Assembly (NCBI GenBank): GCA_964291315.2
Contig: OZ219753.1
Coordinates: 2,400,001 to 2,464,000, forward strand
Origin: Candidatus Poribacteria bacterium
Lineage (GTDB): Bacteria; Poribacteria; WGA-4E; WGA-3G
DNA length: 64,000 bases
Direction of reading: 5' to 3'
Of the stretch, positions 1-64,000 are shown piece after piece. Both the position numbers and the translations under genes were made by a program. The stretch's first letter is position 1. Each line of letters opens with the position of its first letter. Below the pieces are notes generated by a model that saw only the letters and a list, made by a program, of their open reading frames with translations, was not told where the DNA came from and searched no databases.

Positions 1-1
1 T

Positions 2-1423
2 TTACAAAAGACCAAGCAGACACTCACCACATATTGGCAAGATAAGCGCGTTGAAAAAGCCTCGCTAACCAAAGATATGGAGCAGGCGAACCTCCACGTC
101 ACACGACTTAAGCAACAGCTTGCAACCGTCGAGGTTGAAAACAGAGAGCTGAAACAAGCGGTAGCCGGCTCACGCGAAGAACAAACCAATCTTGAGACCG
201 ACATCGCGGCATTGACGCAAAATGTGAGCAGGTCCCAACGGTGGATTGAGCGTATGTCTGAACAGATTGAAAGCGAAGACCGAAAACGCTCCGAAGTCGC
301 TAATGCCTGTCAGGAAATGCAAGTCTTCTTAGCAGGACAACGTCAGCGGCTAGAGGGCTTGGCATCCGAACTTCGAACGCTTGGAGAAACCCAACAGCGC
401 ACAACAAAGGAAATCGCCGAACAGCAAAAGGTCATTGACTCGGATGAACAGACGCGAATCGACCTCGGTGAACAAGTAGCCGAAGCCCAACGTGAGTTCC
501 TCTGTTTAGAAGGCGATCGCGCCGAGGCTGAATCGCGTGTTGACGACCTAACCCAAGAACGTGAGAACCTGCTCCAAGAGATAACCAGCCTCCAGAAGGA
601 AATGCGCGCAACACGCAGACGGTTTGAGCAGCAGAACCGCGCACGGCATAAACTTGAAGTCACAATAACGCAGCTGGAGATGCGTATAAAATCGGTTTCG
701 ACTCGCATTCACGATAAATACCAGATTTCGATTGATGCACTGCCTCTGCTGACGAATGACCAACAGACAATAGACGAAATTGATCTCCTTGACAATATTG
801 AGAAGTTGAAGGCGAATCTAGCAGCAATGGGGGCTGTGAACCTCAAGGCAATTGAGGCTTACGAAGAACACAAGAAACGCCACGACTTTCTTATTGCACA
901 ACGTGAGGATGTCCAACAGTCGATTCAAGCCACCTATCAGGCCATTCAGAAAATTAACCAAACCTCAAGAGACGTATTTCTTAAAACATTTGATCAAGTA
1001 CAGGCAAACTTCCAAGAGGTCTTTACCCAACTCTTCGGCGGTGGCGAAACAGAATTGTTACTGACGGATCCATCCAATGTTCTTGATTCAGGTATTGACA
1101 TTATCGCCCGTCCCCCGGGGAAACGTCCACAGAACATCACGCAACTTTCCGGTGGAGAACGATCGCTTGTAGCAATTGGGTTGCTGTTTGCTGTCTTCAA
1201 AATCAAGCCAAGCCCTTTCTGTGTGCTTGACGAAGTGGATGCCGCACTTGATGAAGCGAACGTGCTTCGCTTTGCCAATCTCATCGGAACCTATACCGAG
1301 AATACCCAATTTGTGATTATCACCCATAACCGGCGCACGATGGAGATCGCTGACGTAATGTACGGCGTAACGATGGAGCAGGCCGGCATCTCAAAAATTG
1401 TTTCCGCTAAGTTCGTTGAGTAA
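2..1423 (+). CDS. smc: Chromosome segregation protein SMC, C-terminal part (5' end lies outside the window)
   Basis: The frame is open from base 2. A long coiled coil is followed by LGAVNLKAIE-like text, the ABC signature LSGGE and the Walker B/D-loop PFCVLDEVDAALD, ending QFVIITH..GVTM..SKIVS. Confidence 0.97.
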   Translation, partial: LQKTKQTLTTYWQDKRVEKASLTKDMEQANLHVTRLKQQLATVEVENRELKQAVAGSREEQTNLETDIAALTQNVSRSQRWIERMSEQIESEDRKRSEVANACQEMQVFLAGQRQRLEGLASELRTLGETQQRTTKEIAEQQKVIDSDEQTRIDLGEQVAEAQREFLCLEGDRAEAESRVDDLTQERENLLQEITSLQKEMRATRRRFEQQNRARHKLEVTITQLEMRIKSVSTRIHDKYQISIDALPLLTNDQQTIDEIDLLDNIEKLKANLAAMGAVNLKAIEAYEEHKKRHDFLIAQREDVQQSIQATYQAIQKINQTSRDVFLKTFDQVQANFQEVFTQLFGGGETELLLTDPSNVLDSGIDIIARPPGKRPQNITQLSGGERSLVAIGLLFAVFKIKPSPFCVLDEVDAALDEANVLRFANLIGTYTENTQFVIITHNRRTMEIADVMYGVTMEQAGISKIVSAKFVE

Positions 1424-1510
1424 GCATCAAGCACATAGCATCTATATTATCGCTGAATATCAAGTCATAAACACCATCCGACCCGGAAATAGGAGTCTCC
1501 AGCCCGAAAA

Positions 1511-2482
1511 ATGATGAACAAGCTGAATCGGAATCAACTTAGAGTTCTGCCGCTCTCTAAACGCCGACACAAAATGACGGTGGCGGATATCTATGCACTA
1601 GACGCAGAGACCTCACCTTACGATAATCCGCAGCTCTGCATCGTTGCGGATAGAATCGCTAAAGCACATCGCCAACGGAAACAAGTCATTTGGATGATGG
1701 GCGCGCACGTCATGCGTCGCGGCAACTCCCGATACATCATCGACTTAATGGAGCGGGGCGTTCTTACGCATCTCGCTACTAACGGCGCATGTGCTATCCA
1801 CGATTTTGAGCTTGCACATATCGGTGCAACCCTTGAAGATGTAGAGGATTACATCTCGGACGGTAAGTTCGGCAATTGGGAAGAAACAGGACGCTATTTG
1901 AACGAGGCGATTGTCCGAGGCCATCACGATAAAATTGGATTTGGAGAAGCGATCGGCAGGTTCATACAAGAAGCTGAGAAGGGCACCCCTTTCCCGCATC
2001 GCGATGTGAGTATCTTTGCAGCCGCTTACCGCCTCGGCATACCGTTCACTGTCCACAAAGGCATCGGTTTCGACATCATAGACCAACACCCGGCAGCCGA
2101 TTACGCCGCAATGGGATGGACAACAGGTGAGGATTTCCTCCGTTTTGCCCAAAGCGTGTCGCAATTGGAAAACGGGGTTTTTCTCAATTTAGGTTCTGCC
2201 GTAATGGGGCCTGAAGTCTACCTCAAAAGCCTCTCCATGGCCCGAAACATCGCAGCGCAACACGGTGAAGAGATCCGACATTTCACAACCGCAAACTTCG
2301 ATCTCATCGACTTCCCCGATTTCCAAGATGAAGGATCGCCTGCCGAGGCGCACTACTACCATCGCCCAAAAAAAACGATCCTCATCCGCACCGTGAAAGA
2401 CGGCGGGGAAGGTTATCATATCCCCGGCGATTTCTCAGTAACCATCCCGCAGTTATACCATTTGTTGGTAAAATCTCTATAA
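1511..2482 (+). CDS. Conserved hypothetical protein, probable deoxyhypusine-synthase-like NAD/FAD-binding fold
   Basis: 323 aa ORF with AGGAG upstream. Motifs MMGAHV, ATNGACAIHDFE, GSAVMGPEVYLK. Confidence 0.6.
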   Translation: MMNKLNRNQLRVLPLSKRRHKMTVADIYALDAETSPYDNPQLCIVADRIAKAHRQRKQVIWMMGAHVMRRGNSRYIIDLMERGVLTHLATNGACAIHDFELAHIGATLEDVEDYISDGKFGNWEETGRYLNEAIVRGHHDKIGFGEAIGRFIQEAEKGTPFPHRDVSIFAAAYRLGIPFTVHKGIGFDIIDQHPAADYAAMGWTTGEDFLRFAQSVSQLENGVFLNLGSAVMGPEVYLKSLSMARNIAAQHGEEIRHFTTANFDLIDFPDFQDEGSPAEAHYYHRPKKTILIRTVKDGGEGYHIPGDFSVTIPQLYHLLVKSL

Positions 2483-2599
2483 AGGCCTGTATCACGGCTA
2501 GTATAAAGCATCTAGATGCCGCGTGTCCTAATACGCTGATATAAAAATCTAAGGAGACGATGGTCAAAAGGGAATACCCGATCTTGGGTGAGAAAATAT

Positions 2600-2629
2600 T
2601 TGACATATCTTAACGACTTAAGGTATGAT
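2600..2629 (+). promoter_or_regulatory. Sigma70-type promoter with palindrome CTTAA-N4-TTAAG in the spacer
   Basis: TTGACA-18 nt-TATGAT; the spacer contains CTTAACGACTTAAG. Confidence 0.7.
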
Positions 2630-2708
2630 TAACGCAAAATCTTTTTTCAACTTCACGTTATATTACTTTTACAGAAACCGTTCACCGATAGCATCCGGTA
2701 CATTGCGA

Positions 2709-2840
2709 ATGAAAAGACACGCGAACATCCCATCGATCCAAATAGGTGCTCCTGAAACATCCACTTCCATGTGCCTAAGTGTGCGTAAAGATGAGTCTCT
2801 TTGCGTGCCTATACCAGATTACCCCCCCCGCTTTATGTAA
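2709..2840 (+). other. Putative leader ORF (43 aa, MKRHAN...PDYPPRFM) crossing the C8 tract
   Basis: ATG at 2709; codons GAT TAC CCC CCC CGC TTT ATG TAA. No clear SD sequence. Confidence 0.4.
2822..2829 (+). repeat. Poly-C tract (C8), leader locus 1
   Basis: gatta CCCCCCCC gctt. Confidence 0.95.
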
Positions 2841-2900
2841 GTTAAGTTCTTTATACAATCAGGTAGGCTCGGAAACGTTACTCCGGCTTACCGCCTTCGC

Positions 2901-2950
2901 GCCCGTGCCCACTCCGTTTTGGACGGAGCCCCTCAGCACGGGCTTTTTTT
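2901..2950 (+). terminator. Intrinsic terminator/attenuator 100 nt upstream of the DUF1156 methyltransferase
   Basis: Stem GCCCGTGC/GCACGGGC enclosing an inner stem CTCCGT/ACGGAG, followed by T7. Confidence 0.75.
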
Positions 2951-3049
2951 GTTGCAGTAGCATTTCACTACTGCAGGCTCCCCCGTTACACCCAACGCAG
3001 ACAATCCGTCAATTAAAGGCTGCCACCGCACAATCCATGGCAGGTTCAT

Positions 3050-5839
3050 ATGCCGTACCGCAAAAAACTGATTGAAACGAATATACCGCTCCGAGACATC
3101 AATATGGAGTCAGCGAAAAATACTTCCTCTAGCCCCGGTCATCCGGCAACGTTACATCGCTACTGGGCGCGCCGACCGCTTGCCGCATGCCGCGCCGTTG
3201 TCTTCGCCAGCTTTGTCGACGACCCCGCCGAATGCGAAGACGAGTTCCGAACTGAATACGAACAGAGCGCCGAACGCAACCGGCTCTACGGCATCATAAA
3301 GCGACTTATCGTCTGGCAGAACAGCAACGACGCAAACCTGCTGGCAGAGGCACGCTATGAGATCGCCCTCTCCGTCGCCCGCAATAACGGAGAAGACCTT
3401 GCCGAGTTTCGCGAGCGACACAATGCCGATCCAGACGCTGTTTTGCGGTATCTGCGCGAGCACGCCCCCGCTGTCTACGATCCCTTCTGTGGCGGCGGCT
3501 CGGTTCCGCTCGAGGCACAGCGCTTGGGACTGCGGGCCCGGGGCTCCGACCTGAACCCACTCCCCGTGCTCCTGAACAAGGCGATGATTGAGCTGCCACC
3601 GAAGTTCCACAATCAGCAACCGGTCAACCCGGAGGCGGACCCGATGCACATGTTCACAGACCGTGGCAAAAGCAAGGCTCGCGCGCCTTGGAGAGGCACT
3701 GCGGGCTTAGCAGCGGACATCCGCTACTATGGTGCGTGGATGCGTGAGCAGGCATACAAACGGATTGGGCATCTCTATCCGAAGGCAGAGTTGCCGGACG
3801 GTACTTCAGCCACTGTGGTTGCGTGGCTCTGGGCACGCACGGTGCTGTGTATTAACCCAGCGTGCGGTCTACAGATACCGTTGATAAAGACATTCCAGTT
3901 GTCGAAAAAGAGGGGACATGAGCGCTACATTAAGCCGGTGGTTGACAGAGAGACGAACACCATATCGTGGCAGGTGCAGACCAATCCTGACGGGTTGCCG
4001 GCGCCCACGGTGATGCGAACGGGGGCGTATTGTTGCGGTTGCGGCACCGCTGCGAAGCTGCCTTACGTCCGGGAGCAGGCAAAAACAGGCAGAATGGGAG
4101 AGACGATGACAACGATAGTCGCTGAGGGAGACAGCAAAAAAATATTCTTGGCACCCGCTGAAACACACGTCCAAATTGCCCAGTCTGCTGAGCCCGAACG
4201 AAGACCGCGTCTAGCAATGCCGAATAGCCCGACTTTGGTCAGTGGGCGTGGATACGGCATCACACATTGGCATCAACTTTTCACAAAACGGCAGTTGACT
4301 GCACTCAACACCTTCTCTGACCTATTAGTCGAAGTGCATGCCCGGCTCACTGAGGATGGCGCGCCCCCAGCGTATGCCGATGCTGTTTCCACCTATCTCT
4401 CCCTCGCCATCGGCAGAACTGCGGAGAGTCATTGCAGTTTTGCATGGTGGTACAATGGAGCGGAGCAGATCTCAAAAGTTTTTTCACGGCATGCGATTCC
4501 GATGAATTGGAGCTTTGCTGAAGCCAATCCGTTCTCTACATCAGCACAGAATTGGATAGGGCAAGTAGAGTGGGTTGCAAAGGGAGTAGAAAACCTGCCC
4601 GCATCTGTAAACCTTGGCCAGGCACATCAGGCGAATGTGTGCACCACGCCGCACGCCCAAGATGCACCTGTTATTATCACCGATCCGCCCTACTACGATA
4701 ACATCGACTACGCCACCCTCTCTGATTTCTTTTACGTCTGGCTCAGACCCCTCCTGCGCAACACCTACCCAGATCTGTTCGCTGGCATGACAACACCAAA
4801 GACGGAAGAGATCGTCGCCAGCTCACGATTCGAAGACCCTAAACAGCATTTTGAAGATTTGCTGAGCAAGTCGTTTCGGCAGATGCGCCGCTACTGTTCG
4901 GATAAATACCCAACGTCTATCTTCTATGCCTATAAACAGCAGGAAAAAGGACGGGGCGGGAAAACCTCTACCGGATGGGAGACGATGCTCGAGGCAACTA
5001 TCAACACCGGCTTTCAGATCGTCGCCACCTGGCCACTGCGAACGGAAAAAACCAGCGGTTTTAAGACAGAGATTAACGCCTTGGCATCTTCTATGCTGCT
5101 GGTGTGCAGACCGCGCCCCGAAGACGCACCCCGCAGCGACAGAAACACCTTCATACGCGCACTCGAAAACGAGATGCCCGCTGCTCTCGACCGACTCACC
5201 CGCATCGCAAACATCAGACCCGTCGACCTCGCACAAGCCGCCATCGGCCCAGGCATGGAGATCTATTCCCGCTATCGCAGCGTCACGCGCATCAGCGGCG
5301 AAGTCGTCTCCATACGAGAGGCACTCCAACATATCAACAACGCAATCACCGCTTATCGCGAAAAGATAATCGGGGAACTCGACGCAGAGACGCAGTTCTG
5401 CCTCACTTGGCTGCAGCAACACGGATACCTGCCGGGCAGCTTCGGGGATGCCGATGGACTTTCAAAAGCAAGAGGCGTTTATGTGCCAGCGATGCACGAC
5501 AGACTGCTCATTGTAGACCGTGGCAAAGTCCGTTTATTGAAACCGGAAGAATACGCGGATCGCGAGGAGCATCCAGAGATGTCAGCGTGGGAGGGGTGTC
5601 TGCGGATGATCTGGCATCTCTCGTTCACAGAGTTCAGCGGTGGCATTCAGGGGTGTGCAAGGGTTGCACGCTTGATGCGTGACTATCACAGTGCGAGACG
5701 TTTGGCTCTGGTGTTGTACAGCTACTATGAGGCGCTGGGGCACACGGAGGATGCTGCACGCTATAACTACCTTGTGACACAGTGGACGTATATCTGGCAG
5801 ACGATGGGCTCCGCAGAGCAGATAGAGGCGGACGTTTAA
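3050..5839 (+). CDS. DUF1156-domain adenine-specific DNA methyltransferase
   Basis: N-terminal HPATLHRYWARRPLAACRA; motif I YDPFCGGGSVPLEA; Zn-ribbon cysteines; motif IV TDPPYYDNIDY; TGWETML, TWPLRTE, PVDLAQAAIGPGM. Confidence 0.92.
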   Translation: MPYRKKLIETNIPLRDINMESAKNTSSSPGHPATLHRYWARRPLAACRAVVFASFVDDPAECEDEFRTEYEQSAERNRLYGIIKRLIVWQNSNDANLLAEARYEIALSVARNNGEDLAEFRERHNADPDAVLRYLREHAPAVYDPFCGGGSVPLEAQRLGLRARGSDLNPLPVLLNKAMIELPPKFHNQQPVNPEADPMHMFTDRGKSKARAPWRGTAGLAADIRYYGAWMREQAYKRIGHLYPKAELPDGTSATVVAWLWARTVLCINPACGLQIPLIKTFQLSKKRGHERYIKPVVDRETNTISWQVQTNPDGLPAPTVMRTGAYCCGCGTAAKLPYVREQAKTGRMGETMTTIVAEGDSKKIFLAPAETHVQIAQSAEPERRPRLAMPNSPTLVSGRGYGITHWHQLFTKRQLTALNTFSDLLVEVHARLTEDGAPPAYADAVSTYLSLAIGRTAESHCSFAWWYNGAEQISKVFSRHAIPMNWSFAEANPFSTSAQNWIGQVEWVAKGVENLPASVNLGQAHQANVCTTPHAQDAPVIITDPPYYDNIDYATLSDFFYVWLRPLLRNTYPDLFAGMTTPKTEEIVASSRFEDPKQHFEDLLSKSFRQMRRYCSDKYPTSIFYAYKQQEKGRGGKTSTGWETMLEATINTGFQIVATWPLRTEKTSGFKTEINALASSMLLVCRPRPEDAPRSDRNTFIRALENEMPAALDRLTRIANIRPVDLAQAAIGPGMEIYSRYRSVTRISGEVVSIREALQHINNAITAYREKIIGELDAETQFCLTWLQQHGYLPGSFGDADGLSKARGVYVPAMHDRLLIVDRGKVRLLKPEEYADREEHPEMSAWEGCLRMIWHLSFTEFSGGIQGCARVARLMRDYHSARRLALVLYSYYEALGHTEDAARYNYLVTQWTYIWQTMGSAEQIEADV

Positions 5840-5899
5840 TGCAGGTTCGTAGCATCACCTATTCGGGTGTGCACACACGCCAAGGGGGCTCCATAAGCT

Positions 5900-6154
5900 C
5901 TAGAAACACTGCAGTTCAGTAGACACAGACGTGCCAGAGATAAAAGTGCCTGGAAGTGTGATACTTGTTGTTATAGAAAACGCCGAGGATCGCCAGCACC
6001 GCGATCGGATCTACGGGGCTTTCTCTAACATGTGAGAAAAAAGTCGTCTATTTTGCAGAAGAGTGATACAATACACATGAGAGAATGCCTTCGCGGAAAG
6101 GTATAATAACCTTATTTTTTATACCAAGGTGGCTCTCTTTAGACAAAGGAAACA
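5900..6154 (+). repeat. Dispersed non-coding repeat, copy A (carries an extended -10 promoter TGATACAAT)
   Basis: Aligns by eye with the reverse complement of 8891-9167. Shared blocks include TAGACACAGACGTGCC, GCTTTCTCTAA, GTCTATTTTGCAGAA, AGTGATACAATACA, TCTCTTTAGA. Confidence 0.85.
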
Positions 6155-6210
6155 CTTTATTCAACCTTGCGGTAGACAGACTCAAAAACGAAATCACATA
6201 GGAGAAGCTC

Positions 6211-6927
6211 ATGAAACTTGAGAGCATCACACCGAGCACACAGTTTAGTTCCTGCTCTGAATTGAACGACATATTCAGAGCAGCAGGGTATAGACGGTAC
6301 GACCGAACCATAACAGAACTCTACGGGTACACAGAACGCTCAGTAGTTAAAACAGAATATGAGAGTCGTGCATGGAAACAGACAAGAGGAGAAGTACCGT
6401 ACCATCTACTCACACCCAGGTATTGGAAAGTGCAAGAACAGGTTCGCATCATGATAGAAGAATGCTTTGACAGATTCTGCATATTAGAACTAGACGAAGA
6501 ACCATTCGGAGTCGCCTTAAAAGTCGGCGTAAGGAGCAATCCGTTGACAGAAATAGCCCTCTACGAAGAGATCATCCAACTCATAAACCCAATCACCTTA
6601 GACTTCCCTGAAGTAGATACATTAGACTACAATCCACAAACACAGAAATACGAAAGCAGGTTAGAAACGCCCATCCGCTTAAGAGGTCTCCGCTTCATCA
6701 GTCCTGATGAGAGCTTAGAGGCTTTTACAGATGAACCGTGGTATGAAAACGGCGATGGCACACACTGGCAGAACGGGTATGAGATGTTAAACGAAGTTGT
6801 CTATTATGATATCTTTGAAAAATACATCCCAAAGGCATTTTACGACCTCAGATACATCTACGAAGAGGCATCAGAAGAGGTCAAAGAAATCCTATTTAAC
6901 GGCCAAAACATTGAGTGGGAAATATAA
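6211..6927 (+). CDS. Hypothetical protein (acidic, A-rich coding)
   Basis: 238 aa ORF with AGGAG SD; no recognisable motif. Confidence 0.75.
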   Translation: MKLESITPSTQFSSCSELNDIFRAAGYRRYDRTITELYGYTERSVVKTEYESRAWKQTRGEVPYHLLTPRYWKVQEQVRIMIEECFDRFCILELDEEPFGVALKVGVRSNPLTEIALYEEIIQLINPITLDFPEVDTLDYNPQTQKYESRLETPIRLRGLRFISPDESLEAFTDEPWYENGDGTHWQNGYEMLNEVVYYDIFEKYIPKAFYDLRYIYEEASEEVKEILFNGQNIEWEI

Positions 6928-6958
6928 TCTAAAGGCGCTAAAGTGTCTACCCGAACAA

Positions 6959-7903
6959 TTAGATCGTCCGCTCAAGTAATGTTACGTCGGGCCCACCGCG
7001 GTAGAGAACAACACTATACTGCAGTTTCAAGATTTCATCGGAAGCAAGACGGAACGGCTCGTAGTAAACAAACGAAGGATGGATCAAGCAGTAGTTCTCG
7101 CGATTACGCACCCACCACGTTGTCGGGTAGCGAGGGTTATCAGGATGGTCAACGATTGCAACACCGTAGGTTTCGTCGTCTCTTGGATGCTGTGAAGTGA
7201 AGCTGCACCAACGACTCCGTTTACCGAAGATATCCATCGGTTCAGTGCGTCCATCGGCATTTAAAAGCTTGCCCGGTGTGATGATATTATCAAATCGGAT
7301 TGCCAATCCGCTGTAGAATCTACCTTCTGCCCCCGGCTCCCCGCGCCGTAAATCTAGGACAACTTCACGTTCATGCGGCTGAAGTGTTAAAGAGACAGCG
7401 ATTTGCATTGCATCATTTGTGGGCGGATGAACAGTTATCTCGCGCTGTTCTGTCAAATGCGTTGTGCCTTGCCAATCTGTCCAAGTGTTTGCTGTCGTTA
7501 AACCGGCACTGTCAGCATCTGCATTTTGCACAACGATCCGCTGATGGACGATCTTGCCGAAACCTGCTGGATCATCCCCGGGGCCCGGTTGTTCCCAGAA
7601 ATTGACCCCGTTAACCTTTTTCCACGCAACCCATAAGCCTTGGTGATGCACATGATCGCCGGGTTCGTTCATTGTGAGCGGTGGTGCACCGGGTAGATTC
7701 AACGGGTGGCAGAACGGACGGTTACCGTTTTCAGGGAAATGGTAACCCAAGACCTGTTGCTTGTTCCAAGCGATGCTTAAACTATTTTGTGTATGTGAAA
7801 GTGAGAACATATTTTTATCCGTAACATTAAGAATGCCACATCTGAATTGCAGCTTTGAGTTTCCAATTATCAGGTGCCCAATTCCGTCGAACATTTTCGG
7901 CAT
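6959..7903 (-). CDS. DUF6807 / 'PmoA-family' beta-sandwich protein (not true methane monooxygenase)
   Basis: RPFCHPL, DHVHHQGLW, VNFWE, DHPDNPRYPTTW. The start codon is uncertain. Confidence 0.75.
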   Translation of the reverse strand: MPKMFDGIGHLIIGNSKLQFRCGILNVTDKNMFSLSHTQNSLSIAWNKQQVLGYHFPENGNRPFCHPLNLPGAPPLTMNEPGDHVHHQGLWVAWKKVNGVNFWEQPGPGDDPAGFGKIVHQRIVVQNADADSAGLTTANTWTDWQGTTHLTEQREITVHPPTNDAMQIAVSLTLQPHEREVVLDLRRGEPGAEGRFYSGLAIRFDNIITPGKLLNADGRTEPMDIFGKRSRWCSFTSQHPRDDETYGVAIVDHPDNPRYPTTWWVRNRENYCLIHPSFVYYEPFRLASDEILKLQYSVVLYRGGPDVTLLERTI

Positions 7904-7968
7904 AGCACAACTACCGAGCGGTATCTATAAAATTATAACGCCTGTATGCCCGAGTGCCGAAGCCAGCT

Positions 7969-8793
7969 CTAATTGAGATATCGGTTCACAACCTCGCGTT
8001 CCAATGATAAACCCTCCCACTCGTCATCGCCAGGTCCATCATAGATAAGCGTATGCGGTCCGGCAAAACCCGCTTCTTGGGTGAGCTCAAGACATCGCAC
8101 GTAATCTTCCTTGTCCATTTGGCGCGGTGCTGCGAAATGTGCTTTGGTATGACACGACTCTGCCCATGATGCAATCGCAGCAAGGTCTTCATATTTCGTG
8201 GCACCTCGCCAATTGCCGAAGTCTAGACAGAGTCCTACTTTACCGTCTAATCCAGCTAAAATGGTATTGACATTTTCAGGCGTGGAAAAGATGGAAAACC
8301 AGTTTTCGCTCATCACACGAATACCCGCGGTGTCCGCACGTTCTGTGAATTGGGCGAGAACATCACGACTCTGCGCAAGCGACTCTTCAGACGGTTCAGC
8401 TTTCCCACCGATAACCCGTGCACACCTCGCGCCGAGTTGGCCGGCAATATCAATCCATTTCTCAATCCACGCAATATCGCGTGCCGCCTCAGACGGATGC
8501 GTAATATCGCCATCGTCAATAAGCAGAGAAAAAAGTTCTACCTCTGCGTCCGCAAGCGCTCCGCGGAATTCGCAGAGATAAGACCCCTCAACAGAAGGCA
8601 GATGGAAATGACAAACTTCCAAGGTACGAATGCCGAATTCTGCTACCCGCGCCGGTAATTCCAAAAGTGAGATAGGACCGTTATTGTGGGTTTCGATCGG
8701 AATCTGCATGTCATGCTTGGGACCGGTGAATCCGGGTTTCCCGAGTTGCCGATGCAAACTCCACGTTGAGACTGAGAGACGAGGTGTCGACAT
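7969..8793 (-). CDS. Sugar phosphate isomerase/epimerase (xylose-isomerase-like TIM barrel)
   Basis: STWSLH, SENW, CLDFGNW, CHTK metal-site pattern. Confidence 0.85.
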   Translation of the reverse strand: MSTPRLSVSTWSLHRQLGKPGFTGPKHDMQIPIETHNNGPISLLELPARVAEFGIRTLEVCHFHLPSVEGSYLCEFRGALADAEVELFSLLIDDGDITHPSEAARDIAWIEKWIDIAGQLGARCARVIGGKAEPSEESLAQSRDVLAQFTERADTAGIRVMSENWFSIFSTPENVNTILAGLDGKVGLCLDFGNWRGATKYEDLAAIASWAESCHTKAHFAAPRQMDKEDYVRCLELTQEAGFAGPHTLIYDGPGDDEWEGLSLEREVVNRYLN

Positions 8794-8890
8794 AATCCAA
8801 ATCCTCCAAAATTGCAGATATAAACGTTAAGGGTGCGGATAGATCTCGGAGACTCACGCTATTATAATGTGAGCTTGATAAGTAGCTCCA

Positions 8891-9167
8891 TGTTTTCTTT
8901 ATCTAAAGAGAATCCGTTTGGTATAATAATACTCTTGTACTTTCTGAAAAGGAATTTTCTCATATGTATTGTATCACTTTTCTGCAAAATAGACACCTTT
9001 TTTCTTGCTTATTAGAGAAAGCTCCGCCGGCAGAGCCGCGCGGCCGCGGAGACTACATCCGCGCGAGGGGTTGACGTGCCTTATCGCCTTTCATTACAAC
9101 GGATACTGTACCTTCAAGCCGCTTTGTCTCCGGCACGTCTGTGTCTATTGGACTGCAGCATTTCTAG
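8891..9167 (-). repeat. Dispersed non-coding repeat, copy B (inverted relative to copy A)
   Basis: The reverse complement matches 5900-6154, with an extra ~27 nt GC-rich insert (CCGCGGCCGCGCGG). Confidence 0.85.
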
Positions 9168-9320
9168 GTTAATATCTACCCGGCGGGCTAGCGTATCAGC
9201 TCTCAGAGCATAAACCCTCGCTGAACGACTTTGAGCTTCAGCAGGGACACGCGGGACCTAGCAGCCTTAAAACCTAGACGTTTTATCAAACGCACGTTAT
9301 TTCAAATTTGATATATTGGC

Positions 9321-9349
9321 TTGACTGTTCCGCGTTTTTCTGATACACT
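9321..9349 (+). promoter_or_regulatory. Sigma70-type promoter
   Basis: TTGACT-17 nt-TACACT with a TG extension. Confidence 0.6.
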
Positions 9350-9390
9350 ATCAATCCGTAAATTATCCGTGTGACACAGAAGGAGTGAAT

Positions 9391-10176
9391 ATGGCAACAG
9401 AAAAAATGTTTTCTGCGCAGCAAATCGCAGCACAGCTCTACACAGTTAGAGAATTTACGAAGACCGAGGCTGATATTGCAGAAACGATGAAAAAAGTCCG
9501 ACAACTTGGATATGAAGCGGTGCAATGTTCTGCGCTCGGCCCAATCCCGCCCGCTACATTAAAAAGTATAGTTGATGGCGAAGGCATTCGCATCATCGCC
9601 ACACATACCAACTACGTTCGGATGCGCGACGAGCCGCAATCTGTCATTGATGAACATCAATTGTGGGGATGCAAGCACGCCGCAATCGGCGGAATTCCGG
9701 GGGAATATCGGACAGCTGAAGGATATATCAAATTCGCAAAAGAAGCCTCCGAAGTCGCAGAGCGCCTTGCTGAAGGCGGTCTAACCTTTTCCTATCACAA
9801 CCATAGTTTTGAATTGGAACGTTTTAACGGGCGCACAGGTCTAGAAATTTTGTATGCCGAGAGCGATCCAAACTATTTTAAGAGCGAATTAGACACCTAT
9901 TGGATTCAACACGGCGGCGGCGACCCAGCAGCATGGATTCGAAACCTGAAGGGACGTGCTGACATCATTCATCTGAAAGATATGGCGATGCAAGGTTCCA
10001 CACAACGTTTTGCAGAAGTCGGTGAAGGCAATCTCAACTGGTCCGCTATCTTAAGTGCGTGTAACTATGCAGGCGTTGAATGGTACATCATCGAACAAGA
10101 CACCTGTTATGAACGTGACCCGTTTGAGAGCTTAGGCATCAGTCTGCAAAATCTGCAAGAGATGGGTTTCGCCTAA
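9391..10176 (+). CDS. Sugar phosphate isomerase/epimerase (IolE-like TIM barrel)
   Basis: QLYTVR, YHNHSFE, ELDTYW, HLKD, GEGNLNW, IEQD. AGGAG lies 5 nt before the ATG at 9391. Confidence 0.9.
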   Translation: MATEKMFSAQQIAAQLYTVREFTKTEADIAETMKKVRQLGYEAVQCSALGPIPPATLKSIVDGEGIRIIATHTNYVRMRDEPQSVIDEHQLWGCKHAAIGGIPGEYRTAEGYIKFAKEASEVAERLAEGGLTFSYHNHSFELERFNGRTGLEILYAESDPNYFKSELDTYWIQHGGGDPAAWIRNLKGRADIIHLKDMAMQGSTQRFAEVGEGNLNWSAILSACNYAGVEWYIIEQDTCYERDPFESLGISLQNLQEMGFA

Positions 10177-10364
10177 GCGAATCATTTTTCGCCAATGCCG
10201 CGGACGAGGCTTCTTACATGACACTCACGGGGTGTCCGAAACACGAACGCGAGGTAGGAAGCACTCGTCCGATAACTGAGACAATACACTTCTGATTCAA
10301 GACAGAAAAACAGTTGGATAGTGCTGAATAAGCCGAACATTGCTAAAAACCGGCATATTTTTAT

Positions 10365-10393
10365 TTGACATTCCCGGCGAGTTATGATACAAT
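10365..10393 (+). promoter_or_regulatory. Sigma70 promoter of tRNA-Pro/hom
   Basis: TTGACA-17 nt-TACAAT with a TG extension. Confidence 0.75.
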
Positions 10394-10437
10394 TAGAAAT
10401 GAATGGATAAAAAATAAATAGGATCTAATCCAGTTAA

Positions 10438-10511
10438 CGGGGCGTGGCGCAGCCCGGAAGCGCGCTTGAATGGGGTTCAAGAGGTCGCTGGTTCGAATCC
10501 AGTCGCCCCGA
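10438..10511 (+). tRNA. tRNA-Pro(GGG), CCA not encoded
   Basis: Acceptor stem CGGGGCG/CGCCCCG; anticodon arm CTTGA-ATGGGGT-TCAAG; T-loop GGTTCGAATCC. Confidence 0.97.
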
Positions 10512-10607
10512 TTTTTGATATGTACTCTCGGCTTGCAAATTGTGTGAGTCCCAGGCCCACCTGCCAGCCGAGCAGTGGATGTACAGAGAAAATAGGGAGT
10601 CGTAGCC

Positions 10608-11927
10608 GTGGGTAAGTCTATTAATGTGGGCATTTTAGGGTGGGGGACCGTCGGAACCGGGGTCTCCAAGATTCTGATCAACCAGCATGCCCTTATTGCC
10701 AAAAACAGTGGTACAGAATTACGTCTAAAAAAAATAGTAAAACGAACGCTTCCGGCTACTCGTCAAGGCGTTGAACTTCCGGCCGGTTGTCTGACAGACA
10801 ACCCCTCGGAAGTTGTTGATGATCCAGATATTGACATCGTTGTTGAACTTATCGGTGGTGTTACAGAAGCACATGGCCACATCAAGCGTGCTATTCAAAA
10901 TGGTAAGCATGTTGTTACAGCTAATAAAGCCCTTTTAGCAGAACATGGCGGTGAATTGTTCCAACTTGCCTCGGAACATCAGGTAAGTTTGAATTTTGAA
11001 GCAAGCACAGCGGGCGGGATCCCCATTATTAAAACGTTGCAGGAAAGTTTCGCGGGTAACCAGATCCGATCTCTCTACGGTATTGTAAACGGTACCTGCA
11101 ATTATATTTTAACTGAAATGCACAAACGTGCAGTCGATTTTTCGGACGTGCTTCAAGCAGCTCAAGCCATGGGCTACGCTGAAGCCGATCCGACGCTTGA
11201 TGTTGAAGGCATCGATGCTGCTCAGAAACTCATCCTCCTGATTGCTCTCGCCTATAGAAGTAGTATTTCCCTGTCACAACTCCACGTTGAAGGCATCACA
11301 AACATCACACAGAAAGAGATTCAATATGCTCGTGAATTAGGGTATGTCATCAAACTGCTTGCTATCGTGAAGCTGAGTGATGGAAGCTGTGTGGAGGCGC
11401 GCGTGCATCCCACACTTGTGCCGGAGCGGAGCTTGCTCGCGAACGTCGGCGGTGCATTCAACGCAGTTTGTGTCATAGGGGATGCAGTCGGGCCGACCCT
11501 CTTTTATGGACAAGGCGCCGGCGAAATGCCGACCGCTAGTGCGGTTGTTGCGGACATCATAGACGCTGCGAAATCTATACAACGAGGAATGAGTTCACCG
11601 ATTTCACAAGCATGGCTCGCCGGGGCCCAAGCAGAAGTCGACGTTTGTTCTATTGACGATATAGAGACCCGCTATTATCTCCGCTTCGTTGTTGCTGATC
11701 GTCCCGGTGTTCTCGCGAAAATCGGTACCATTTTGGGAAACTGGCAGATTAGCGTCGCCTCTGTCATCCAGAAGGATCCACACGGCATGGATATAGTTTC
11801 CCTTGTTATGCTAACCCACACAGCGCGGGAAAAAAATATAAGAGCAGCACTTGCACAAATTCATACGCTCGAGAGTGTGAAAGGAGAAACACAACTTATT
11901 AGGATTGAAGAACAAGTTGACTGTTAA
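10608..11927 (+). CDS. hom: Homoserine dehydrogenase with ACT domain
   Basis: GWGTVG, VVTANKA, GIVNGTCNYIL, GYAEADP, GQGAG; C-terminal YYLRF..DRPGVLA. Confidence 0.96.
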   Translation: MGKSINVGILGWGTVGTGVSKILINQHALIAKNSGTELRLKKIVKRTLPATRQGVELPAGCLTDNPSEVVDDPDIDIVVELIGGVTEAHGHIKRAIQNGKHVVTANKALLAEHGGELFQLASEHQVSLNFEASTAGGIPIIKTLQESFAGNQIRSLYGIVNGTCNYILTEMHKRAVDFSDVLQAAQAMGYAEADPTLDVEGIDAAQKLILLIALAYRSSISLSQLHVEGITNITQKEIQYARELGYVIKLLAIVKLSDGSCVEARVHPTLVPERSLLANVGGAFNAVCVIGDAVGPTLFYGQGAGEMPTASAVVADIIDAAKSIQRGMSSPISQAWLAGAQAEVDVCSIDDIETRYYLRFVVADRPGVLAKIGTILGNWQISVASVIQKDPHGMDIVSLVMLTHTAREKNIRAALAQIHTLESVKGETQLIRIEEQVDC

Positions 11928-12153
11928 CAGGGCAAAATTCTATCACAAGATCCATCTGAAAACTCTTATTTATATCTTTATTAAGGTGAACTCGAGGAGA
12001 ACCCCGACAATTTCACGCTATTCTATCTACTTAGAAATGTTATTTGCACAATACCCTCTACTATTAGGTATCGTAATACGCTCTGCTGTTTATTTTGAGC
12101 AGCACCGGGTTCTTTTAATTGCTCGCAACAGATACTTGAGGTGAGAATTAAAT

Positions 12154-12726
12154 ATGAAGGAAGATATGAAAAGTACGTTGGTGTTCGAGGTGAAAGACCT
12201 TCGACATGAGGACTTCAAGAGATATGAGGCGCTTGTGGCCCCCGAGACGCTCGGTCTGATTTATGAGGAGGCAGATTTTGTTAGCCCCCTCTCCTGCACA
12301 GTCCTTTTATGCCGTCAAGGCGACAACAATATTTTCGCGACAGCCGATATCACCTCAACCCTTTCAGTGGAGTGCAGACGTTGTGTTAAAGTTTTCAATA
12401 TTGACGTAGCAACTACCCTTAACTTATTTTTCTCTTTTAGAACCAAGTCTTTGGAATCTGATGAAGCGGATGAACGATATTACGATGGGGAGACCTTAGA
12501 TATTTCAGAGGATGTTCGGCAGGATCTTATTGTTGAAATGCCGATGTGGCCGCTCTGTGCTGACACCTGTGAAGGATTATGTCCAGGGTGCGGGGCAAAC
12601 CTCAATGATGGAATCTGTGCTTGTAATACAGAAAATGAGGAACCAGTGTCAACTTCTAATCCGCTTAGCGCGCAGCTCACGGACCTATTCTCCAAAGCTG
12701 ACCCGCTCAAAGACGCTAGAAAATAG
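12154..12726 (+). CDS. yceD: DUF177 / YceD family protein
   Basis: ECRRC and LCADTCEGLCPGCG Zn motifs; lies directly before rpmF. Confidence 0.88.
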   Translation: MKEDMKSTLVFEVKDLRHEDFKRYEALVAPETLGLIYEEADFVSPLSCTVLLCRQGDNNIFATADITSTLSVECRRCVKVFNIDVATTLNLFFSFRTKSLESDEADERYYDGETLDISEDVRQDLIVEMPMWPLCADTCEGLCPGCGANLNDGICACNTENEEPVSTSNPLSAQLTDLFSKADPLKDARK

Positions 12727-12800
12727 CTGGAACCCTAATAAATTCGGTTTGTGGAAGCGACTTTGAATCACAATTTTTACAACTAAGGAGACAATAATCC

Positions 12801-12986
12801 ATGGCACATCCAAAACGCAGAACGTCAAGATCGAAAAAAAGAATGCGGAGAAGCCATAACGCCCTCTACGATAAAGCAATAAGCGTCTGTTCATACTGTG
12901 GAGAGACTATGATATCCCACCATGTCTGTATGGAATGCGGATACTACAATGGAAGGCCTGTACTCAAATCTGCCGATGAGGCATAG
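12801..12986 (+). CDS. rpmF: 50S ribosomal protein L32 (Zn-binding type)
   Basis: MAHPKRRTSRSKKRMRRSH, CxxC..HHVCxxCGYY. Confidence 0.97.
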   Translation: MAHPKRRTSRSKKRMRRSHNALYDKAISVCSYCGETMISHHVCMECGYYNGRPVLKSADEA

Positions 12987-13086
12987 GCGAATCAAGAGTT
13001 TTTAAAGTTGTCCGCTTAGGAAGTGGTATATTGTTACAGAAACACTTTATTAACTGAAAATGGGCAACTACCAAAAGAGATAAACA

Positions 13087-14082
13087 ATGACGCAACTTCG
13101 ACGGGCAACAATTACGGGGACAGGCTCTTACCTTCCTGATCGAGTGGTCACTAACCTCGATCTTGAAAAAATGGTTAATACTAGCGATGAGTGGATTCGC
13201 CAGCGCACCGGCATTAGAGAGCGGCGCATTGCTGAAGACAACGTTGCTACTTCAGATATTTGCGTGCCTGCTGCTCGCTGGGCTATTAAGAATGCCAATA
13301 TTAATCCGCTTGATATTCAGATGATTCTGGTTGCCACTGTTACGCCGGATACGTTCTTCCCGTCAACAGCGTGTTACGTTCAGAGAGGCATCGGGGCAAA
13401 AAACGCCTCTGCAATGGATATTTCTGCTGCATGCGCAGGATTCCTTTACGGGCTAGATGTGGCAGATGGAATGATTAGATCAGGGCGATACGACACTATC
13501 CTTGTTGTCGGCGGCGAGGTCTTTAACAAAATCGTTGATTGGGAAGACAGAACAACATGTGTCCTCTTTGGAGATGGCGCCGGTGCTGCTGTCGTTCAAG
13601 CTACCGATGAACCCAAGGGTATCCTTGCCTCTTATATTGGGTCTGATGGCGATTATGCAGACATTGAACTCCTCGGTATCCCCGCAGGTGGCACCCGGAT
13701 GCCGGTCACCCCAGAAGCGATCGAGCAAAAACTAGACAAAATTCAGATGAATGGACGCGAAGTCTTCAAATTGGGCGTTCGGCTCATGCCGGAAGCCGCA
13801 CAACGAGTGCTCCGTGAGGCAAACGTTAGCATTGAAGATATCGACCTGTTAATTCCGCATCAAGCAAACTTACGCATCATTAAAGCCGTGGGCGATAGGC
13901 TGGGACTCCCGCAAGAAAAAGTCTATATCAATGTCGATAAATACGGGAACACTTCAGCCGCAACGGTGATTATTGCATTAGATGAGGCGATCCGTGAAGG
14001 TAGAGCGAAACCAGGCGATCTGCTTCTGTTTGTGACTTTTGGTGCTGGTTTAACATGGGGAAGCACCCTTCTACGATTATAG
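13087..14082 (+). CDS. fabH: 3-oxoacyl-ACP synthase III
   Basis: AACAGF, FGDGAGA, PHQAN, GNTSAA. Confidence 0.97.
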   Translation: MTQLRRATITGTGSYLPDRVVTNLDLEKMVNTSDEWIRQRTGIRERRIAEDNVATSDICVPAARWAIKNANINPLDIQMILVATVTPDTFFPSTACYVQRGIGAKNASAMDISAACAGFLYGLDVADGMIRSGRYDTILVVGGEVFNKIVDWEDRTTCVLFGDGAGAAVVQATDEPKGILASYIGSDGDYADIELLGIPAGGTRMPVTPEAIEQKLDKIQMNGREVFKLGVRLMPEAAQRVLREANVSIEDIDLLIPHQANLRIIKAVGDRLGLPQEKVYINVDKYGNTSAATVIIALDEAIREGRAKPGDLLLFVTFGAGLTWGSTLLRL

Positions 14083-14241
14083 CCGCAGGTCACAAACAGT
14101 CAGCATTAGCAGAGAGACCTTTCTAATTAGCCTCAGTTTCTTATGCGATTTGAAGGTCACAGGTTGTGAGAAAGAAGGCCGGAAAACTATTAATCGAACC
14201 ACTATGGAATCAAATGGTGTGGGATCGAATTTGAGAAGAAA

Positions 14242-15180
14242 ATGAGACAGGTAGCATTCACTTTTCCGGGGCAAGGTTCACAACACGTGGGTATGGGAGC
14301 AGAATTAGCACAAAACTATTCTGTTGCCGAGGCTGTTTTTGAGGAAGCCGATGTTACCCTTGGATGTGAATTGCGGAAGCTGTGTTTTGAAGGGCCGGAG
14401 ACAGATTTAAAGCGGACTGAACATACACAACCTGCTATTTTGACATGCAGCATCGCGGCGTTGCGGGTGCTTGGAGAACATGGCATTTTTCCGCGCGCCG
14501 TCGCTGGACATAGCTTAGGAGAGTATTCCGCACTCGTGGCTGCGGGAGTGCTTAAGTTCTCAGATGCGTTGCGTTTGGTGCACGCCCGAGCGAGTTTGAT
14601 GGCAGAAGCAGGTGAAACACAGCAAGGAGCAATGGCGGCTATCCTCGGAATGGAAACCGAACGGCTCCAAAAGCTCTGTGAGACGACGGATGGAATTGTA
14701 GATATCGCTAATTACAACTGCCCCGGGCAACTGGTTATCTCTGGAGAGGTCAAGGCGGTTAACCACGTCGTTTCTCTTGCCAAAACCGAAATCGGGGCGA
14801 GGCGGTGTCAACTGCTCCCCGTGAGCGGGGCGTTTCATTCTGTACTGATGGCACCCGCGCAACAAAGGTTCGAATCCGTGCTCGCTTCAGTACCGCTGTA
14901 TCCGCCTCAAGTTAACATAGCGATGAACGTAACGGGCAGGTTCGCGAAAGATGCAAATGATGTTAGGCACGTCCTATTTCAACAGATAACACAACCTGTT
15001 CAGTGGAAAAAAACGTTGCACACAATCACAAATATGGGCATCACAGATTTTGTCGAAGTAGGACCAGGGAAGGTTTTGTCAGGTTTGCTGAAGCGCACGC
15101 TTCCTGAAAGCCGGGCAATGAATGTTGAAGACCTTAAAACGCTATCTCTCGTGAGAGATACATATGAATGCGGTGAATAA
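14242..15180 (+). CDS. fabD: Malonyl CoA-ACP transacylase
   Basis: FPGQGSQ, GHSLGEY, VSGAFHS, EVGPGKVL. Confidence 0.97.
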   Translation: MRQVAFTFPGQGSQHVGMGAELAQNYSVAEAVFEEADVTLGCELRKLCFEGPETDLKRTEHTQPAILTCSIAALRVLGEHGIFPRAVAGHSLGEYSALVAAGVLKFSDALRLVHARASLMAEAGETQQGAMAAILGMETERLQKLCETTDGIVDIANYNCPGQLVISGEVKAVNHVVSLAKTEIGARRCQLLPVSGAFHSVLMAPAQQRFESVLASVPLYPPQVNIAMNVTGRFAKDANDVRHVLFQQITQPVQWKKTLHTITNMGITDFVEVGPGKVLSGLLKRTLPESRAMNVEDLKTLSLVRDTYECGE

Positions 15181-15185
15181 AAACA

Positions 15186-15962
15186 GTGGATCTAACAATA
15201 AAACAGAGCGTTTTTAGAGAAGACTTGCTGAGCGGCAAAACCGCGATTGTCACGGGTGCTTCCCGCGGCATTGGGGCTGCAATTGCACAGAGACTCTGTG
15301 AAATTGGGGCCAACGTGGTTATTTGCTCACGTTCTGCAGATGCCGTTGGACAAGTCGCTGATACACTCCAAGACGCAGGCTATACTGTTCATGCAATGGC
15401 TGCCGATATTTCCAAGAAGACAGCTGTTCAAAACTTAATAGAAAAAACCCTTGATCAATTTTCGAGAATTGATATTCTTGTTAACAACGCCGGGATTACC
15501 CGCGACATGCTGCTCATGCGTCTCAAAGATGAGGACTGGGACGCTGTACTACAGACGAATCTGACCGGCACAATGTACTGCACGCGCGCGGTCCTTCGCC
15601 CGATGGTCAGTCAAAAAAGTGGACGTATTATTAACATCTCATCAGTAGTTGGATTAATGGGCAACGCCGGGCAAGCAAGTTACGCTGCTGCGAAGGCAGG
15701 CATTATCGGTTTGACGAAGGCTACCGCTAAAGAGATCGGTACCCGCGGCATTACTGTGAACGGTATCGCCCCTGGCTTTATTACAACGGACATGACAGCA
15801 CAAATACCGGAACAGAATCAGAAACGGCTGCTTGAAATGATTCCGTTACGAGGGTTTGGGCATCCAGAAGACGTAGCAGACGCTGTCTGTTTTTTGGCAT
15901 CGGACGCTGCACGCTATATCACGGGACATATACTCCAGGTTGACGGCGGTATGGCGATGTAA
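15186..15962 (+). CDS. fabG: 3-oxoacyl-ACP reductase
   Basis: TGASRGIG, NNAGITRD, YAAAK, VDGGM. Confidence 0.97.
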   Translation: MDLTIKQSVFREDLLSGKTAIVTGASRGIGAAIAQRLCEIGANVVICSRSADAVGQVADTLQDAGYTVHAMAADISKKTAVQNLIEKTLDQFSRIDILVNNAGITRDMLLMRLKDEDWDAVLQTNLTGTMYCTRAVLRPMVSQKSGRIINISSVVGLMGNAGQASYAAAKAGIIGLTKATAKEIGTRGITVNGIAPGFITTDMTAQIPEQNQKRLLEMIPLRGFGHPEDVADAVCFLASDAARYITGHILQVDGGMAM

Positions 15963-16117
15963 TTCGAGTGCACTTGGGCCTCTCCGAGGGCACTTACAAA
16001 CAAAACGTATAGTGGGCAAAATTCAGAACGCCCACACTCGTATTAATTAATAACATACTTTTAGCCCGAAGACCAATTTTGCGGGCAAACATTTTATAGG
16101 AGATCCGAAAAACACTT

Positions 16118-16351
16118 ATGGCAACGAACCAAGAACGTCTTATTGAAATTATCGCAAAGCAGCTCAGCGTTGACGAAAATAATGTAACACCAGATGCCTC
16201 TTTTATGGAAGATCTGGGAGCTGATTCACTAGATACTGTTGAACTGGTTATGGCTCTTGAAGAGGAATTTGATATCGAAATTCCGGACAGTGATGCCGAG
16301 AAAATTCAGACTGTTCAAGACGCTTTGAGTTATCTAGACGAACATCTATAG
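16118..16351 (+). CDS. acpP: Acyl carrier protein
   Basis: [20 protein letters not shown]. Confidence 0.98.
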
Positions 16352-16458
16352 TAAATATCTTGATGGAATGGATATACGGAAAACTATAAGACTTTCTAAG
16401 GGTGCGCTGGGTCATGTCCTAAGCACACCTGCAACCTAAACAAAAAAGGATCGGTCTC

Positions 16459-17697
16459 GTGGAGCGTGTAGCTATTACAGGAATCGGTGTTGTCAATGCA
16501 ATTGGCAATACGAAAGAAGAATATTGGGATGCGCTTGCTATTGGGAAAAACGGAATCGGACCTTTGACCTACTTCGATGCCTCCGAGCATCGTAGCCAAA
16601 TCGCTGGAGAGGTAAAAAACTTCCAAGCGGAAGTGTACATGGATCGTCGAACTGCGTCTCGGGTACCACTTTTTATCCAATATGCTCTTGCCGCTGCGAT
16701 CATGGCTCATCAAGACGCAGGTTTGGAACTCGACAGCGTTGACCCTTACCGCGCAGGCGTTCAAATCGGCTCCGGGATCGGGGGCATCGGGGTACTCGAA
16801 GACAACGCAAAGATCCTCGCTGAAAAAGGGGTTAAACGTGTGAGCCCGTTTCTTGTGCCGTACATGATTATTAACATGGCGGCAGGACGGATCTCAATTC
16901 ACTTTAACCTCAAAGGCCCCAATTCCACATCCGTTACTGCTTGTGCAAGCGCGAACCACTCCATTGGTGACTCTTTCCGTATCATTCAACGCGGTGAGGC
17001 AGATGTGATGTTTACCGGGGGCACCGAATCAGCGATTACGCCGCTCGCTTTTGCAGGTTTCTGCTCAATGCGTGCCATGTCGGCACGGAATCATGAGCCC
17101 GAGCGAGCCTCGCGTCCGTTCACTAAAGATAGGGACGGTTTTGTGATGGGGGACGGAGCCGGGGTTCTCATCCTCGAATCACTATCGCATGCTAAAAAAC
17201 GGGGCGCACCTATCTATGCAGAAATAATCGGTTACGGAATGACTTCAGATGCACACGACATGGTGAGCCCGCCTGAGAACGGCGAGGGGGCAGCCAAAGC
17301 GATGGAATTTGCCCTTCAAGACGCAGGCGTGTCACTAGATGCCGTCGATTATATCAATGCCCACGGCACTTCTACTCCAATTGGGGACGCGGCCGAAACC
17401 AACGCTATTAAAACGCTCTTCGGCGAATACGCATATAAAATCCCTGTCAGTTCGACCAAATCCATGATCGGGCACCTGCTAGGGGCTGCTGGAGCCGTGG
17501 AACTCATCGCCTGCTTAGGATCAATGGAAAAGGGCTTTCTGCCACCCACTATCAATTACGACATGCCAGACGAAGCCTGCGATTTAGATTACGTTCCCAA
17601 TGAAAGTCGGGACGCAAAAATCGAGATTGCCCTTTCCAACGCTTTCGGTTTCGGCGGGCACAATACCGCTATCGCCATCCGCAGATTTTCAGGCTAG
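16459..17697 (+). CDS. fabF: 3-oxoacyl-ACP synthase II
   Basis: [29 protein letters not shown]. Confidence 0.97.
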
Positions 17698-17750
17698 CTG
17701 TAGCAGACTTCCCTGTGTTTAAGTGGGTTGAGAGTGCGAAATAGATCGAA

Positions 17751-18251
17751 ATGTGTGTAGCCTATATCGGCTTCGGAAGCAACATTGACGACCGACTAAA
17801 GCACCTCCAGAACGCTATCCATCTCTTATCGAAGACTGACGGAATCACTTTAGAACAGATTTCCACCATTTACGAAACAGCACCTGTCGGATATGAAGAG
17901 CAGGCAGAATTCCTGAACGGGGTTGCTTCCATCCAAACCTCCATTTCACCCTTCCATTTACTGCAGACCTTGAAAGCCATCGAAACCGCTGTCGGCAGAC
18001 AGCATCGCATACACTGGGGACCCAGAGAAATCGACTTAGACTTATTAATCTATGCAGATGTGTGTATCCAGACAGAGAAGCTTGTCGTGCCACACCCGGA
18101 GATGCATCTCCGGCGTTTTGTGTTGGCCCCGCTTGCAGAAATTGCACCGACCCTTGTGCACCCTATCTTTCAGAAAAGTGTCCAAGCTCTACTTGCGCAT
18201 CTTAAGGATGATAAATCTGTATTGAAAACAACGTTGCCCTTGTGTTGCTGA
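17751..18251 (+). CDS. folK: 2-amino-4-hydroxy-6-hydroxymethyldihydropteridine diphosphokinase
   Basis: [33 protein letters not shown]. Confidence 0.96.
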
Positions 18252-18287
18252 CCTACCGTAAAAGCAACCTTTACAGATTTGAAAAAC

Positions 18288-18316
18288 TTGCAATTCTCGC
18301 GCAAGTATGGTATAAT
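18288..18316 (+). promoter_or_regulatory. Sigma70 promoter of the sucC operon
   Basis: TTGCAA-17 nt-TATAAT with a TG extension. Confidence 0.65.
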
Positions 18317-18398
18317 TCCTAATGCTTTTCTGAACATGCTAAACAGATAGACTCTAATTGTAAATGCCCAAGGAACCTTATCGCAGATTATAGAAGAA

Positions 18399-19583
18399 AT
18401 GAACATCCACGAATACCAAGCAAGACAAATTTTAGAATCTTATGGCGTTAACACGCTACCGGGGAAGGTCGCTGAAACGCCGGCGGAAGCGGAGATTATC
18501 GCCCAAGAACTCAATTGTCCGGCCTACGTTATCAAAGCACAAATCCACGCAGGCGGCCGCGGCAAGGGGGGCGGCGTGAAACTCGCGAGCTCGCCTGCTG
18601 AAGTAAAACAGCGTACCGAAGCAATTCTTGGCATGCAGCTTGTAACACCACAGACAGGCTCCGAGGGAAAACTCGTCCGAAAAGTGCTGGTTGCCGAAGC
18701 GGCTGAGATAGAGAAAGAGTTTTATCTCGCTATACTTCTTGATAGAGAAACCTCACAGATCACTTTAATCGGTAGCGAAGAGGGCGGCGTTAATATTGAG
18801 GAAGTTGCAGCAGAAACCCCGGAAAAGATTATTAGGGCACAGGTGCATCCTGCCTTTGGATTAGCGGAATTTCAGGCACGCGAGTTCGCATATAAGCTCA
18901 TCACCGATTCAGGCTACCGTCCGGTCATGCCGAAAGCCGTTAAACTGATCCGTTCACTTTATGCTGCTTTCACGGCGTGTGATTGTTCACTCATAGAGAT
19001 TAACCCGTTGGCAATTGTGAAAACGGGTGGCGAATTAGATATTGTCGCCCTCGATTCCAAAGTTAACCTCGACGATAACTCGCTCTGGCGGCACCCTGAT
19101 ATTGCCAAAATGCGCGACCCATACGAAGAAGACCCTAGCGAATTGGAAGCAAGCGAATCAGGTTTGAGTTACATCCGCCTTGAAGGCGACATCGGCTGTA
19201 TGGTAAACGGCGCGGGACTCGCTATGGCGACAATGGACATCATCAAACAAAACGGCGGCGAACCGGCAAACTTCCTTGATGTCGGCGGGGGGGCCTCCGT
19301 AGAAGCTGTCACGCATGCTTTTCGGCTCATCTTGGCAGACAAAAACGTGAAAGCTGTTCTCGTTAATATCTTCGGGGGTATCATGAAATGTGACACAATC
19401 GCGAACGGTATTGTTGAAGCAGCCAAACAGGTAGAGCTCACAGTCCCACTTGTAGTTCGGTTGGAAGGCACAAACGTAGACCTTGGAAAACAGATTATCT
19501 CCGAATCCGATCTGAATGTCCAACAAGCGGAAGGACTAACCGAAGCCGCACAACTCGCAGTAGGAGCCGCAACCTCCGCATAA
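18399..19583 (+). CDS. sucC: Succinyl-CoA ligase beta subunit
   Basis: [41 protein letters not shown]. Confidence 0.98.
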
Positions 19584-19633
19584 GGTCCTATTAGCTAAAA
19601 CTTGCAGCAGCCAGATTTTGGGAGAATAAATAG

Positions 19634-20824
19634 GTGTCAAAACTTGAACTAAAGAATATAGACGTTACCGGAAAACGTGTTCTCGTCCGTGTGGACTTTA
19701 ACGTTCCAATGAAAGATGGAAAAATCACAGACGAAACGCGGATCACTGCTGCTCTGCCAACGCTTTTAGCACTTATCAACGCGGACGCCAAAACTATTTT
19801 GGTGACACATTTGGGTAGACCTGATGTTCGTTCATCTACCGATCGAGAGACGCTCTCGACCAAACCGATTGCTATCGCACTCAGCCAGAAACTTGGCCGG
19901 CGCGTCTCCCACGTCAAGGATTGTATCGGTGAATCTGTCCAAAATACTGTGGACTCGATGCAAAATGGAGAGGTACTGCTTCTTGAGAACGTCCGTTTTT
20001 ACACCGAAGAGACCCAAAATGATCCAAAGTTTTCCCAGGAACTTGCCTCACTTGCGGATGTCTATGTCAACGATGCTTTCGGAACAGCGCATCGCGCCCA
20101 CGCCTCAACGGAAGGTGTGACACACTATCTCAACCCGTGCGCGGCGGGTATCTTAATGGCCCGTGAAATCTATTATCTCAGTACCACCCTCGAAAACCCA
20201 AAACGTCCTTACGTCGCTATCCTCGGCGGTGCCAAAATATCGGATAAAATTACATTGATTGAGAATCTCCTTGGACGAGTTGATAAACTCCTTATCGGCG
20301 GCGGTATGGCATATACATTTCTGTCAGCAATGGGGGTACGCATCGGCAATTCAATTGTCGAAACCGAGAAACTCGTCGTTGCAACCTCGCTCGTTGAAAA
20401 GCAAGGGTTTTCGGAGTCCATCTGTCTACCGATAGACCATGTTGTGGGGAAATCGTTTGATTCCGGAACGGAATCTCAGATCGTTGGCGAACAGAATATT
20501 CCGGATGGATGGCAGGGATTAGATATTGGGCCTGAAACAGTAGCCGCCTTCGGTGAACAAATCGCAGCGGCGAAGACAGTGGTGTGGAACGGTCCGCTAG
20601 GAGTCTATGAATTCGAAAAGTTCGCGCAAGGTACGATAGCGGTGGCACAACAGCTCGCAGAATCCGAGGCGGTCAGTATCATTGGCGGCGGTGACTGTGT
20701 TGCAGCAGTACAACACGCCGGTGCCGCAGATCGGATGACGCATATTTCAACGGGCGGCGGCGCCTCATTAGAATTTTTAGAAGGTAAAGCTCTACCGGGT
20801 ATTGCTGCGTTAACGGATTCCTGA
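19634..20824 (+). CDS. pgk: Phosphoglycerate kinase
   Basis: RVDFNVP, DAFGTAHRAHAS, HISTGGGASLEFLEGK. Confidence 0.98.
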   Translation: MSKLELKNIDVTGKRVLVRVDFNVPMKDGKITDETRITAALPTLLALINADAKTILVTHLGRPDVRSSTDRETLSTKPIAIALSQKLGRRVSHVKDCIGESVQNTVDSMQNGEVLLLENVRFYTEETQNDPKFSQELASLADVYVNDAFGTAHRAHASTEGVTHYLNPCAAGILMAREIYYLSTTLENPKRPYVAILGGAKISDKITLIENLLGRVDKLLIGGGMAYTFLSAMGVRIGNSIVETEKLVVATSLVEKQGFSESICLPIDHVVGKSFDSGTESQIVGEQNIPDGWQGLDIGPETVAAFGEQIAAAKTVVWNGPLGVYEFEKFAQGTIAVAQQLAESEAVSIIGGGDCVAAVQHAGAADRMTHISTGGGASLEFLEGKALPGIAALTDS

Positions 20825-20947
20825 AGTGTTAACCCTGGACGTTGTTGGCATCAATCGGAAATCACCGCCAAACAAAGTGAAGCAATCCCTGATCTCACAA
20901 AAGTTGTCGCGAAAATACGCACAATCTAAAAACGCAAGAATTATATT

Positions 20948-22384
20948 ATGTTTGATAAAATAGTTCCACGTAGTGAAGACTACGCAAAGTGGTATACACA
21001 GGTTATCCGTCAAGCTGAAATGGCAGATTATGCGCCTGTACGGGGTTGTATGGTAGTCCGTCCTTACGGGTACGCACTCTGGGAGAATGTCAAAGAGCAA
21101 TTAGACCGCCGTTTTAAAGAGACAGGGCACCAAAATGCCGCCTTCCCGCTCTTTATTCCGATGAGTTTCATTGAGAAAGAGGCAGAACACGTCGAAGGTT
21201 TTAAACCGGAGCTTGCCGTTGTCACACATGGCGGCGGAAAACAGTTGGAAGAACCGCTTGTGATCCGGCCAACCTCCGAGACTATCATCGGGCACATGTA
21301 TAGTCAATGGATCCAATCTTACCGCGACTTACCTGTGCTTATCAACCAGTGGGCGAACGTCGTCCGGTGGGAGCTGCGTACCCGGCTCTTTCTAAGAACG
21401 ATGGAATTTTTCTGGCAGGAAGGGCATACTGCACACGCAACCCACGAAGAAGCGAAAGAAGAAACGCTCCGTATCCTGGATCTCTACACAGATTTTGCAC
21501 TCAACGAAGCCGCTATACCTGTGATACCCGGGCAAAAAAGCGAAAGCGAAAAGTTCCCGGGGGCCCTGACCTCCTATACGATCGAGGCGATGATGGGCGA
21601 CAAACGCGCACTCCAAGCCGGAACATCACACGATCTCGGACAAAATTTCGCCAAAGCCTTCGATATTCAATACCTCGACGCAAATCAGAAACAACAGTAC
21701 TGTTGGACAACCAGCTGGGGCGTGAGTACCCGAATGATTGGCGCAATCATCATGACACACGGAGATGACCAGGGGCTAGTCCTTCCACCCAGACTTGCCC
21801 CAATACAACTCGTCATCGTCCCAATCATTCCAAAAAACAGAAACGACGATAAACAGTCTGTCATGCAAGCCCTTGACGGTATCTGTAAGACCCTGGGCGA
21901 TATCCGTTACCACGTTGATGACAGGCACGACTATTCACCAGGGTGGCGATTCAACGAATGGGAGCTTAAAGGGGTCCCACTGCGTATAGAGATAGGACCC
22001 CGCGACTTGAAAAACCAGCAAATCGTCCTCGCGCGCCGCGATATACCCGGTAAAGAAGGAAAAACGTTTGTGCCGATCGCCAATGCTCTTAAAACAGTGA
22101 CGCAGATGCTAGATACGATTCAAGCAGATATGCTTAAACGGGCAACAGATTTCCGAGAGGCGAACACCTTCGAACCCGATACTTACGATACTTTCAAAGA
22201 GGTTATCGCAGACGGGTTTGCCCGTGCATACTGGTGTGGTGATGCCGCATGTGAAGATCAAGCAAGAGAGGAAACACAAGCGACAATCCGGTGTCTTCCA
22301 ATAGAGCAACCCGACGGAAATAGAGCCTGTATTGTTTGTAGTCAACCTGCGGAAAATATCGCGGTTTTTGCCCATGCCTATTAA
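20948..22384 (+). CDS. proS: Proline-tRNA ligase, archaeal/eukaryote-like type (no INS editing domain)
   Basis: RPTSET, QWANVVRWE, FFWQEGHT, QAGTSHDLGQNF; C-terminal Zn-binding domain. Confidence 0.97.
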   Translation: MFDKIVPRSEDYAKWYTQVIRQAEMADYAPVRGCMVVRPYGYALWENVKEQLDRRFKETGHQNAAFPLFIPMSFIEKEAEHVEGFKPELAVVTHGGGKQLEEPLVIRPTSETIIGHMYSQWIQSYRDLPVLINQWANVVRWELRTRLFLRTMEFFWQEGHTAHATHEEAKEETLRILDLYTDFALNEAAIPVIPGQKSESEKFPGALTSYTIEAMMGDKRALQAGTSHDLGQNFAKAFDIQYLDANQKQQYCWTTSWGVSTRMIGAIIMTHGDDQGLVLPPRLAPIQLVIVPIIPKNRNDDKQSVMQALDGICKTLGDIRYHVDDRHDYSPGWRFNEWELKGVPLRIEIGPRDLKNQQIVLARRDIPGKEGKTFVPIANALKTVTQMLDTIQADMLKRATDFREANTFEPDTYDTFKEVIADGFARAYWCGDAACEDQAREETQATIRCLPIEQPDGNRACIVCSQPAENIAVFAHAY

Positions 22385-22465
22385 AGTGAAGAGGAACTTG
22401 TAAACGCCTATAGCTTCAATCGTCCGATTGAGGTATACCTATAGAATTAATATATTTACGAAAAT

Positions 22466-23338
22466 ATGAGCATACTGGTTAATAAAGACACAAAAGTGAT
22501 CGTTCAAGGCATCACAGGGCGCTCTGGACGCTTTCACACGGAGCTGTGCAAAGCTTACGGCACCCAAATTGTGGCAGGTTCAGTTCCGGGTAGAGGCGGA
22601 ACCGATGTGAACGGCATACCTGTATATGACACGGTAGCAGAAGGCATCGCAGCAACCGGCGCGGACACATCAATGATTTTTGTTCCAGCACGTTTCAACG
22701 CTGCGGATTCCGTCATGGAAGCTGCCGAGGCAGGCGTCGATCTGATTGTCTGTATATCCGAACATATCCCTGTTCTGGACATGGTCAAAGCAAAGGCGTT
22801 CCTTCAAGGAAAACCGACTCGGTTGATCGGACCAAACTGTCCGGGTATCATCACCCCCGGTGAATGCAAAATCGGGGTGATGCCCGAGTTTGCCTACAGC
22901 CCCGGGCCCGTGGGTATCGTTTCCCGAAGCGGAACGTTAACGTACGAAGCCGCTTATCAACTGAAACGCCTCGGTATCGGTCAGTCCACCTGTGTTGGCA
23001 TCGGCGGTGATCCGGTGATTGGCACAAATTTCGTTGACATCCTCAAACTCTTTGAAGCGGACGATGACACGCAGGCTGTCGTTTTAATCGGTGAAATCGG
23101 GGGAACGGCAGAGGAAAAAGCAGCAGAATTTGTGAAAAACGAAATGACAAAACCGGTCGTCGGTTTTATCGCTGGGCAAACCGCTCCACCGGGGAAACGA
23201 ATGGGACACGCCGGGGCAATCATTTCCGGCGGGCAAGGGACAGCTGTGGAAAAAATTCGAGCTCTCAAAAATGCAGGAATCGTCGTAGCAGATAACCTCG
23301 ACACCATTGGCGAAACCGTAGCAGGAATCTTGGATTAA
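22466..23338 (+). CDS. sucD: Succinyl-CoA ligase alpha subunit
   Basis: [27 protein letters not shown]. Confidence 0.98.
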
Positions 23339-23380
23339 CCCTGTTTTGGTCTCCATTTTGCGCGAACGTGAGAGGGAAAA

Positions 23381-24211
23381 GTGAAGAAAGACATCACCTA
23401 CCTGCAGACTAAAAAGCGCGAGCGGCAACCCATCACTGTGTTAACCTGCTACGATTATCCGACTGCTTGCTTGCAAGAGGCAGCCGGCATCGATATCGTC
23501 TTTGTTGGCGACAGCGTTGGCACAAATATTCTCGGCTATAAGAGCGAGGTAGAGGTGACGATGGCGGACATGCGCCACCATCTCAAAGCCGTGCGACGGG
23601 GCGTGACAAATGCGTATCTCCTCGTCGATATGCCTTACGCCGCCGACACGGACGCAAAGCAGGCCCTTGAAAATGCGAATTCCTTCTTAGCCGACGGCGC
23701 GGACGCGGTAAAATTGGAAGGCGGTATAGAGAAACTCCCTATTGTTAACGCCCTCACCGAACACGGCATAGAGGTCTGTGCCCATATCGGACATAACCCG
23801 CAAATTCACGGCACCAAAGCCACAACACACGGCAAAACGTTTGCCAAAGCCAAACACCTCATCGAAACCGCCTCAACCCTTGCAGAGGCAGGCGCCAAGC
23901 TCATCGTCCTCGAAAAAATCACCGAAGAGGTCAGCCAAATCATAACCGATACCCTCAACATTCCCACCATCGGTATCGGCGCAGGACGTTTCTGCAACGG
24001 ACAGGTGCTGGTCATTAACGATATATTAGGAATGGGGGCCCCTTTCAAACACGCCAAACGCTACCAAAATTACAAGCATCTGACCTCTGAAGCGATTCGT
24101 AGGTATGAAGAGGAGGTCACGAATGGCACCTTTCCGACAGAAGCCAACGTTTCGAACATTCCTGCAGATAAACTGGCGCGGGTGCGGAAGTGGTTGAAAT
24201 CAGAGCGTTAG
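23381..24211 (+). CDS. panB: 3-methyl-2-oxobutanoate hydroxymethyltransferase
   Basis: LTCYDY, VGDS, AVKLEGG, TIGIGAG..GQVLV. Confidence 0.95.
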   Translation: MKKDITYLQTKKRERQPITVLTCYDYPTACLQEAAGIDIVFVGDSVGTNILGYKSEVEVTMADMRHHLKAVRRGVTNAYLLVDMPYAADTDAKQALENANSFLADGADAVKLEGGIEKLPIVNALTEHGIEVCAHIGHNPQIHGTKATTHGKTFAKAKHLIETASTLAEAGAKLIVLEKITEEVSQIITDTLNIPTIGIGAGRFCNGQVLVINDILGMGAPFKHAKRYQNYKHLTSEAIRRYEEEVTNGTFPTEANVSNIPADKLARVRKWLKSER

Positions 24212-24278
24212 CACCTTCCGACCTCATAGCGCTCTGACCACCTCTTAGAGCAACCCCGCGCCAGTATACAGCCTCTCT

Positions 24279-27200
24279 CTATTTCCGGATGAGCATCTTC
24301 CGTGTAGCCGTGAAGTTGCGTGCGGTGAACGTATAGAAATAGACCCCGCTCGCAACAGACTCGCCCACCTCATTTTTGCCATCCCAATGCACAGCACGAG
24401 TCCGGGTGTTGTAGCGACCTGCGGGTTGATGCCCGACATCCAAAGTGCGCACCAACGCCCCGTTGGTTGCGTAGATACGCACCGTCACATCCGCAGCTTC
24501 GGAAAGTTGATACGGTATCCACGTCTCCGGATTGAACGGGTTCGGGTAGTTATGCAGAAGCACTGTCTTTTCAGGCAAGACAGGGCGAATGGGGCCATTA
24601 CCGGCGACCCTCGGGGTGCCGGGGGGAATCACCTCATAGTCGGTGCCACGGGCGAACCCGAAAAATCCACTCCACCCTCCAGATCTCTCGTAGACGGCAA
24701 CTAATAAAATGTTGTAGCCCTCTCTCAAGGTAACGGAGAACTGATCTTGGTAACCATTGGATCCTCGGTCCACAGGATTGGTGTGGACGAGTGTTCCGTT
24801 GAGCCAGACTTTCACAGCATCGTCGCTGCCAACAAACATTGTTGTCTTTTGTTCGCTCGGTGATTCCAAGGTGAGCGAGCCGTAGGCGACGTGATCGTCT
24901 ATATTGCCGGATCCCAAGCCGGTGTCGTTCGCCATTCGATTGAGGTCACCGTCGTCTGGGGATAATTCGCCTACTTTCCAGACCTTACCTCCGACCGGGC
25001 TCCCTTCCGTTGCGCCGTTATTGGCGATTTTGAGTTCCGTTACTTGTCCGCCGCTGGCTAACGCAAGGTAATCCTTGCCGGAAAGTGCCGCCGCTGCGCC
25101 CCCACTATTGCCTGTGGGGACGATCATCCAGAGCCATGGTCCTGCCATAGGTCCCCCAAAATCCCCAAAGCAAGGATTGCCTGCTATCCGGATATTAGTT
25201 CTGATAGGGAGTGCCTCTAAAGGCGAACAGTCCTCTATATCGTTGTTCCGCAAATCAAGCCTCTCCAAGTTTATTAAGCCTGCAAGGGACGAAACATCTG
25301 ATATATCGTTGTTCTCAAGGTACAACACCTTTAAACCGGTTAACCCTGCAAGCGGTGAGACATCTGATATATCGTTCGCATCCAGCTTCAATGTCCGCAA
25401 ACTGGTTAGAGAACGCAACGCAGAAATATCTTGTATGTCGTTGTTGATGAGTTCTAACCAGTCAAGCCGCGTCAGTGTCGCCAACGCAGACAGACCCCTG
25501 ACATTCGGGTTGTTTCGCAACTTAAGCCGTTGCAACTTTTTTAATCCCACGAGGGGCGAAACATCTGATATGACGTTGTTCTCAAGGTACAACACCTCTA
25601 AGTTTGTTAGACCTGCGAGCGGTGAGACATCTGATATGGCATTAGCGTCCAGATTCAACGTTTGCAAACTGGTTAGAGAGCGCAACGCCGAAATATCTGT
25701 GATTGCGTTATTAATGAGTTCCAACCATTCAAGTCGAGGGAGTTCCGCCAACGCAGACAGATCCTTGATACTGCAGTTGTTAAGTATGAGTCGCTCCAGT
25801 GCTTTTAAACCCCTTAGGGAGGGAACGGCGGAGATAGAGGCTTCGTTTCCCATTTCTATCCAATTCAGGTTGGGTAATTTGGCTAACGCGGAAAAATCCG
25901 AGATACGTGTGCGCCATGCATCTATCCGCTCTAAGCTGGTTAAACTAGCAAGAGATGACACGTCCGTGACGGGGTTGCCTGAAATACCTATCCCGTTCAA
26001 TTTGACGAGTCCGCTTAGCGGTGACACATCGGAGATGGCATTCTCCTCAAGCCCCATCCAATCTACATTGAGCAGGTCCGAAAGAGGCGATACATCGGTG
26101 ATGGCATTGTCCCGCAATTTAATGTTGTTCAATCTGGACAATTTAGCCAGCGGGGTCAAGTCGGAGATAGCGTTGTGACGGAGCTCTATCCGCTCCAGGT
26201 TTATCGCCTTCTCCAATCCTGTTAGGTCGCGGATGCCTTTACGATCGGCGACCAAACGCGTCAAACGTTTCATAGTTTCCACAGTAATTAACTCGTTTGG
26301 AGCTGGACGGAGGGTTTCCACAATCGCTGCTCGGAGGTTCGGGTCTGGCATGTAGAAGTCGAACCGAGTATCGTCCGGCTCGCACGTATCTGTTTCATGG
26401 CAGTCCACAGGCTTCTCGCCTGAAAACTCCGGAAACAGTTCGGTCCACACATCGCGTTTTACGTTCTTGCCATCTAGGAAAGGCGCTGAACCAAGGCTCT
26501 GTAACCTAGAGTCCTCACGGATCTTGGAGAGGAACACATTCATCTCCAAACCGACCGATGCGGCTGCATATGCCCTATCTACGTCCCCCCGGTACGCCTC
26601 GTAGAAGCGATGCACCGGTTCAATGCCGCCCAAAACGCCACCTGTCTTTTCCAAGGCAGCCTTGTAGCGCGCCGTGTCTTCATCTAAGAGACGATCCATC
26701 GCAGCCTGAGGTACATAAAGACGCAATGCCTGAGCCTTATCAAACGCCGGTTGCCTCGTCTGGTTAACAACTGAACGTACTTCATCTTCAAACCGCTTCA
26801 TCCCTTCCGTGTGGCAGCCGAAGCAGGATAAACCGTTGCGAACAACCGGATCATCCGCTGCTGGGTTGGATACGATCTCCGTCGGGGCAGCATTCAGTCG
26901 ATTGCCTGTCGCATCCGAGATATAGTACGCCTGCAGACCGTTCGGCAGATTGAACACCACTTCCCCACCGTCTTGTTGGAAAGACAACGGATGCGTGAAA
27001 ACGTTCTGTGCTCCCGTGCTACCCGCGAAGTCGTAGCTCTTCCAATACGCACCGTATCGGGACGTGTGGCGCTCCACAACGCGGTTATGATTGGAGACGC
27101 CCGAGTCATTCATACCCGCACGCCAGACACGCACGCCCGGCGCAGTCTGGAGGTTACGCTGAACATCTACGTCCAGCTTGCGTTCTAATTCCCGGTCTGT

Positions 27201-28049
27201 CCCCGGTAGGTCGAGGATGTCGTGATAAAGCGGGGGAAGCACAGCGGTTGCCAGAAACCAGTCGGCGTAGACATAAGGCACCTCGGTGCCCGTCACCTCG
27301 CGGAGTTTCGCGAGTTTCTCGCGTAATTGAGGTTTATCTTCGAATTCCATGCCGTATGGATAGTCCCTCTCAATTTTAGACCATGCGTCTCGTATCTCCC
27401 ATTCGTAGTTACGCACGTCGATATAGAACACCGTTTCAGCAGCATCAACGGGTTGCGGGTTGTGTATATCAAACCCCCACGAGAGGCTATTGACCAATTT
27501 TGCAAGGGCAACTTTGTAGGCGTTGAGTGCTTCGACCGTCTCCCCTGCATTGTAGAGGTGTGTCATCGTGAAATAGCGGGCGTAAGGTCGGTCGAACAGA
27601 TCGAGCGTCTGAAGATGTTGTTGCATCGCCGTAAGCATCTTGTTCGGGTTGATGAAGGTTACATAATGCTCGACCACCCAGGTAGGTGCGCCCGCTAAGA
27701 TCCAATTGCCAATCGTGCGGATGGAGGCATCGTCGAGTTTGGGTTGTCCGAGGGGCATCCGTTTTGCAAGATTTTTCGTAGTCAACCGCGTATAGAGTTT
27801 AGAGATGAGCGGTATTCCCGGCACGACGGCACCGCTTTCGATGAGAGTGGCGGGACCGGCTTCGTCAATGACGAGGTTTTCGGTAAAGGATCCGTGTTTG
27901 CCGTGGCAATTGAGACAGTTCTGTTCGAGGACGAGGAACGCTTTTTGAGCAATGTCTTGTTGCGCGTGTGCCGTCGTCCAGCTTATAGACACAAATGCTA
28001 AAACCGTTAGTATGTAAAAGAGTGGATAGCTCTCTTTCGCTGTTTTCAT
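24279..28049 (-). CDS. Secreted protein: c-type heme domains, internalin-like leucine-rich repeats, beta-sandwich and FlgD-Ig/T9SS-like C-terminal tail
   Basis: Signal peptide ending AHA; CLNCH and CFGCH heme motifs; about 16 repeats of LxxLxLxxNxIxDxxxL; GSDDAVKVWLNG domain; NYPNPFNPETWIPYQL..RKMLIRK tail. Confidence 0.9.
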   Translation of the reverse strand: MKTAKESYPLFYILTVLAFVSISWTTAHAQQDIAQKAFLVLEQNCLNCHGKHGSFTENLVIDEAGPATLIESGAVVPGIPLISKLYTRLTTKNLAKRMPLGQPKLDDASIRTIGNWILAGAPTWVVEHYVTFINPNKMLTAMQQHLQTLDLFDRPYARYFTMTHLYNAGETVEALNAYKVALAKLVNSLSWGFDIHNPQPVDAAETVFYIDVRNYEWEIRDAWSKIERDYPYGMEFEDKPQLREKLAKLREVTGTEVPYVYADWFLATAVLPPLYHDILDLPGTDRELERKLDVDVQRNLQTAPGVRVWRAGMNDSGVSNHNRVVERHTSRYGAYWKSYDFAGSTGAQNVFTHPLSFQQDGGEVVFNLPNGLQAYYISDATGNRLNAAPTEIVSNPAADDPVVRNGLSCFGCHTEGMKRFEDEVRSVVNQTRQPAFDKAQALRLYVPQAAMDRLLDEDTARYKAALEKTGGVLGGIEPVHRFYEAYRGDVDRAYAAASVGLEMNVFLSKIREDSRLQSLGSAPFLDGKNVKRDVWTELFPEFSGEKPVDCHETDTCEPDDTRFDFYMPDPNLRAAIVETLRPAPNELITVETMKRLTRLVADRKGIRDLTGLEKAINLERIELRHNAISDLTPLAKLSRLNNIKLRDNAITDVSPLSDLLNVDWMGLEENAISDVSPLSGLVKLNGIGISGNPVTDVSSLASLTSLERIDAWRTRISDFSALAKLPNLNWIEMGNEASISAVPSLRGLKALERLILNNCSIKDLSALAELPRLEWLELINNAITDISALRSLTSLQTLNLDANAISDVSPLAGLTNLEVLYLENNVISDVSPLVGLKKLQRLKLRNNPNVRGLSALATLTRLDWLELINNDIQDISALRSLTSLRTLKLDANDISDVSPLAGLTGLKVLYLENNDISDVSSLAGLINLERLDLRNNDIEDCSPLEALPIRTNIRIAGNPCFGDFGGPMAGPWLWMIVPTGNSGGAAAALSGKDYLALASGGQVTELKIANNGATEGSPVGGKVWKVGELSPDDGDLNRMANDTGLGSGNIDDHVAYGSLTLESPSEQKTTMFVGSDDAVKVWLNGTLVHTNPVDRGSNGYQDQFSVTLREGYNILLVAVYERSGGWSGFFGFARGTDYEVIPPGTPRVAGNGPIRPVLPEKTVLLHNYPNPFNPETWIPYQLSEAADVTVRIYATNGALVRTLDVGHQPAGRYNTRTRAVHWDGKNEVGESVASGVYFYTFTARNFTATRKMLIRK

Positions 28050-28282
28050 AATGTTTCTCCTTTGGTGGAAAGTTGAGTTAACGTAAATTTGAAAAAAGTT
28101 TAGTGTTTAGGAAACTTAGCCCCTTCTCTGCTGAAGTGGTTAGACCCACTTGCGGAGAGGGGTTCCGCTAAGTTGGCGCACCCGAAGGGTGGACACGAAC
28201 TGCGACCGGTTGTTTGATCCGATATTCGCGACCCTCGGTTTATCAGACGGATCTCCGTATGGCAGAACGTCCGAAACCCGTG

Positions 28283-28864
28283 TCATTCCTTCACCCCAGT
28301 CACAAATGTGATAATCCCCCCCGGATCCCAGTTGCCGGCTTTGTCTGCCCATGAAATTTCTATTGTATAGACCTCACTGGCTTGTAGGGGGAGCCCTTCC
28401 AGAAATCTCAGTAGCGTTATCTCTTTGCCAACTATGAATTTTTCCCAATTCATATCGAAATTTCTGGTATCGTTCCTTAGCTTTACCTTTGCATCATCGA
28501 TGTTTTCGTCAAAAGTAAAGGTAAAACGGTCTGTGTCTAGGTCAACGTCTACATCTCCATGGCTTATGGTGGTCCCGACAAGGAGCGGGGCTTGATTATC
28601 TTCTGGTTCTCTCTTTTCTTCTTCAATAGGCTCCGGCTCTGGCTCCGGCTCCGGCTTTTCCACAACCGGTTCCTCTATAACGGGATTCTCTACGACTGGT
28701 TGTGGCATAGGAGGGTTTGCCCTCTCGTCGTCAACTACGGGTGGAGTGGCTTCTTCCTCAATGATAGGTGGTACGGGGAATAACGAATCATCCTCCGTGT
28801 TGTCCGTAGAGCATCCAACTATGCAACCCATCAATAAGCATACAGCTAGAAACTTATATAACAT
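28283..28864 (-). CDS. Lipoprotein with a Pro/Glu-rich linker and a bacterial Ig-like (Big_5-like) domain
   Basis: MLYKFLAVCLLMGCIVGC lipobox; PEPEPEP linker; FTFDENID..YTIEI..DKAGN. Confidence 0.75.
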   Translation of the reverse strand: MLYKFLAVCLLMGCIVGCSTDNTEDDSLFPVPPIIEEEATPPVVDDERANPPMPQPVVENPVIEEPVVEKPEPEPEPEPIEEEKREPEDNQAPLLVGTTISHGDVDVDLDTDRFTFTFDENIDDAKVKLRNDTRNFDMNWEKFIVGKEITLLRFLEGLPLQASEVYTIEISWADKAGNWDPGGIITFVTGVKE

Positions 28865-28964
28865 ACGCTCACCTGTTAAATTTTCCTTGTATCGTATCTT
28901 ACGCATCAAAAGACACGTTTTTCGTTAAGATTTTCGCCAAAACGCTATCGCAAACACACCGAGG

Positions 28965-30074
28965 TCATTGATTCTTTTTTATATTGAATGTGTAAGTAAT
29001 AGTAACCCGAGTAGCGATTGGCGTTCCATTCCATATAGCGGGATAGAAAGTGGTTTTCTTCAACGCCTCGGCCGCTGCTGCCTCCAATCCAAATCCGAGG
29101 GTTGTACGTTCTACGATGTCTATCGGGATACCCTCTTCATTGATAGTGGCTTCTAAAACGACCTCACCGGTCTTCTCTGCATTTTTTGCGTCCTCTGGAT
29201 ACACCGGATCAACTTTGAATTTGTACTGGGGCCCAGCAACCTCAATATGGGGATCGTAGTCGATGGCGCTCGCTTCGCCGACATGTTCTCGATCCTCCTG
29301 CACAATCCCGCCAGTTTGCACTTCCGCTTGGACTGCTCCATTACGAGTGGAGGCTTGGTGAAAATTCAATCCGAAGCGATACAGCAATTCCGAGTTCTCG
29401 AACGAGAACTCAATGCTCCCGAGTGCGCTCATCGTGGGTGACAACTCTATTTCTAATCCTGCTTCGCCGGTGAAAAAATTCTGCGCGCTGTTCACATGTA
29501 CTTTCTTGGTCGTAGAGACGTTATTCCACGCCTGTGTATAGAATAGCCCAAAGAACGGTTTGAGGTTCCATTCATAGCCTGTATCAAGCAGGTGTAAGAA
29601 GCCCATACCGCCTCGAAGTGCCATATTTATAGAGTGCAGCGGTAAGTTTCCAGTTCTACCAATGTTTGTGTACTGCGTCCTAAAACCGCCTGAGAGGAAA
29701 AATTTCAGCCCCGTCATATTCATGTCGTTGACGTTTAAGAATCGGAGATCTAGAGAAGGACTGGGTGCTATCTGATAGGGATTTTGGGTGTCGGTCTCAA
29801 AAAAGGAGATACCGGGCAGCAGCGACATCTTCAAGTCAGGACTGAAGGTATAATCGAGACTACCTAAAATTGTTTGCGCACTAAAACGAAACGGGGCTTC
29901 GGTGCGTTCCGGAGGCCTATAACGTTGGTATCCCATACCGACCGCCGTTTTCCCAGCTGGCGATCTATAAAAGCCTGTTTGTGCAGATGTGGGTACAGAA
30001 AACACTGCCAGCACGAAAAACATTGCAAACCCCAAAATTCGATGATTGAATCGCATAGAAAATTCTCTTTCCAT
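28965..30074 (-). CDS. Predicted outer-membrane beta-barrel fused to a TonB C-terminal domain
   Basis: Signal peptide; alternating amphipathic strands ending YRFGLNF; then PVYPEDAK..GEVVLEATINEEG..AAAEALKKTTFYPA..ITYTF. Confidence 0.75.
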   Translation of the reverse strand: MEREFSMRFNHRILGFAMFFVLAVFSVPTSAQTGFYRSPAGKTAVGMGYQRYRPPERTEAPFRFSAQTILGSLDYTFSPDLKMSLLPGISFFETDTQNPYQIAPSPSLDLRFLNVNDMNMTGLKFFLSGGFRTQYTNIGRTGNLPLHSINMALRGGMGFLHLLDTGYEWNLKPFFGLFYTQAWNNVSTTKKVHVNSAQNFFTGEAGLEIELSPTMSALGSIEFSFENSELLYRFGLNFHQASTRNGAVQAEVQTGGIVQEDREHVGEASAIDYDPHIEVAGPQYKFKVDPVYPEDAKNAEKTGEVVLEATINEEGIPIDIVERTTLGFGLEAAAAEALKKTTFYPAIWNGTPIATRVTITYTFNIKKNQ

Positions 30075-30272
30075 TTGTTATTGATAAGTTAAACATAGAG
30101 AAAATAAAAATGAAATTAGAGATGACACATCTGTCTTCTCTTATTAAAACCAACTTTATGCTGAGAAACCTCAGCAACGGCGCAATTTGCTGCTGGGGAA
30201 GCAGGCAAACAGGCGCAAAGTGGGTAACTCGGTGGATCGTGGACGTGTTTTCGGATAAACGGAATGAATTAC

Positions 30273-30419
30273 TTATTGTATGTGATGTAGGGGGGGGGGT
30301 GAATCGCTAAAAAGTAGGGTAGCAGCAGAACCTACGGAAGACAGAGACCGCTGCGCAGGATTAGTGTGACTAAATACCGCCGCCGTTTCGGATATGATGT
30401 TGATGGACAAATCTTTCAT
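30273..30419 (-). other. Putative leader ORF (48 aa, MKDLSIN...FSDSPPPLHHIQ) crossing the C10 tract
   Basis: ATG at 30419 preceded by GAGG; stop TAA at 30275-30273. Confidence 0.4.
30290..30299 (-). repeat. Poly-C tract (C10 on the minus strand), leader locus 2
   Basis: G10 on the + strand followed by TGAATCGCTAAAA. Confidence 0.95.
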
Positions 30420-30504
30420 GCGCCTCACTGATTAACACTGATAGGATTAACGGAGCCTATCAATGTTACCTTCGGATTCTCTTTTTTCACAATTTTCATT
30501 TTCA

Positions 30505-30576
30505 ATTATACCTTAAACTGTTAAGTATGTCAAGGACTTAATTTTTAATTATATCTTAACCGCAAATATAGGTCAA
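30505..30576 (-). promoter_or_regulatory. Two tandem consensus sigma70 promoters
   Basis: Minus strand: TTGACC-17-TATAAT (30576-30548) and TTGACA-17-TATAAT (30533-30505). The second spacer contains CTTAACAGTTTAAG. Confidence 0.8.
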
Positions 30577-30668
30577 CTCCTTTTAGAAAACGAAATAGGG
30601 GAATCTGTCAAAGAAGCACAGGAGCATCAACAGTATCTATTAGCAGTTCTTTCGAGAAATTACGCGGT

Positions 30669-32114
30669 CTAAACCGCATCAAACAGAGACGCTTCCATCG
30701 GCTTGCCTGTCCAAGGATTCGTCAACGGCGGCAACCTTAGCAGGACGTCCCAACGCTTCCCACAACTATAGTATTCCTCTATAGAAAAACACTGGATTGG
30801 ATCGTAAGTAGTGATCCCCATTTGGATCGCAGGCAGCTGATGTTGCCAACGCTTCTGAGCCGTCTGGGCATCGCGGGTGATAAGGATGCCCATCGCAGCG
30901 TTATGGTTGCGAATCGTTGTCTGCAGACGTTCATACTTCGACTTTTGCTGTCCCTTTGCCCCGGTGACCTGCACTAATATCGCTCGCTGATCCATATTGT
31001 CGGGTTTATCGCGCATCATGCCGAAGCCGTCGATGCCGTCGTCGGCTGTCTTCTTCGGGTTCGCCGCAAACCCATCTATTAGGGATACCGCCCAATCTTG
31101 AAATTTAAAGGGTTCTGTATCTGCAAGTTGATATGCTGTTGTGGTATCAATAGGCAAACCTAAGATGGGCATTGTAGGGAATCCATTGGGTTTGAGTCGG
31201 TAGTTATTGACGAGTTCTAAGGCGAAGGGTAGTATGTCTATGCCTATAGCGTATCTGTTGTGCTTTTTTGCTGCTTCTATGGTTGTGCCGCATCCACAAA
31301 AGGGGTCTAAGACGATGTGGTTAGGATTGGAGGAGGCTTTGATAATCCGTTCGTAGAGAGCCAGCGGCTTTTGCGTTGGATAACCCAGACGTTCATCAGA
31401 CATTGGATTAATGATCGGTATATCCCAGACATCGTCTACAGGTGTACCTTTTGGATGTGGCATGTATCTTTTACCTGAACTACTCACGATGCCTTCCTTG
31501 GCATACCCACTTGTTGGTTTATACGGGACTCTCACTTCGTCAATGTTAAAACAATAATCTACGGTAGCAGAACGAACATACCACAAAATAATATCATGTT
31601 TTCGCGAAAAATAGGTTTTAGACCTGCCTCCGCCTGTGTAATGCCAGACAATTTCGTTACGGAAATTCTTTTCATCGAATATAGCATCCATCACGAGTTT
31701 AAGGTAATGACTGGCATACGGGTCGCAATGCAGATAAACGCTCCCAGTCGGCTTGAGAATACGCTGCATCTCAAATAACCTTTCCGCCATATAAGAGGTA
31801 TAGGAAAGCATCTTGGACTTCGGAATACAGAGATCAAACGCTTGTATCACCTTTGACGCAGGATTCGCAATCGCAGACTTTACACGCTCCACGCGTTCGG
31901 CTGACGCATCGTCCCAGTCCCAGATATCATCAAACGCTTTTATCTGTGGATCAATATTCCGTAATCCGCTGCCTTTGAAGATGGTGTTGTAGGTGCGGTT
32001 GGAATTGAAAGGCGGGTCGAGGCAGATCAGATCTACAGCGTCCTCGGGAAAGTTGCTCATGATGTCGAGGCAATCTCCATAGTATAATGCATTTGTTTCG
32101 AAACGTAAGTTCAT
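30669..32114 (-). CDS. N6/N4 DNA methyltransferase (beta class) with a C-terminal Mrr-like/restriction-fold domain
   Basis: LDPPFNS, YLHCDPYASHYLK, YPTQKPLAL, LDPFCGCGTT; C-terminal FQDWAV..DDGIDG..VQV. Confidence 0.9.
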   Translation of the reverse strand: MNLRFETNALYYGDCLDIMSNFPEDAVDLICLDPPFNSNRTYNTIFKGSGLRNIDPQIKAFDDIWDWDDASAERVERVKSAIANPASKVIQAFDLCIPKSKMLSYTSYMAERLFEMQRILKPTGSVYLHCDPYASHYLKLVMDAIFDEKNFRNEIVWHYTGGGRSKTYFSRKHDIILWYVRSATVDYCFNIDEVRVPYKPTSGYAKEGIVSSSGKRYMPHPKGTPVDDVWDIPIINPMSDERLGYPTQKPLALYERIIKASSNPNHIVLDPFCGCGTTIEAAKKHNRYAIGIDILPFALELVNNYRLKPNGFPTMPILGLPIDTTTAYQLADTEPFKFQDWAVSLIDGFAANPKKTADDGIDGFGMMRDKPDNMDQRAILVQVTGAKGQQKSKYERLQTTIRNHNAAMGILITRDAQTAQKRWQHQLPAIQMGITTYDPIQCFSIEEYYSCGKRWDVLLRLPPLTNPWTGKPMEASLFDAV

Positions 32115-32399
32115 ACAGCAAATCTCCTCTGCATCAAATGTGTTGTTAGATGTCGTTTTCGGGGATGCCTCTCTCTTTCTAGGCGTGTCGTCTCTGGTAG
32201 ACAGTGTGTTGCCTGCCGTCCCTGATTAGGTCGGACGCAAAGACTTAGGTAGGATTTACGCAAAGATAATAGAACAGTAGAAATAAGCGCAATGCGAGCG
32301 AAGGGATGCCCGCGCGAAGACACCTGATAATGTATGTTCGCGTAAGTTTTGTTGGAAATAGTGAGGGAATAATCGAGATGTGTTAACTTTAAGTTAAAT

Positions 32400-32540
32400 T
32401 TAGCGGGGGGGGTAATAACCGATTGTTAAAGCCGATGCATTGACGAAAGACAAGAAGAAGTTAGCACTCCACAAGGCGCAGCCTCGGAGAGTTTTTCGCT
32501 TTACTTTTTTATCTGTGAAATTAACAACTCGGTTATTCAC
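32400..32540 (-). other. Putative leader ORF (46 aa, MNNRVVN...TIGYYPPR) crossing the C8 tract
   Basis: GTG at 32540; ends TAT TAC CCC CCC CGC TAA. Confidence 0.4.
32405..32412 (-). repeat. Poly-C tract (C8 on the minus strand), leader locus 3
   Basis: Minus strand tatta CCCCCCCC gct, the same flanks as locus 1 (atta-C8-gct). Confidence 0.95.
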
Positions 32541-32667
32541 TGTTGCTCGTTATCACTTTCAATGTAGAATGCTTAGGAGGTCACTTTCGCTTTAAAAATT
32601 CTTGTTTAGACGTTTTTAGGGACATTTAGAGTTTGCTGTGAAGTAGCAGAGATGTTTTGTATCTACA

Positions 32668-33462
32668 TCATTTATTGTTTCGTTGTAGGCGTTTTATTTC
32701 AGCTAATGCCTCGGCGAGCTCTGCGTCGGCTTGTTGTCGTGCTTTTGCCTCTGCTGCTGCCCGGGCGTCGGCTTGTTGTCGTGCTTTTGCCTCTGCTGCT
32801 GCCCGGGCGCCGGCTTCAGCTGCCCGGGCGTCGGCTTGTTGTCGTGCTTTTGCCTCTGCTGCTGCCCGGGCATTGGCACTTCTAATCTGTTGCCCCGAAG
32901 GCTCCAGCCACACCGAACGAACAGGATCATAAAATCCCAGGCGCCCCGCACGCTCTCCTAACTCTAAACCCAGCACAAGCGACGGCAGCCGATCACCCAC
33001 AAATGCTATCTCTTCATACACGCCTTCCACAAGATGATACCCAAGAAAAGCAGGCAACACCTCACCATACGGATCGTAAATATAATACTCACGCACACCC
33101 AGCACCGATGCATACAACTCACGCTTCGCAGTCAAGTCGTGCCTATAGGTGCTTGGACTCGCCAACTCTAACACAAAGTCAGGCGCGTGTCCCTCTTCCC
33201 AGACCCGATAGGTGCGCCGATCCTTTTTGCTAACCCCGAAGACAACAAACACATCTGGCGACACCGATTTCCTGGGGTTCCCCTCCTCATAATACATCAT
33301 CAGGTTGCCAGAGACATATGCGTCGTTGATGTTTTGGAAGTGGTGCTTAAGCATCTGAATGCAGTCGATCATGAGGTTTCTGTGCTTGTCGGTCTCTGCC
33401 ATAGGTTTACCGTCCGATTCGGGATAGACGAGCGTTGGAGCGGCTTTTATTCCTCTATCCAT
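32668..33462 (-). CDS. Uma2 (DUF820) family PD-(D/E)xK protein with a C-terminal coiled-coil repeat
   Basis: YPESDGKPMAET, SPDVFVV, PDFVLELASPST, LGVREYYIYDP. Confidence 0.92.
   Translation of the reverse strand: MDRGIKAAPTLVYPESDGKPMAETDKHRNLMIDCIQMLKHHFQNINDAYVSGNLMMYYEEGNPRKSVSPDVFVVFGVSKKDRRTYRVWEEGHAPDFVLELASPSTYRHDLTAKRELYASVLGVREYYIYDPYGEVLPAFLGYHLVEGVYEEIAFVGDRLPSLVLGLELGERAGRLGFYDPVRSVWLEPSGQQIRSANARAAAEAKARQQADARAAEAGARAAAEAKARQQADARAAAEAKARQQADAELAEALAEIKRLQRNNK
32723..32869. repeat. Three identical 42-bp repeats plus one 21-bp variant in the Uma2 tail
   Basis: GCGTCGGCTTGTTGTCGTGCTTTTGCCTCTGCTGCTGCCCGG at 32723, 32765 and 32828; variant at 32807-32827. Confidence 0.95.
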
Positions 33463-33632
33463 GGGCTACCTCCTGCCTCTACTATCGTATTAACTTGTAG
33501 GATGAAGTGTATCACAAAAATCGGTATATAGCAAGAAAATTTCATATACCTCGCGGCAAAATCTAAACACGCCTTTTTAAAACGAAGGGGGCCTGATACA
33601 ATACAGCTGTTTTTTTGATGAGAAGCCAGAAG

Positions 33633-34400
33633 TTAAGCATCCAGCGGCACGATATCAGCATAGATGTACGTGGGCGAACTGTTCCTGCTTGAGTGAATTT
33701 TGTCATCTTTGTCTTTCTTAGAAACGATATTTCTCTGGACAACACGCCCGGGTTTCGCTGCCACAGGCGAACTAAACATGGGGCCATCAATCACACAGGT
33801 ATGGAATTCACCGTTTTCACCGAGCGGGTCCACCTTCTGTGGTAAGTCTGCAACGAGTTTGGCATCAAACCATCGACCTGCAAAATCGGCGGGCATCTGA
33901 GTCGGGTTGAGTGCGGTAATAATGGCCCGGATGCCGGAAGCAATCATCTCTTGCGCGAGTTCGGTAGTGTCCCTACCCCATATTGGAAAGATCGGTGTCA
34001 CGCCGGTTCCTTTGAGTTTATCCTCGCGATACTCACGAATATCTTCAAGAAAGAGATCACCGAAGGCGAAATGTGAGGCACCCAGATGTTCAGGCAGCGC
34101 CTCTACTTCGGCGAGAAACTTTCGCATCGCCTCTTCATAGATAGCATTAGAGCAAGGATAGGGGATCGGTATCTGATACAGCGGTACACCAATTTTTTCA
34201 GCCTGCTGTTTCAGCACCCATGCCGGCGTAGAGTGGATAGACACCCGGTCAAACGTCTTCGTGACGGTTGTAAAGATACCGCGCACCTCATACCGTTCGG
34301 ACTGCTGCCGTAAGGTCTGCAGTGCCCAAGCGGAATCTTTACCTGAAGACCAAGAGACCAAGATTGGCACGGGCATTGTTTCGTTCGTCTGTTTTCTCAT
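33633..34400 (-). CDS. Diphthamide-synthase-like (MJ0570/DUF71) PP-loop ATP-binding protein
   Basis: SWSSGKDS, FGDLFLEDIR, DPLGENGEFHT..DGPMF. Confidence 0.88.
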   Translation of the reverse strand: MRKQTNETMPVPILVSWSSGKDSAWALQTLRQQSERYEVRGIFTTVTKTFDRVSIHSTPAWVLKQQAEKIGVPLYQIPIPYPCSNAIYEEAMRKFLAEVEALPEHLGASHFAFGDLFLEDIREYREDKLKGTGVTPIFPIWGRDTTELAQEMIASGIRAIITALNPTQMPADFAGRWFDAKLVADLPQKVDPLGENGEFHTCVIDGPMFSSPVAAKPGRVVQRNIVSKKDKDDKIHSSRNSSPTYIYADIVPLDA

Positions 34401-34428
34401 TCTAGAACCTTCTCTCAATTTAGCTGCA

Positions 34429-34992
34429 TTACAGCGCCAAAAAGTTTGCCAATAAGCTCTTTCCAGCGGTTGTTAAAATGGATTCGGGATGAAATTGCAC
34501 GCCCCAAACGGGTAAAGTTTTGTGCTTAAGCCCCATAATCTCGTCTTGTTCTGTCCAAGCCGTAATTTCAAAGCAATCCGGCAGCGTCTCTTTCTTTACT
34601 ATGAGAGAATGGTAACGCGTTGCTTCAAATGGGTTAGCCAAGCCGTCAAAGAGGTCAGTCCCGTTGTGCAGGATCATGGACGTTTTGCCGTGCATCAAAC
34701 GTTCTGCCCGCACCACTTCACCGCCGAATACGTCGCCGATGCACTGGTGGCCGAGACAAACCCCTAAAATTGGGACTTTTCCAGCGAAGTATTTTATAAC
34801 GGCGTTAGACATGCCTGCTTCTCGCGGTGTGCAAGGTCCCGGGGATATTACAATGCGCTCCGGATTCAGCGAATCTAATGCATCTAGCCCTATTTTTCTA
34901 CTGCGACGAACCTCTAATTCAGCCCCGAGTTCACCGAGATACTGCACAAGATTATACGTAAAGGAGTCGTAGTTATCAATCATTAAAACCAT
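34429..34992 (-). CDS. trpG: Anthranilate/aminodeoxychorismate synthase component II
   Basis: [28 protein letters not shown]. Confidence 0.93.
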
Positions 34993-35081
34993 CTTTTGTC
35001 TCCTACAGTTTTAATTGACACTTATTGAACGGGTTTCGGGAGCACACACGTTCCCGAAAATGTTAACTCAAAAGATGAGTC

Positions 35082-36584
35082 TCACAATAAGAAACCTCGT
35101 TCTGCCAATGCAATAGCGCTGAGCATTGCTCGCGCCTTGCTCACAGTTTCATAATATTCGGTTTCAGGGTCTGAATCCGCGACGATCCCGCCGCCGGCTT
35201 GTACATAAGCCGTGCCATCTTTAATAACCGCAGTTCGGATAGTAATAGCTGTGTCTGCACTGCCAGAGAAACTGAAGTACCCGACCATTCCACCATACGG
35301 ACCGCGCCGCGTCGGTTCCAGTTCGTCAATAATCTCCATCGCACGGATCTTCGGGGCCCCAGAGAGCGTACCAGCCGGAAGGCACGCGCGCAGAACGTCA
35401 AAAGCCGTGAGATTTTCGCGCAATCTTCCGACAACATGTGAGACGATATGCATCACATGCGAAAAACGTTCAACTATCATAAAATCGGTGACTTCAACGG
35501 TATGATATTCGCACACACGTCCAAGGTCGTTCCGCCCTAAATCGACAAGCATAACGTGTTCTGCACGTTCTTTCGGATCCGAGAGAAGCCGCTGCTCCAG
35601 CTCCCGGTCCTCCTCGGCAGTTGCGCCGCGCCGGAGTGTGCCTGCGATCGGGCGTGTTTGGACGATGCCGTCCTCTACCCTAACCATCATTTCCGGGGAC
35701 GCCCCTACAATGTCAAAGCCATTAAACTTCAGGTAGTACATATAGGGCGATGGATTAACCATTCGCAACGCCCGATAGACATCAAACGAATCTACGGACA
35801 CCTGGCAATTGAAACGTTGTGAGGGGACAACCTGGATGATGTCCCCCGCAGCGATGTATTCTTTAGCATGCCTAACCGCGGCTTCGTAATCAGGTTTCGT
35901 GAAATTCGACTGCGGATCGGACGGAATTTCATTATACCAATCCTGATCCTCGCTTCTATTCCTATGTAGGTGTGATTCGGAAGCAGCTGTAAGTTTTTTA
36001 ACCCATACCTCAATTTTTGCCAGGGCATCCGCATAAGCTGCGTCAACATCGCCATCAATATGGGCGTTTGCGACAACCTGAATCTGATGGTTTACATGAT
36101 CAAATATCAGAATGGTTTCCGCGATCATGAAAAAGCTGTCCGGAAGCTGCAATTCATCTTCGGCACTGTCCGGCAATTCCTCAACGAAGCGAACCATGTC
36201 ATAACTCATATAGCCGACTGCCCCACCGTGGAATTCCGGTAACGTTTCAGCGTCAACCGGCCGGTAATTCTGCATCACTTCTTCAAGTGCCTTCAACGGA
36301 TCCTCACAGTCTTGGACCACAGTTTCGCCTTTTGCCACATATTCAATGGTAACCTGATGGCCTTTACTATGGAACAGCACGGACGGTTGACTCCCCAGAA
36401 ATGAGTAGCGGGCAACCGTCTCACCGCCTTCAACGCTCTCTAGCAAGAAGGCATAATTACTAGGCATCAACTTGTAAAAGGCGGACACCGGTGTCTCCAT
36501 ATCCGCCAAGATAGACCTGTATACCGGTATCGTATTGCCTAATTTTGCTTTTTCTCGAAAATCCTCCAACGTTGGATAATACAT
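35082..36584 (-). CDS. trpE: Anthranilate synthase component I
   Basis: LLES Trp-feedback motif, NPSPYM, KERAEHVMLVDLGRND, GTLSGAPK. AAGGAG lies before the ATG at 36584. Confidence 0.96.
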   Translation of the reverse strand: MYYPTLEDFREKAKLGNTIPVYRSILADMETPVSAFYKLMPSNYAFLLESVEGGETVARYSFLGSQPSVLFHSKGHQVTIEYVAKGETVVQDCEDPLKALEEVMQNYRPVDAETLPEFHGGAVGYMSYDMVRFVEELPDSAEDELQLPDSFFMIAETILIFDHVNHQIQVVANAHIDGDVDAAYADALAKIEVWVKKLTAASESHLHRNRSEDQDWYNEIPSDPQSNFTKPDYEAAVRHAKEYIAAGDIIQVVPSQRFNCQVSVDSFDVYRALRMVNPSPYMYYLKFNGFDIVGASPEMMVRVEDGIVQTRPIAGTLRRGATAEEDRELEQRLLSDPKERAEHVMLVDLGRNDLGRVCEYHTVEVTDFMIVERFSHVMHIVSHVVGRLRENLTAFDVLRACLPAGTLSGAPKIRAMEIIDELEPTRRGPYGGMVGYFSFSGSADTAITIRTAVIKDGTAYVQAGGGIVADSDPETEYYETVSKARAMLSAIALAERGFLL

Positions 36585-36626
36585 TGATAACTCCTTCGAA
36601 ATTGCCACACTAACGTTTATCAAAAT

Positions 36627-37007
36627 TTAGTAGACAGCATCCGCGTTGAAAACCTTCTCACCTATTACACGCGTTGACTCTCCGTCAAGCGAAACTTCTC
36701 GGTAGAAGCATGAGCGATAGCCGACATGACATGCTGCGACTTTCTGATCGACCTTTATGAGCAGGGCATCCCCGTCGCAATCGACGGCAATAGACTTAAC
36801 CGTCTGCGTATGCCCTGAAGTTTCTCCCTTTATCCACAGCTTCTGACGGGAACGGCTCCAGAAGCAGACACGTCCAGTTGTTAACGTCTCTTTTATCGAT
36901 TCCGTGTTCATGTACCCCACCATTAAAATCTCGTTGTTCGTATAGTCTTGAATGACTGCAGCCACTAAACCGTCACGGTCGTACTTAAGCTCCGACAGAA
37001 TGTTCAT
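36627..37007 (-). CDS. hisI: Phosphoribosyl-AMP cyclohydrolase
   Basis: [34 protein letters not shown]. Confidence 0.96.
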
Positions 37008-37055
37008 CCGGGTTCTCCTTTCAAAATCAGGTTCTATGAAATTTAAGCGCTTTGC

Positions 37056-37097
37056 AAAAAAAATACCTTATGCTGCCGGGTTCGGTGTGCATAAGGT
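37056..37097 (-). terminator. Attenuator terminator upstream of hisI
   Basis: Minus strand ACCTTATGC-acaccgaacccggca-GCATAAGGT-A-TTTTTTTT. Confidence 0.8.
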
Positions 37098-37146
37098 TTC
37101 AATACGACTTAAAAATAAAAAATATTATTTTCAATCTCTGTTTCAG

Positions 37147-37248
37147 TTATACGTTTGAGCACACACTTCCCCGCAAGACGTTGGAACACCGCCAATACCA
37201 ATGGTTAAATAGACTATTCAAGTTGGAGTGTGAACGTACAAGTGTCAT
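37147..37248 (-). CDS. TrpL-like leader peptide (33 aa, MTLVRSHSNLNSLFNHWYWRCSNVLRGSVCSNV)
   Basis: Codons CAT TGG TAT TGG CGG; lies between a consensus promoter and a terminator, ahead of hisI-trpE-trpG. Confidence 0.65.
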   Translation of the reverse strand: MTLVRSHSNLNSLFNHWYWRCSNVLRGSVCSNV

Positions 37249-37395
37249 GTTTATCGCTTTTCGTAGATAGGTCAATAATCGCAATACTCGCGTCCGGGCA
37301 ATACCAAGTGCTAACCGATACTGTGATTTAGTTTTTTGTTCTGAAAAACTAAATGCTCGCGTTTATGCGCAACTTCAAACACTACTATTCTATTA

Positions 37396-37476
37396 ATGAT
37401 ACCATATTGAATATATGTTGTCAATTTTTTTTAATGTCGAAACAATTTGCAAAGGAACGGTACAGTATGCTATAAT
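37396..37476. promoter_or_regulatory. Divergent sigma70 promoters for the hisI-trp leader and the B12 riboswitch operon
   Basis: Minus strand: TTGACA-17-TATCAT (37424-37396). Plus strand: TTGCAA-18-TATAAT with TG (37447-37476). Confidence 0.65.
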
Positions 37477-37503
37477 ATATAGATTACAATCGAATAATTT
37501 GAA

Positions 37504-37719
37504 GATTCAGGTGCCGGAAGAGCCGGAGAATAGGGAAGCGCGGTGAGAAACCGCCACGGCCCCGCCACTGTGAACGATCCACCTTCGTTGAAGGCGAGTA
37601 TCCGCTGAAAAACCACTGTCAATAGACTAATTGATGGGAAGGATAGCGGATTTACGTAAAGCAAGTTTGGACGTGTCAACCACGCCAGAGGATCGGAAGT
37701 CAGGAGACCTGCCTGAATC
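37504..37719 (+). promoter_or_regulatory. Cobalamin (AdoCbl-class) riboswitch
   Basis: GATTCAGGTG..AATAGGGAA..CGGTGAGAAACCG..CCCCGCCACTGT..CCACTG..TGGGAAGG..B12 box AAGTCAGGAGACCTGCC; P1 GATTCAGG/CCTGAATC. Confidence 0.96.
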
Positions 37720-37990
37720 GTGTTTCACACATCTGTTTTCGCGGGAGAGCAGTGGAACAGCGTACAGCAATATCCTGTTAGATGAAGAAGATAGAAGTGC
37801 TGCGGAAGATATAGAATCCTTGCACGAAATCACAGGATTAGACTTACATGACATGTCGCCGTACCCTCTGTTTCTCGGAGCTGATTGTGAGTTGGCAACT
37901 TGCAATCAAAAGCTGTGAAGACAGAGGTTTTTTGTTTCATTACGGAGGCTTTCGGTGAAGCTTGCAAGCCGAAAGTTATTATTGAAAAAT

Positions 37991-39331
37991 ATGAACAACG
38001 TTTTTTGCCCTCGGCGGCATTTTTCGCGCTATTCTCACAACCTATATTCGCTCCTACTTATAGGCGCGATACTCTTCACGCCTCTCCTGAGCCCTGTTTT
38101 TGGACAAACAGAAGTTCAGGAGATAGCTGTTGTCATAAACGCTTTAACCCACCCCGACTTAGGTATTACCGCTTCACTTTCGCTCATAGATCTAACGGAA
38201 ACCAACGAAAAACGGGCTGTTGATAATGAGGTGCTCCATTTCAGTACCGAGGTGCTTCATCGAAGACGGGCAGCCGAACTTTCCATTCACGGTCATCTGG
38301 CTTATATTCCGACCTTTAACTTACCTGCTACGGGTGATTCCAGTTTCGGCGACAACATCTTTATTGTCAACTTAGAAAACCGAGAAATTGTGGGTGAAAT
38401 TCCGATTCAAGACGGTGCAACCCCTCAACAGATCGCTCTTATCAGTCATCAGAAGATGTATGTCACCTGTGCCGCGGCACATCAAGTGCATGTCATCGAC
38501 ATCCCTAATCGTAACGTAACGAAGGTCCTCACCGGCCCCTTCAACAAACCCACGGGTATTACGCTGCTCAATGGTAAAGCGTACGTGTCGAACCCTGCGT
38601 GGGAGTGGGATCCGGTTGAACGGAAAACAATCTATTACGACAGCAGCATCACAGTGATTGATACGGAGACAGATGTTATACTGACATCGATCCCGGTACC
38701 GACAAACGCCGGCGAGATCATCAACGATGCTGAATCCACCATTATTGTCAAAACAATAGGCAATTATAATGACATCTTGGGACATCTCGTTCTGATTGAC
38801 GCAACCACTGACGAGGTAATTAAAACAGTTAAACTGGGCTTCACCCCTGGTTCCGCTGCTCTTAATCCACAAAAGCAGCTGTTTCTTCAAGGGAGCTGGG
38901 AAAACCCAGGGCTGCTTATCTACGATGTTGTTGCGCAAGACTGGGTCCGGGATGAAGATGATCCGATTGCTAATTTTAGTAACGATGAGGAAGCTCCTAT
39001 CGACGGGTCTCTGACTTTTGCGCCGGACGGTCATTTGTTTATAACGAAGCCTGATTGGGCGGGTAGCGGTCAGGATTTCGTTCGTATCATGGACGTGACG
39101 GACGCGGCTCTTCTAAAGACCTATCACGTCGGTCCCGGCGGTTCCATCCTAGCATTTGCACAGATTATTCCTCGTGGCGAAGACATCAATAACGACGGGT
39201 TTGTTAACATGGAGGACTTAACACTGGCAAGCAAGTTTTTGGGCGATCAAGGGACCGGACGTGTTGCCGATGTCAATGGAGACAGCATTGTTAATGTTCT
39301 CGATCTAGTGCTGATAGCACAAGCACTATAA
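37991..39331 (+). CDS. Secreted YncE/YVTN-like beta-propeller with a C-terminal dockerin-like domain (BtuG-like candidate)
   Basis: Hydrophobic signal region; repeats of KMYVT..VHVID..KPTGI..KAYVSN..ITVIDT; EDINNDGFVN..ADVNGDSIVNVLDL. Confidence 0.8.
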   Translation: MNNVFCPRRHFSRYSHNLYSLLLIGAILFTPLLSPVFGQTEVQEIAVVINALTHPDLGITASLSLIDLTETNEKRAVDNEVLHFSTEVLHRRRAAELSIHGHLAYIPTFNLPATGDSSFGDNIFIVNLENREIVGEIPIQDGATPQQIALISHQKMYVTCAAAHQVHVIDIPNRNVTKVLTGPFNKPTGITLLNGKAYVSNPAWEWDPVERKTIYYDSSITVIDTETDVILTSIPVPTNAGEIINDAESTIIVKTIGNYNDILGHLVLIDATTDEVIKTVKLGFTPGSAALNPQKQLFLQGSWENPGLLIYDVVAQDWVRDEDDPIANFSNDEEAPIDGSLTFAPDGHLFITKPDWAGSGQDFVRIMDVTDAALLKTYHVGPGGSILAFAQIIPRGEDINNDGFVNMEDLTLASKFLGDQGTGRVADVNGDSIVNVLDLVLIAQAL

Positions 39332-39352
39332 GGGTTATCAGTTCTTAGTTAA

Positions 39353-41347
39353 GTGAGGTCTATGGACGGAACTTGCAACACCCATACAAGATCAATCGAT
39401 AACCGCCAACTAGGGACTAACAACTATTATGAGTCTCTTTGGTACGTGCCACTGCTCATTTTCTTGATCAGTTGTGCCTCATCCGTTAAAGATGCACCGT
39501 TTTCATGGAAGGTGACGTTCTTTTCGCTTGGGGCAAAGGCACGCCTGAGTGCGGAGGCACCTGTGCAGCGCCTGACTGCCTTTAACGCCGATGGCGTAAC
39601 GGTTGCACAGCTCAATTTTCCCGCTCCACCGCGTCAGATAGAATCCCTCTATTTTGAATGGCAGTCAGGGGAAACCTATAGGTTTGAAGCCACTTTGACA
39701 ACAGGGGATGTGGAGACTCAAACCCTAACGGCTCCGCGAAGATACACACAAGGTGGCTTAGAGATCGCTATCCCCTACGGTGTTGGAATGCAATCGGAGC
39801 CAGGCAGCACAGCAAGCAACGACCAAGTTGCTCTCGTCTTACACGAAACCGAGATGGCAGCCACCGTCCTCGTTAGAAACGGAAAGATGCCAGCGACCTT
39901 TGACGTCAACGTCTTTCTCCCGTCAACGTTGAGTGTTGCCCGTCTGCCGGCGGGTTGGAAAATCGAAATAACTGAGGCAGGAACACACCTCTCCACCACT
40001 GATAGATTTGGCGTTGCATCGGAGGTTTGGTATCGTGAGCTAATTTTGAAGACCTCCACGTCAATCGACTCAGGGAGGCAAGAAATTTCTGGGGTTGTCC
40101 AGTTCACAACAGACAGGGGGCAGGTATGGGAACACCGGACGACGGTACAGGTGCGTGTTGCAACTGTGCCAGAGATTACCGAGAATCTCTCAATAGTATC
40201 GATGGAGATGCCTACAGATGCAAAAGGAACAGCAGATCCAAAGCAACGAGCGGATACTATCTACTATCCACGCCCACTGTTCCGTTGGCTTGAGACCTCA
40301 CAGACGAACCCGTTCGAACCCACAACCTATCAGACCGTCCGGATCCGCAATGCGGGCGAGGAAACTATCCATGTGCTTGTGTCCTCGACCGCTAGAGATG
40401 TAAAGACGGGTGAAGTTGTGCCTTTCCTTTCGCCGCCGGAGGCAGCAAACGGTGGAACGAACCAGAGCGTCGCCTTCGCAAGTCTGCCCGGAGGCATCGT
40501 TACTGAAATTGCGTTACCTATCTATTTTCACCCGGTGTATTTAAAAGAAAGTAGGCCGGAACGGGCGGTCCCGGGGGAATACACGCGCGATATTGCAGTG
40601 AAGATCTGGGGAAGCGACACGACAATATTCCGCGCAAAACAGCCACTCCATCTGATGGTGCCAAATCGACAAGCACTGCTCGTCAGTCTACTAGCGATCG
40701 TCAGCAGCACCATCGGACTGGCAGTTGTTCTAAGACTACACAAACAACTGTTCGCCGGTTTCACAACAAAACAGCTCATTGTCATCGCGCTGTTTGGCAC
40801 AACCATGTTTGTGGCGGTGACTGTCCCGTCAACGCTATTTCTTAACTTGATTCGTGCTGTCCTGGGACCTATCTCTCTCCTGCTGACAGGCTTGATAAAT
40901 GAGACGCTCTACTATGCTTTGCTGACCGCGTTGCTCATCTATATTAATGGAAGCCCCGAAAGCAACGAGGGCGCTAATCGAAAACCATATCGTAAGGGCA
41001 GCGGGGTCATTCTGCTGGTCTCCGCAGTACGCTTACTTCTCAGCGGCGTGACCTTCGGGCTTTTTACACCAATAGCGATCGTCTACACTGGTGCAAGCGT
41101 ACTTCTGTTGGAAACAGGTTTTCTGTTCGTGCGAGAACGTAGCCTGTTCATGTGGGCAGTTGTGTTGAGCCTCTGTGACGCCATCGCCGTCTATGTCGAT
41201 TTTCAACTCTCTATATTCCTCTACCGGCTTTTCTACGCCGATTGGTATATTATTCTCCGGATCTTAATAGAGGGATTCGCCTATACGTTTATTGGGGTGC
41301 TACTCGGTGCAAGATTAGGACGAGGTCTCTGGCGTGTAGCGGATTAA
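39353..41347 (+). CDS. Large extracytoplasmic domain fused to a multi-TM membrane domain (ECF S-component-like)
   Basis: LIFLISC lipobox-like segment; about 400 aa beta-rich region; then 6-7 TM helices starting FTTKQLIVIALFG. The start codon is uncertain. Confidence 0.65.
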   Translation: MRSMDGTCNTHTRSIDNRQLGTNNYYESLWYVPLLIFLISCASSVKDAPFSWKVTFFSLGAKARLSAEAPVQRLTAFNADGVTVAQLNFPAPPRQIESLYFEWQSGETYRFEATLTTGDVETQTLTAPRRYTQGGLEIAIPYGVGMQSEPGSTASNDQVALVLHETEMAATVLVRNGKMPATFDVNVFLPSTLSVARLPAGWKIEITEAGTHLSTTDRFGVASEVWYRELILKTSTSIDSGRQEISGVVQFTTDRGQVWEHRTTVQVRVATVPEITENLSIVSMEMPTDAKGTADPKQRADTIYYPRPLFRWLETSQTNPFEPTTYQTVRIRNAGEETIHVLVSSTARDVKTGEVVPFLSPPEAANGGTNQSVAFASLPGGIVTEIALPIYFHPVYLKESRPERAVPGEYTRDIAVKIWGSDTTIFRAKQPLHLMVPNRQALLVSLLAIVSSTIGLAVVLRLHKQLFAGFTTKQLIVIALFGTTMFVAVTVPSTLFLNLIRAVLGPISLLLTGLINETLYYALLTALLIYINGSPESNEGANRKPYRKGSGVILLVSAVRLLLSGVTFGLFTPIAIVYTGASVLLLETGFLFVRERSLFMWAVVLSLCDAIAVYVDFQLSIFLYRLFYADWYIILRILIEGFAYTFIGVLLGARLGRGLWRVAD

Positions 41348-41527
41348 ACTATCAGTCCATACGCTGAAGCATGCCACACACTAACACCCTGTGCTACAAT
41401 GTTCCTATTCATTTCTAAACCTTACTGTCGAACTTACGTTGACGATCTATACCGAGTAACTCACAAAGAAACGCGAAACCTGCAGTCCGAACAACGCAGA
41501 AAATTTACAACACAAGGAAACACGATC

Positions 41528-43225
41528 ATGAAGCGGATTCAATTTTTTAGTTTGCTCTGTCTGTTTACGATCTTACCTGTCAGTATTGTGACAGCCGACA
41601 TAGGTATCACTTGGGTAAGGACAGGCGTAGTGCTTGAAGTTCAACACGAAAATGGTCTCGAGACCGAGATTAACGTCACAACTACGGTTAACGGAACAGC
41701 ACAAGCATTAACCACACCGCCCACAATCCAACGGTTTGATGTGAACCGTGCTTTGCTCCAGTTTGAATGGCAACCCAATCAAAATTACCAATTCCGCTTG
41801 AACGATACGGAAACGACAGCGACAGCTCCGCTAAAGCCTGAACCTTACCTCATCCGTACCGTCGAATTAGATGGTCTCTTGTCATTGATGGAAAACTTGC
41901 GTCGACCGGCAACGCCGACAGCCGTTGCTTTAAGCTCCGGAAACGCTCTTGGCACAGAAAAATTGGCGGTTGCAACCGACAGCGGGCATCTCGCTCTTCT
42001 CCACCCCATCACAGGGAAAACGCTCTGGAAAACCCGTATCTCGGAAGGTTACGTGCGGCAACTTGCATTTAGTGCTGACAGTACCTCGCTCTACATTGGG
42101 GAACAAGCAGCAGACGGGTTCATCTATTGCTACAGTCTAACAGACGATACACCCAAACCTCGCTGGAAATACCGGACCGCTGATGATATCGAGACTTCTA
42201 CACCGCGCGACCCGGAGAGCGCCTACGCATGGGTTAGCTATCCGGGTCAGGCTTGTATGCAAACGTTGACGAACGGGGATCTTCTGGCTGCAGGTGTGCA
42301 TTCGTGGACAGAAAACGATATACCACAGAAGAAGTCCCAGCTCTATAGGTTTGAGAGTGAAACCGGAAACGTTATTTGGAAATGGCCACATAACAACCCG
42401 GTATCAAGGATAATCCGCTGGTTTGATATAAGTGCTGACGGGGAAACCCTCGCGCTCGTAACAGATGCCGGACACAATCTACAAGGAGCAACAACTGAAA
42501 ACGAGCTTGGCAATGGGAGACTGGTCCTTCTCAACACAGAAGATGGCACAGAAAAATGGCGCACCGATATTGACCCCTTGAGTCCCTATTTTTCGCAGGT
42601 TACGTTTTGGCGCGGGGTCAGTGTATCGCCTGATGGCACGTTCGTCAACGTAACAACGGACGACGGGCGCTCCTTCATTTTCGATGTCAATACATCTGAA
42701 CCGGTATGGCAAGAGAATCTGGCGACACCGTTAGAGGTGAGCGGTGTCCCCATCGTTGCTACTTCTGGCACGATTGGCGCGACGGATGCAGCCGCACTTT
42801 TTGTGACGGGTGACACGTATATTCCGTACCACCTCCGAAAAGGCACACAACGCCCTTCGGCTGCACATCCAAACGGGATGACACTGTTTGCCTATTCTTG
42901 GACAGGCAAAAAAATCTGGCAGTGGCAACTTGAGAATATGCCGCAAGGTTTACGTATAGACACAAAGGATCGCTATGCCTTGTTGTCTGTTTCTAAGCGC
43001 GCACAAAATCCGAATGAGAACCTCCACGGCGTGTCAATGTTTGACCTAACAGCAGCAGGAGGCGGTTTATCGAAATATCTGTACACCTATCGCACAGAGG
43101 GGCAGCTGCCTTATGATACGCTCGCGATCAGCGAGGACGGCGCGCTCGTCGTCGTTGTTGAAATCCCTATTGTAATGCAGGACGAAACGACGCGCGGAAA
43201 AAATCGGGTGCATCTACTCTATTGA
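41528..43225 (+). CDS. Secreted PQQ-like/WD40 beta-propeller protein
   Basis: MKRIQFF..IVTA signal with AAGGA SD; repeated GKTLWK, GNVIWK, GTEKWR, GKKIWQ blades. Confidence 0.8.
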   Translation: MKRIQFFSLLCLFTILPVSIVTADIGITWVRTGVVLEVQHENGLETEINVTTTVNGTAQALTTPPTIQRFDVNRALLQFEWQPNQNYQFRLNDTETTATAPLKPEPYLIRTVELDGLLSLMENLRRPATPTAVALSSGNALGTEKLAVATDSGHLALLHPITGKTLWKTRISEGYVRQLAFSADSTSLYIGEQAADGFIYCYSLTDDTPKPRWKYRTADDIETSTPRDPESAYAWVSYPGQACMQTLTNGDLLAAGVHSWTENDIPQKKSQLYRFESETGNVIWKWPHNNPVSRIIRWFDISADGETLALVTDAGHNLQGATTENELGNGRLVLLNTEDGTEKWRTDIDPLSPYFSQVTFWRGVSVSPDGTFVNVTTDDGRSFIFDVNTSEPVWQENLATPLEVSGVPIVATSGTIGATDAAALFVTGDTYIPYHLRKGTQRPSAAHPNGMTLFAYSWTGKKIWQWQLENMPQGLRIDTKDRYALLSVSKRAQNPNENLHGVSMFDLTAAGGGLSKYLYTYRTEGQLPYDTLAISEDGALVVVVEIPIVMQDETTRGKNRVHLLY

Positions 43226-43364
43226 GATTGATAGGCGATATTCTAGGGGCCCGATTAAAAGCAGACGATGTCGCCCTTTTGACCGATTAATTTGCGATGT
43301 CGACAAATATGTTATAAAATATATTCGTGAGAAATAAGCGAACTATTCAAAATTGGAGGTTTAA

Positions 43365-45158
43365 ATGACCAAAAACAAGAAATTACAGCGTTGGGTTGAA
43401 GAAGCCGCAGAGCTCTGCCAGCCTGAAGCTATCCACTGGTGTGAAGGGTCTCAGGAAGAAAACGACCGGCTCTGCGAAGCATTGGTACAAAAAGGCACGT
43501 TTGTCCGATTGGACCCCAAAAAACGTCCGGGAAGTTATCTTGCCCGCTCCAGCCCCGCCGATGTCGCGCGCGTTGAAGACAGAACCTTTATTTGTGCAAA
43601 GAACCCGGTTGAAGCAGGCCCCACCAACAACTGGCACGATCCGGAAGAGATGAAAACTACTCTCAAAGGGCTCTTCAAAGGGTGTATGAGAGGCAGAACG
43701 ATGTACGTTGTGCCGTTCAGCATGGGGCCCCTCGGCTCCTCTATTTCGCACATCGGCGTTGAAATCAGTGATTCACCGTACGTCGTCGTCAACATGCGAA
43801 TCATGACCCGCATGGGCAGCGCTGTGCTTGACGTGTTGGGTGAAGATGGCGATTTCGTACCGTGTCTCCATTCTGTCGGAATGCCCCTCGAACCCGGGCA
43901 GACAGATGCTGTCTGGCCCTGCGATCCTGATAACAAATATATTGTGCACTTTCCAGAAGAACGTTCCATCTGGTCCTACGGTAGTGGGTACGGTGGTAAC
44001 GCACTGTTAGGGAAAAAATGCTATGCCCTCCGCATTGCTTCTGTGATGGCGAAAAATGACGGATGGATGGCAGAACACATGCTTATCTTGGGACTCACCA
44101 GTCCTGAAGGTGAGAAAACTTACATCGCGGCGGCGTTTCCGAGTGCATGTGGTAAAACGAACCTCGCCATGCTCACGCCAACCCTGCCCGGTTGGAAAGC
44201 CGAAACAATCGGCGACGACATCGCTTGGATGAAATTTGGTGAAGACGGCCGGCTCTACGCGATTAATCCAGAAGCTGGCTTTTTTGGCGTTGCACCCGGG
44301 ACATCAATGCACACCAACCCAAATGCAATGCACACCCTCGAATCAAATTCCATCTTCACGAATACCGCACTCACAGAAGACACAGATGTCTGGTGGGAAG
44401 AGATGAGCGAAGAACCGCCTGAAACGCTAACAAGTTGGCTTGGCGAAGAATGGCATCCTGGGGATGAAAAGACAGCGGCGCATCCGAACGCCCGCTATAC
44501 AACGCCCGCCTCACAATGTCCAATCATCGATCCGAACTGGGAAAATCCTAACGGGGTCCCGATTTCTGCTATTCTTTTTGGGGGCCGACGTGCCACGACC
44601 GTTCCGCTTGTGTTTGAGAGCTTCAATTGGCAGCACGGTACGTTCATCGGCTCCATCGCTTCTTCTGAACGCACTGCTGCTGCTGCTGGTACAGTCGGCG
44701 AACTCCGACGCGACCCGATGGCGATGCTCCCTTTCTGTGGCTATAACATGGGCGACTACTTCGCACACTGGCTGCAGATGGGCAAGAGCACCGATGCTAG
44801 CAAGCTGCCAAAGATTTTCTACGTCAATTGGTTCCGTAAAGATGCTGACGGCGGTTGGCTCTGGCCCGGCTTCGGTGAAAACAGCCGTGTGCTTAAGTGG
44901 GTCGTGGAACGCGTCTCCGGAAAAGGAGAAGCGGTCGAAACACCCATCGGCTACCTGCCTGCCCCCGATGCAATTGACACTACGGGTCTGGACATCACAG
45001 GCACACAGATGGATGAGCTCCTGAACGTCGATGTTGAAGAATGGCTCAACGAAATTGAGTCGATTCGAGAACACTACCAACGTTTTGGCGAGAGGTTACC
45101 CAAGGTGTTGGCTGATGAATTGGCGGCGTTAGAGGCTCGCTTGCGCGAAAACCTATAG
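43365..45158 (+). CDS. pckG: Phosphoenolpyruvate carboxykinase (GTP)
   Basis: [49 protein letters not shown]. Confidence 0.98.
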
Positions 45159-45185
45159 GACCCAGCACTTCGAATTAATTGAATC

Positions 45186-45215
45186 ATAGGGCAGGGCACT
45201 TGTGCCCTGCCCTAT
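45186..45215. terminator. Perfect hairpin between the convergent pckG and patatin genes
   Basis: ATAGGGCAGGGCA-CTTG-TGCCCTGCCCTAT. Confidence 0.8.
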
Positions 45216-45305
45216 TTACTTGCCCGCATCCACTCCACGTTTCCTCACACCGCGGAGATTCCTATCAGTCTATAGCATGCATATAACGAAATTCGGGGGT
45301 AAATT

Positions 45306-46223
45306 TCACGGCTGCAAGCCGCGCAGGAACCCCTCAATTTCTGCAGTGTGCTCTCCAAAGTCTCTATCGGCAAGAGCCTTGAGATTATCCAGCTGTGTCA
45401 GGCCATCCAGATCCCAGAAATCGATCCTCGGATTAATCCGCAGGTAGTTCTCTTTTAGGAGAAGTTGTGCAATGTGCGCGGCCCCTTGAGACTGAAGTGT
45501 CATCACGTAAGAGGTCAACTTTGCTCCACCCCATTTGGTGAGGAATCCCCAACCGCGACCGTTGCGGTACATGTTCACGGAATGGCCTGTGCCGATGGAC
45601 AGCAGGCGAACCAATTGGGGGCCTTTTCCAAATGCCGAGAGTGCCTCTGTGAAAGCAATTACTGCGGGATTATTTGCCCAAAGGCCGCCATCTGCTAACA
45701 AGGAAGTGTTGACAGGTTTAGGAGCAAAAAATGTAGGAGCGGCGCAGGAGGCGAGGATCGCATCTCTTAAACTTACCGCTTTATCCGAAGAATGAGGTTC
45801 ACCCGGTTTGTTTGCGTAATTTGATCTGAAAATGTAGGCTTCGCTTTGGGCGATCTCGGAACTCGTTATCATCAAAGGGGTTGCTATTTCGCCCAGGGGC
45901 GTCGCGGGTAAGTGCGCAGCGAGGATTTGAGAAAGAATTCGACTCGGATATTTACTAAGAAACAACGGAATACGATACCACCTTCTTCTGAAGATACGCG
46001 GTGCTTCGGTCTCAAAAAGTCTGACAATGTCTTGCATAGGGATATTGGAGACAGCGGCCCCGGCAACAATTGCCCCCGTGCTTGTCCCAGCGATCAGATC
46101 GAAACAGGTTTGAATAGGCGTTTGAAAGGTCTGTTCAATTTTGGCAAGGAGCTGTGCAGTGTATATGCCGCGGGTACCGCCGCCGTCCAACGCGAGGATA
46201 TGGAAGGGGTCCGTGTTTGTCAT
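45306..46223 (-). CDS. Patatin-like phospholipase (CapV-like)
   Basis: ILALDGGGTRG, FDLIAGTSTG, ASCAAPTFF, DGGLWANNP, LSIGTG. Confidence 0.9.
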   Translation of the reverse strand: MTNTDPFHILALDGGGTRGIYTAQLLAKIEQTFQTPIQTCFDLIAGTSTGAIVAGAAVSNIPMQDIVRLFETEAPRIFRRRWYRIPLFLSKYPSRILSQILAAHLPATPLGEIATPLMITSSEIAQSEAYIFRSNYANKPGEPHSSDKAVSLRDAILASCAAPTFFAPKPVNTSLLADGGLWANNPAVIAFTEALSAFGKGPQLVRLLSIGTGHSVNMYRNGRGWGFLTKWGGAKLTSYVMTLQSQGAAHIAQLLLKENYLRINPRIDFWDLDGLTQLDNLKALADRDFGEHTAEIEGFLRGLQP

Positions 46224-46240
46224 GGAGCGTTTTTCTGTGG

Positions 46241-47218
46241 TTATTTTGCCTCCTCGTTTTCGAGTGGTTCCCCATCGGCGGAATTGAGTTCTTTGATGCG
46301 AGGCTGAAAAACATTATAGAATTTTTCAATAGTAGTAGCGAGCCATTTGTGTTGCTCGGGCCAATCACTCTCATTCGCCGGATCTGCGTTGCTCTTTCGT
46401 AAAGAGATTTGTCTTGTCCCATCAGACTTTTCTGACCAGCCAAGTTGCCCCTCAAATTCGTTTTCGATCTCTTCACGTTTTTCTTTCAGCGAGTTGAAAT
46501 ATCCCTTACTATTTTCTCCTTCTATGTGAATTGAGACCGCAATACCTTTTTTCTGTTTTTGTCTTCTCTGCAATGCTTCTATCCAGAAGGGACGTTCTAT
46601 CGGGAAGTAAATTTCTCCCCTTTTCTTTGGTTTCGGGAATTGAAGCTGACTCTTTGCCTGCTTCATATGTTCTAGCAATTTAGTCCAGAATTCGAACTGC
46701 TGCTCCTCTCTTGGGGTGAGGTTAGTGTTTCGGCTCACCTTGCGGCTCCAGGTATTAGGGCTCGAAACAATCTCGAATTGTGGAGCGGGATCGGAATTCC
46801 CAATTTTCCACACCTTAATTTCTATGCCGAAATACTTAAAACGTTCATCTGTAATTTCATTTTGATGGTCAAGCGCGGCACGGTGTTCTTCTCTAATTTT
46901 TTTCGCAATCCAGATAATTGTGTGAGCCTTCAATCCAGCTGCGTACGTCATAATTTGACCGAGGTGGGTGTGATCGCTTACTTCCAACTGGTTTTCGATT
47001 AGAACCAGTGAACCATTCCTTGTATTTCTGCACAGGATGTCTGCCCGGAAGTCCCCAACGTCTGTCTCTTGTGCTTTCAGTTCAAATTCCATACCCAATG
47101 TTTCACCGAGGAGGTTAAGGTTTTCCTCCTTCGCTAACCAAGGAGTGAAGTGCTGGGCTTCGGTTTCCCAGATTTCGCGAAGGTCAACCGGTTCAAGATT
47201 GGCCAGTTTTTTACACAT
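46241..47218 (-). CDS. DUF4268-domain protein with an N-terminal NucS-like nuclease fold
   Basis: LREIWETEAQHFTPWL, GDFRADIL, IENQL..DHTHLGQ; C-terminal EIENEFEGQLGW..WPEQHKWL. Confidence 0.85.
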   Translation of the reverse strand: MCKKLANLEPVDLREIWETEAQHFTPWLAKEENLNLLGETLGMEFELKAQETDVGDFRADILCRNTRNGSLVLIENQLEVSDHTHLGQIMTYAAGLKAHTIIWIAKKIREEHRAALDHQNEITDERFKYFGIEIKVWKIGNSDPAPQFEIVSSPNTWSRKVSRNTNLTPREEQQFEFWTKLLEHMKQAKSQLQFPKPKKRGEIYFPIERPFWIEALQRRQKQKKGIAVSIHIEGENSKGYFNSLKEKREEIENEFEGQLGWSEKSDGTRQISLRKSNADPANESDWPEQHKWLATTIEKFYNVFQPRIKELNSADGEPLENEEAK

Positions 47219-47377
47219 AAAATATTGTCTCCCTTGTATATCCTAATTTCTTACATCTCATATTGCAATCATAATACTATATCGCTTTGCGGAAATCAAT
47301 TGAAAATAAAATTATCTTGACACAGATGCCCGGCTTTTGGTAGAATGCTGCTCAAAATAGTGCGATAAGGAGAGCTC

Positions 47378-48094
47378 ATGAATCGTAGAAATTTTTTAAT
47401 TCAAGGAAGTACAACGTTGGTAGGAATTTTTCTTGCCAACAGCCCGCTGCGTGTATATGCTGACCAGCATGATCATCAGATGGATCAGAATCTACCGCCG
47501 CTTCCGTACGCTTACGATGCCCTTGAACCACATATTGATAAACGCACAATGGAGATCCATCACGGGAAGCATCACCAAGGCTATATTAATAAACTCAATG
47601 CCGCAATTGCGCGCAGCCATGACTTGCAGCACATGACGCTTGAGCAGATGCTCCGCAATACCGATAAAGTAGCAAAGAACCTCCGTCAGACTGTGATTAA
47701 CAGCGGTGGCGGGCACGCGAACCACACGCTTTTCTGGAGCATTATGAAACCCGGCGGCAGCGAACCGATGGGGAAAGTTGCGGAAGCTTTGCAGTCAACG
47801 TTCGGCTCATTTGATGCTGGCAGCGAAATGTTTGTCAAGGCGGCGAAAACACATTTCGGATCAGGTTGGGCGTGGCTTGTTGTCGACCAAAACAAGAAGT
47901 TGCAGATCTATTCAACATCTAATCAGGATAGCCCCTTGATGAAGGCACATACGCCTATACTGGGTCTCGATGTTTGGGAACACGCTTACTACCTCAAATA
48001 CCAGAACCGACGCGCCGACTACATTGATGCATGGAGCAAGGTCATCCATTGGGAACAAGTTAACACCAACTATCTTGCGGCGATGAACGCGTAA
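47378..48094 (+). CDS. sodA: Superoxide dismutase (probably Mn) with a twin-arginine signal
   Basis: MNRRNFL; HHGKHH, GGGHANH, FGSGWAWL, NQDSP, DVWEHAYY. Confidence 0.93.
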   Translation: MNRRNFLIQGSTTLVGIFLANSPLRVYADQHDHQMDQNLPPLPYAYDALEPHIDKRTMEIHHGKHHQGYINKLNAAIARSHDLQHMTLEQMLRNTDKVAKNLRQTVINSGGGHANHTLFWSIMKPGGSEPMGKVAEALQSTFGSFDAGSEMFVKAAKTHFGSGWAWLVVDQNKKLQIYSTSNQDSPLMKAHTPILGLDVWEHAYYLKYQNRRADYIDAWSKVIHWEQVNTNYLAAMNA

Positions 48095-48145
48095 CCTGCC
48101 CACAACCAAGTGGAGGGCAGAGACAGACTTGATGCGTGAAAAAAT

Positions 48146-48925
48146 ATGAATATAACTGATGAACAGAAACAGCAATTCCGAGAGGAAGGCTATCTCATTT
48201 TAGAAAGTGTTATTCCGGAGTCACTACTAGAGCTGCTCCGGGGTGAGTGTGGTAACTTTATCAGCCAGATGGACGCTGAGATGGATCGTCAGGAGACGGA
48301 TGTCCTCGGCATTAACCACCGCAACAAGCGGTATTTTGTCTCAAATTGTTTCAGGAAACAACCGAAACTTCGTGAGTTTCTGTTCAGCGATTTGATGGCG
48401 GAAGTTTGCCGTGCAACTTTAGGCGATACCGCTTACCTTTTCTGGGAGCAATACGTTGTCAAAGGCGCAGAAGCCGGCATGAAGTTCAGCTGGCATCAGG
48501 ACTCTGGGTATGTCGGCTATCCTGACCACAAACCGTATCTCACCTGTTGGTGCGCACTTGACGATATGTCGGAAGAGAACGGAACCGTCTATGTGATGCC
48601 GTTTTCACAGATCGGCATCCGCTCTTGGGTGAAGCATATCCGTGAAGAGGGTAGCAACGATATGGTTGGCTACTTTGGGGAAAAGAGGGGAGTGCCTGCT
48701 ATCGTGCCTGCTGGAAGCATCGTTGCATTTACAAGCATCAACTTCCACTGCAGCGGGGCGAACCACACGAATAAGCTGCGACGCGCCTACCTTGCTCAAT
48801 ATTCTGCGCAGCCCCTTCTGTCGCATGACGGGAGTCGTTTGTGGGGAAATGCAGAACCGTTCTTGAAAGCAGGGGAGTCTGTGATCGGAGAATCACCGCC
48901 AGATATTGCCACCCGGTCTGATTAA
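48146..48925 (+). CDS. PhyH-family 2-oxoglutarate/Fe(II) dioxygenase
   Basis: QFREEGYL, WHQD, WCALDD..ENG, HCSGAN..RRA. Confidence 0.9.
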   Translation: MNITDEQKQQFREEGYLILESVIPESLLELLRGECGNFISQMDAEMDRQETDVLGINHRNKRYFVSNCFRKQPKLREFLFSDLMAEVCRATLGDTAYLFWEQYVVKGAEAGMKFSWHQDSGYVGYPDHKPYLTCWCALDDMSEENGTVYVMPFSQIGIRSWVKHIREEGSNDMVGYFGEKRGVPAIVPAGSIVAFTSINFHCSGANHTNKLRRAYLAQYSAQPLLSHDGSRLWGNAEPFLKAGESVIGESPPDIATRSD

Positions 48926-48965
48926 CGACACAAAATCATGGGGTGCTGATTTTTAGATCGTTTCA

Positions 48966-50234
48966 TTACTCCGCTCCGACTTTACGCGGCGTGAAGCCTG
49001 TCAAATAGTTCCCGATTTTATCCTGAATACTGCGCGCAAGTGCCGGGGGACCGATATAGTGGCTAATGAGAATACTGAACGCAAAGACTTCATCGGCTGT
49101 CGTGACGGTATAGCCAGCGAGTGCCGAAACGCCGCTCAATGTGCCTGTTTTTGCACGCAACACCCTTTCAGCAGACACGCCTTGCATCCGATGTCTTAAA
49201 GTTCCATCAACACCAGCGATCGGTAGGGAAGCCAGATACTCCGGCATCAACTCGAAATTCTGATACATATAGACGAGCAGAGTCGTGAGCAATTCGGCGC
49301 TGAGAAGGTTGTAGCGAGAGAGCCCAGAACCGTCAACCAATCGATGTACCGGTCGGTCGTCCATGACTTCTTCTAAGAACCCAGCGACAACTTCTTTCCC
49401 CTTTTTCCATGTTCCGGGTTCACCTCTCATTTCAGCCCCGATCGTTTTAAACACTAGCTCGGCGATCCAATTGTCACTGGGTTTGTTCATTCGTTTCAGA
49501 ATATCAGCGAGCGGCGGCGATAGATGCTTAGCGACAATACACGCATCTGAGGGTACCGTGCCAGACACCACTTCCCCTGCCACGCTAATGCCTTTCTCCA
49601 CGAGTGCGGTTTTCAGAAGATGACCACATGCAAAGGCACTATTCCGTATGTTCGTGTCGGGTTTAATATCACGAACGCTCAAAGCGCCGATTATAAGCGG
49701 TCTGTCGTCCCACATCCACCCCGGCCCTTCCGGCACACGGTCTAAATATGTTTCATCGGTGACGATGTTGCCTTGTATGCATTGTACCCCTCTCTGCAGA
49801 AGTGCATCGACTAATTTTAGCAGATCATTACGCTGAAGCACCGGATCCGCTCTACCTTTGAGGTAGATATTGCCGGTGATCCTCGCGTCCATAGTCGCAT
49901 CAACATAGAGCGTTGTTTCAAATCGGTAGTTTGCCCCTAATTTTGCCAAGGCAGCCGCCGCTGTAAGGAGTTTCGTCGTGGAGGCAGGATGATGTAGTTT
50001 GTGTGTGTTCTTTCCGTAAATTACTTTCCCTGTCTCAACAGCAACGACTTTGATACCGACGCTCGCTGTTGTAAACAAAGGATCCTGCAGAACAGCATCA
50101 ATATCGGTTTGTAGCTTTTCGAGCGGATCTGTAGAGTTCGCTAGGCTCTCAATTCGAATATGCTTTGTAGCAGGTATGCCACACCCTGATAGCAACAAGG
50201 CAAGACAAAACAGCACCATGGTATCAGTTTTCAT
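48966..50234 (-). CDS. dacB: D-Ala-D-Ala carboxypeptidase/endopeptidase (PBP4, peptidase S13), lipoprotein
   Basis: LLSGC lipobox; PASTTK, SDN, DGSGLSR, AKTGTL. The start was moved to MKTDT. Confidence 0.93.
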   Translation of the reverse strand: MKTDTMVLFCLALLLSGCGIPATKHIRIESLANSTDPLEKLQTDIDAVLQDPLFTTASVGIKVVAVETGKVIYGKNTHKLHHPASTTKLLTAAAALAKLGANYRFETTLYVDATMDARITGNIYLKGRADPVLQRNDLLKLVDALLQRGVQCIQGNIVTDETYLDRVPEGPGWMWDDRPLIIGALSVRDIKPDTNIRNSAFACGHLLKTALVEKGISVAGEVVSGTVPSDACIVAKHLSPPLADILKRMNKPSDNWIAELVFKTIGAEMRGEPGTWKKGKEVVAGFLEEVMDDRPVHRLVDGSGLSRYNLLSAELLTTLLVYMYQNFELMPEYLASLPIAGVDGTLRHRMQGVSAERVLRAKTGTLSGVSALAGYTVTTADEVFAFSILISHYIGPPALARSIQDKIGNYLTGFTPRKVGAE

Positions 50235-50345
50235 AGTCTCTAATGATACCACAACCCAACGAATTATCAAAATGCAAAGCGATAGGGATGGGGTTATTTG
50301 GTTTTCCGTTTTTCTTGCCTCTTTTGGCTGGAAGTTGTTTCTACC

Positions 50346-50374
50346 TTGACTTCTTCTCTGAAATGTGATAAAAT
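50346..50374 (+). promoter_or_regulatory. Sigma70 promoter of cimA
   Basis: TTGACT-17-TAAAAT with a TG extension. Confidence 0.6.
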
Positions 50375-50501
50375 AGAGTGGTAATTTAGGAGGAGATGTG
50401 CGACGTATACCTATAAAAAGGAGGCACCGATTTTTGGCGTTGTAGGGCGAAATTGGGAGACCCATATTCAAAAGCACAAGCCAAACTTATAAAAAAACAC
50501 C

Positions 50502-52088
50502 ATGGTTGAATTTTACGATACAACACTCAGGGATGGCAGCCAAGCAGAAGGCGTAACGTTTTCTGTCGAAGATAAACTTATCATCATAGAAGCACTGGAT
50601 AAATTAGGCATCCGTTATATTGAGGGCGGCTATCCTGGTTCCAATCCAAAAGATATAGAATTTTTTAAACGCGCCAAAGGCATGGCATTAAAAACGGCAA
50701 AAATTGTGCCGTTCGGTAGCACTTACTATCCTACATATACCGCCGAGACCGACCCGAATTTGGCTGCGCTCTTGGATACCGGGGCAAGCACGATCACCAT
50801 ATTCGGAAAAAGTTGGCGACTCCATGCGACCGATGTTCTAAGGGTGACCGCAGAAAAGAACTTGGAATTGATCGAGCGCTCAGTCCACTACCTCGTGAAG
50901 AACGGGCGTGAGGTTATCTACGATGCGGAACACTTCTTTGATGGGTACGCCGACGATGATCAGTATGCCATAGAGACCCTGCACGCAGCCGCAGCTGGCG
51001 GGGCAAGTTGTCTTGTACTTTGTGATACTAACGGCGGTAGATTGCCGTTGGAAATTCAGGAAGCTGTCACAGTTGTCCATTCTGAATTAACATTGCCTGT
51101 GGGGATTCACATGCACAACGATGCCGGTATGGGTGCTGCCAACTCCGTCCTAGCTGTGCAAGCAGGCGCAACACACGTGCAAGGAACATTCAACGGCTAC
51201 GGGGAACGGTGTGGCAACGCTAATCTCGCCTCCATCATTCCTACTATTCAGCTTAAACTTGGAATAAAGTGTGTAAGCGAAACGCAACTTCAGGCAATAA
51301 CGGAAACCTCACGCCTCATCAGTGAACTCGCAAATCTACCTCACGATGAACGGCAGCCCTATGTCGGGCGCTCCGCATTCGCCCACAAAGGCGGCTTGCA
51401 TACAGATGCTATTCGCAAAAACCGCCTTACGTATGAACATATTGAACCCGAGAAGGTAGGAAATACGCAACGTATTCTTGTATCTGACCAAGCAGGACGC
51501 AGCACGATCATGAAGAAGATCGAGAAAGCGTACCCGAATTACGACAAGAATTCGATGCAAGTGCGAGAACTCTTCAAACGCCTCAAAGAAGCCGAGAACG
51601 AAGGCTACCAGTACGAAGCCGCCGAGGCATCCTTCGAACTTCTAACGCACAAAGTGTTTAACAGACACAACCCCTTTTTTGAACCCATCGGGTTTCGAGT
51701 AATTATCGAACAGTTCAGCGACTTTGCTATGCGTTCCGAAGCAACAGTAAAGGTCACAACCGCAGACGGTCTTACCGCACACACCGCTGCTGATGGTGAT
51801 GGCCCCGTCAACGCACTTGACACCGCACTCCGAAAAGCACTAGAACAGTTCTACCCCGCCTTGCAGACAGTCAGGTTGATAGATTACAAGGCACGAGTGC
51901 TGGATACTAAAGCAGGAACAGGGTCAAAAGTACGAGTCCTAATTGAAGCAAGTGATGGCGAACGGAGTTGGAGAACCGTTGGTGTTTCGGAAAATATCAT
52001 CTCCGCAAGTTGTGAAGCACTAATAGATAGCCTTGAGTATAAACTCCATACGGATAAAGGGACCTTCGTCTCAAAGCAGACCGAATAA
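50502..52088 (+). CDS. cimA: Citramalate synthase
   Basis: DTTLRDGSQAEG, GYPGSNPKD, DAEHFFDGY, AFAHKGGLH, GDGPVNALD. Confidence 0.93.
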   Translation: MVEFYDTTLRDGSQAEGVTFSVEDKLIIIEALDKLGIRYIEGGYPGSNPKDIEFFKRAKGMALKTAKIVPFGSTYYPTYTAETDPNLAALLDTGASTITIFGKSWRLHATDVLRVTAEKNLELIERSVHYLVKNGREVIYDAEHFFDGYADDDQYAIETLHAAAAGGASCLVLCDTNGGRLPLEIQEAVTVVHSELTLPVGIHMHNDAGMGAANSVLAVQAGATHVQGTFNGYGERCGNANLASIIPTIQLKLGIKCVSETQLQAITETSRLISELANLPHDERQPYVGRSAFAHKGGLHTDAIRKNRLTYEHIEPEKVGNTQRILVSDQAGRSTIMKKIEKAYPNYDKNSMQVRELFKRLKEAENEGYQYEAAEASFELLTHKVFNRHNPFFEPIGFRVIIEQFSDFAMRSEATVKVTTADGLTAHTAADGDGPVNALDTALRKALEQFYPALQTVRLIDYKARVLDTKAGTGSKVRVLIEASDGERSWRTVGVSENIISASCEALIDSLEYKLHTDKGTFVSKQTE

Positions 52089-52197
52089 ATAGGTAGGAAA
52101 ATCGCATTACAATCTCTTACAGCCTCATGCATACATAGGTAGGTAGATTTGGTGCTTTAAGCCTAAACTACCATACTTCGTATTTTGGAGAGAAAAG

Positions 52198-52785
52198 ATG
52201 GGACATTTGGAGACAATTGAGAAAGCAGCACAGAAGCTGATCGCCCTCTGCCAGAAGGGAAAGCAGACAAAGAGCGACAAAAAAAAGATGTTGGTCATAC
52301 ATGCAGATATTCTGACGAGCATCGAAAACCTTGCTGAATGTGATCTTTGTGGAGCGATCAGCGAATTGATTGTAACAATAACCTTAGCGGACACCACAGC
52401 GAAGTTGTGTAAGGAGTGTGCCATCAAATCACTTGAGGCAGGAAAGATTCAGCCTTCTAGGCAGAAAACACCTCGCGCGAGAACACGGCGCTCGAAAACG
52501 GAAACCACCACATCAGGAACCCAGAAATCCGAGAACAGTGCGGTTTCTGCCACGCGCGAAGCCCCCGCCAAAGAAACAGAGTCCCTCTCGGCGCTGCATG
52601 CCCGCGTAGAAGCCCATACCGGCATCAAGAAAGCCGATGTAAGACGTATCCATAAGATTATTCAGGGGATTGCTGCTCCAATGAGTCCTGAACATACGTT
52701 GAATTATGTGCAACGCGAAGCAGAAATAGCGAAGATAAAGGTAGACGCGGCTGCCTTGAAAAAGGCAGTCACGCTATTGAGTTAG
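52198..52785 (+). CDS. Hypothetical protein with a CxxC..CxxC Zn finger
   Basis: CDLC-18 aa-CKEC followed by a basic/Ser-Thr linker; GGAG SD. Confidence 0.7.
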   Translation: MGHLETIEKAAQKLIALCQKGKQTKSDKKKMLVIHADILTSIENLAECDLCGAISELIVTITLADTTAKLCKECAIKSLEAGKIQPSRQKTPRARTRRSKTETTTSGTQKSENSAVSATREAPAKETESLSALHARVEAHTGIKKADVRRIHKIIQGIAAPMSPEHTLNYVQREAEIAKIKVDAAALKKAVTLLS

Positions 52786-53753
52786 TCCGTTCGGATGTGC
52801 TTTGCCCATTCACGATTCGCTTGATACCACTCCACAAGGGCGGTGATGCCTTCCCGAAAAGTGACCTGGGGTCGCCACCCCAGCAGTTTCTCTGCTTTCC
52901 GGATGTCTGCCCACGTCGCGCGCGCATCTGCGGGGTGAAACGGCTGATGCAAGAGTACCGCCTCTTTGCCAACCAGTTCCTCTACCAGTCGAATTGTATC
53001 AATCAGCACAAGCGGACTATCGGACCCGAGGTTAATCACCTCATACTTGAGCGGTTTCAATCCGGCAATCACGCCTCTTGCAACATCATCAAGATAGGTG
53101 TAGTCTCGTGAGGATTCTTTGCCGTCCCCGTAGACGATAACAGGTTTCCCTTCACTAATCCAATGCACAAAGCGAAATGCACTCATATCCGGCCGGCCCG
53201 CGGGGCCATAGACTGTAAAAAAACGGAAGATCGTCATGTCAATGCCGTAGAGATGGTGATAACTATGGCAGATCGCTTCCGCCCCTTTTTTGGAGGCAGC
53301 ATAAGGGGACAAAGGACCATCTGTATTCGTCTCCTCATTGAACGGAAGCGGGTTGTCCGATCCATAGAGGCTCGATGTTGATGCCAAAACAAATTTTTTG
53401 ACATCAAACTGGTGGCACAACTCCAGCAAATTCAACGTGCCAGTTACGTTCGTGTCAATATATACCCACGGATCCTCGACAGAGTGTCGGACACCGGCGC
53501 GCGCAGCAAGGTTAATGACAGCATCATAAGGCGTGTTAAATATTTCCCGCAATGCGCCTCGGTCGCAGATATCTGCTTGGTGAAGGTGGAAACCTGGGTT
53601 TGGTTCAAGTTGACGGAGTCTCCAATATTTCACTTGCGGATCATACGCGGCGTTTAGAGTATCGATTCCAACCACAGAGTGTCCGGCTTTAAGCAAGAGC
53701 TCGCTTACTTTCCATCCAATAAATCCAGCGCACCCAGTAACGAGATATTTCAT
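52782..53753 (-). CDS. NAD-dependent nucleotide-sugar epimerase (UDP-glucuronate 4-epimerase-like)
   Basis: TGCAGFIG, LAARAGVR, SPYAASKK, RFFTVYGPAGRPDM. Confidence 0.9.
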   Translation of the reverse strand: MKYLVTGCAGFIGWKVSELLLKAGHSVVGIDTLNAAYDPQVKYWRLRQLEPNPGFHLHQADICDRGALREIFNTPYDAVINLAARAGVRHSVEDPWVYIDTNVTGTLNLLELCHQFDVKKFVLASTSSLYGSDNPLPFNEETNTDGPLSPYAASKKGAEAICHSYHHLYGIDMTIFRFFTVYGPAGRPDMSAFRFVHWISEGKPVIVYGDGKESSRDYTYLDDVARGVIAGLKPLKYEVINLGSDSPLVLIDTIRLVEELVGKEAVLLHQPFHPADARATWADIRKAEKLLGWRPQVTFREGITALVEWYQANREWAKHIRTD

Positions 53754-53755
53754 AT

Positions 53756-54316
53756 TTATTTCCTCTTCTCTTTATTCGTGTCTGACACTAAGAGTCTTTC
53801 CATCTCTTTTTTAAGTTGTGCGTAAATTTCGGGTTCGAAATTCGATTTTTGGTGGAACACAATTGTGCCTTCCTGTGAAATTAGGTAGAGTGTCGGTTTC
53901 TCCTTTTCCGTTTGATACCGCTTGTGTACAGTTCCCTTCCAATCTAGCAGAAATTCAACAGGGGGCGGGTTCTTTCTCAGCTGTCTCCTGATGAAACGTT
54001 TCGGTATGAATCCGGGGACGCTCCGCATATCGGCGATGATATAAGCGGTAACGCGTGCATTCCCCCCGTACGTCTTTTGGAACGCTTCTGCCCACTTGTC
54101 ATCCTCCTTCCGAATCTTGCGGTTACCCATAATGAGGAAAACAGCTTTGCCACGAAGTTTTTTTAAGGTGTGCTCTTTTTCTTCTACATCCTGAAGCGTC
54201 CAACCCGGGGCAGTATCGCCTACTTTTAGCGGGGCTGCTTCGGTTTTATCGTCAGCGGAACTCATAAACGTTCCAAAAATGGCAGCAATGATAACAACAG
54301 CAATGAGCCGTTTCAT
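53756..54316 (-). CDS. Exported AhpC/TSA (redoxin-fold) protein lacking cysteine
   Basis: Signal peptide; LKVGDTAPGWTLQD, LRGKAV, PTLYLISQEGTI. No Cys in the protein. Confidence 0.7.
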   Translation of the reverse strand: MKRLIAVVIIAAIFGTFMSSADDKTEAAPLKVGDTAPGWTLQDVEEKEHTLKKLRGKAVFLIMGNRKIRKEDDKWAEAFQKTYGGNARVTAYIIADMRSVPGFIPKRFIRRQLRKNPPPVEFLLDWKGTVHKRYQTEKEKPTLYLISQEGTIVFHQKSNFEPEIYAQLKKEMERLLVSDTNKEKRK

Positions 54317-54525
54317 AGCAATTATACTTCCTTGTGTTTCTTATAGCTATTCTAACATGCCACCGCCCAATTGTCAAGTTGACTTTGTACTGCAGAAAGA
54401 TGAAGTGGGCAAGGACGTATCCCGGGACATTTCGCTTTTTAGCGGCAGCAATCAAGCGTCGGCAGAATTTGTGGTATTTTGTGCCTACCGAAACAAAAAA
54501 AGACAAGCAGGGACTGTGGTTAAAA

Positions 54526-54561
54526 ACGTTGGGGGTGAAACATACGTTCCACCCCCAACGT
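54526..54561 (-). terminator. Intrinsic terminator after the lamin-tail gene
   Basis: ACGTTGGGGGTG..CACCCCCAACGT, followed by a T run on the minus strand. Confidence 0.75.
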
Positions 54562-54613
54562 CTTATGAGTTGATTTGTAAGGTTAGCTTGTCTATTTCTA
54601 ACCGCTGTGTCTG

Positions 54614-57352
54614 CTATTGGTCAGACGATTTCAGATCTCCCCAACGCGTCGTGAGCTTACCCCTCGCAGAGACATCCCCACGCAGATGCGTCGTCCGTAA
54701 CGTCGTCCGCACCCCGTCCATAGAGACATCCTCTATCTGGTAGTAATACACCACATTCGGCTTCGCAGTCGTATCTGTGTAGCGATACACTTGCCTCTCA
54801 GAGGTCGTGCCGTGTCCCGCAATCAGACCCTTCGTGTTGATAACCGCAAACTCGCCGGTCTTACTCTCACTGCGTAGGATATTGAACCCCGCATTGTTAA
54901 GTTCGGACTGAGTTATCCAGCTAATCTCAACGTGGCCCGTTACGGCATCGCGCACAGGCCGGAAGCTGGAGAGCGAAACCGGGAGCGGACTACCCAGACG
55001 ATAGCCGGGCGTGCCGACATCGTTGCGATGCCCGTAGAACGTCAGCGAAGCACCTGCCAGATCAGACTGCCGCCAAGAGGCTGCCATCAGCCCATCATCC
55101 GCATCATACGGTCCAGAACCCTCTGACATGTCGTTGAACACACCCCCATAGGTCCGCACAATAGAGGTCCGCATCTCACCGCGTTCAGGCAAGTCCCACG
55201 CATGGGTCCGCATAGCACCATTTACCTCAACGTTGCCAGCCTCGTCCATAACCTCCATTTGATTCCGGGTGCCAGTCGGCGCACTCAGCTTCAAATAGAA
55301 GCCCTCCGCACTCAGCAACCGACGCCCGCGCGTCGCCAACCCGAGATCGCTACGGTGGGTTTCTTCTAGATTATACACGTAGTTCTCTGGCACATCGTTC
55401 GCACCGCTGCTCGAGACCAGCAACAACGTCTGATTCGGTGGAATATAGGTACCCGCATCAAACTTGAACTCCGCATCTACATACGACTCTACCTGTGTGT
55501 TCTCGTTACGGATCTCAAACTTCCAATTCTCAAGGTTCACCGTATCGGTCCTAGAGCTGTTGTAGAGCTCTATCCACTGCACCAAGTTCCAGCGCGGCCC
55601 CGCGTCATACATAATCTCGCTGATCGTCACTGTCCCCTTGAAGGTGTAGTTTCCCTCGGAGACCTTATTCACTGCCATGTTCGGATACCCCGGCGTGCCA
55701 GGGGAATCCATGGGGTCAACAGTTTTATCGCGCCCGCGATCGTAGCCAGTGCCCATGAAACCGAATGACTGCCAGTCGTTTTTGTGAACGCGGTTCACAT
55801 TCGACTTCGCGCCGTACATGCCCTGTGAATTGATCTCGACACCCCGACCGAACGACATGCTCCGAGAAGAGAAAGTGTTCATACCACCGAAATCGTTATC
55901 ATCAACGTCTCCCGGCTTCGTCCAACCTACGAACGGCCAGACATCCGTGTTGAACTTCCTATCTTCCATCCGCCCAAAGAACCCATTGCCGGCATAGTCT
56001 TTGATATTTGTCGCCTTGCCGACATCATCAGCGCTATTCCGCGTGCGCAGCAAGATCAGGAACTTCCCTTCAGCCGGAAGTTTTAAATCTGTGGAGACCA
56101 CATACTTGTGCATGGTCCCTTTTTTGATGTCGGTTTCGTCCAAGAGATCCTGAAGATTGACACCATCCGCGAGCGGAACCGTGCGCCCCGGGTCTCGGTT
56201 ATAGACAACAAGATACTCGCCCGGCATCATCTCGTATTCAGGCAGCACCGCAAGGCTCGTGTCTGTAAAGTTCGCATCACCCGACTCGTGATAGCCGCTA
56301 CCGTCGTCCTTCATCTTCCCCATCACCAAGCTCAGCTCATAGTCCTTTATGTTCACCGGAGGATCCGATGCATTCTCACTGTTATAGAAGAGCTCTATCC
56401 AATCGAAGTTCAGACTTGAAGGATCGTTGCGCACCTCGTTGATGATGATGTTCGGAAGCTCTGTAAAATCGGGTTGCCTAGCAAACATCGTTACCGTTGG
56501 ACCGCCCGGGGGAACGTGAACGCTCCCTGGGGAACCTGTGTAAAAACTCCAGAGATTAATCCGACCGGTAGAAGCCTCCCAAGAACTTGCCTCGGCCCCG
56601 GAACCCAACCCCTTCAGTTTTCCGTTTTCGAATTGATACCCCGTACCCGTGCTATCCAGCTCGATCTTCCGATACATAGAGACCATATTCTCGGGAAGAG
56701 CACCGGTATTCGAGTTCCCATCGGTATTGCCATTGGTACCTTTCAGCGCCCAAAGACGGCCAAAACGGTCAACCGTTGTTACACGATCCAAAACGACATA
56801 CTTGCGTTCAGGAGTGTTTGCATCATTGTCATGATCACGCATATACGTCTCACCCGGAGCAGGTAAAAGCACATGATGTTGCCGCATAGCGATTACATCG
56901 TCTTTTTTCAGACCACTGTGGCAGTAGAGTTCAAGCCATTGGGCATCTTTTCTGTAAGGAGAATCCGTCCCCCACATTACCTCGGTGAAGACGATGTAGT
57001 GCTTGTACGCCCTCAGCTGCTCATCTGTCATATCAGCCTTCAAGGTATACTCACTATCAGCCGTTCCAATTTCAGCTGCCGTTGGCACTTGCATTGCAAC
57101 GACATACGCACCACCTGCCATTAAGTTCTCATGTACATCCCACAAGGCAGCCCCCTGGTTAACCCCGGTTGCGGTCGCCTGGATCCCATTCTTAGTCCAG
57201 TCGGCAGTAGCAGCCCAAACAACAAACTGTTTGGGCTTCAGGAATCCTTTTGTGGTGGAGTCAATCACGGTAAGATTTGCTGGAGCCCAGGTTGTCGCGA
57301 ACACAAACATAAGCCCCAAGACTATAAAAAATCTCATTCTACTACATAACAT
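54614..57352 (-). CDS. Secreted lamin-tail-domain (LTD) repeat protein with a conserved C-terminal sorting-like tail
   Basis: Three LTD-like starts (IVFTEVMW..QWLELY; IIINEV..DWIELF; VTISEIMY..QWIELYN), each closed by GSPG/GTPG; tail PVSLSSFRP..SELNNAGFNILR..KLTTRWGDLKS. Confidence 0.85.
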   Translation of the reverse strand: MLCSRMRFFIVLGLMFVFATTWAPANLTVIDSTTKGFLKPKQFVVWAATADWTKNGIQATATGVNQGAALWDVHENLMAGGAYVVAMQVPTAAEIGTADSEYTLKADMTDEQLRAYKHYIVFTEVMWGTDSPYRKDAQWLELYCHSGLKKDDVIAMRQHHVLLPAPGETYMRDHDNDANTPERKYVVLDRVTTVDRFGRLWALKGTNGNTDGNSNTGALPENMVSMYRKIELDSTGTGYQFENGKLKGLGSGAEASSWEASTGRINLWSFYTGSPGSVHVPPGGPTVTMFARQPDFTELPNIIINEVRNDPSSLNFDWIELFYNSENASDPPVNIKDYELSLVMGKMKDDGSGYHESGDANFTDTSLAVLPEYEMMPGEYLVVYNRDPGRTVPLADGVNLQDLLDETDIKKGTMHKYVVSTDLKLPAEGKFLILLRTRNSADDVGKATNIKDYAGNGFFGRMEDRKFNTDVWPFVGWTKPGDVDDNDFGGMNTFSSRSMSFGRGVEINSQGMYGAKSNVNRVHKNDWQSFGFMGTGYDRGRDKTVDPMDSPGTPGYPNMAVNKVSEGNYTFKGTVTISEIMYDAGPRWNLVQWIELYNSSRTDTVNLENWKFEIRNENTQVESYVDAEFKFDAGTYIPPNQTLLLVSSSGANDVPENYVYNLEETHRSDLGLATRGRRLLSAEGFYLKLSAPTGTRNQMEVMDEAGNVEVNGAMRTHAWDLPERGEMRTSIVRTYGGVFNDMSEGSGPYDADDGLMAASWRQSDLAGASLTFYGHRNDVGTPGYRLGSPLPVSLSSFRPVRDAVTGHVEISWITQSELNNAGFNILRSESKTGEFAVINTKGLIAGHGTTSERQVYRYTDTTAKPNVVYYYQIEDVSMDGVRTTLRTTHLRGDVSARGKLTTRWGDLKSSDQ

Positions 57353-57615
57353 GACCTTTATTCTCCTTTCTTATTCATACATTAAATATAGACAAGAAGA
57401 GAGAGGGAACAGAGATTACAGCTCCATTCTCTCCTAGCTACAAACTTATGCCGAGGATCCCCCTCAGCTCTCGATATTAAGTGTTAAATGACATAGCAAA
57501 CCTCTCTAATACGATATAATACTATAACGCAAAAAGCCACCAAAGAATAACAACATCTATTGTTAGAGGCGTGAATTTCATTCTTGCTATATTCCACAGA
57601 CAATGTGCTTATATT

Positions 57616-57795
57616 TTAGGGTAAATGGAACAAATTGCTTACCATACGTGAAGTTAAGGGGGGGGGTGAAACGACTAAAATTAACCCAACAGCAGGGCTT
57701 AGGCGATAGGATAAGCAACCAACGTGGAGAGCTTTGCCAAGCCCCTCTAACTTTCTGATTCTAATGCGAGTGTCCAAATGTTCCAGGTGGCTCAC
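57616..57795 (-). other. Putative leader ORF (59 aa, ...LILVVSPPPLTSRM...) crossing the C9 tract
   Basis: GTG at 57795, stop at 57618-57616; no clear SD. Confidence 0.3.
57658..57666 (-). repeat. Poly-C tract (C9 on the minus strand), leader locus 4
   Basis: G9 followed by TGAAACGACTAAAA, similar to the locus 2 flank TGAATCGCTAAAA. Confidence 0.95.
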
Positions 57796-57871
57796 AGATT
57801 ACAGATGACGCGCCTAACAGATCACTGGCGAATTATCTCCTTCCATATTTCCTATTACATCATATGTAGTA

Positions 57872-57900
57872 ATTATATCTTAAACCGCGCATCATGTCAA
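57872..57900 (-). promoter_or_regulatory. Consensus sigma70 promoter of leader locus 4
   Basis: TTGACA-tgatgcgcggtttaaga-TATAAT (17 nt spacer). Confidence 0.8.
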
Positions 57901-57976
57901 GTTTTTTTTTCATCAGATAGCGCGGATACCCTTTTGACTATCTGCTCCTTAAATTTCAGCCAGAGAATACGCAAAC

Positions 57977-58056
57977 GCGCTTCTCTGCCGGGGGTTGTTT
58001 TCTCTGATATGTGAGAAAAAAAAATTCGTCTATTTTTCAGAAGAGTGATACAATAT
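57977..58056 (+). repeat. Partial third copy (C) of the promoter-bearing dispersed repeat
   Basis: TTCTCTGATATGTGAGAAAAAAAAATTCGTCTATTTTTCAGAAGAGTGATACAATA versus copy A TTCTCTAACATGTGAGAAAAAAGTCGTCTATTTTGCAGAAGAGTGATACAATA. Confidence 0.8.
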
Positions 58057-58259
58057 ATATCGGCGAAGAATGTAATAACCTTGTTAAACCAAACGAGGTT
58101 CTCAAAAAAAACGGTCAATTATTTCTCAAACTCGCGTTATTCTATTGTAGTGTCCTTTAATTTTCGTGTAGTTCTTGTGGCTTGTCTATTTTCTCTGATT
58201 TCCGACGGTTTCGCTATGGAAGAAGTCAGAATATTGTTTTTAACTTATACCCACAACAT

Positions 58260-58961
58260 ATGAACGCTGAACGCACCATTTCTTCACTGTTGACGCAGAT
58301 TCGTAGAGAGATTCTCCCGTATATTGCTAACGTATCGAGGCTGCAAACAATAGGTGGTTTGCAAGACTTTCGGAGCCACCTTCACAGCCTCCACTACTCC
58401 TGTATCCGTGTGCAAATTCCGGATGGAGTCCGCAATCGTGTAGAGAGCCTCCTTTCAACAAGCGCAGATTTCTGGCATCTTATTGCTGAAAATGAGTTGA
58501 TGTTGAAAAATTTGAAAGAGTACACGCGCGTGCGAACCTTTTCTGCGGAAGCAGAGGGGATTACCAACATAGAAGAACTCCTCTCCGGTGAAGATAATTT
58601 CCGTGATGTACTTATCAATAGTGTTGCATTTATGCTCAAGTGGAAAGCGAATACGATCTGGGTGGATTCTGCAAAGCGGGCGCGCACCGCGATGGCAAAA
58701 AATTATATGCTTGAAATCCAAGATCGTATCTGGCAGTTCATTAAAGAGAACGCACCGGAAACAGCAGAGAATGACCTAGAGAAAGCAGCACAAGTGCGTG
58801 AACAGGTAGACAATCTACTAGCGGTGATTCGTGACAGCGATTTTCCAGCCGAAGCACAAGTCACGCTCCTAATGAATATCTATACACTGCTATTGAGATT
58901 GCAACTCGGACAACTCATTATTCAATTAGAGACGCTTCAGGAGAACACAGCAGCGCCATGA
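58260..58961 (+). CDS. Hypothetical all-helical protein
   Basis: Long ORF, likely start MNAERT; no recognisable motif. Confidence 0.7.
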   Translation: MNAERTISSLLTQIRREILPYIANVSRLQTIGGLQDFRSHLHSLHYSCIRVQIPDGVRNRVESLLSTSADFWHLIAENELMLKNLKEYTRVRTFSAEAEGITNIEELLSGEDNFRDVLINSVAFMLKWKANTIWVDSAKRARTAMAKNYMLEIQDRIWQFIKENAPETAENDLEKAAQVREQVDNLLAVIRDSDFPAEAQVTLLMNIYTLLLRLQLGQLIIQLETLQENTAAP

Positions 58962-59000
58962 AAATAAGACTTTCCCTGCTTTGCAATAGCTTTTCATGCC

Positions 59001-59150
59001 GTGGCGGAGGCATTAGAGGAACATGCATGTCAGCCAGAGAAAAACTACACCCGTGCCCTGCAATCGTATAAACTTTATCTGACCCATTTCACAAGGGCAG
59101 AACGCTATTCAGATGTCCAAAAACATGTGACGGAATTGAAAACAGAATGA
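59001..59150 (+). pseudogene. Possible TPR-protein C-terminal remnant (49 aa)
   Basis: EKNYTRALQSYKLYLTHF..AERYSDVQKHVTELK resembles a terminal TPR helix pair; no SD. Confidence 0.3.
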
Positions 59151-59172
59151 AAAAAAAATAAAGGAGCCCGAT

Positions 59173-59964
59173 ATGGAAAAAAAGTTGTTTGAGGAATTGG
59201 TTGATGTTATAGCCACTCTAAGGAGCGAGAACGGGTGTCCCTGGGATCGGGAACAGACACATGAGTCGCTGAAGTCTACACTCATCGAGGAAACCTATGA
59301 AACGCTTGAAGCAATTGATACCGCGGACCCCAACAAACTGAAGGAAGAATTGGGAGACCTTCTCCTGAATATTATGCTCCAGGCACAGATTGCAGCTGAA
59401 CACAAAAATTTCGACATCTACGCTGTGATTGAAGCATTGACAGATAAACTCATTCGCCGTCATCCGCACGTCTTTGGCGATATCAATGTCGAAAATTCAG
59501 AAGAGGTTGTGAAAAACTGGGAATCAATCAAACGCCAAGAACCGGGCTATTCAGATCGGGAATCGTTGCTTGACGGAATTCCAAATGCGATGCCTACACT
59601 GCTCCGAGCACAGAAGATACAGAGTCGAGCAGCCCGCGTCGGTTTTGATTGGGAAGAGCTCACCGATGTCATCGCCAAAGTCGAAGAAGAGCTTGAAGAG
59701 GTCAAAACCGGTATCAGGGCAGATAATTCTGAAGCAGTTGCAATAGAACTCGGTGATCTGTTATTCGCTATTGTTAATCTGTGTCGCTTTATGGAACTTC
59801 AGGCTGAAGAGACATTACGGAAGGCAAACCGGAAGTTTATAGCGCGCTTCAAGTGGATGGAATCAGAATTAGAGAACCGCGGAACAAACTTTGAAGCACA
59901 AGACTTAAAAAGTTTAAACGCAATCTGGGAACAAGCAAAGAAAGCGGAAACCGATCCGAATTAA
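59173..59964 (+). CDS. mazG: Nucleoside triphosphate pyrophosphohydrolase
   Basis: GCPWDREQT, EELGDLL, KLIRRHPHVF, GFDW, ELGDLLF. Confidence 0.97.
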   Translation: MEKKLFEELVDVIATLRSENGCPWDREQTHESLKSTLIEETYETLEAIDTADPNKLKEELGDLLLNIMLQAQIAAEHKNFDIYAVIEALTDKLIRRHPHVFGDINVENSEEVVKNWESIKRQEPGYSDRESLLDGIPNAMPTLLRAQKIQSRAARVGFDWEELTDVIAKVEEELEEVKTGIRADNSEAVAIELGDLLFAIVNLCRFMELQAEETLRKANRKFIARFKWMESELENRGTNFEAQDLKSLNAIWEQAKKAETDPN

Positions 59965-60016
59965 TTCCGTGGATATCAGATAAATCTTTGACATAACGAA
60001 AAGGACACCTGAACAA

Positions 60017-60793
60017 ATGGCAAACACACTATTGCACCTGCTAGCACAAAAATGTGAGCGTCATCCCGACTATGCGCGGTGCACTGAACTTTTTGCCCAA
60101 TTGGATCCATCAGGACCTCCGCGAATAGAGCTTGTTCACCGCGCTAACCTACCGAGGCACGGCACCAAAAAACTCGGAATTTTTTCTGGATCCTTTAATC
60201 CACTGACACTTGCACATACGCAAGTGGTAGAGAACACTGTTACCGGCTACCAATTAGATGAGATGCTCCTGCTCCTTGCAAAGGCGAATGTGGATAAAGA
60301 GGTGTGCGGTTTACCTCTCGCAGCGAGACTTCTGACGGTCAAAAAATATGCCGAAAACCGACAAAAACTTTCTGTCGGCATATCGAGCCACGGTAGATAT
60401 ATCGACAAGATCACTGCTTTAAAAACCATTTTGCCACCGGAAACCGAGATCTATTTTGTCGTTGGGTATGATACTTTGGTGAGAATCTTTGACCCAAAAT
60501 ACTATACCGATTTCCACGCTGAATTGCAAGCGCTATTTGTAACTGCTCGCCTCATCGTTGCGAATCGAGCGGAAGCAGATATGGAGACAATAGAGGAGTT
60601 CATGGCACGGACAGAGGTTCTCCAATATGCCCCGTATGTTTCACCCCTTTTGTTATCTGATGTTTATGCCTACATGTCCTCAACAGAGGTGCGAGAACGG
60701 TTGAAACGGGGCAAGTCTATTGAACATCTCGTTCCTTCCAGTATCCTCACTATGCTCGACGAAAATTTCGCTGAATCTATTCGTACGGAATAA
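60017..60793 (+). CDS. Nucleotidyltransferase, NadD/NMNAT-like (TxxH variant)
   Basis: GSFNPLTLAH, ANVDK, GYDTLVRIFDPKYY, MSSTEVR. Confidence 0.8.
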   Translation: MANTLLHLLAQKCERHPDYARCTELFAQLDPSGPPRIELVHRANLPRHGTKKLGIFSGSFNPLTLAHTQVVENTVTGYQLDEMLLLLAKANVDKEVCGLPLAARLLTVKKYAENRQKLSVGISSHGRYIDKITALKTILPPETEIYFVVGYDTLVRIFDPKYYTDFHAELQALFVTARLIVANRAEADMETIEEFMARTEVLQYAPYVSPLLLSDVYAYMSSTEVRERLKRGKSIEHLVPSSILTMLDENFAESIRTE

Positions 60794-61026
60794 CATGCCC
60801 GTTCAATTTTCGGCACGAGAAACATCTTTTATTTCCACGCTAAAAATAAGATACGGATACGCTTACGCTAACAATAAAAACCTTTATTGGAAAGGCTCGA
60901 ACCAGTGATTGTTTCTACAGAAAGTCTTGTTTTTATTTTTCTACATTTTCTTCAGACTACCTGCCCCATTGTGTTAAATAGTATACACTCTCGCTAAATT
61001 CAACCCTTGTTTTAGTACTTTTACGC

Positions 61027-61042
61027 TGGCACGATTCTTGCT
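61027..61042 (+). promoter_or_regulatory. Sigma54 (-24/-12) promoter
   Basis: TGGCAC-GATTC-TTGCT, an exact consensus match. Confidence 0.8.
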
Positions 61043-61203
61043 AAGTAAGTTTAGGCAGTAAGAATTTATACAGAGTTCTGAAACTGATTTACACGTAATT
61101 TCGTTTATTTTATCAACTTTTCGGTGACAGACTCAGGTTTGGAAAACATCGAAAATTCATAGCGGATTATTATAAAAATTTTTTTATAGTGAGGAGAAAA
61201 TTC

Positions 61204-61356
61204 GTGTTTAACGGCATAGAAATCATTATTGGGGTTTTGGGTGCCCTAATCGGCATTGGCGGCGGTTATCTGGTCCTTTCCGCTTTTTTTGCAGGTATTC
61301 GACATATTGCGAAACCCAATGCTGTTGAGGCTGAAGAGACAGCATCGAAAAAATAG
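61204..61356 (+). CDS. Small single-TM protein (50 aa), absent from the ORF track
   Basis: GAGGAG SD then GTG; MFNGIEIIIGVLGALIGIGGGYLVLSAFFAGIRHIAKPNAVEAEETASKK. Confidence 0.7.
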   Translation: MFNGIEIIIGVLGALIGIGGGYLVLSAFFAGIRHIAKPNAVEAEETASKK

Positions 61357-61549
61357 GACATCCGGTGGTTACACCGAAAGAGTTTGAGTATTGACGTTTT
61401 TTCTATCATAATTTCGTTGGGCGCTTCGGAGGAAACTTACGGTCTGCTCTAAGCTCCTCAACGGGTTGTAAGGCAGAACACAAGTTTATCGAAGTTTCCG
61501 CAGGCTTTCGCTGGCGGAGTAGGTCAAATTAAAACGAACAGCGGCAGAT

Positions 61550-62230
61550 ATGCAGTATCGCTCCCTCCATCCGTGGGATGTCACGCCTCAAGAAGCCAGA
61601 GAGATTCAAAACCGGCTCCGTAGAGAGGTGGTTGTGACAAATCAGTTTGGAACGATTAACACCGTTGCTGGGGTAGACATCGGACTGAAAAAGGACGTTG
61701 CACGCGCATCCGTGGTCGTCCTTAGCTTTCCCGAATTGCAGATGGTAGACAGCGAGGTTGCAGAAAGCCCTGTTCGTTTTCCTTATGTACCAGGGTTGTT
61801 GTCTTTTCGAGAGATACCACCCCTATTGGAAGCATTTACACAGCTAAAAACAGAACCAGATTTACTGATAGTGGACGGACAAGGTATTGCACACCCTAGA
61901 CGGTTTGGACTCGCATCACACCTCGGATTAATTTTGGATAGACCGACAATCGGGTGTGCTAAATCCCGACTCTGTGGGAAATATGAAGAACCCAAACCCG
62001 AACGCGGAGCTTACACAGACCTAATAGACAACGGAGAGACCATTGGTGCCGCTGTTCGGACCCGCACAAACGTCCGAGTGGTTTATATATCTATAGGACA
62101 CGGGATATCTTTGCATTCAGCCCGTACATTAACATTGGCATGTTGCCGAGGCTACCGCTTGCCTGAAACGACTCGTTATGCCCACAAAGCTGCCTCTGGT
62201 CACATGCCCCAAAATCTGTTACTGTTTTAA
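61550..62230 (+). CDS. nfi: Endonuclease V (deoxyinosine 3' endonuclease)
   Basis: VAGVD, FPYVPGLLSFRE, DGQGIAHPRRFGLASH, GCAKS, RLPETTR. Confidence 0.97.
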   Translation: MQYRSLHPWDVTPQEAREIQNRLRREVVVTNQFGTINTVAGVDIGLKKDVARASVVVLSFPELQMVDSEVAESPVRFPYVPGLLSFREIPPLLEAFTQLKTEPDLLIVDGQGIAHPRRFGLASHLGLILDRPTIGCAKSRLCGKYEEPKPERGAYTDLIDNGETIGAAVRTRTNVRVVYISIGHGISLHSARTLTLACCRGYRLPETTRYAHKAASGHMPQNLLLF

Positions 62231-62386
62231 ATCATGAATGATGTACCGGCCGTTTGACTACAGTTACAGTAACCAAAATCCACGATTTGATCAGGAGGCA
62301 ATTGGTGCACTTCGTGGGTATGATCCGGAATTGGAAAAAAAATAGATTCATTGGCACAAATCTAAAAAACGCAGGATTTTGGAAAA

Positions 62387-63562
62387 ATGAATATCTTTTC
62401 AAAACGATTAAATAGACTCCCACACTACATGTTCGGCAAACTCAAGCAATTAACACATGAACGCCGACAGTTGGGGATAGATATTATCGACTTGGGAATG
62501 GGAAACCCAAATCAGCCGACCCCGCAACCTATCATTGATAAATTGACTGAAGCAGCACAAGAACTTCGGAATCACCGCTACTCCGCTTCACGCGGCATCT
62601 TCAACCTTCGCCGAGAGGTCAGCTGGCACTATGAGCGCCGGTTCGATGTTCACGTTTCCCCAGATGAAGAAGTTATTTCTGTTATCGGAACCAAGGAAGG
62701 ATTAGGGCATCTAGCGTTAGCCCTAATTGACGACGGCGACTTGGCGATGGTGCCGAATCCGACATTCCCAATTCATACCCACAGCGTTGTGCTTGCCGGC
62801 GGAAGCGTTGTGAGTATACCGCTCACCGAAGAAAACCATTTTATTCCATCGCTCACCGAAATCACACGCGATATTTGGCCGAGACCGAAGATGCTTATTC
62901 TAAGCTTCCCGCATAATCCAACGGGGGCAGTGGTTGACCTCGGGTTCTTCGAGGAAATCGTGGCGTTCGCAAAACGTCAAGAAATTGTAGTGATTCACGA
63001 TCTCGCTTACGCCGACATTGTTTTTGACGGTTATAAGGCACCAAGCTTCCTACAAGCAAAGGGCGCGAAGGATGTCGGCATCGAATTTTTCTCGCTCTCC
63101 AAATCCTACAATATGGCCGGGTGGCGCTGTGGTTTTGCAGCCGGCAATCGTGAGATAATTGAGGCTCTCGCTCGAATTAAGGGGTATTACGATTACGGGA
63201 TTTTCGCGCCGATCCAGGTTGCTGCAATCATGGCGCTCCGCACACCAGCGGATACAGTGATGGAAAACGCTGCTGTCTATCAAAAACGACGCGATGTGCT
63301 CGTTGAAGGGTTAAACCGAATCGGATGGAAAGTCCCAAAACCTCAGGCCTCTATGTTTGTCTGGGCCCCCATTCCTGAAACATGGCAGCATCTCTCCTCT
63401 ATGGATTTCGCTATGAAACTCCTCAACGAAGCAGAAGTCTGTGTCTCTCCAGGAGCCGGGTTCGGGCATAACGGCGAGGGGTATATCCGCATAGCACTTG
63501 TGGAAAACGAGGACAGAATCCGCCAGGCAGTCCGTCAAATTCGACGAGCTCTATTCAGCTAA
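62387..63562 (+). CDS. Class I/II PLP aminotransferase (AlaC / LL-DAP aminotransferase-like)
   Basis: DLGMGNP, FPHNPT, HDLAY, SLSKSYNMAGWR, SPGAGFG. Confidence 0.9.
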   Translation: MNIFSKRLNRLPHYMFGKLKQLTHERRQLGIDIIDLGMGNPNQPTPQPIIDKLTEAAQELRNHRYSASRGIFNLRREVSWHYERRFDVHVSPDEEVISVIGTKEGLGHLALALIDDGDLAMVPNPTFPIHTHSVVLAGGSVVSIPLTEENHFIPSLTEITRDIWPRPKMLILSFPHNPTGAVVDLGFFEEIVAFAKRQEIVVIHDLAYADIVFDGYKAPSFLQAKGAKDVGIEFFSLSKSYNMAGWRCGFAAGNREIIEALARIKGYYDYGIFAPIQVAAIMALRTPADTVMENAAVYQKRRDVLVEGLNRIGWKVPKPQASMFVWAPIPETWQHLSSMDFAMKLLNEAEVCVSPGAGFGHNGEGYIRIALVENEDRIRQAVRQIRRALFS

Positions 63563-63659
63563 TGATCAAGTCATATGTATACAAACTATATATATCAACC
63601 AGGATATGTATAAAAATCGTGAAAAAGTATACATGTTCAGTTGTTAAAGGGGGCGGCCC

Positions 63660-64000
63660 GTGAGAAGAACGGCGCAATTCAATCCGAACGTTCCATGGAA
63701 CGATCTTCCTGAACTTCCGCCCGCTGCGGACCTTGAATCGCGTGTCATCCTTAAAGGGTGCATATCGGCAACGGCTGAGCTTTTCAGGGCAAATGCCTTG
63801 GGGAAAATGCTGCCAAACGAAGAGGTTCTGATAAATACGTTACCACTTCAGGAAGCACGTAGGAGTTCGGAAATCGAAAACATCGTTACAACCAACGATG
63901 ACCTATACCGAGCGATGGCATCTGACATAAACTGTGTTAAGCTCGACTCCAATACCAAAGAAGTACTACACTATCGCGAGGCATTATGGCAAGGTGTCAG
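63660..64000 (+). CDS. Fic family protein, N-terminal part (truncated by the window end)
   Basis: Translated by hand: FNPNVPWNDLPELPP..LINTLPLQEARRSSEIENIVTT, containing the (S/T)xxxE(G/N) inhibitory motif. Confidence 0.88.
   Translation, partial: MRRTAQFNPNVPWNDLPELPPAADLESRVILKGCISATAELFRANALGKMLPNEEVLINTLPLQEARRSSEIENIVTTNDDLYRAMASDINCVKLDSNTKEVLHYREALWQGV

Follow-up and report, generated by a model that had tools for sequence, protein, structure and literature searches.

The locus and its leader

Locus 3 lies on the minus strand of the window, as we call the whole 64-kb stretch of DNA analysed here, and comprises a short upstream open reading frame (uORF), a run of eight C residues that closes it, a longer frame beyond the run, and a gene for a DNA methyltransferase (Table 1). 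The uORF ends as TAC CCC CCC CGC TAA, and its tract has the atta-C8-gct and YPPR context in common with locus 1; on the extent and ending of the uORF, as on this shared context, the sequence agrees with the preliminary description of this DNA. The start codon of the uORF is GTG, that of its paralogue ATG.

Table 1. Features of locus 3 and leaders of the other three tract-bearing loci, in window positions
Feature	Position	Strand	Remarks
Leader uORF	32400..32540	-	GTG start at 32540, 46 codons, TAA 32402-32400 (assembled C8 state)
Poly-C tract, C8	32405..32412	-	Closes the 46-codon uORF
Post-tract ON frame	32111..32404	-	GCT AAA TTT AAC..., 97 codons (32404-32114) + TGA 32113-32111
Stop-rich stretch gctaaatttaacttaaagttaa	32383..32404	-	Directly 3' of the tract
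Candidate Rho loading region	32325..32404	-	G-poor, C-richer, unstructured RNA, from composition and fold
Shine-Dalgarno sequence (GGAG) of the methylase	32124..32127	-	9 nt 5' of the ATG
N6_N4 DNA methyltransferase, proposed gated gene	30669..32114	-	481 aa; PF01555, E 2.4e-51
Locus 1 leader	2600..3050	+	Promoter TTGACA 2600-2605 / TATGAT 2624-2629; uORF from ATG 2709
Locus 2 leader	30075..30533	-	Promoter TTGACA 30533-30528 / TATAAT 30510-30505; SD GAGG, ATG at 30419
Locus 4 leader	57353..57900	-	Promoter TTGACA 57900-57895 / TATAAT 57877-57872

The +1 frame is shut by a TAA 21 nt 5' of the tract and then runs on, as what we term the ON frame, to a TGA that overlaps the methylase ATG (32114-32112) in the sequence ATGA. 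This closure and this junction had been described before, with a length of 98 codons that is now corrected to 97. The ATGA end is identical in the paralogue of locus 3, where the frame is still open (158 codons) despite a 183-nt insertion. As foreseen, a tract of C7 or C10 joins the uORF to the ON frame, the two together encoding 143 residues. The ON frame has no start of its own 5' of a GTG at 32323; this internal GTG, to which attention had been drawn earlier, is indeed there as the possible start of a 70-residue ORF in the ON frame at any tract length, which counts against reading the locus as a switch.

The stretch directly behind the tract has two TAA codons in either OFF frame but lacks them in the ON frame; it also forms a small TTAAC-N5-GTTAA hairpin whose TTAAC..GTTAA arms are conserved in homologues. 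The 80 nt 3' of the tract have a G content of 0.05-0.07 and a C content of 0.23-0.28, the C run itself excluded. The fold of the post-tract leader is as stable as its shuffles (z 0.06), that of the paralogue is likewise not above them, and at locus 3 no structure beyond shuffles was found that could hide the GGAG of the methylase and so make the gene dependent on upstream ribosomes. Locus 3 had been put forward as the clearest case of its kind, a view that does not stand: the GTG of its uORF has a weak Shine-Dalgarno (SD) sequence or none (in the sister-species copies GAGG or AAGGA stands 13-15 nt ahead of the start), a search of 32000-32750 for a sigma-70-like promoter gave no match, an intrinsic terminator scan of the locus gave nothing convincing (the paralogue offers only a hairpin of -7.1 kcal/mol), and the methylase has a GGAG of its own.

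Homopolymer tracts in the window

Exactly four C/G runs of at least eight occur in the window, the number counted before: C8 at 2822-2829 on the plus strand and, on the minus strand, C10 at 30290-30299, C8 at 32405-32412 and C9 at 57658-57666. Two C7 runs stand beside them, and C7 word matches number 13, against 4.65 +/- 2.6 in shuffles (0/100 shuffles reach 13). All four tracts read as C on the sense strand of the next gene, as claimed, and lie 215-305 nt upstream of it, slightly closer than the 216-306 nt given at first. The longest post-tract frames measure 81, 107 and 97 codons at loci 1, 2 and 3 (three frames of 82-108 codons had been listed) and only 22 codons at locus 4. Locus 1 leads into a DUF1156 methylase gene and has a strong terminator hairpin (-23 kcal/mol) 72-114 nt 3' of the tract, within the 81-codon frame; the gene behind the tract encodes a TonB_C protein at locus 2 and a lamin-tail-domain protein at locus 4.

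A family of leaders across the genome

The 4.4-Mb genome holds 65 C/G runs of at least eight, where the decay of shorter runs would predict a handful; counts for lengths 5 to 10 are 3108, 510, 47, 45, 18 and 2, with a bump at 8-9. The pattern is genome-wide and has biases of strand, position and gene class, as the preliminary description had anticipated. Thirty form a leader class whose tracts read as C on the sense strand and are preceded by 34-65 codons of an ORF. In all 30, an ORF that begins at a start codon and has 34 codons or more extends to the tract; shuffles give this in 3.9 cases on average and in 9 at most. Measured in 26 leaders, the longest post-tract frames have a median of 79 codons, compared with 33.9 +/- 5.2 in shuffles, none of 500 reaching the observed value; with one representative per subfamily, the 15 leaders retained have a median of 67 against 35.0 +/- 6.9 (0/500 shuffles). 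The earlier judgement that such frames are unlikely to arise by chance is borne out. Three points weigh against the switch proposed below: paralogous leaders are non-independent samples, the frame extends to the gene start in only about 15/29 leaders, and early closing of the two short frames is indistinguishable from shuffles.

A TTGACA-N16-18-TATAAT promoter matching at 10 or more of 12 positions precedes 24 of the 30 leaders and none of the 35 other tracts. In these 24 the -10 box lies 132-257 nt 5' of the tract (159-219 nt in 22), and the uORF of several leaders in the class has an SD GAGG with an ATG. Terminator-like hairpins occur 37-117 nt 3' of the tract in 11/26 leaders, every one within the long frame, and the G content of the class drops to 0.10 after the tract. 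The genes behind the leaders, of defence or surface type, encode methylases and DUF499/HEPN, DUF4007, lamin-tail, LamG, FGE-sulfatase, TonB and TonB-dependent receptor proteins. In this assembly 7/30 leaders are in frame. A rho gene is present, with a score over the cut-off. MutS and MutL are intact, so that slippage is not boosted through loss of mismatch repair.

Tract-length variation and conservation of frame

Tract length varies both between species and in public contigs, as had been expected. Homologous leaders in the genus carry C9 (G076 and G066), C8 (G013), and C15 and C11 (both in G074); the C9 leader of G076 is in frame, its ORF stopping 4 nt before the next gene. Variants within a sample were seen in one of four public runs examined, in Logan contigs and not reads: in run X2 the 32405 tract is found as C9 beside C8 (C9 depth 2421 of 17433, three contigs) and the 30290 tract as C9 beside C10 (C9 2348 of 5861). 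The only alleles at 32405 in those contigs are C8 and C9, both OFF.

All seven homologous leaders keep a uORF beginning MNNR(V/I)VNF..., with 42-47 codons before the tract. Mismatches by codon position number 94/103/85 in uORFs, 146/133/137 in post-tract frames and 21/22/25 in leaders compared between two species, against 65/37/109 in the methylase genes right behind the leaders, which served as a control. Four indels separate the leaders of G076 and G066 (9, 15, 12 and 15 nt). Substitutions spread flat over the codon positions indicate that the frame is kept and the peptide is not. An open frame free of peptide constraint is what one would expect if the device works by translation of the leader, as the preliminary description had proposed.

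Leader sequences diverge quickly, and the architecture that they share in G004 and G003 is visible only by ORF analysis. BLAST of the locus-2 leader against 64 sister genomes gave no match at E 1e-5, and the exact 15-mer ATTACCCCCCCCGCT occurs in only one of 40 relatives searched.

Proposed mechanism

We propose that locus 3 is one copy of a modular cassette in which a promoter precedes a translated uORF of some 42 codons, followed by a poly-C run and a long alternative frame, and that the frame of this hypermutable leader ORF decides whether ribosomes cover the leader and get to the methylase start, giving a random, heritable on/off switch. We put the probability of this reading at about 0.6. 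Slipped-strand changes in the C run would set the frame of ribosomes that began at the uORF. Two of the three frames would make these ribosomes halt within five codons past the tract, so that about 290 nt of leader RNA, poor in G and unstructured, would lie uncovered; transcription would then end early, through Rho-dependent polarity at locus 3 and, in many sister leaders, at intrinsic terminators, and the methylase start would receive few ribosomes. The remaining frame, given by C7 or C10 at locus 3, would have the whole leader translated as far as the TGA overlapping the methylase ATG, which would cover the RNA and pass ribosomes to the methylase gene, so that the methylase would be ON or OFF at random and heritably. 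We infer that the uORF is translated and that its frame state affects methylase expression. The involvement of Rho is suggested by the composition of the RNA together with the presence of the rho gene.

Tracts within methylase genes

The preliminary description had the tracts act through leader translation rather than by frameshifting the gene itself, and the second half of that statement fails for 28 tracts, in which the same module, of about 27 nt, splits a methylase gene. All 28 genes are out of frame, each by one step (C8 needs -1, C9 needs +1), and both halves of the split genes are under purifying selection. In sister species, several tracts inside genes are in frame. Of the seven C8 runs that lack the module, six are in frame within long ORFs.

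Genes maintained one step out of frame invite the thought of constitutive recoding, in which a C8 or G8 run would be a programmed slippage site, used by RNA polymerase or by a +1 shift of the ribosome, that yields a fixed small in-frame share and acts as a dosage device, not a heritable switch. Beyond the 28 of 28 module-bearing methylases, it would be in keeping with the in-frame lengths of 7 or 10 that locus 3, its paralogue and three locus-1 copies share, and with the finding of no in-frame family A allele above 64% identity among the best 8000 word-sharing candidates scored. We nevertheless think it unlikely. Tract length at homologous sites ranges from 8 to 15 and is not fixed, G076 has its in-frame C9, and contigs show variation; in-frame states are seen in 7/30 leaders and, in sister species, in several tracts within genes; and slippage at C/G runs of eight is, to our knowledge, no established efficient recoding signal.

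A more speculative idea, which we regard as quite unlikely, is that CTTATCA(C/G)AGATTA-Cn-GCTT (about 27 nt) is a portable switch module that has spread by copying, in one orientation or the other, to unrelated leaders and to the linkers of four families of methylase, and that is read by a dedicated route, either regular slippage of RNA polymerase or a factor recognising the flanks. Such a readout would explain why 28 of 28 maintained methylases stand one step out of frame, against 7/30 leaders in frame.

Alternative readings of the leaders

The uORF and long frame might together be a genuine phase-variable gene for a small protein (143 aa in frame), the methylase being expressed independently from its own SD sequence. 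A frame that stays open across the 183-nt indel and in other species would suit such a gene, as would the GGAG of the methylase, and gene callers did annotate in-frame leader versions of 231 and 237 residues. The reading is improbable given the flat distribution of substitutions over codon positions, set against 65/37/109 in the control; Pfam has no family for the 97-, 158- or 231-residue leader products, the in-frame 231-residue product has only two matches in 5.8 billion proteins, and unrelated genes stand behind the same type of leader.

Promoter-type phase variation, as in the Bordetella fim genes, would place the C run in or beside a second promoter, its length tuning initiation and the ORFs being incidental. 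The flanks of the tracts are conserved, with ATTA 5' in 40/65 and GCT 3' in 34/65, and a TAAGT-like motif follows about 9-17 nt 3' of the tract in many copies from this and sister genomes. This TAAGTAA-type motif, however, doubles as stops in two frames, and a -35-like box at a fixed distance is absent. Consensus promoters already stand 132-257 nt upstream, and a promoter element has no need of the ORF of 34-65 codons that the tract ends in 30/30 cases, so that we give this reading very little credence.

The frame states would be meaningless if the homopolymers had been miscalled in sequencing or assembly. The genome is in four contigs, which suggests long reads, and these miscall homopolymers; C8+ word counts also range from 0 to 197 among sister genomes. 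Against such an artefact, six of seven module-less C8 runs are in frame inside long ORFs, and the conservation of tracts, flanks and position extends to other genomes. C8 and C10 also recur in contigs of run X1, which is possibly the source sample and so not independent. We find an artefact scarcely credible.

Equally remote is an attenuator sensing proline codons or EF-P like mgtL/mgtP, in which CCC codons would stall ribosomes according to physiology and not genotype: the in-frame run does encode PPP or PPPP, and uORF-dependent Rho attenuation with proline codons is described in the part of PMC12360218 available to us, but lengths differ between copies and alleles by non-multiples of three, shifting the frame besides the proline count, and the genes behind the leaders have no link to proline or Mg2+.

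Some other candidates were dropped. A structured, riboswitch-like RNA was discarded because RNAalifold found no consensus structure in 18 leaders, each taken as uORF, tract and the next 45 nt, and because the folds of locus 3 and its paralogue are not above shuffles; at gathering scores, Rfam finds only a cobalamin riboswitch and tRNA in the window, none of them at the four loci. Pairing of the C run with an SD sequence or G runs lacks a consistent G-rich partner, and an origin as IS ends or inverted-repeat pairs was rejected because the copies are not paired in inverted orientation.

Implications

If the switch reading is right, an uncultured lineage of sponge symbionts runs about 60 mutational switches, as many as classic host-adapted pathogens, and about half of them rely on a readout by leader translation that experiments have established in just one Streptococcus species, where it governs pili. 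The range of that readout would then take in homopolymers, DNA methylases and other defence genes, and switching of a methylase would alter the methylome, and with it perhaps many genes at once. The leaders would be a natural case of frames held open for the act of translation alone. For annotation, pseudogene or hypothetical protein is the label that such leaders and split methylase genes would otherwise receive.

Comparison with known systems

Among the papers listed for phase variation, leader peptides, homopolymers and sponge symbionts (supplementary files apart), none seems to report this cassette from sponge symbionts. Poly-G/C contingency loci and phasevarions are familiar from Haemophilus, Neisseria and Helicobacter, and such loci in Campylobacter jejuni are treated in the accessible part of 10.1101/2022.11.09.515450. 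To the extent that this part describes them, the present tracts are alike in the over-representation of G/C runs of 8-10, in their association with surface and restriction-modification genes, and in slippage giving ON and OFF frames, and the 28 intragenic methylase tracts fit the kind directly. They are unlike in that the leader-class tract lies outside the gene that it would regulate, its flanks form a conserved module, and the mismatch-repair genes are intact.

In the lex2A/lex2B genes of H. influenzae a repeat tract within a short upstream ORF governs the next gene, the repeat being a tetranucleotide and the locus single. The leaders described here also have their repeat in an upstream ORF but form a modular, multi-copy family. 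The gene lex2A is listed among repeat loci in PMC2651432.

Attenuation by Rho that depends on a uORF operates in mgtA/mgtCBR and topAI-toiL, where translation of the leader ORF decides Rho loading, and Rho also reads out phase variation by invertible DNA in E. coli fim and C. difficile flgB, according to the available sections of PMC12360218. As far as those sections go, the proposed device resembles these systems in that a stochastic DNA change would become an ON or OFF state through premature termination, and differs from them in its proposed trigger, which would be tract length in a uORF and not a metabolite or a DNA inversion.

The nearest counterpart in kind is the phase-variable leader-peptide attenuator at the pil1 and pil3 loci of S. 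gallolyticus, as set out in the accessible portion of Danne et al. 2014 (PMC3894217), with a GCAGA repeat in the leader ORF. Repeat number there sets the frame and hence the stop of the leader ORF, longer peptides taking ribosomes into or past a premature terminator and raising downstream transcription. So far as that portion allows the comparison, both systems have a simple repeat within a leader ORF (30/30 leader-class tracts here, locus 3 included), a promoter match stands before 24/30 of the present leaders but was not found at locus 3, and a terminator is placed likewise in about 11/26 of the present leaders, locus 3 having no clear intrinsic one. In contrast to pil1/pil3, the repeat is a homopolymer of C8-C15 in place of GCAGA, and the cassette belongs to an uncultured lineage of sponge symbionts, where a genome carries about 30 copies and the targets include DNA methylases and other defence genes. 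Here, too, the ON frame spans 97-183 codons with an ATGA overlap at the gene start, its peptide is unconstrained, and the cassette is known from sequence alone. The preliminary description had spoken of a candidate new system; as the mechanism class is already published for pil1/pil3, on the evidence of the portion cited, we prefer not to regard the leader cassette as one.

Poly-C tracts and the leader of locus 3

Four C/G runs of 8 or more, and no others, were counted over the 64 kb of the window, at the positions reported in the preliminary description, and all four do read C in the sense direction of the gene that follows; the spacing to that gene was reported as 216-306 nt, and the tracts do lie at such distances, measured here as 215-305 nt. 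At locus 3 the tract sits at the end of a uORF ahead of an N6_N4 DNA methylase gene (Table). The +1 frame is closed by a TAA 21 nt ahead of the C8 run and has its first own start at the GTG at 32323. The long post-tract frame (the ON frame) exists as claimed, with 97 open codons rather than 98; its TGA (32113-32111) overlaps the methylase ATG, and C7 or C10 would fuse it to the uORF. Within 22 nt 3' of the tract each of the other two (OFF) frames contains two TAA codons and the ON frame none. G content is 0.05-0.07 across the 80 nt after the tract, and the post-tract leader RNA folds no more stably than its shuffles. Locus 4 lacks a long alternative frame (22 codons). These two small corrections aside (97 codons, locus 4), the sequence observations of the preliminary description all held up.

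Table. Coordinates of the tracts, genes and associated features
Feature	Position	Strand	Description
Locus 1 tract	2822-2829	+	
Locus 1 terminator	2893-2949	+	-23 kcal/mol, then T7; between C8 and DUF1156 methylase gene, within 81-codon alternative frame
Locus 2 tract	30290-30299	-	
Locus 3 uORF	32540-32400	-	GTG start, 46 codons, ending GGT TAT TAC CCC CCC CGC TAA
Locus 3 C8 run	32405-32412	-	At uORF end
Locus 3 ON frame	32404-32114	-	Open from GCT
Methylase start (ATG)	32114-32112	-	481-aa N6_N4 DNA methylase, PF01555, E 2.4e-51
Uma2-family gene	32668-33462		Putative restriction endonuclease
Tandem units in Uma2-family gene	32703-32900	-	AAAEAKARQQADARA-like
Cobalamin riboswitch	37492-37730	+	RF00174, 88.7 bits
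Locus 4 tract	57658-57666	-	
Locus 3 paralogue	C4:1500959		Second copy of the leader
Short-leader variants	C4:330232, C4:775135, C4:2769968, C4:2223563		Ahead of FGE-sulfatase genes
Intragenic modules (examples)	L001:2993-3000; L003 ~3012-3020; L004 ~2980-2987		Same genome, outside the window

Anatomy of the leader class

The genome (4.40 Mb, 4 contigs, GC 0.47-0.48) carries C/G runs of 5, 6, 7, 8, 9 and 10 in numbers of 3108, 510, 47, 45, 18 and 2, with 65 of at least 8. Clustering of their flanks placed loci 2 and 4 in a family of 22 leaders and locus 1 in one of three, paired locus 3 with its paralogue, and left four multi-copy families (8, 7, 7 and 6 members) and 10 singletons. Of all 65 tracts, 40 are preceded by ATTA and 34 followed by GCT. 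The leader class is made up of the 30 tracts not situated in long ORFs; 28 more are inside DNA-methylase genes, and seven have no shared flanks. Because six of these seven sit in frame within long ORFs, C8 does not appear to be systematically miscalled in the assembly.

Promoter matches (TTGACA-N16-18-TATAAT, at least 10 of 12 positions) occur in 24 of the 30 leaders and at none of the 35 other tracts, the -10 box ending 132-257 nt ahead of the tract (159-219 nt in 22 of the 24). In every leader an ORF with a start codon ends at the tract; it is 34-65 codons long, most commonly 38-44, and dinucleotide shuffles yield such an ORF in a mean of 3.9 of 30 and a maximum of 9. When each subfamily is reduced to a single leader, the count is 17 of 17 and the shuffle mean 2.4. 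The large family has a conserved ATGAAAG start, preceded in several copies by GAGG. The longest post-tract frame has a median of 79 codons in 26 leaders (shuffles 33.9 +/- 5.2) and of 67 in 15 representatives (35.0 +/- 6.9), matched in both cases by none of 500 shuffles, while the two shorter frames of the 26 leaders are not below shuffle length. In about 15 of 29 leaders this long frame extends to the following gene's start, overlaps it or is fused with it, and in the others it ends short. Terminator-like hairpins lie 37-117 nt past the tract in 11 of 26 leaders, in every case within the long frame, and G drops to 0.10 across the 40 nt past the tract. The tract is C on the sense strand in 30 of 30 leaders, an orientation that mutability alone does not need and that therefore suggests a role for the RNA or for proline codons.

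Genes behind the examined leaders encode lamin-tail-domain, LamG-like and FGE-sulfatase proteins, a TonB-dependent receptor, a TonB-like protein, a DUF1156 methylase, a DUF499/HEPN protein, DUF4007 and the N6_N4 methylases; four were assigned to no family. In four short-leader variants the tract is close to the ATG of a signal-peptide FGE-sulfatase gene, at about 66 nt in three of them and 141 nt in the fourth, and a conserved CTGTG-N6-CACAG hairpin stands immediately ahead of the SD; the ON frame enters the gene directly in three and in the fourth ends 13 nt short of the ATG. A cobalamin riboswitch was also found in the window by Rfam scan.

Tract length among relatives

When 65 genomes of the genus, the window's own among them, were searched at the DNA level, the locus 3 leader turned up in seven others, with matches spanning the tract in four. 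The homologous site is C9 and in frame in G076, where a 231-codon ORF ends 4 nt before a signal-peptide gene, C9 and out of frame in G066, and C8 and out of frame in G013, while G074 has sites of C15 and C11. A public 237-aa protein contains FYPPPPRFNCEL and, judged against the G013 DNA, is probably a C9 in-frame allele of that lineage. Logan contigs of four sequencing runs were compared over 29800-33000. In one (X2) the 32405 tract is a base longer (depth 2421 of 17433, 3 contigs) and the 30290 tract a base shorter (2348 of 5861). These are two of just five indels over 3.2 kb and, coming from contigs, show presence rather than frequency.

Seven of the 30 leaders are in frame in this assembly. 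The leader layout recurs in a sister genome (G004): of its 16 exact-C9 tracts, 11 combine a uORF of 35-56 codons with a single long frame, and six of these 11 have a consensus promoter. Across 40 relatives within the one genus the number of C8 words ranges from 0 (G016, 3 contigs) to 197 (G003), a spread that may reflect either a switch repertoire that truly grows and shrinks or assemblies that treat homopolymers differently.

Constraint on the leader frames

In comparisons of paralogues and of species, no codon position stands out for substitutions, in uORFs (94/103/85), in post-tract frames (146/133/137) or in the G076-G066 leader pair (21/22/25, with 174 sites per position); the control, the two methylase genes that immediately follow locus 3 and the paralogue, gave 65/37/109. 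Indels between the paralogue and locus 3 measure 6 nt in the uORF and 183 nt past the tract, and the paralogue frame still closes RRFAV-TGA on the methylase ATG; the four between G076 and G066 are of 9, 15, 12 and 15 nt. The 231-aa in-frame product of G076 has no Pfam family, and its two matches among 5.8 billion proteins are itself and the 237-aa relative. The uORF region gave no consensus RNA structure. We read these patterns as pointing to selection for an open frame, and so for translation as such, rather than for a peptide or a folded RNA.

The proposed switch and the standing of locus 3

Tract length would most likely set the reading frame of ribosomes begun at the uORF. With C8, as assembled, or C9, ribosomes would stop at 32402-32400 or a few codons on, leaving the following 290 nt untranslated; we infer premature termination in this stretch because it is G-poor and unstructured and rho is present in the genome. 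With C7 or C10 the whole leader would be covered, and ribosomes would finish on the ATGA at the methylase start.

Locus 3 had been presented as the clearest case, a place better given to locus 1, which has a promoter, a uORF and a strong terminator within the long frame, this being the best-formed attenuator of the four, or to locus 2, with a promoter, SD and ATG. No SD was found at the GTG start of the locus 3 uORF, whereas in the sister species an ATG follows GAGG or AAGGA at a distance of 13-15 nt. A promoter search behind the upstream Uma2 gene gave no match, and a terminator scan of the locus gave nothing convincing; the paralogue carries a promoter-like TTGCAA-17-TACAAT. Compared with the paralogue and sister species, locus 3 has lost 183 leader nt, and it may be a weakened copy. 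The methylase has a GGAG of its own, and the internal GTG at 32323 could supply the ON frame whatever the tract length. The Uma2 gene itself encodes tandem units at its C-terminus, visible in both DNA and protein.

A poly-C module inside methylase genes

A unit of about 27 nt, CTTATCA(C/G)AGATTA-C8/9-GCTT, lies within four multi-copy methylase families (Eco57I/MmeI-like, N6_N4, MmeI-like and one not scanned), antisense in three and sense in one; family sizes are 6, 7, 7 and 8 copies. Each of the 28 copies is a single step out of frame, needing -1 at C8 and +1 at C9. Comparison of paralogues nevertheless reveals a third-position excess in both methylase halves, with counts in one family (family A) of 74/52/161 and 86/78/254. 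For this family at least 532 fused homologues were counted among public proteins at E 1e-10 or better. The best of these are 59-64% identical and about 1050 aa long, and the tract-bearing segment is absent from the junction in the four inspected. Some intragenic tracts of sister species are in frame, against none of the 28 here, and the one short unit is present in unrelated genes in both orientations.

Comparison with known systems

Homopolymer contingency loci and phase-variable methylases are textbook examples of switching, and although the preliminary interpretation is otherwise right in substance, its "new system" is of a kind already known. In Streptococcus gallolyticus pil1 (PMC3894217), the number of repeats in a leader-peptide gene determines the point at which the peptide ends, and a premature terminator is opened by the longer peptides, a logic that the sister leaders with intrinsic terminators match; this readout is published for one organism, whose repeat is a pentanucleotide. 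uORF-dependent Rho attenuation and Rho-read phase variation at invertible DNA are described in a review (PMC12360218). A literature search covering main texts found no paper apparently describing such a cassette in sponge symbionts. What is new here is a methylase as target, an ATGA junction that lacks a terminator, evidence for a frame kept without peptide constraint, the strict C-on-sense orientation with a G-poor tail, and a module common to leaders and 28 split methylase genes.
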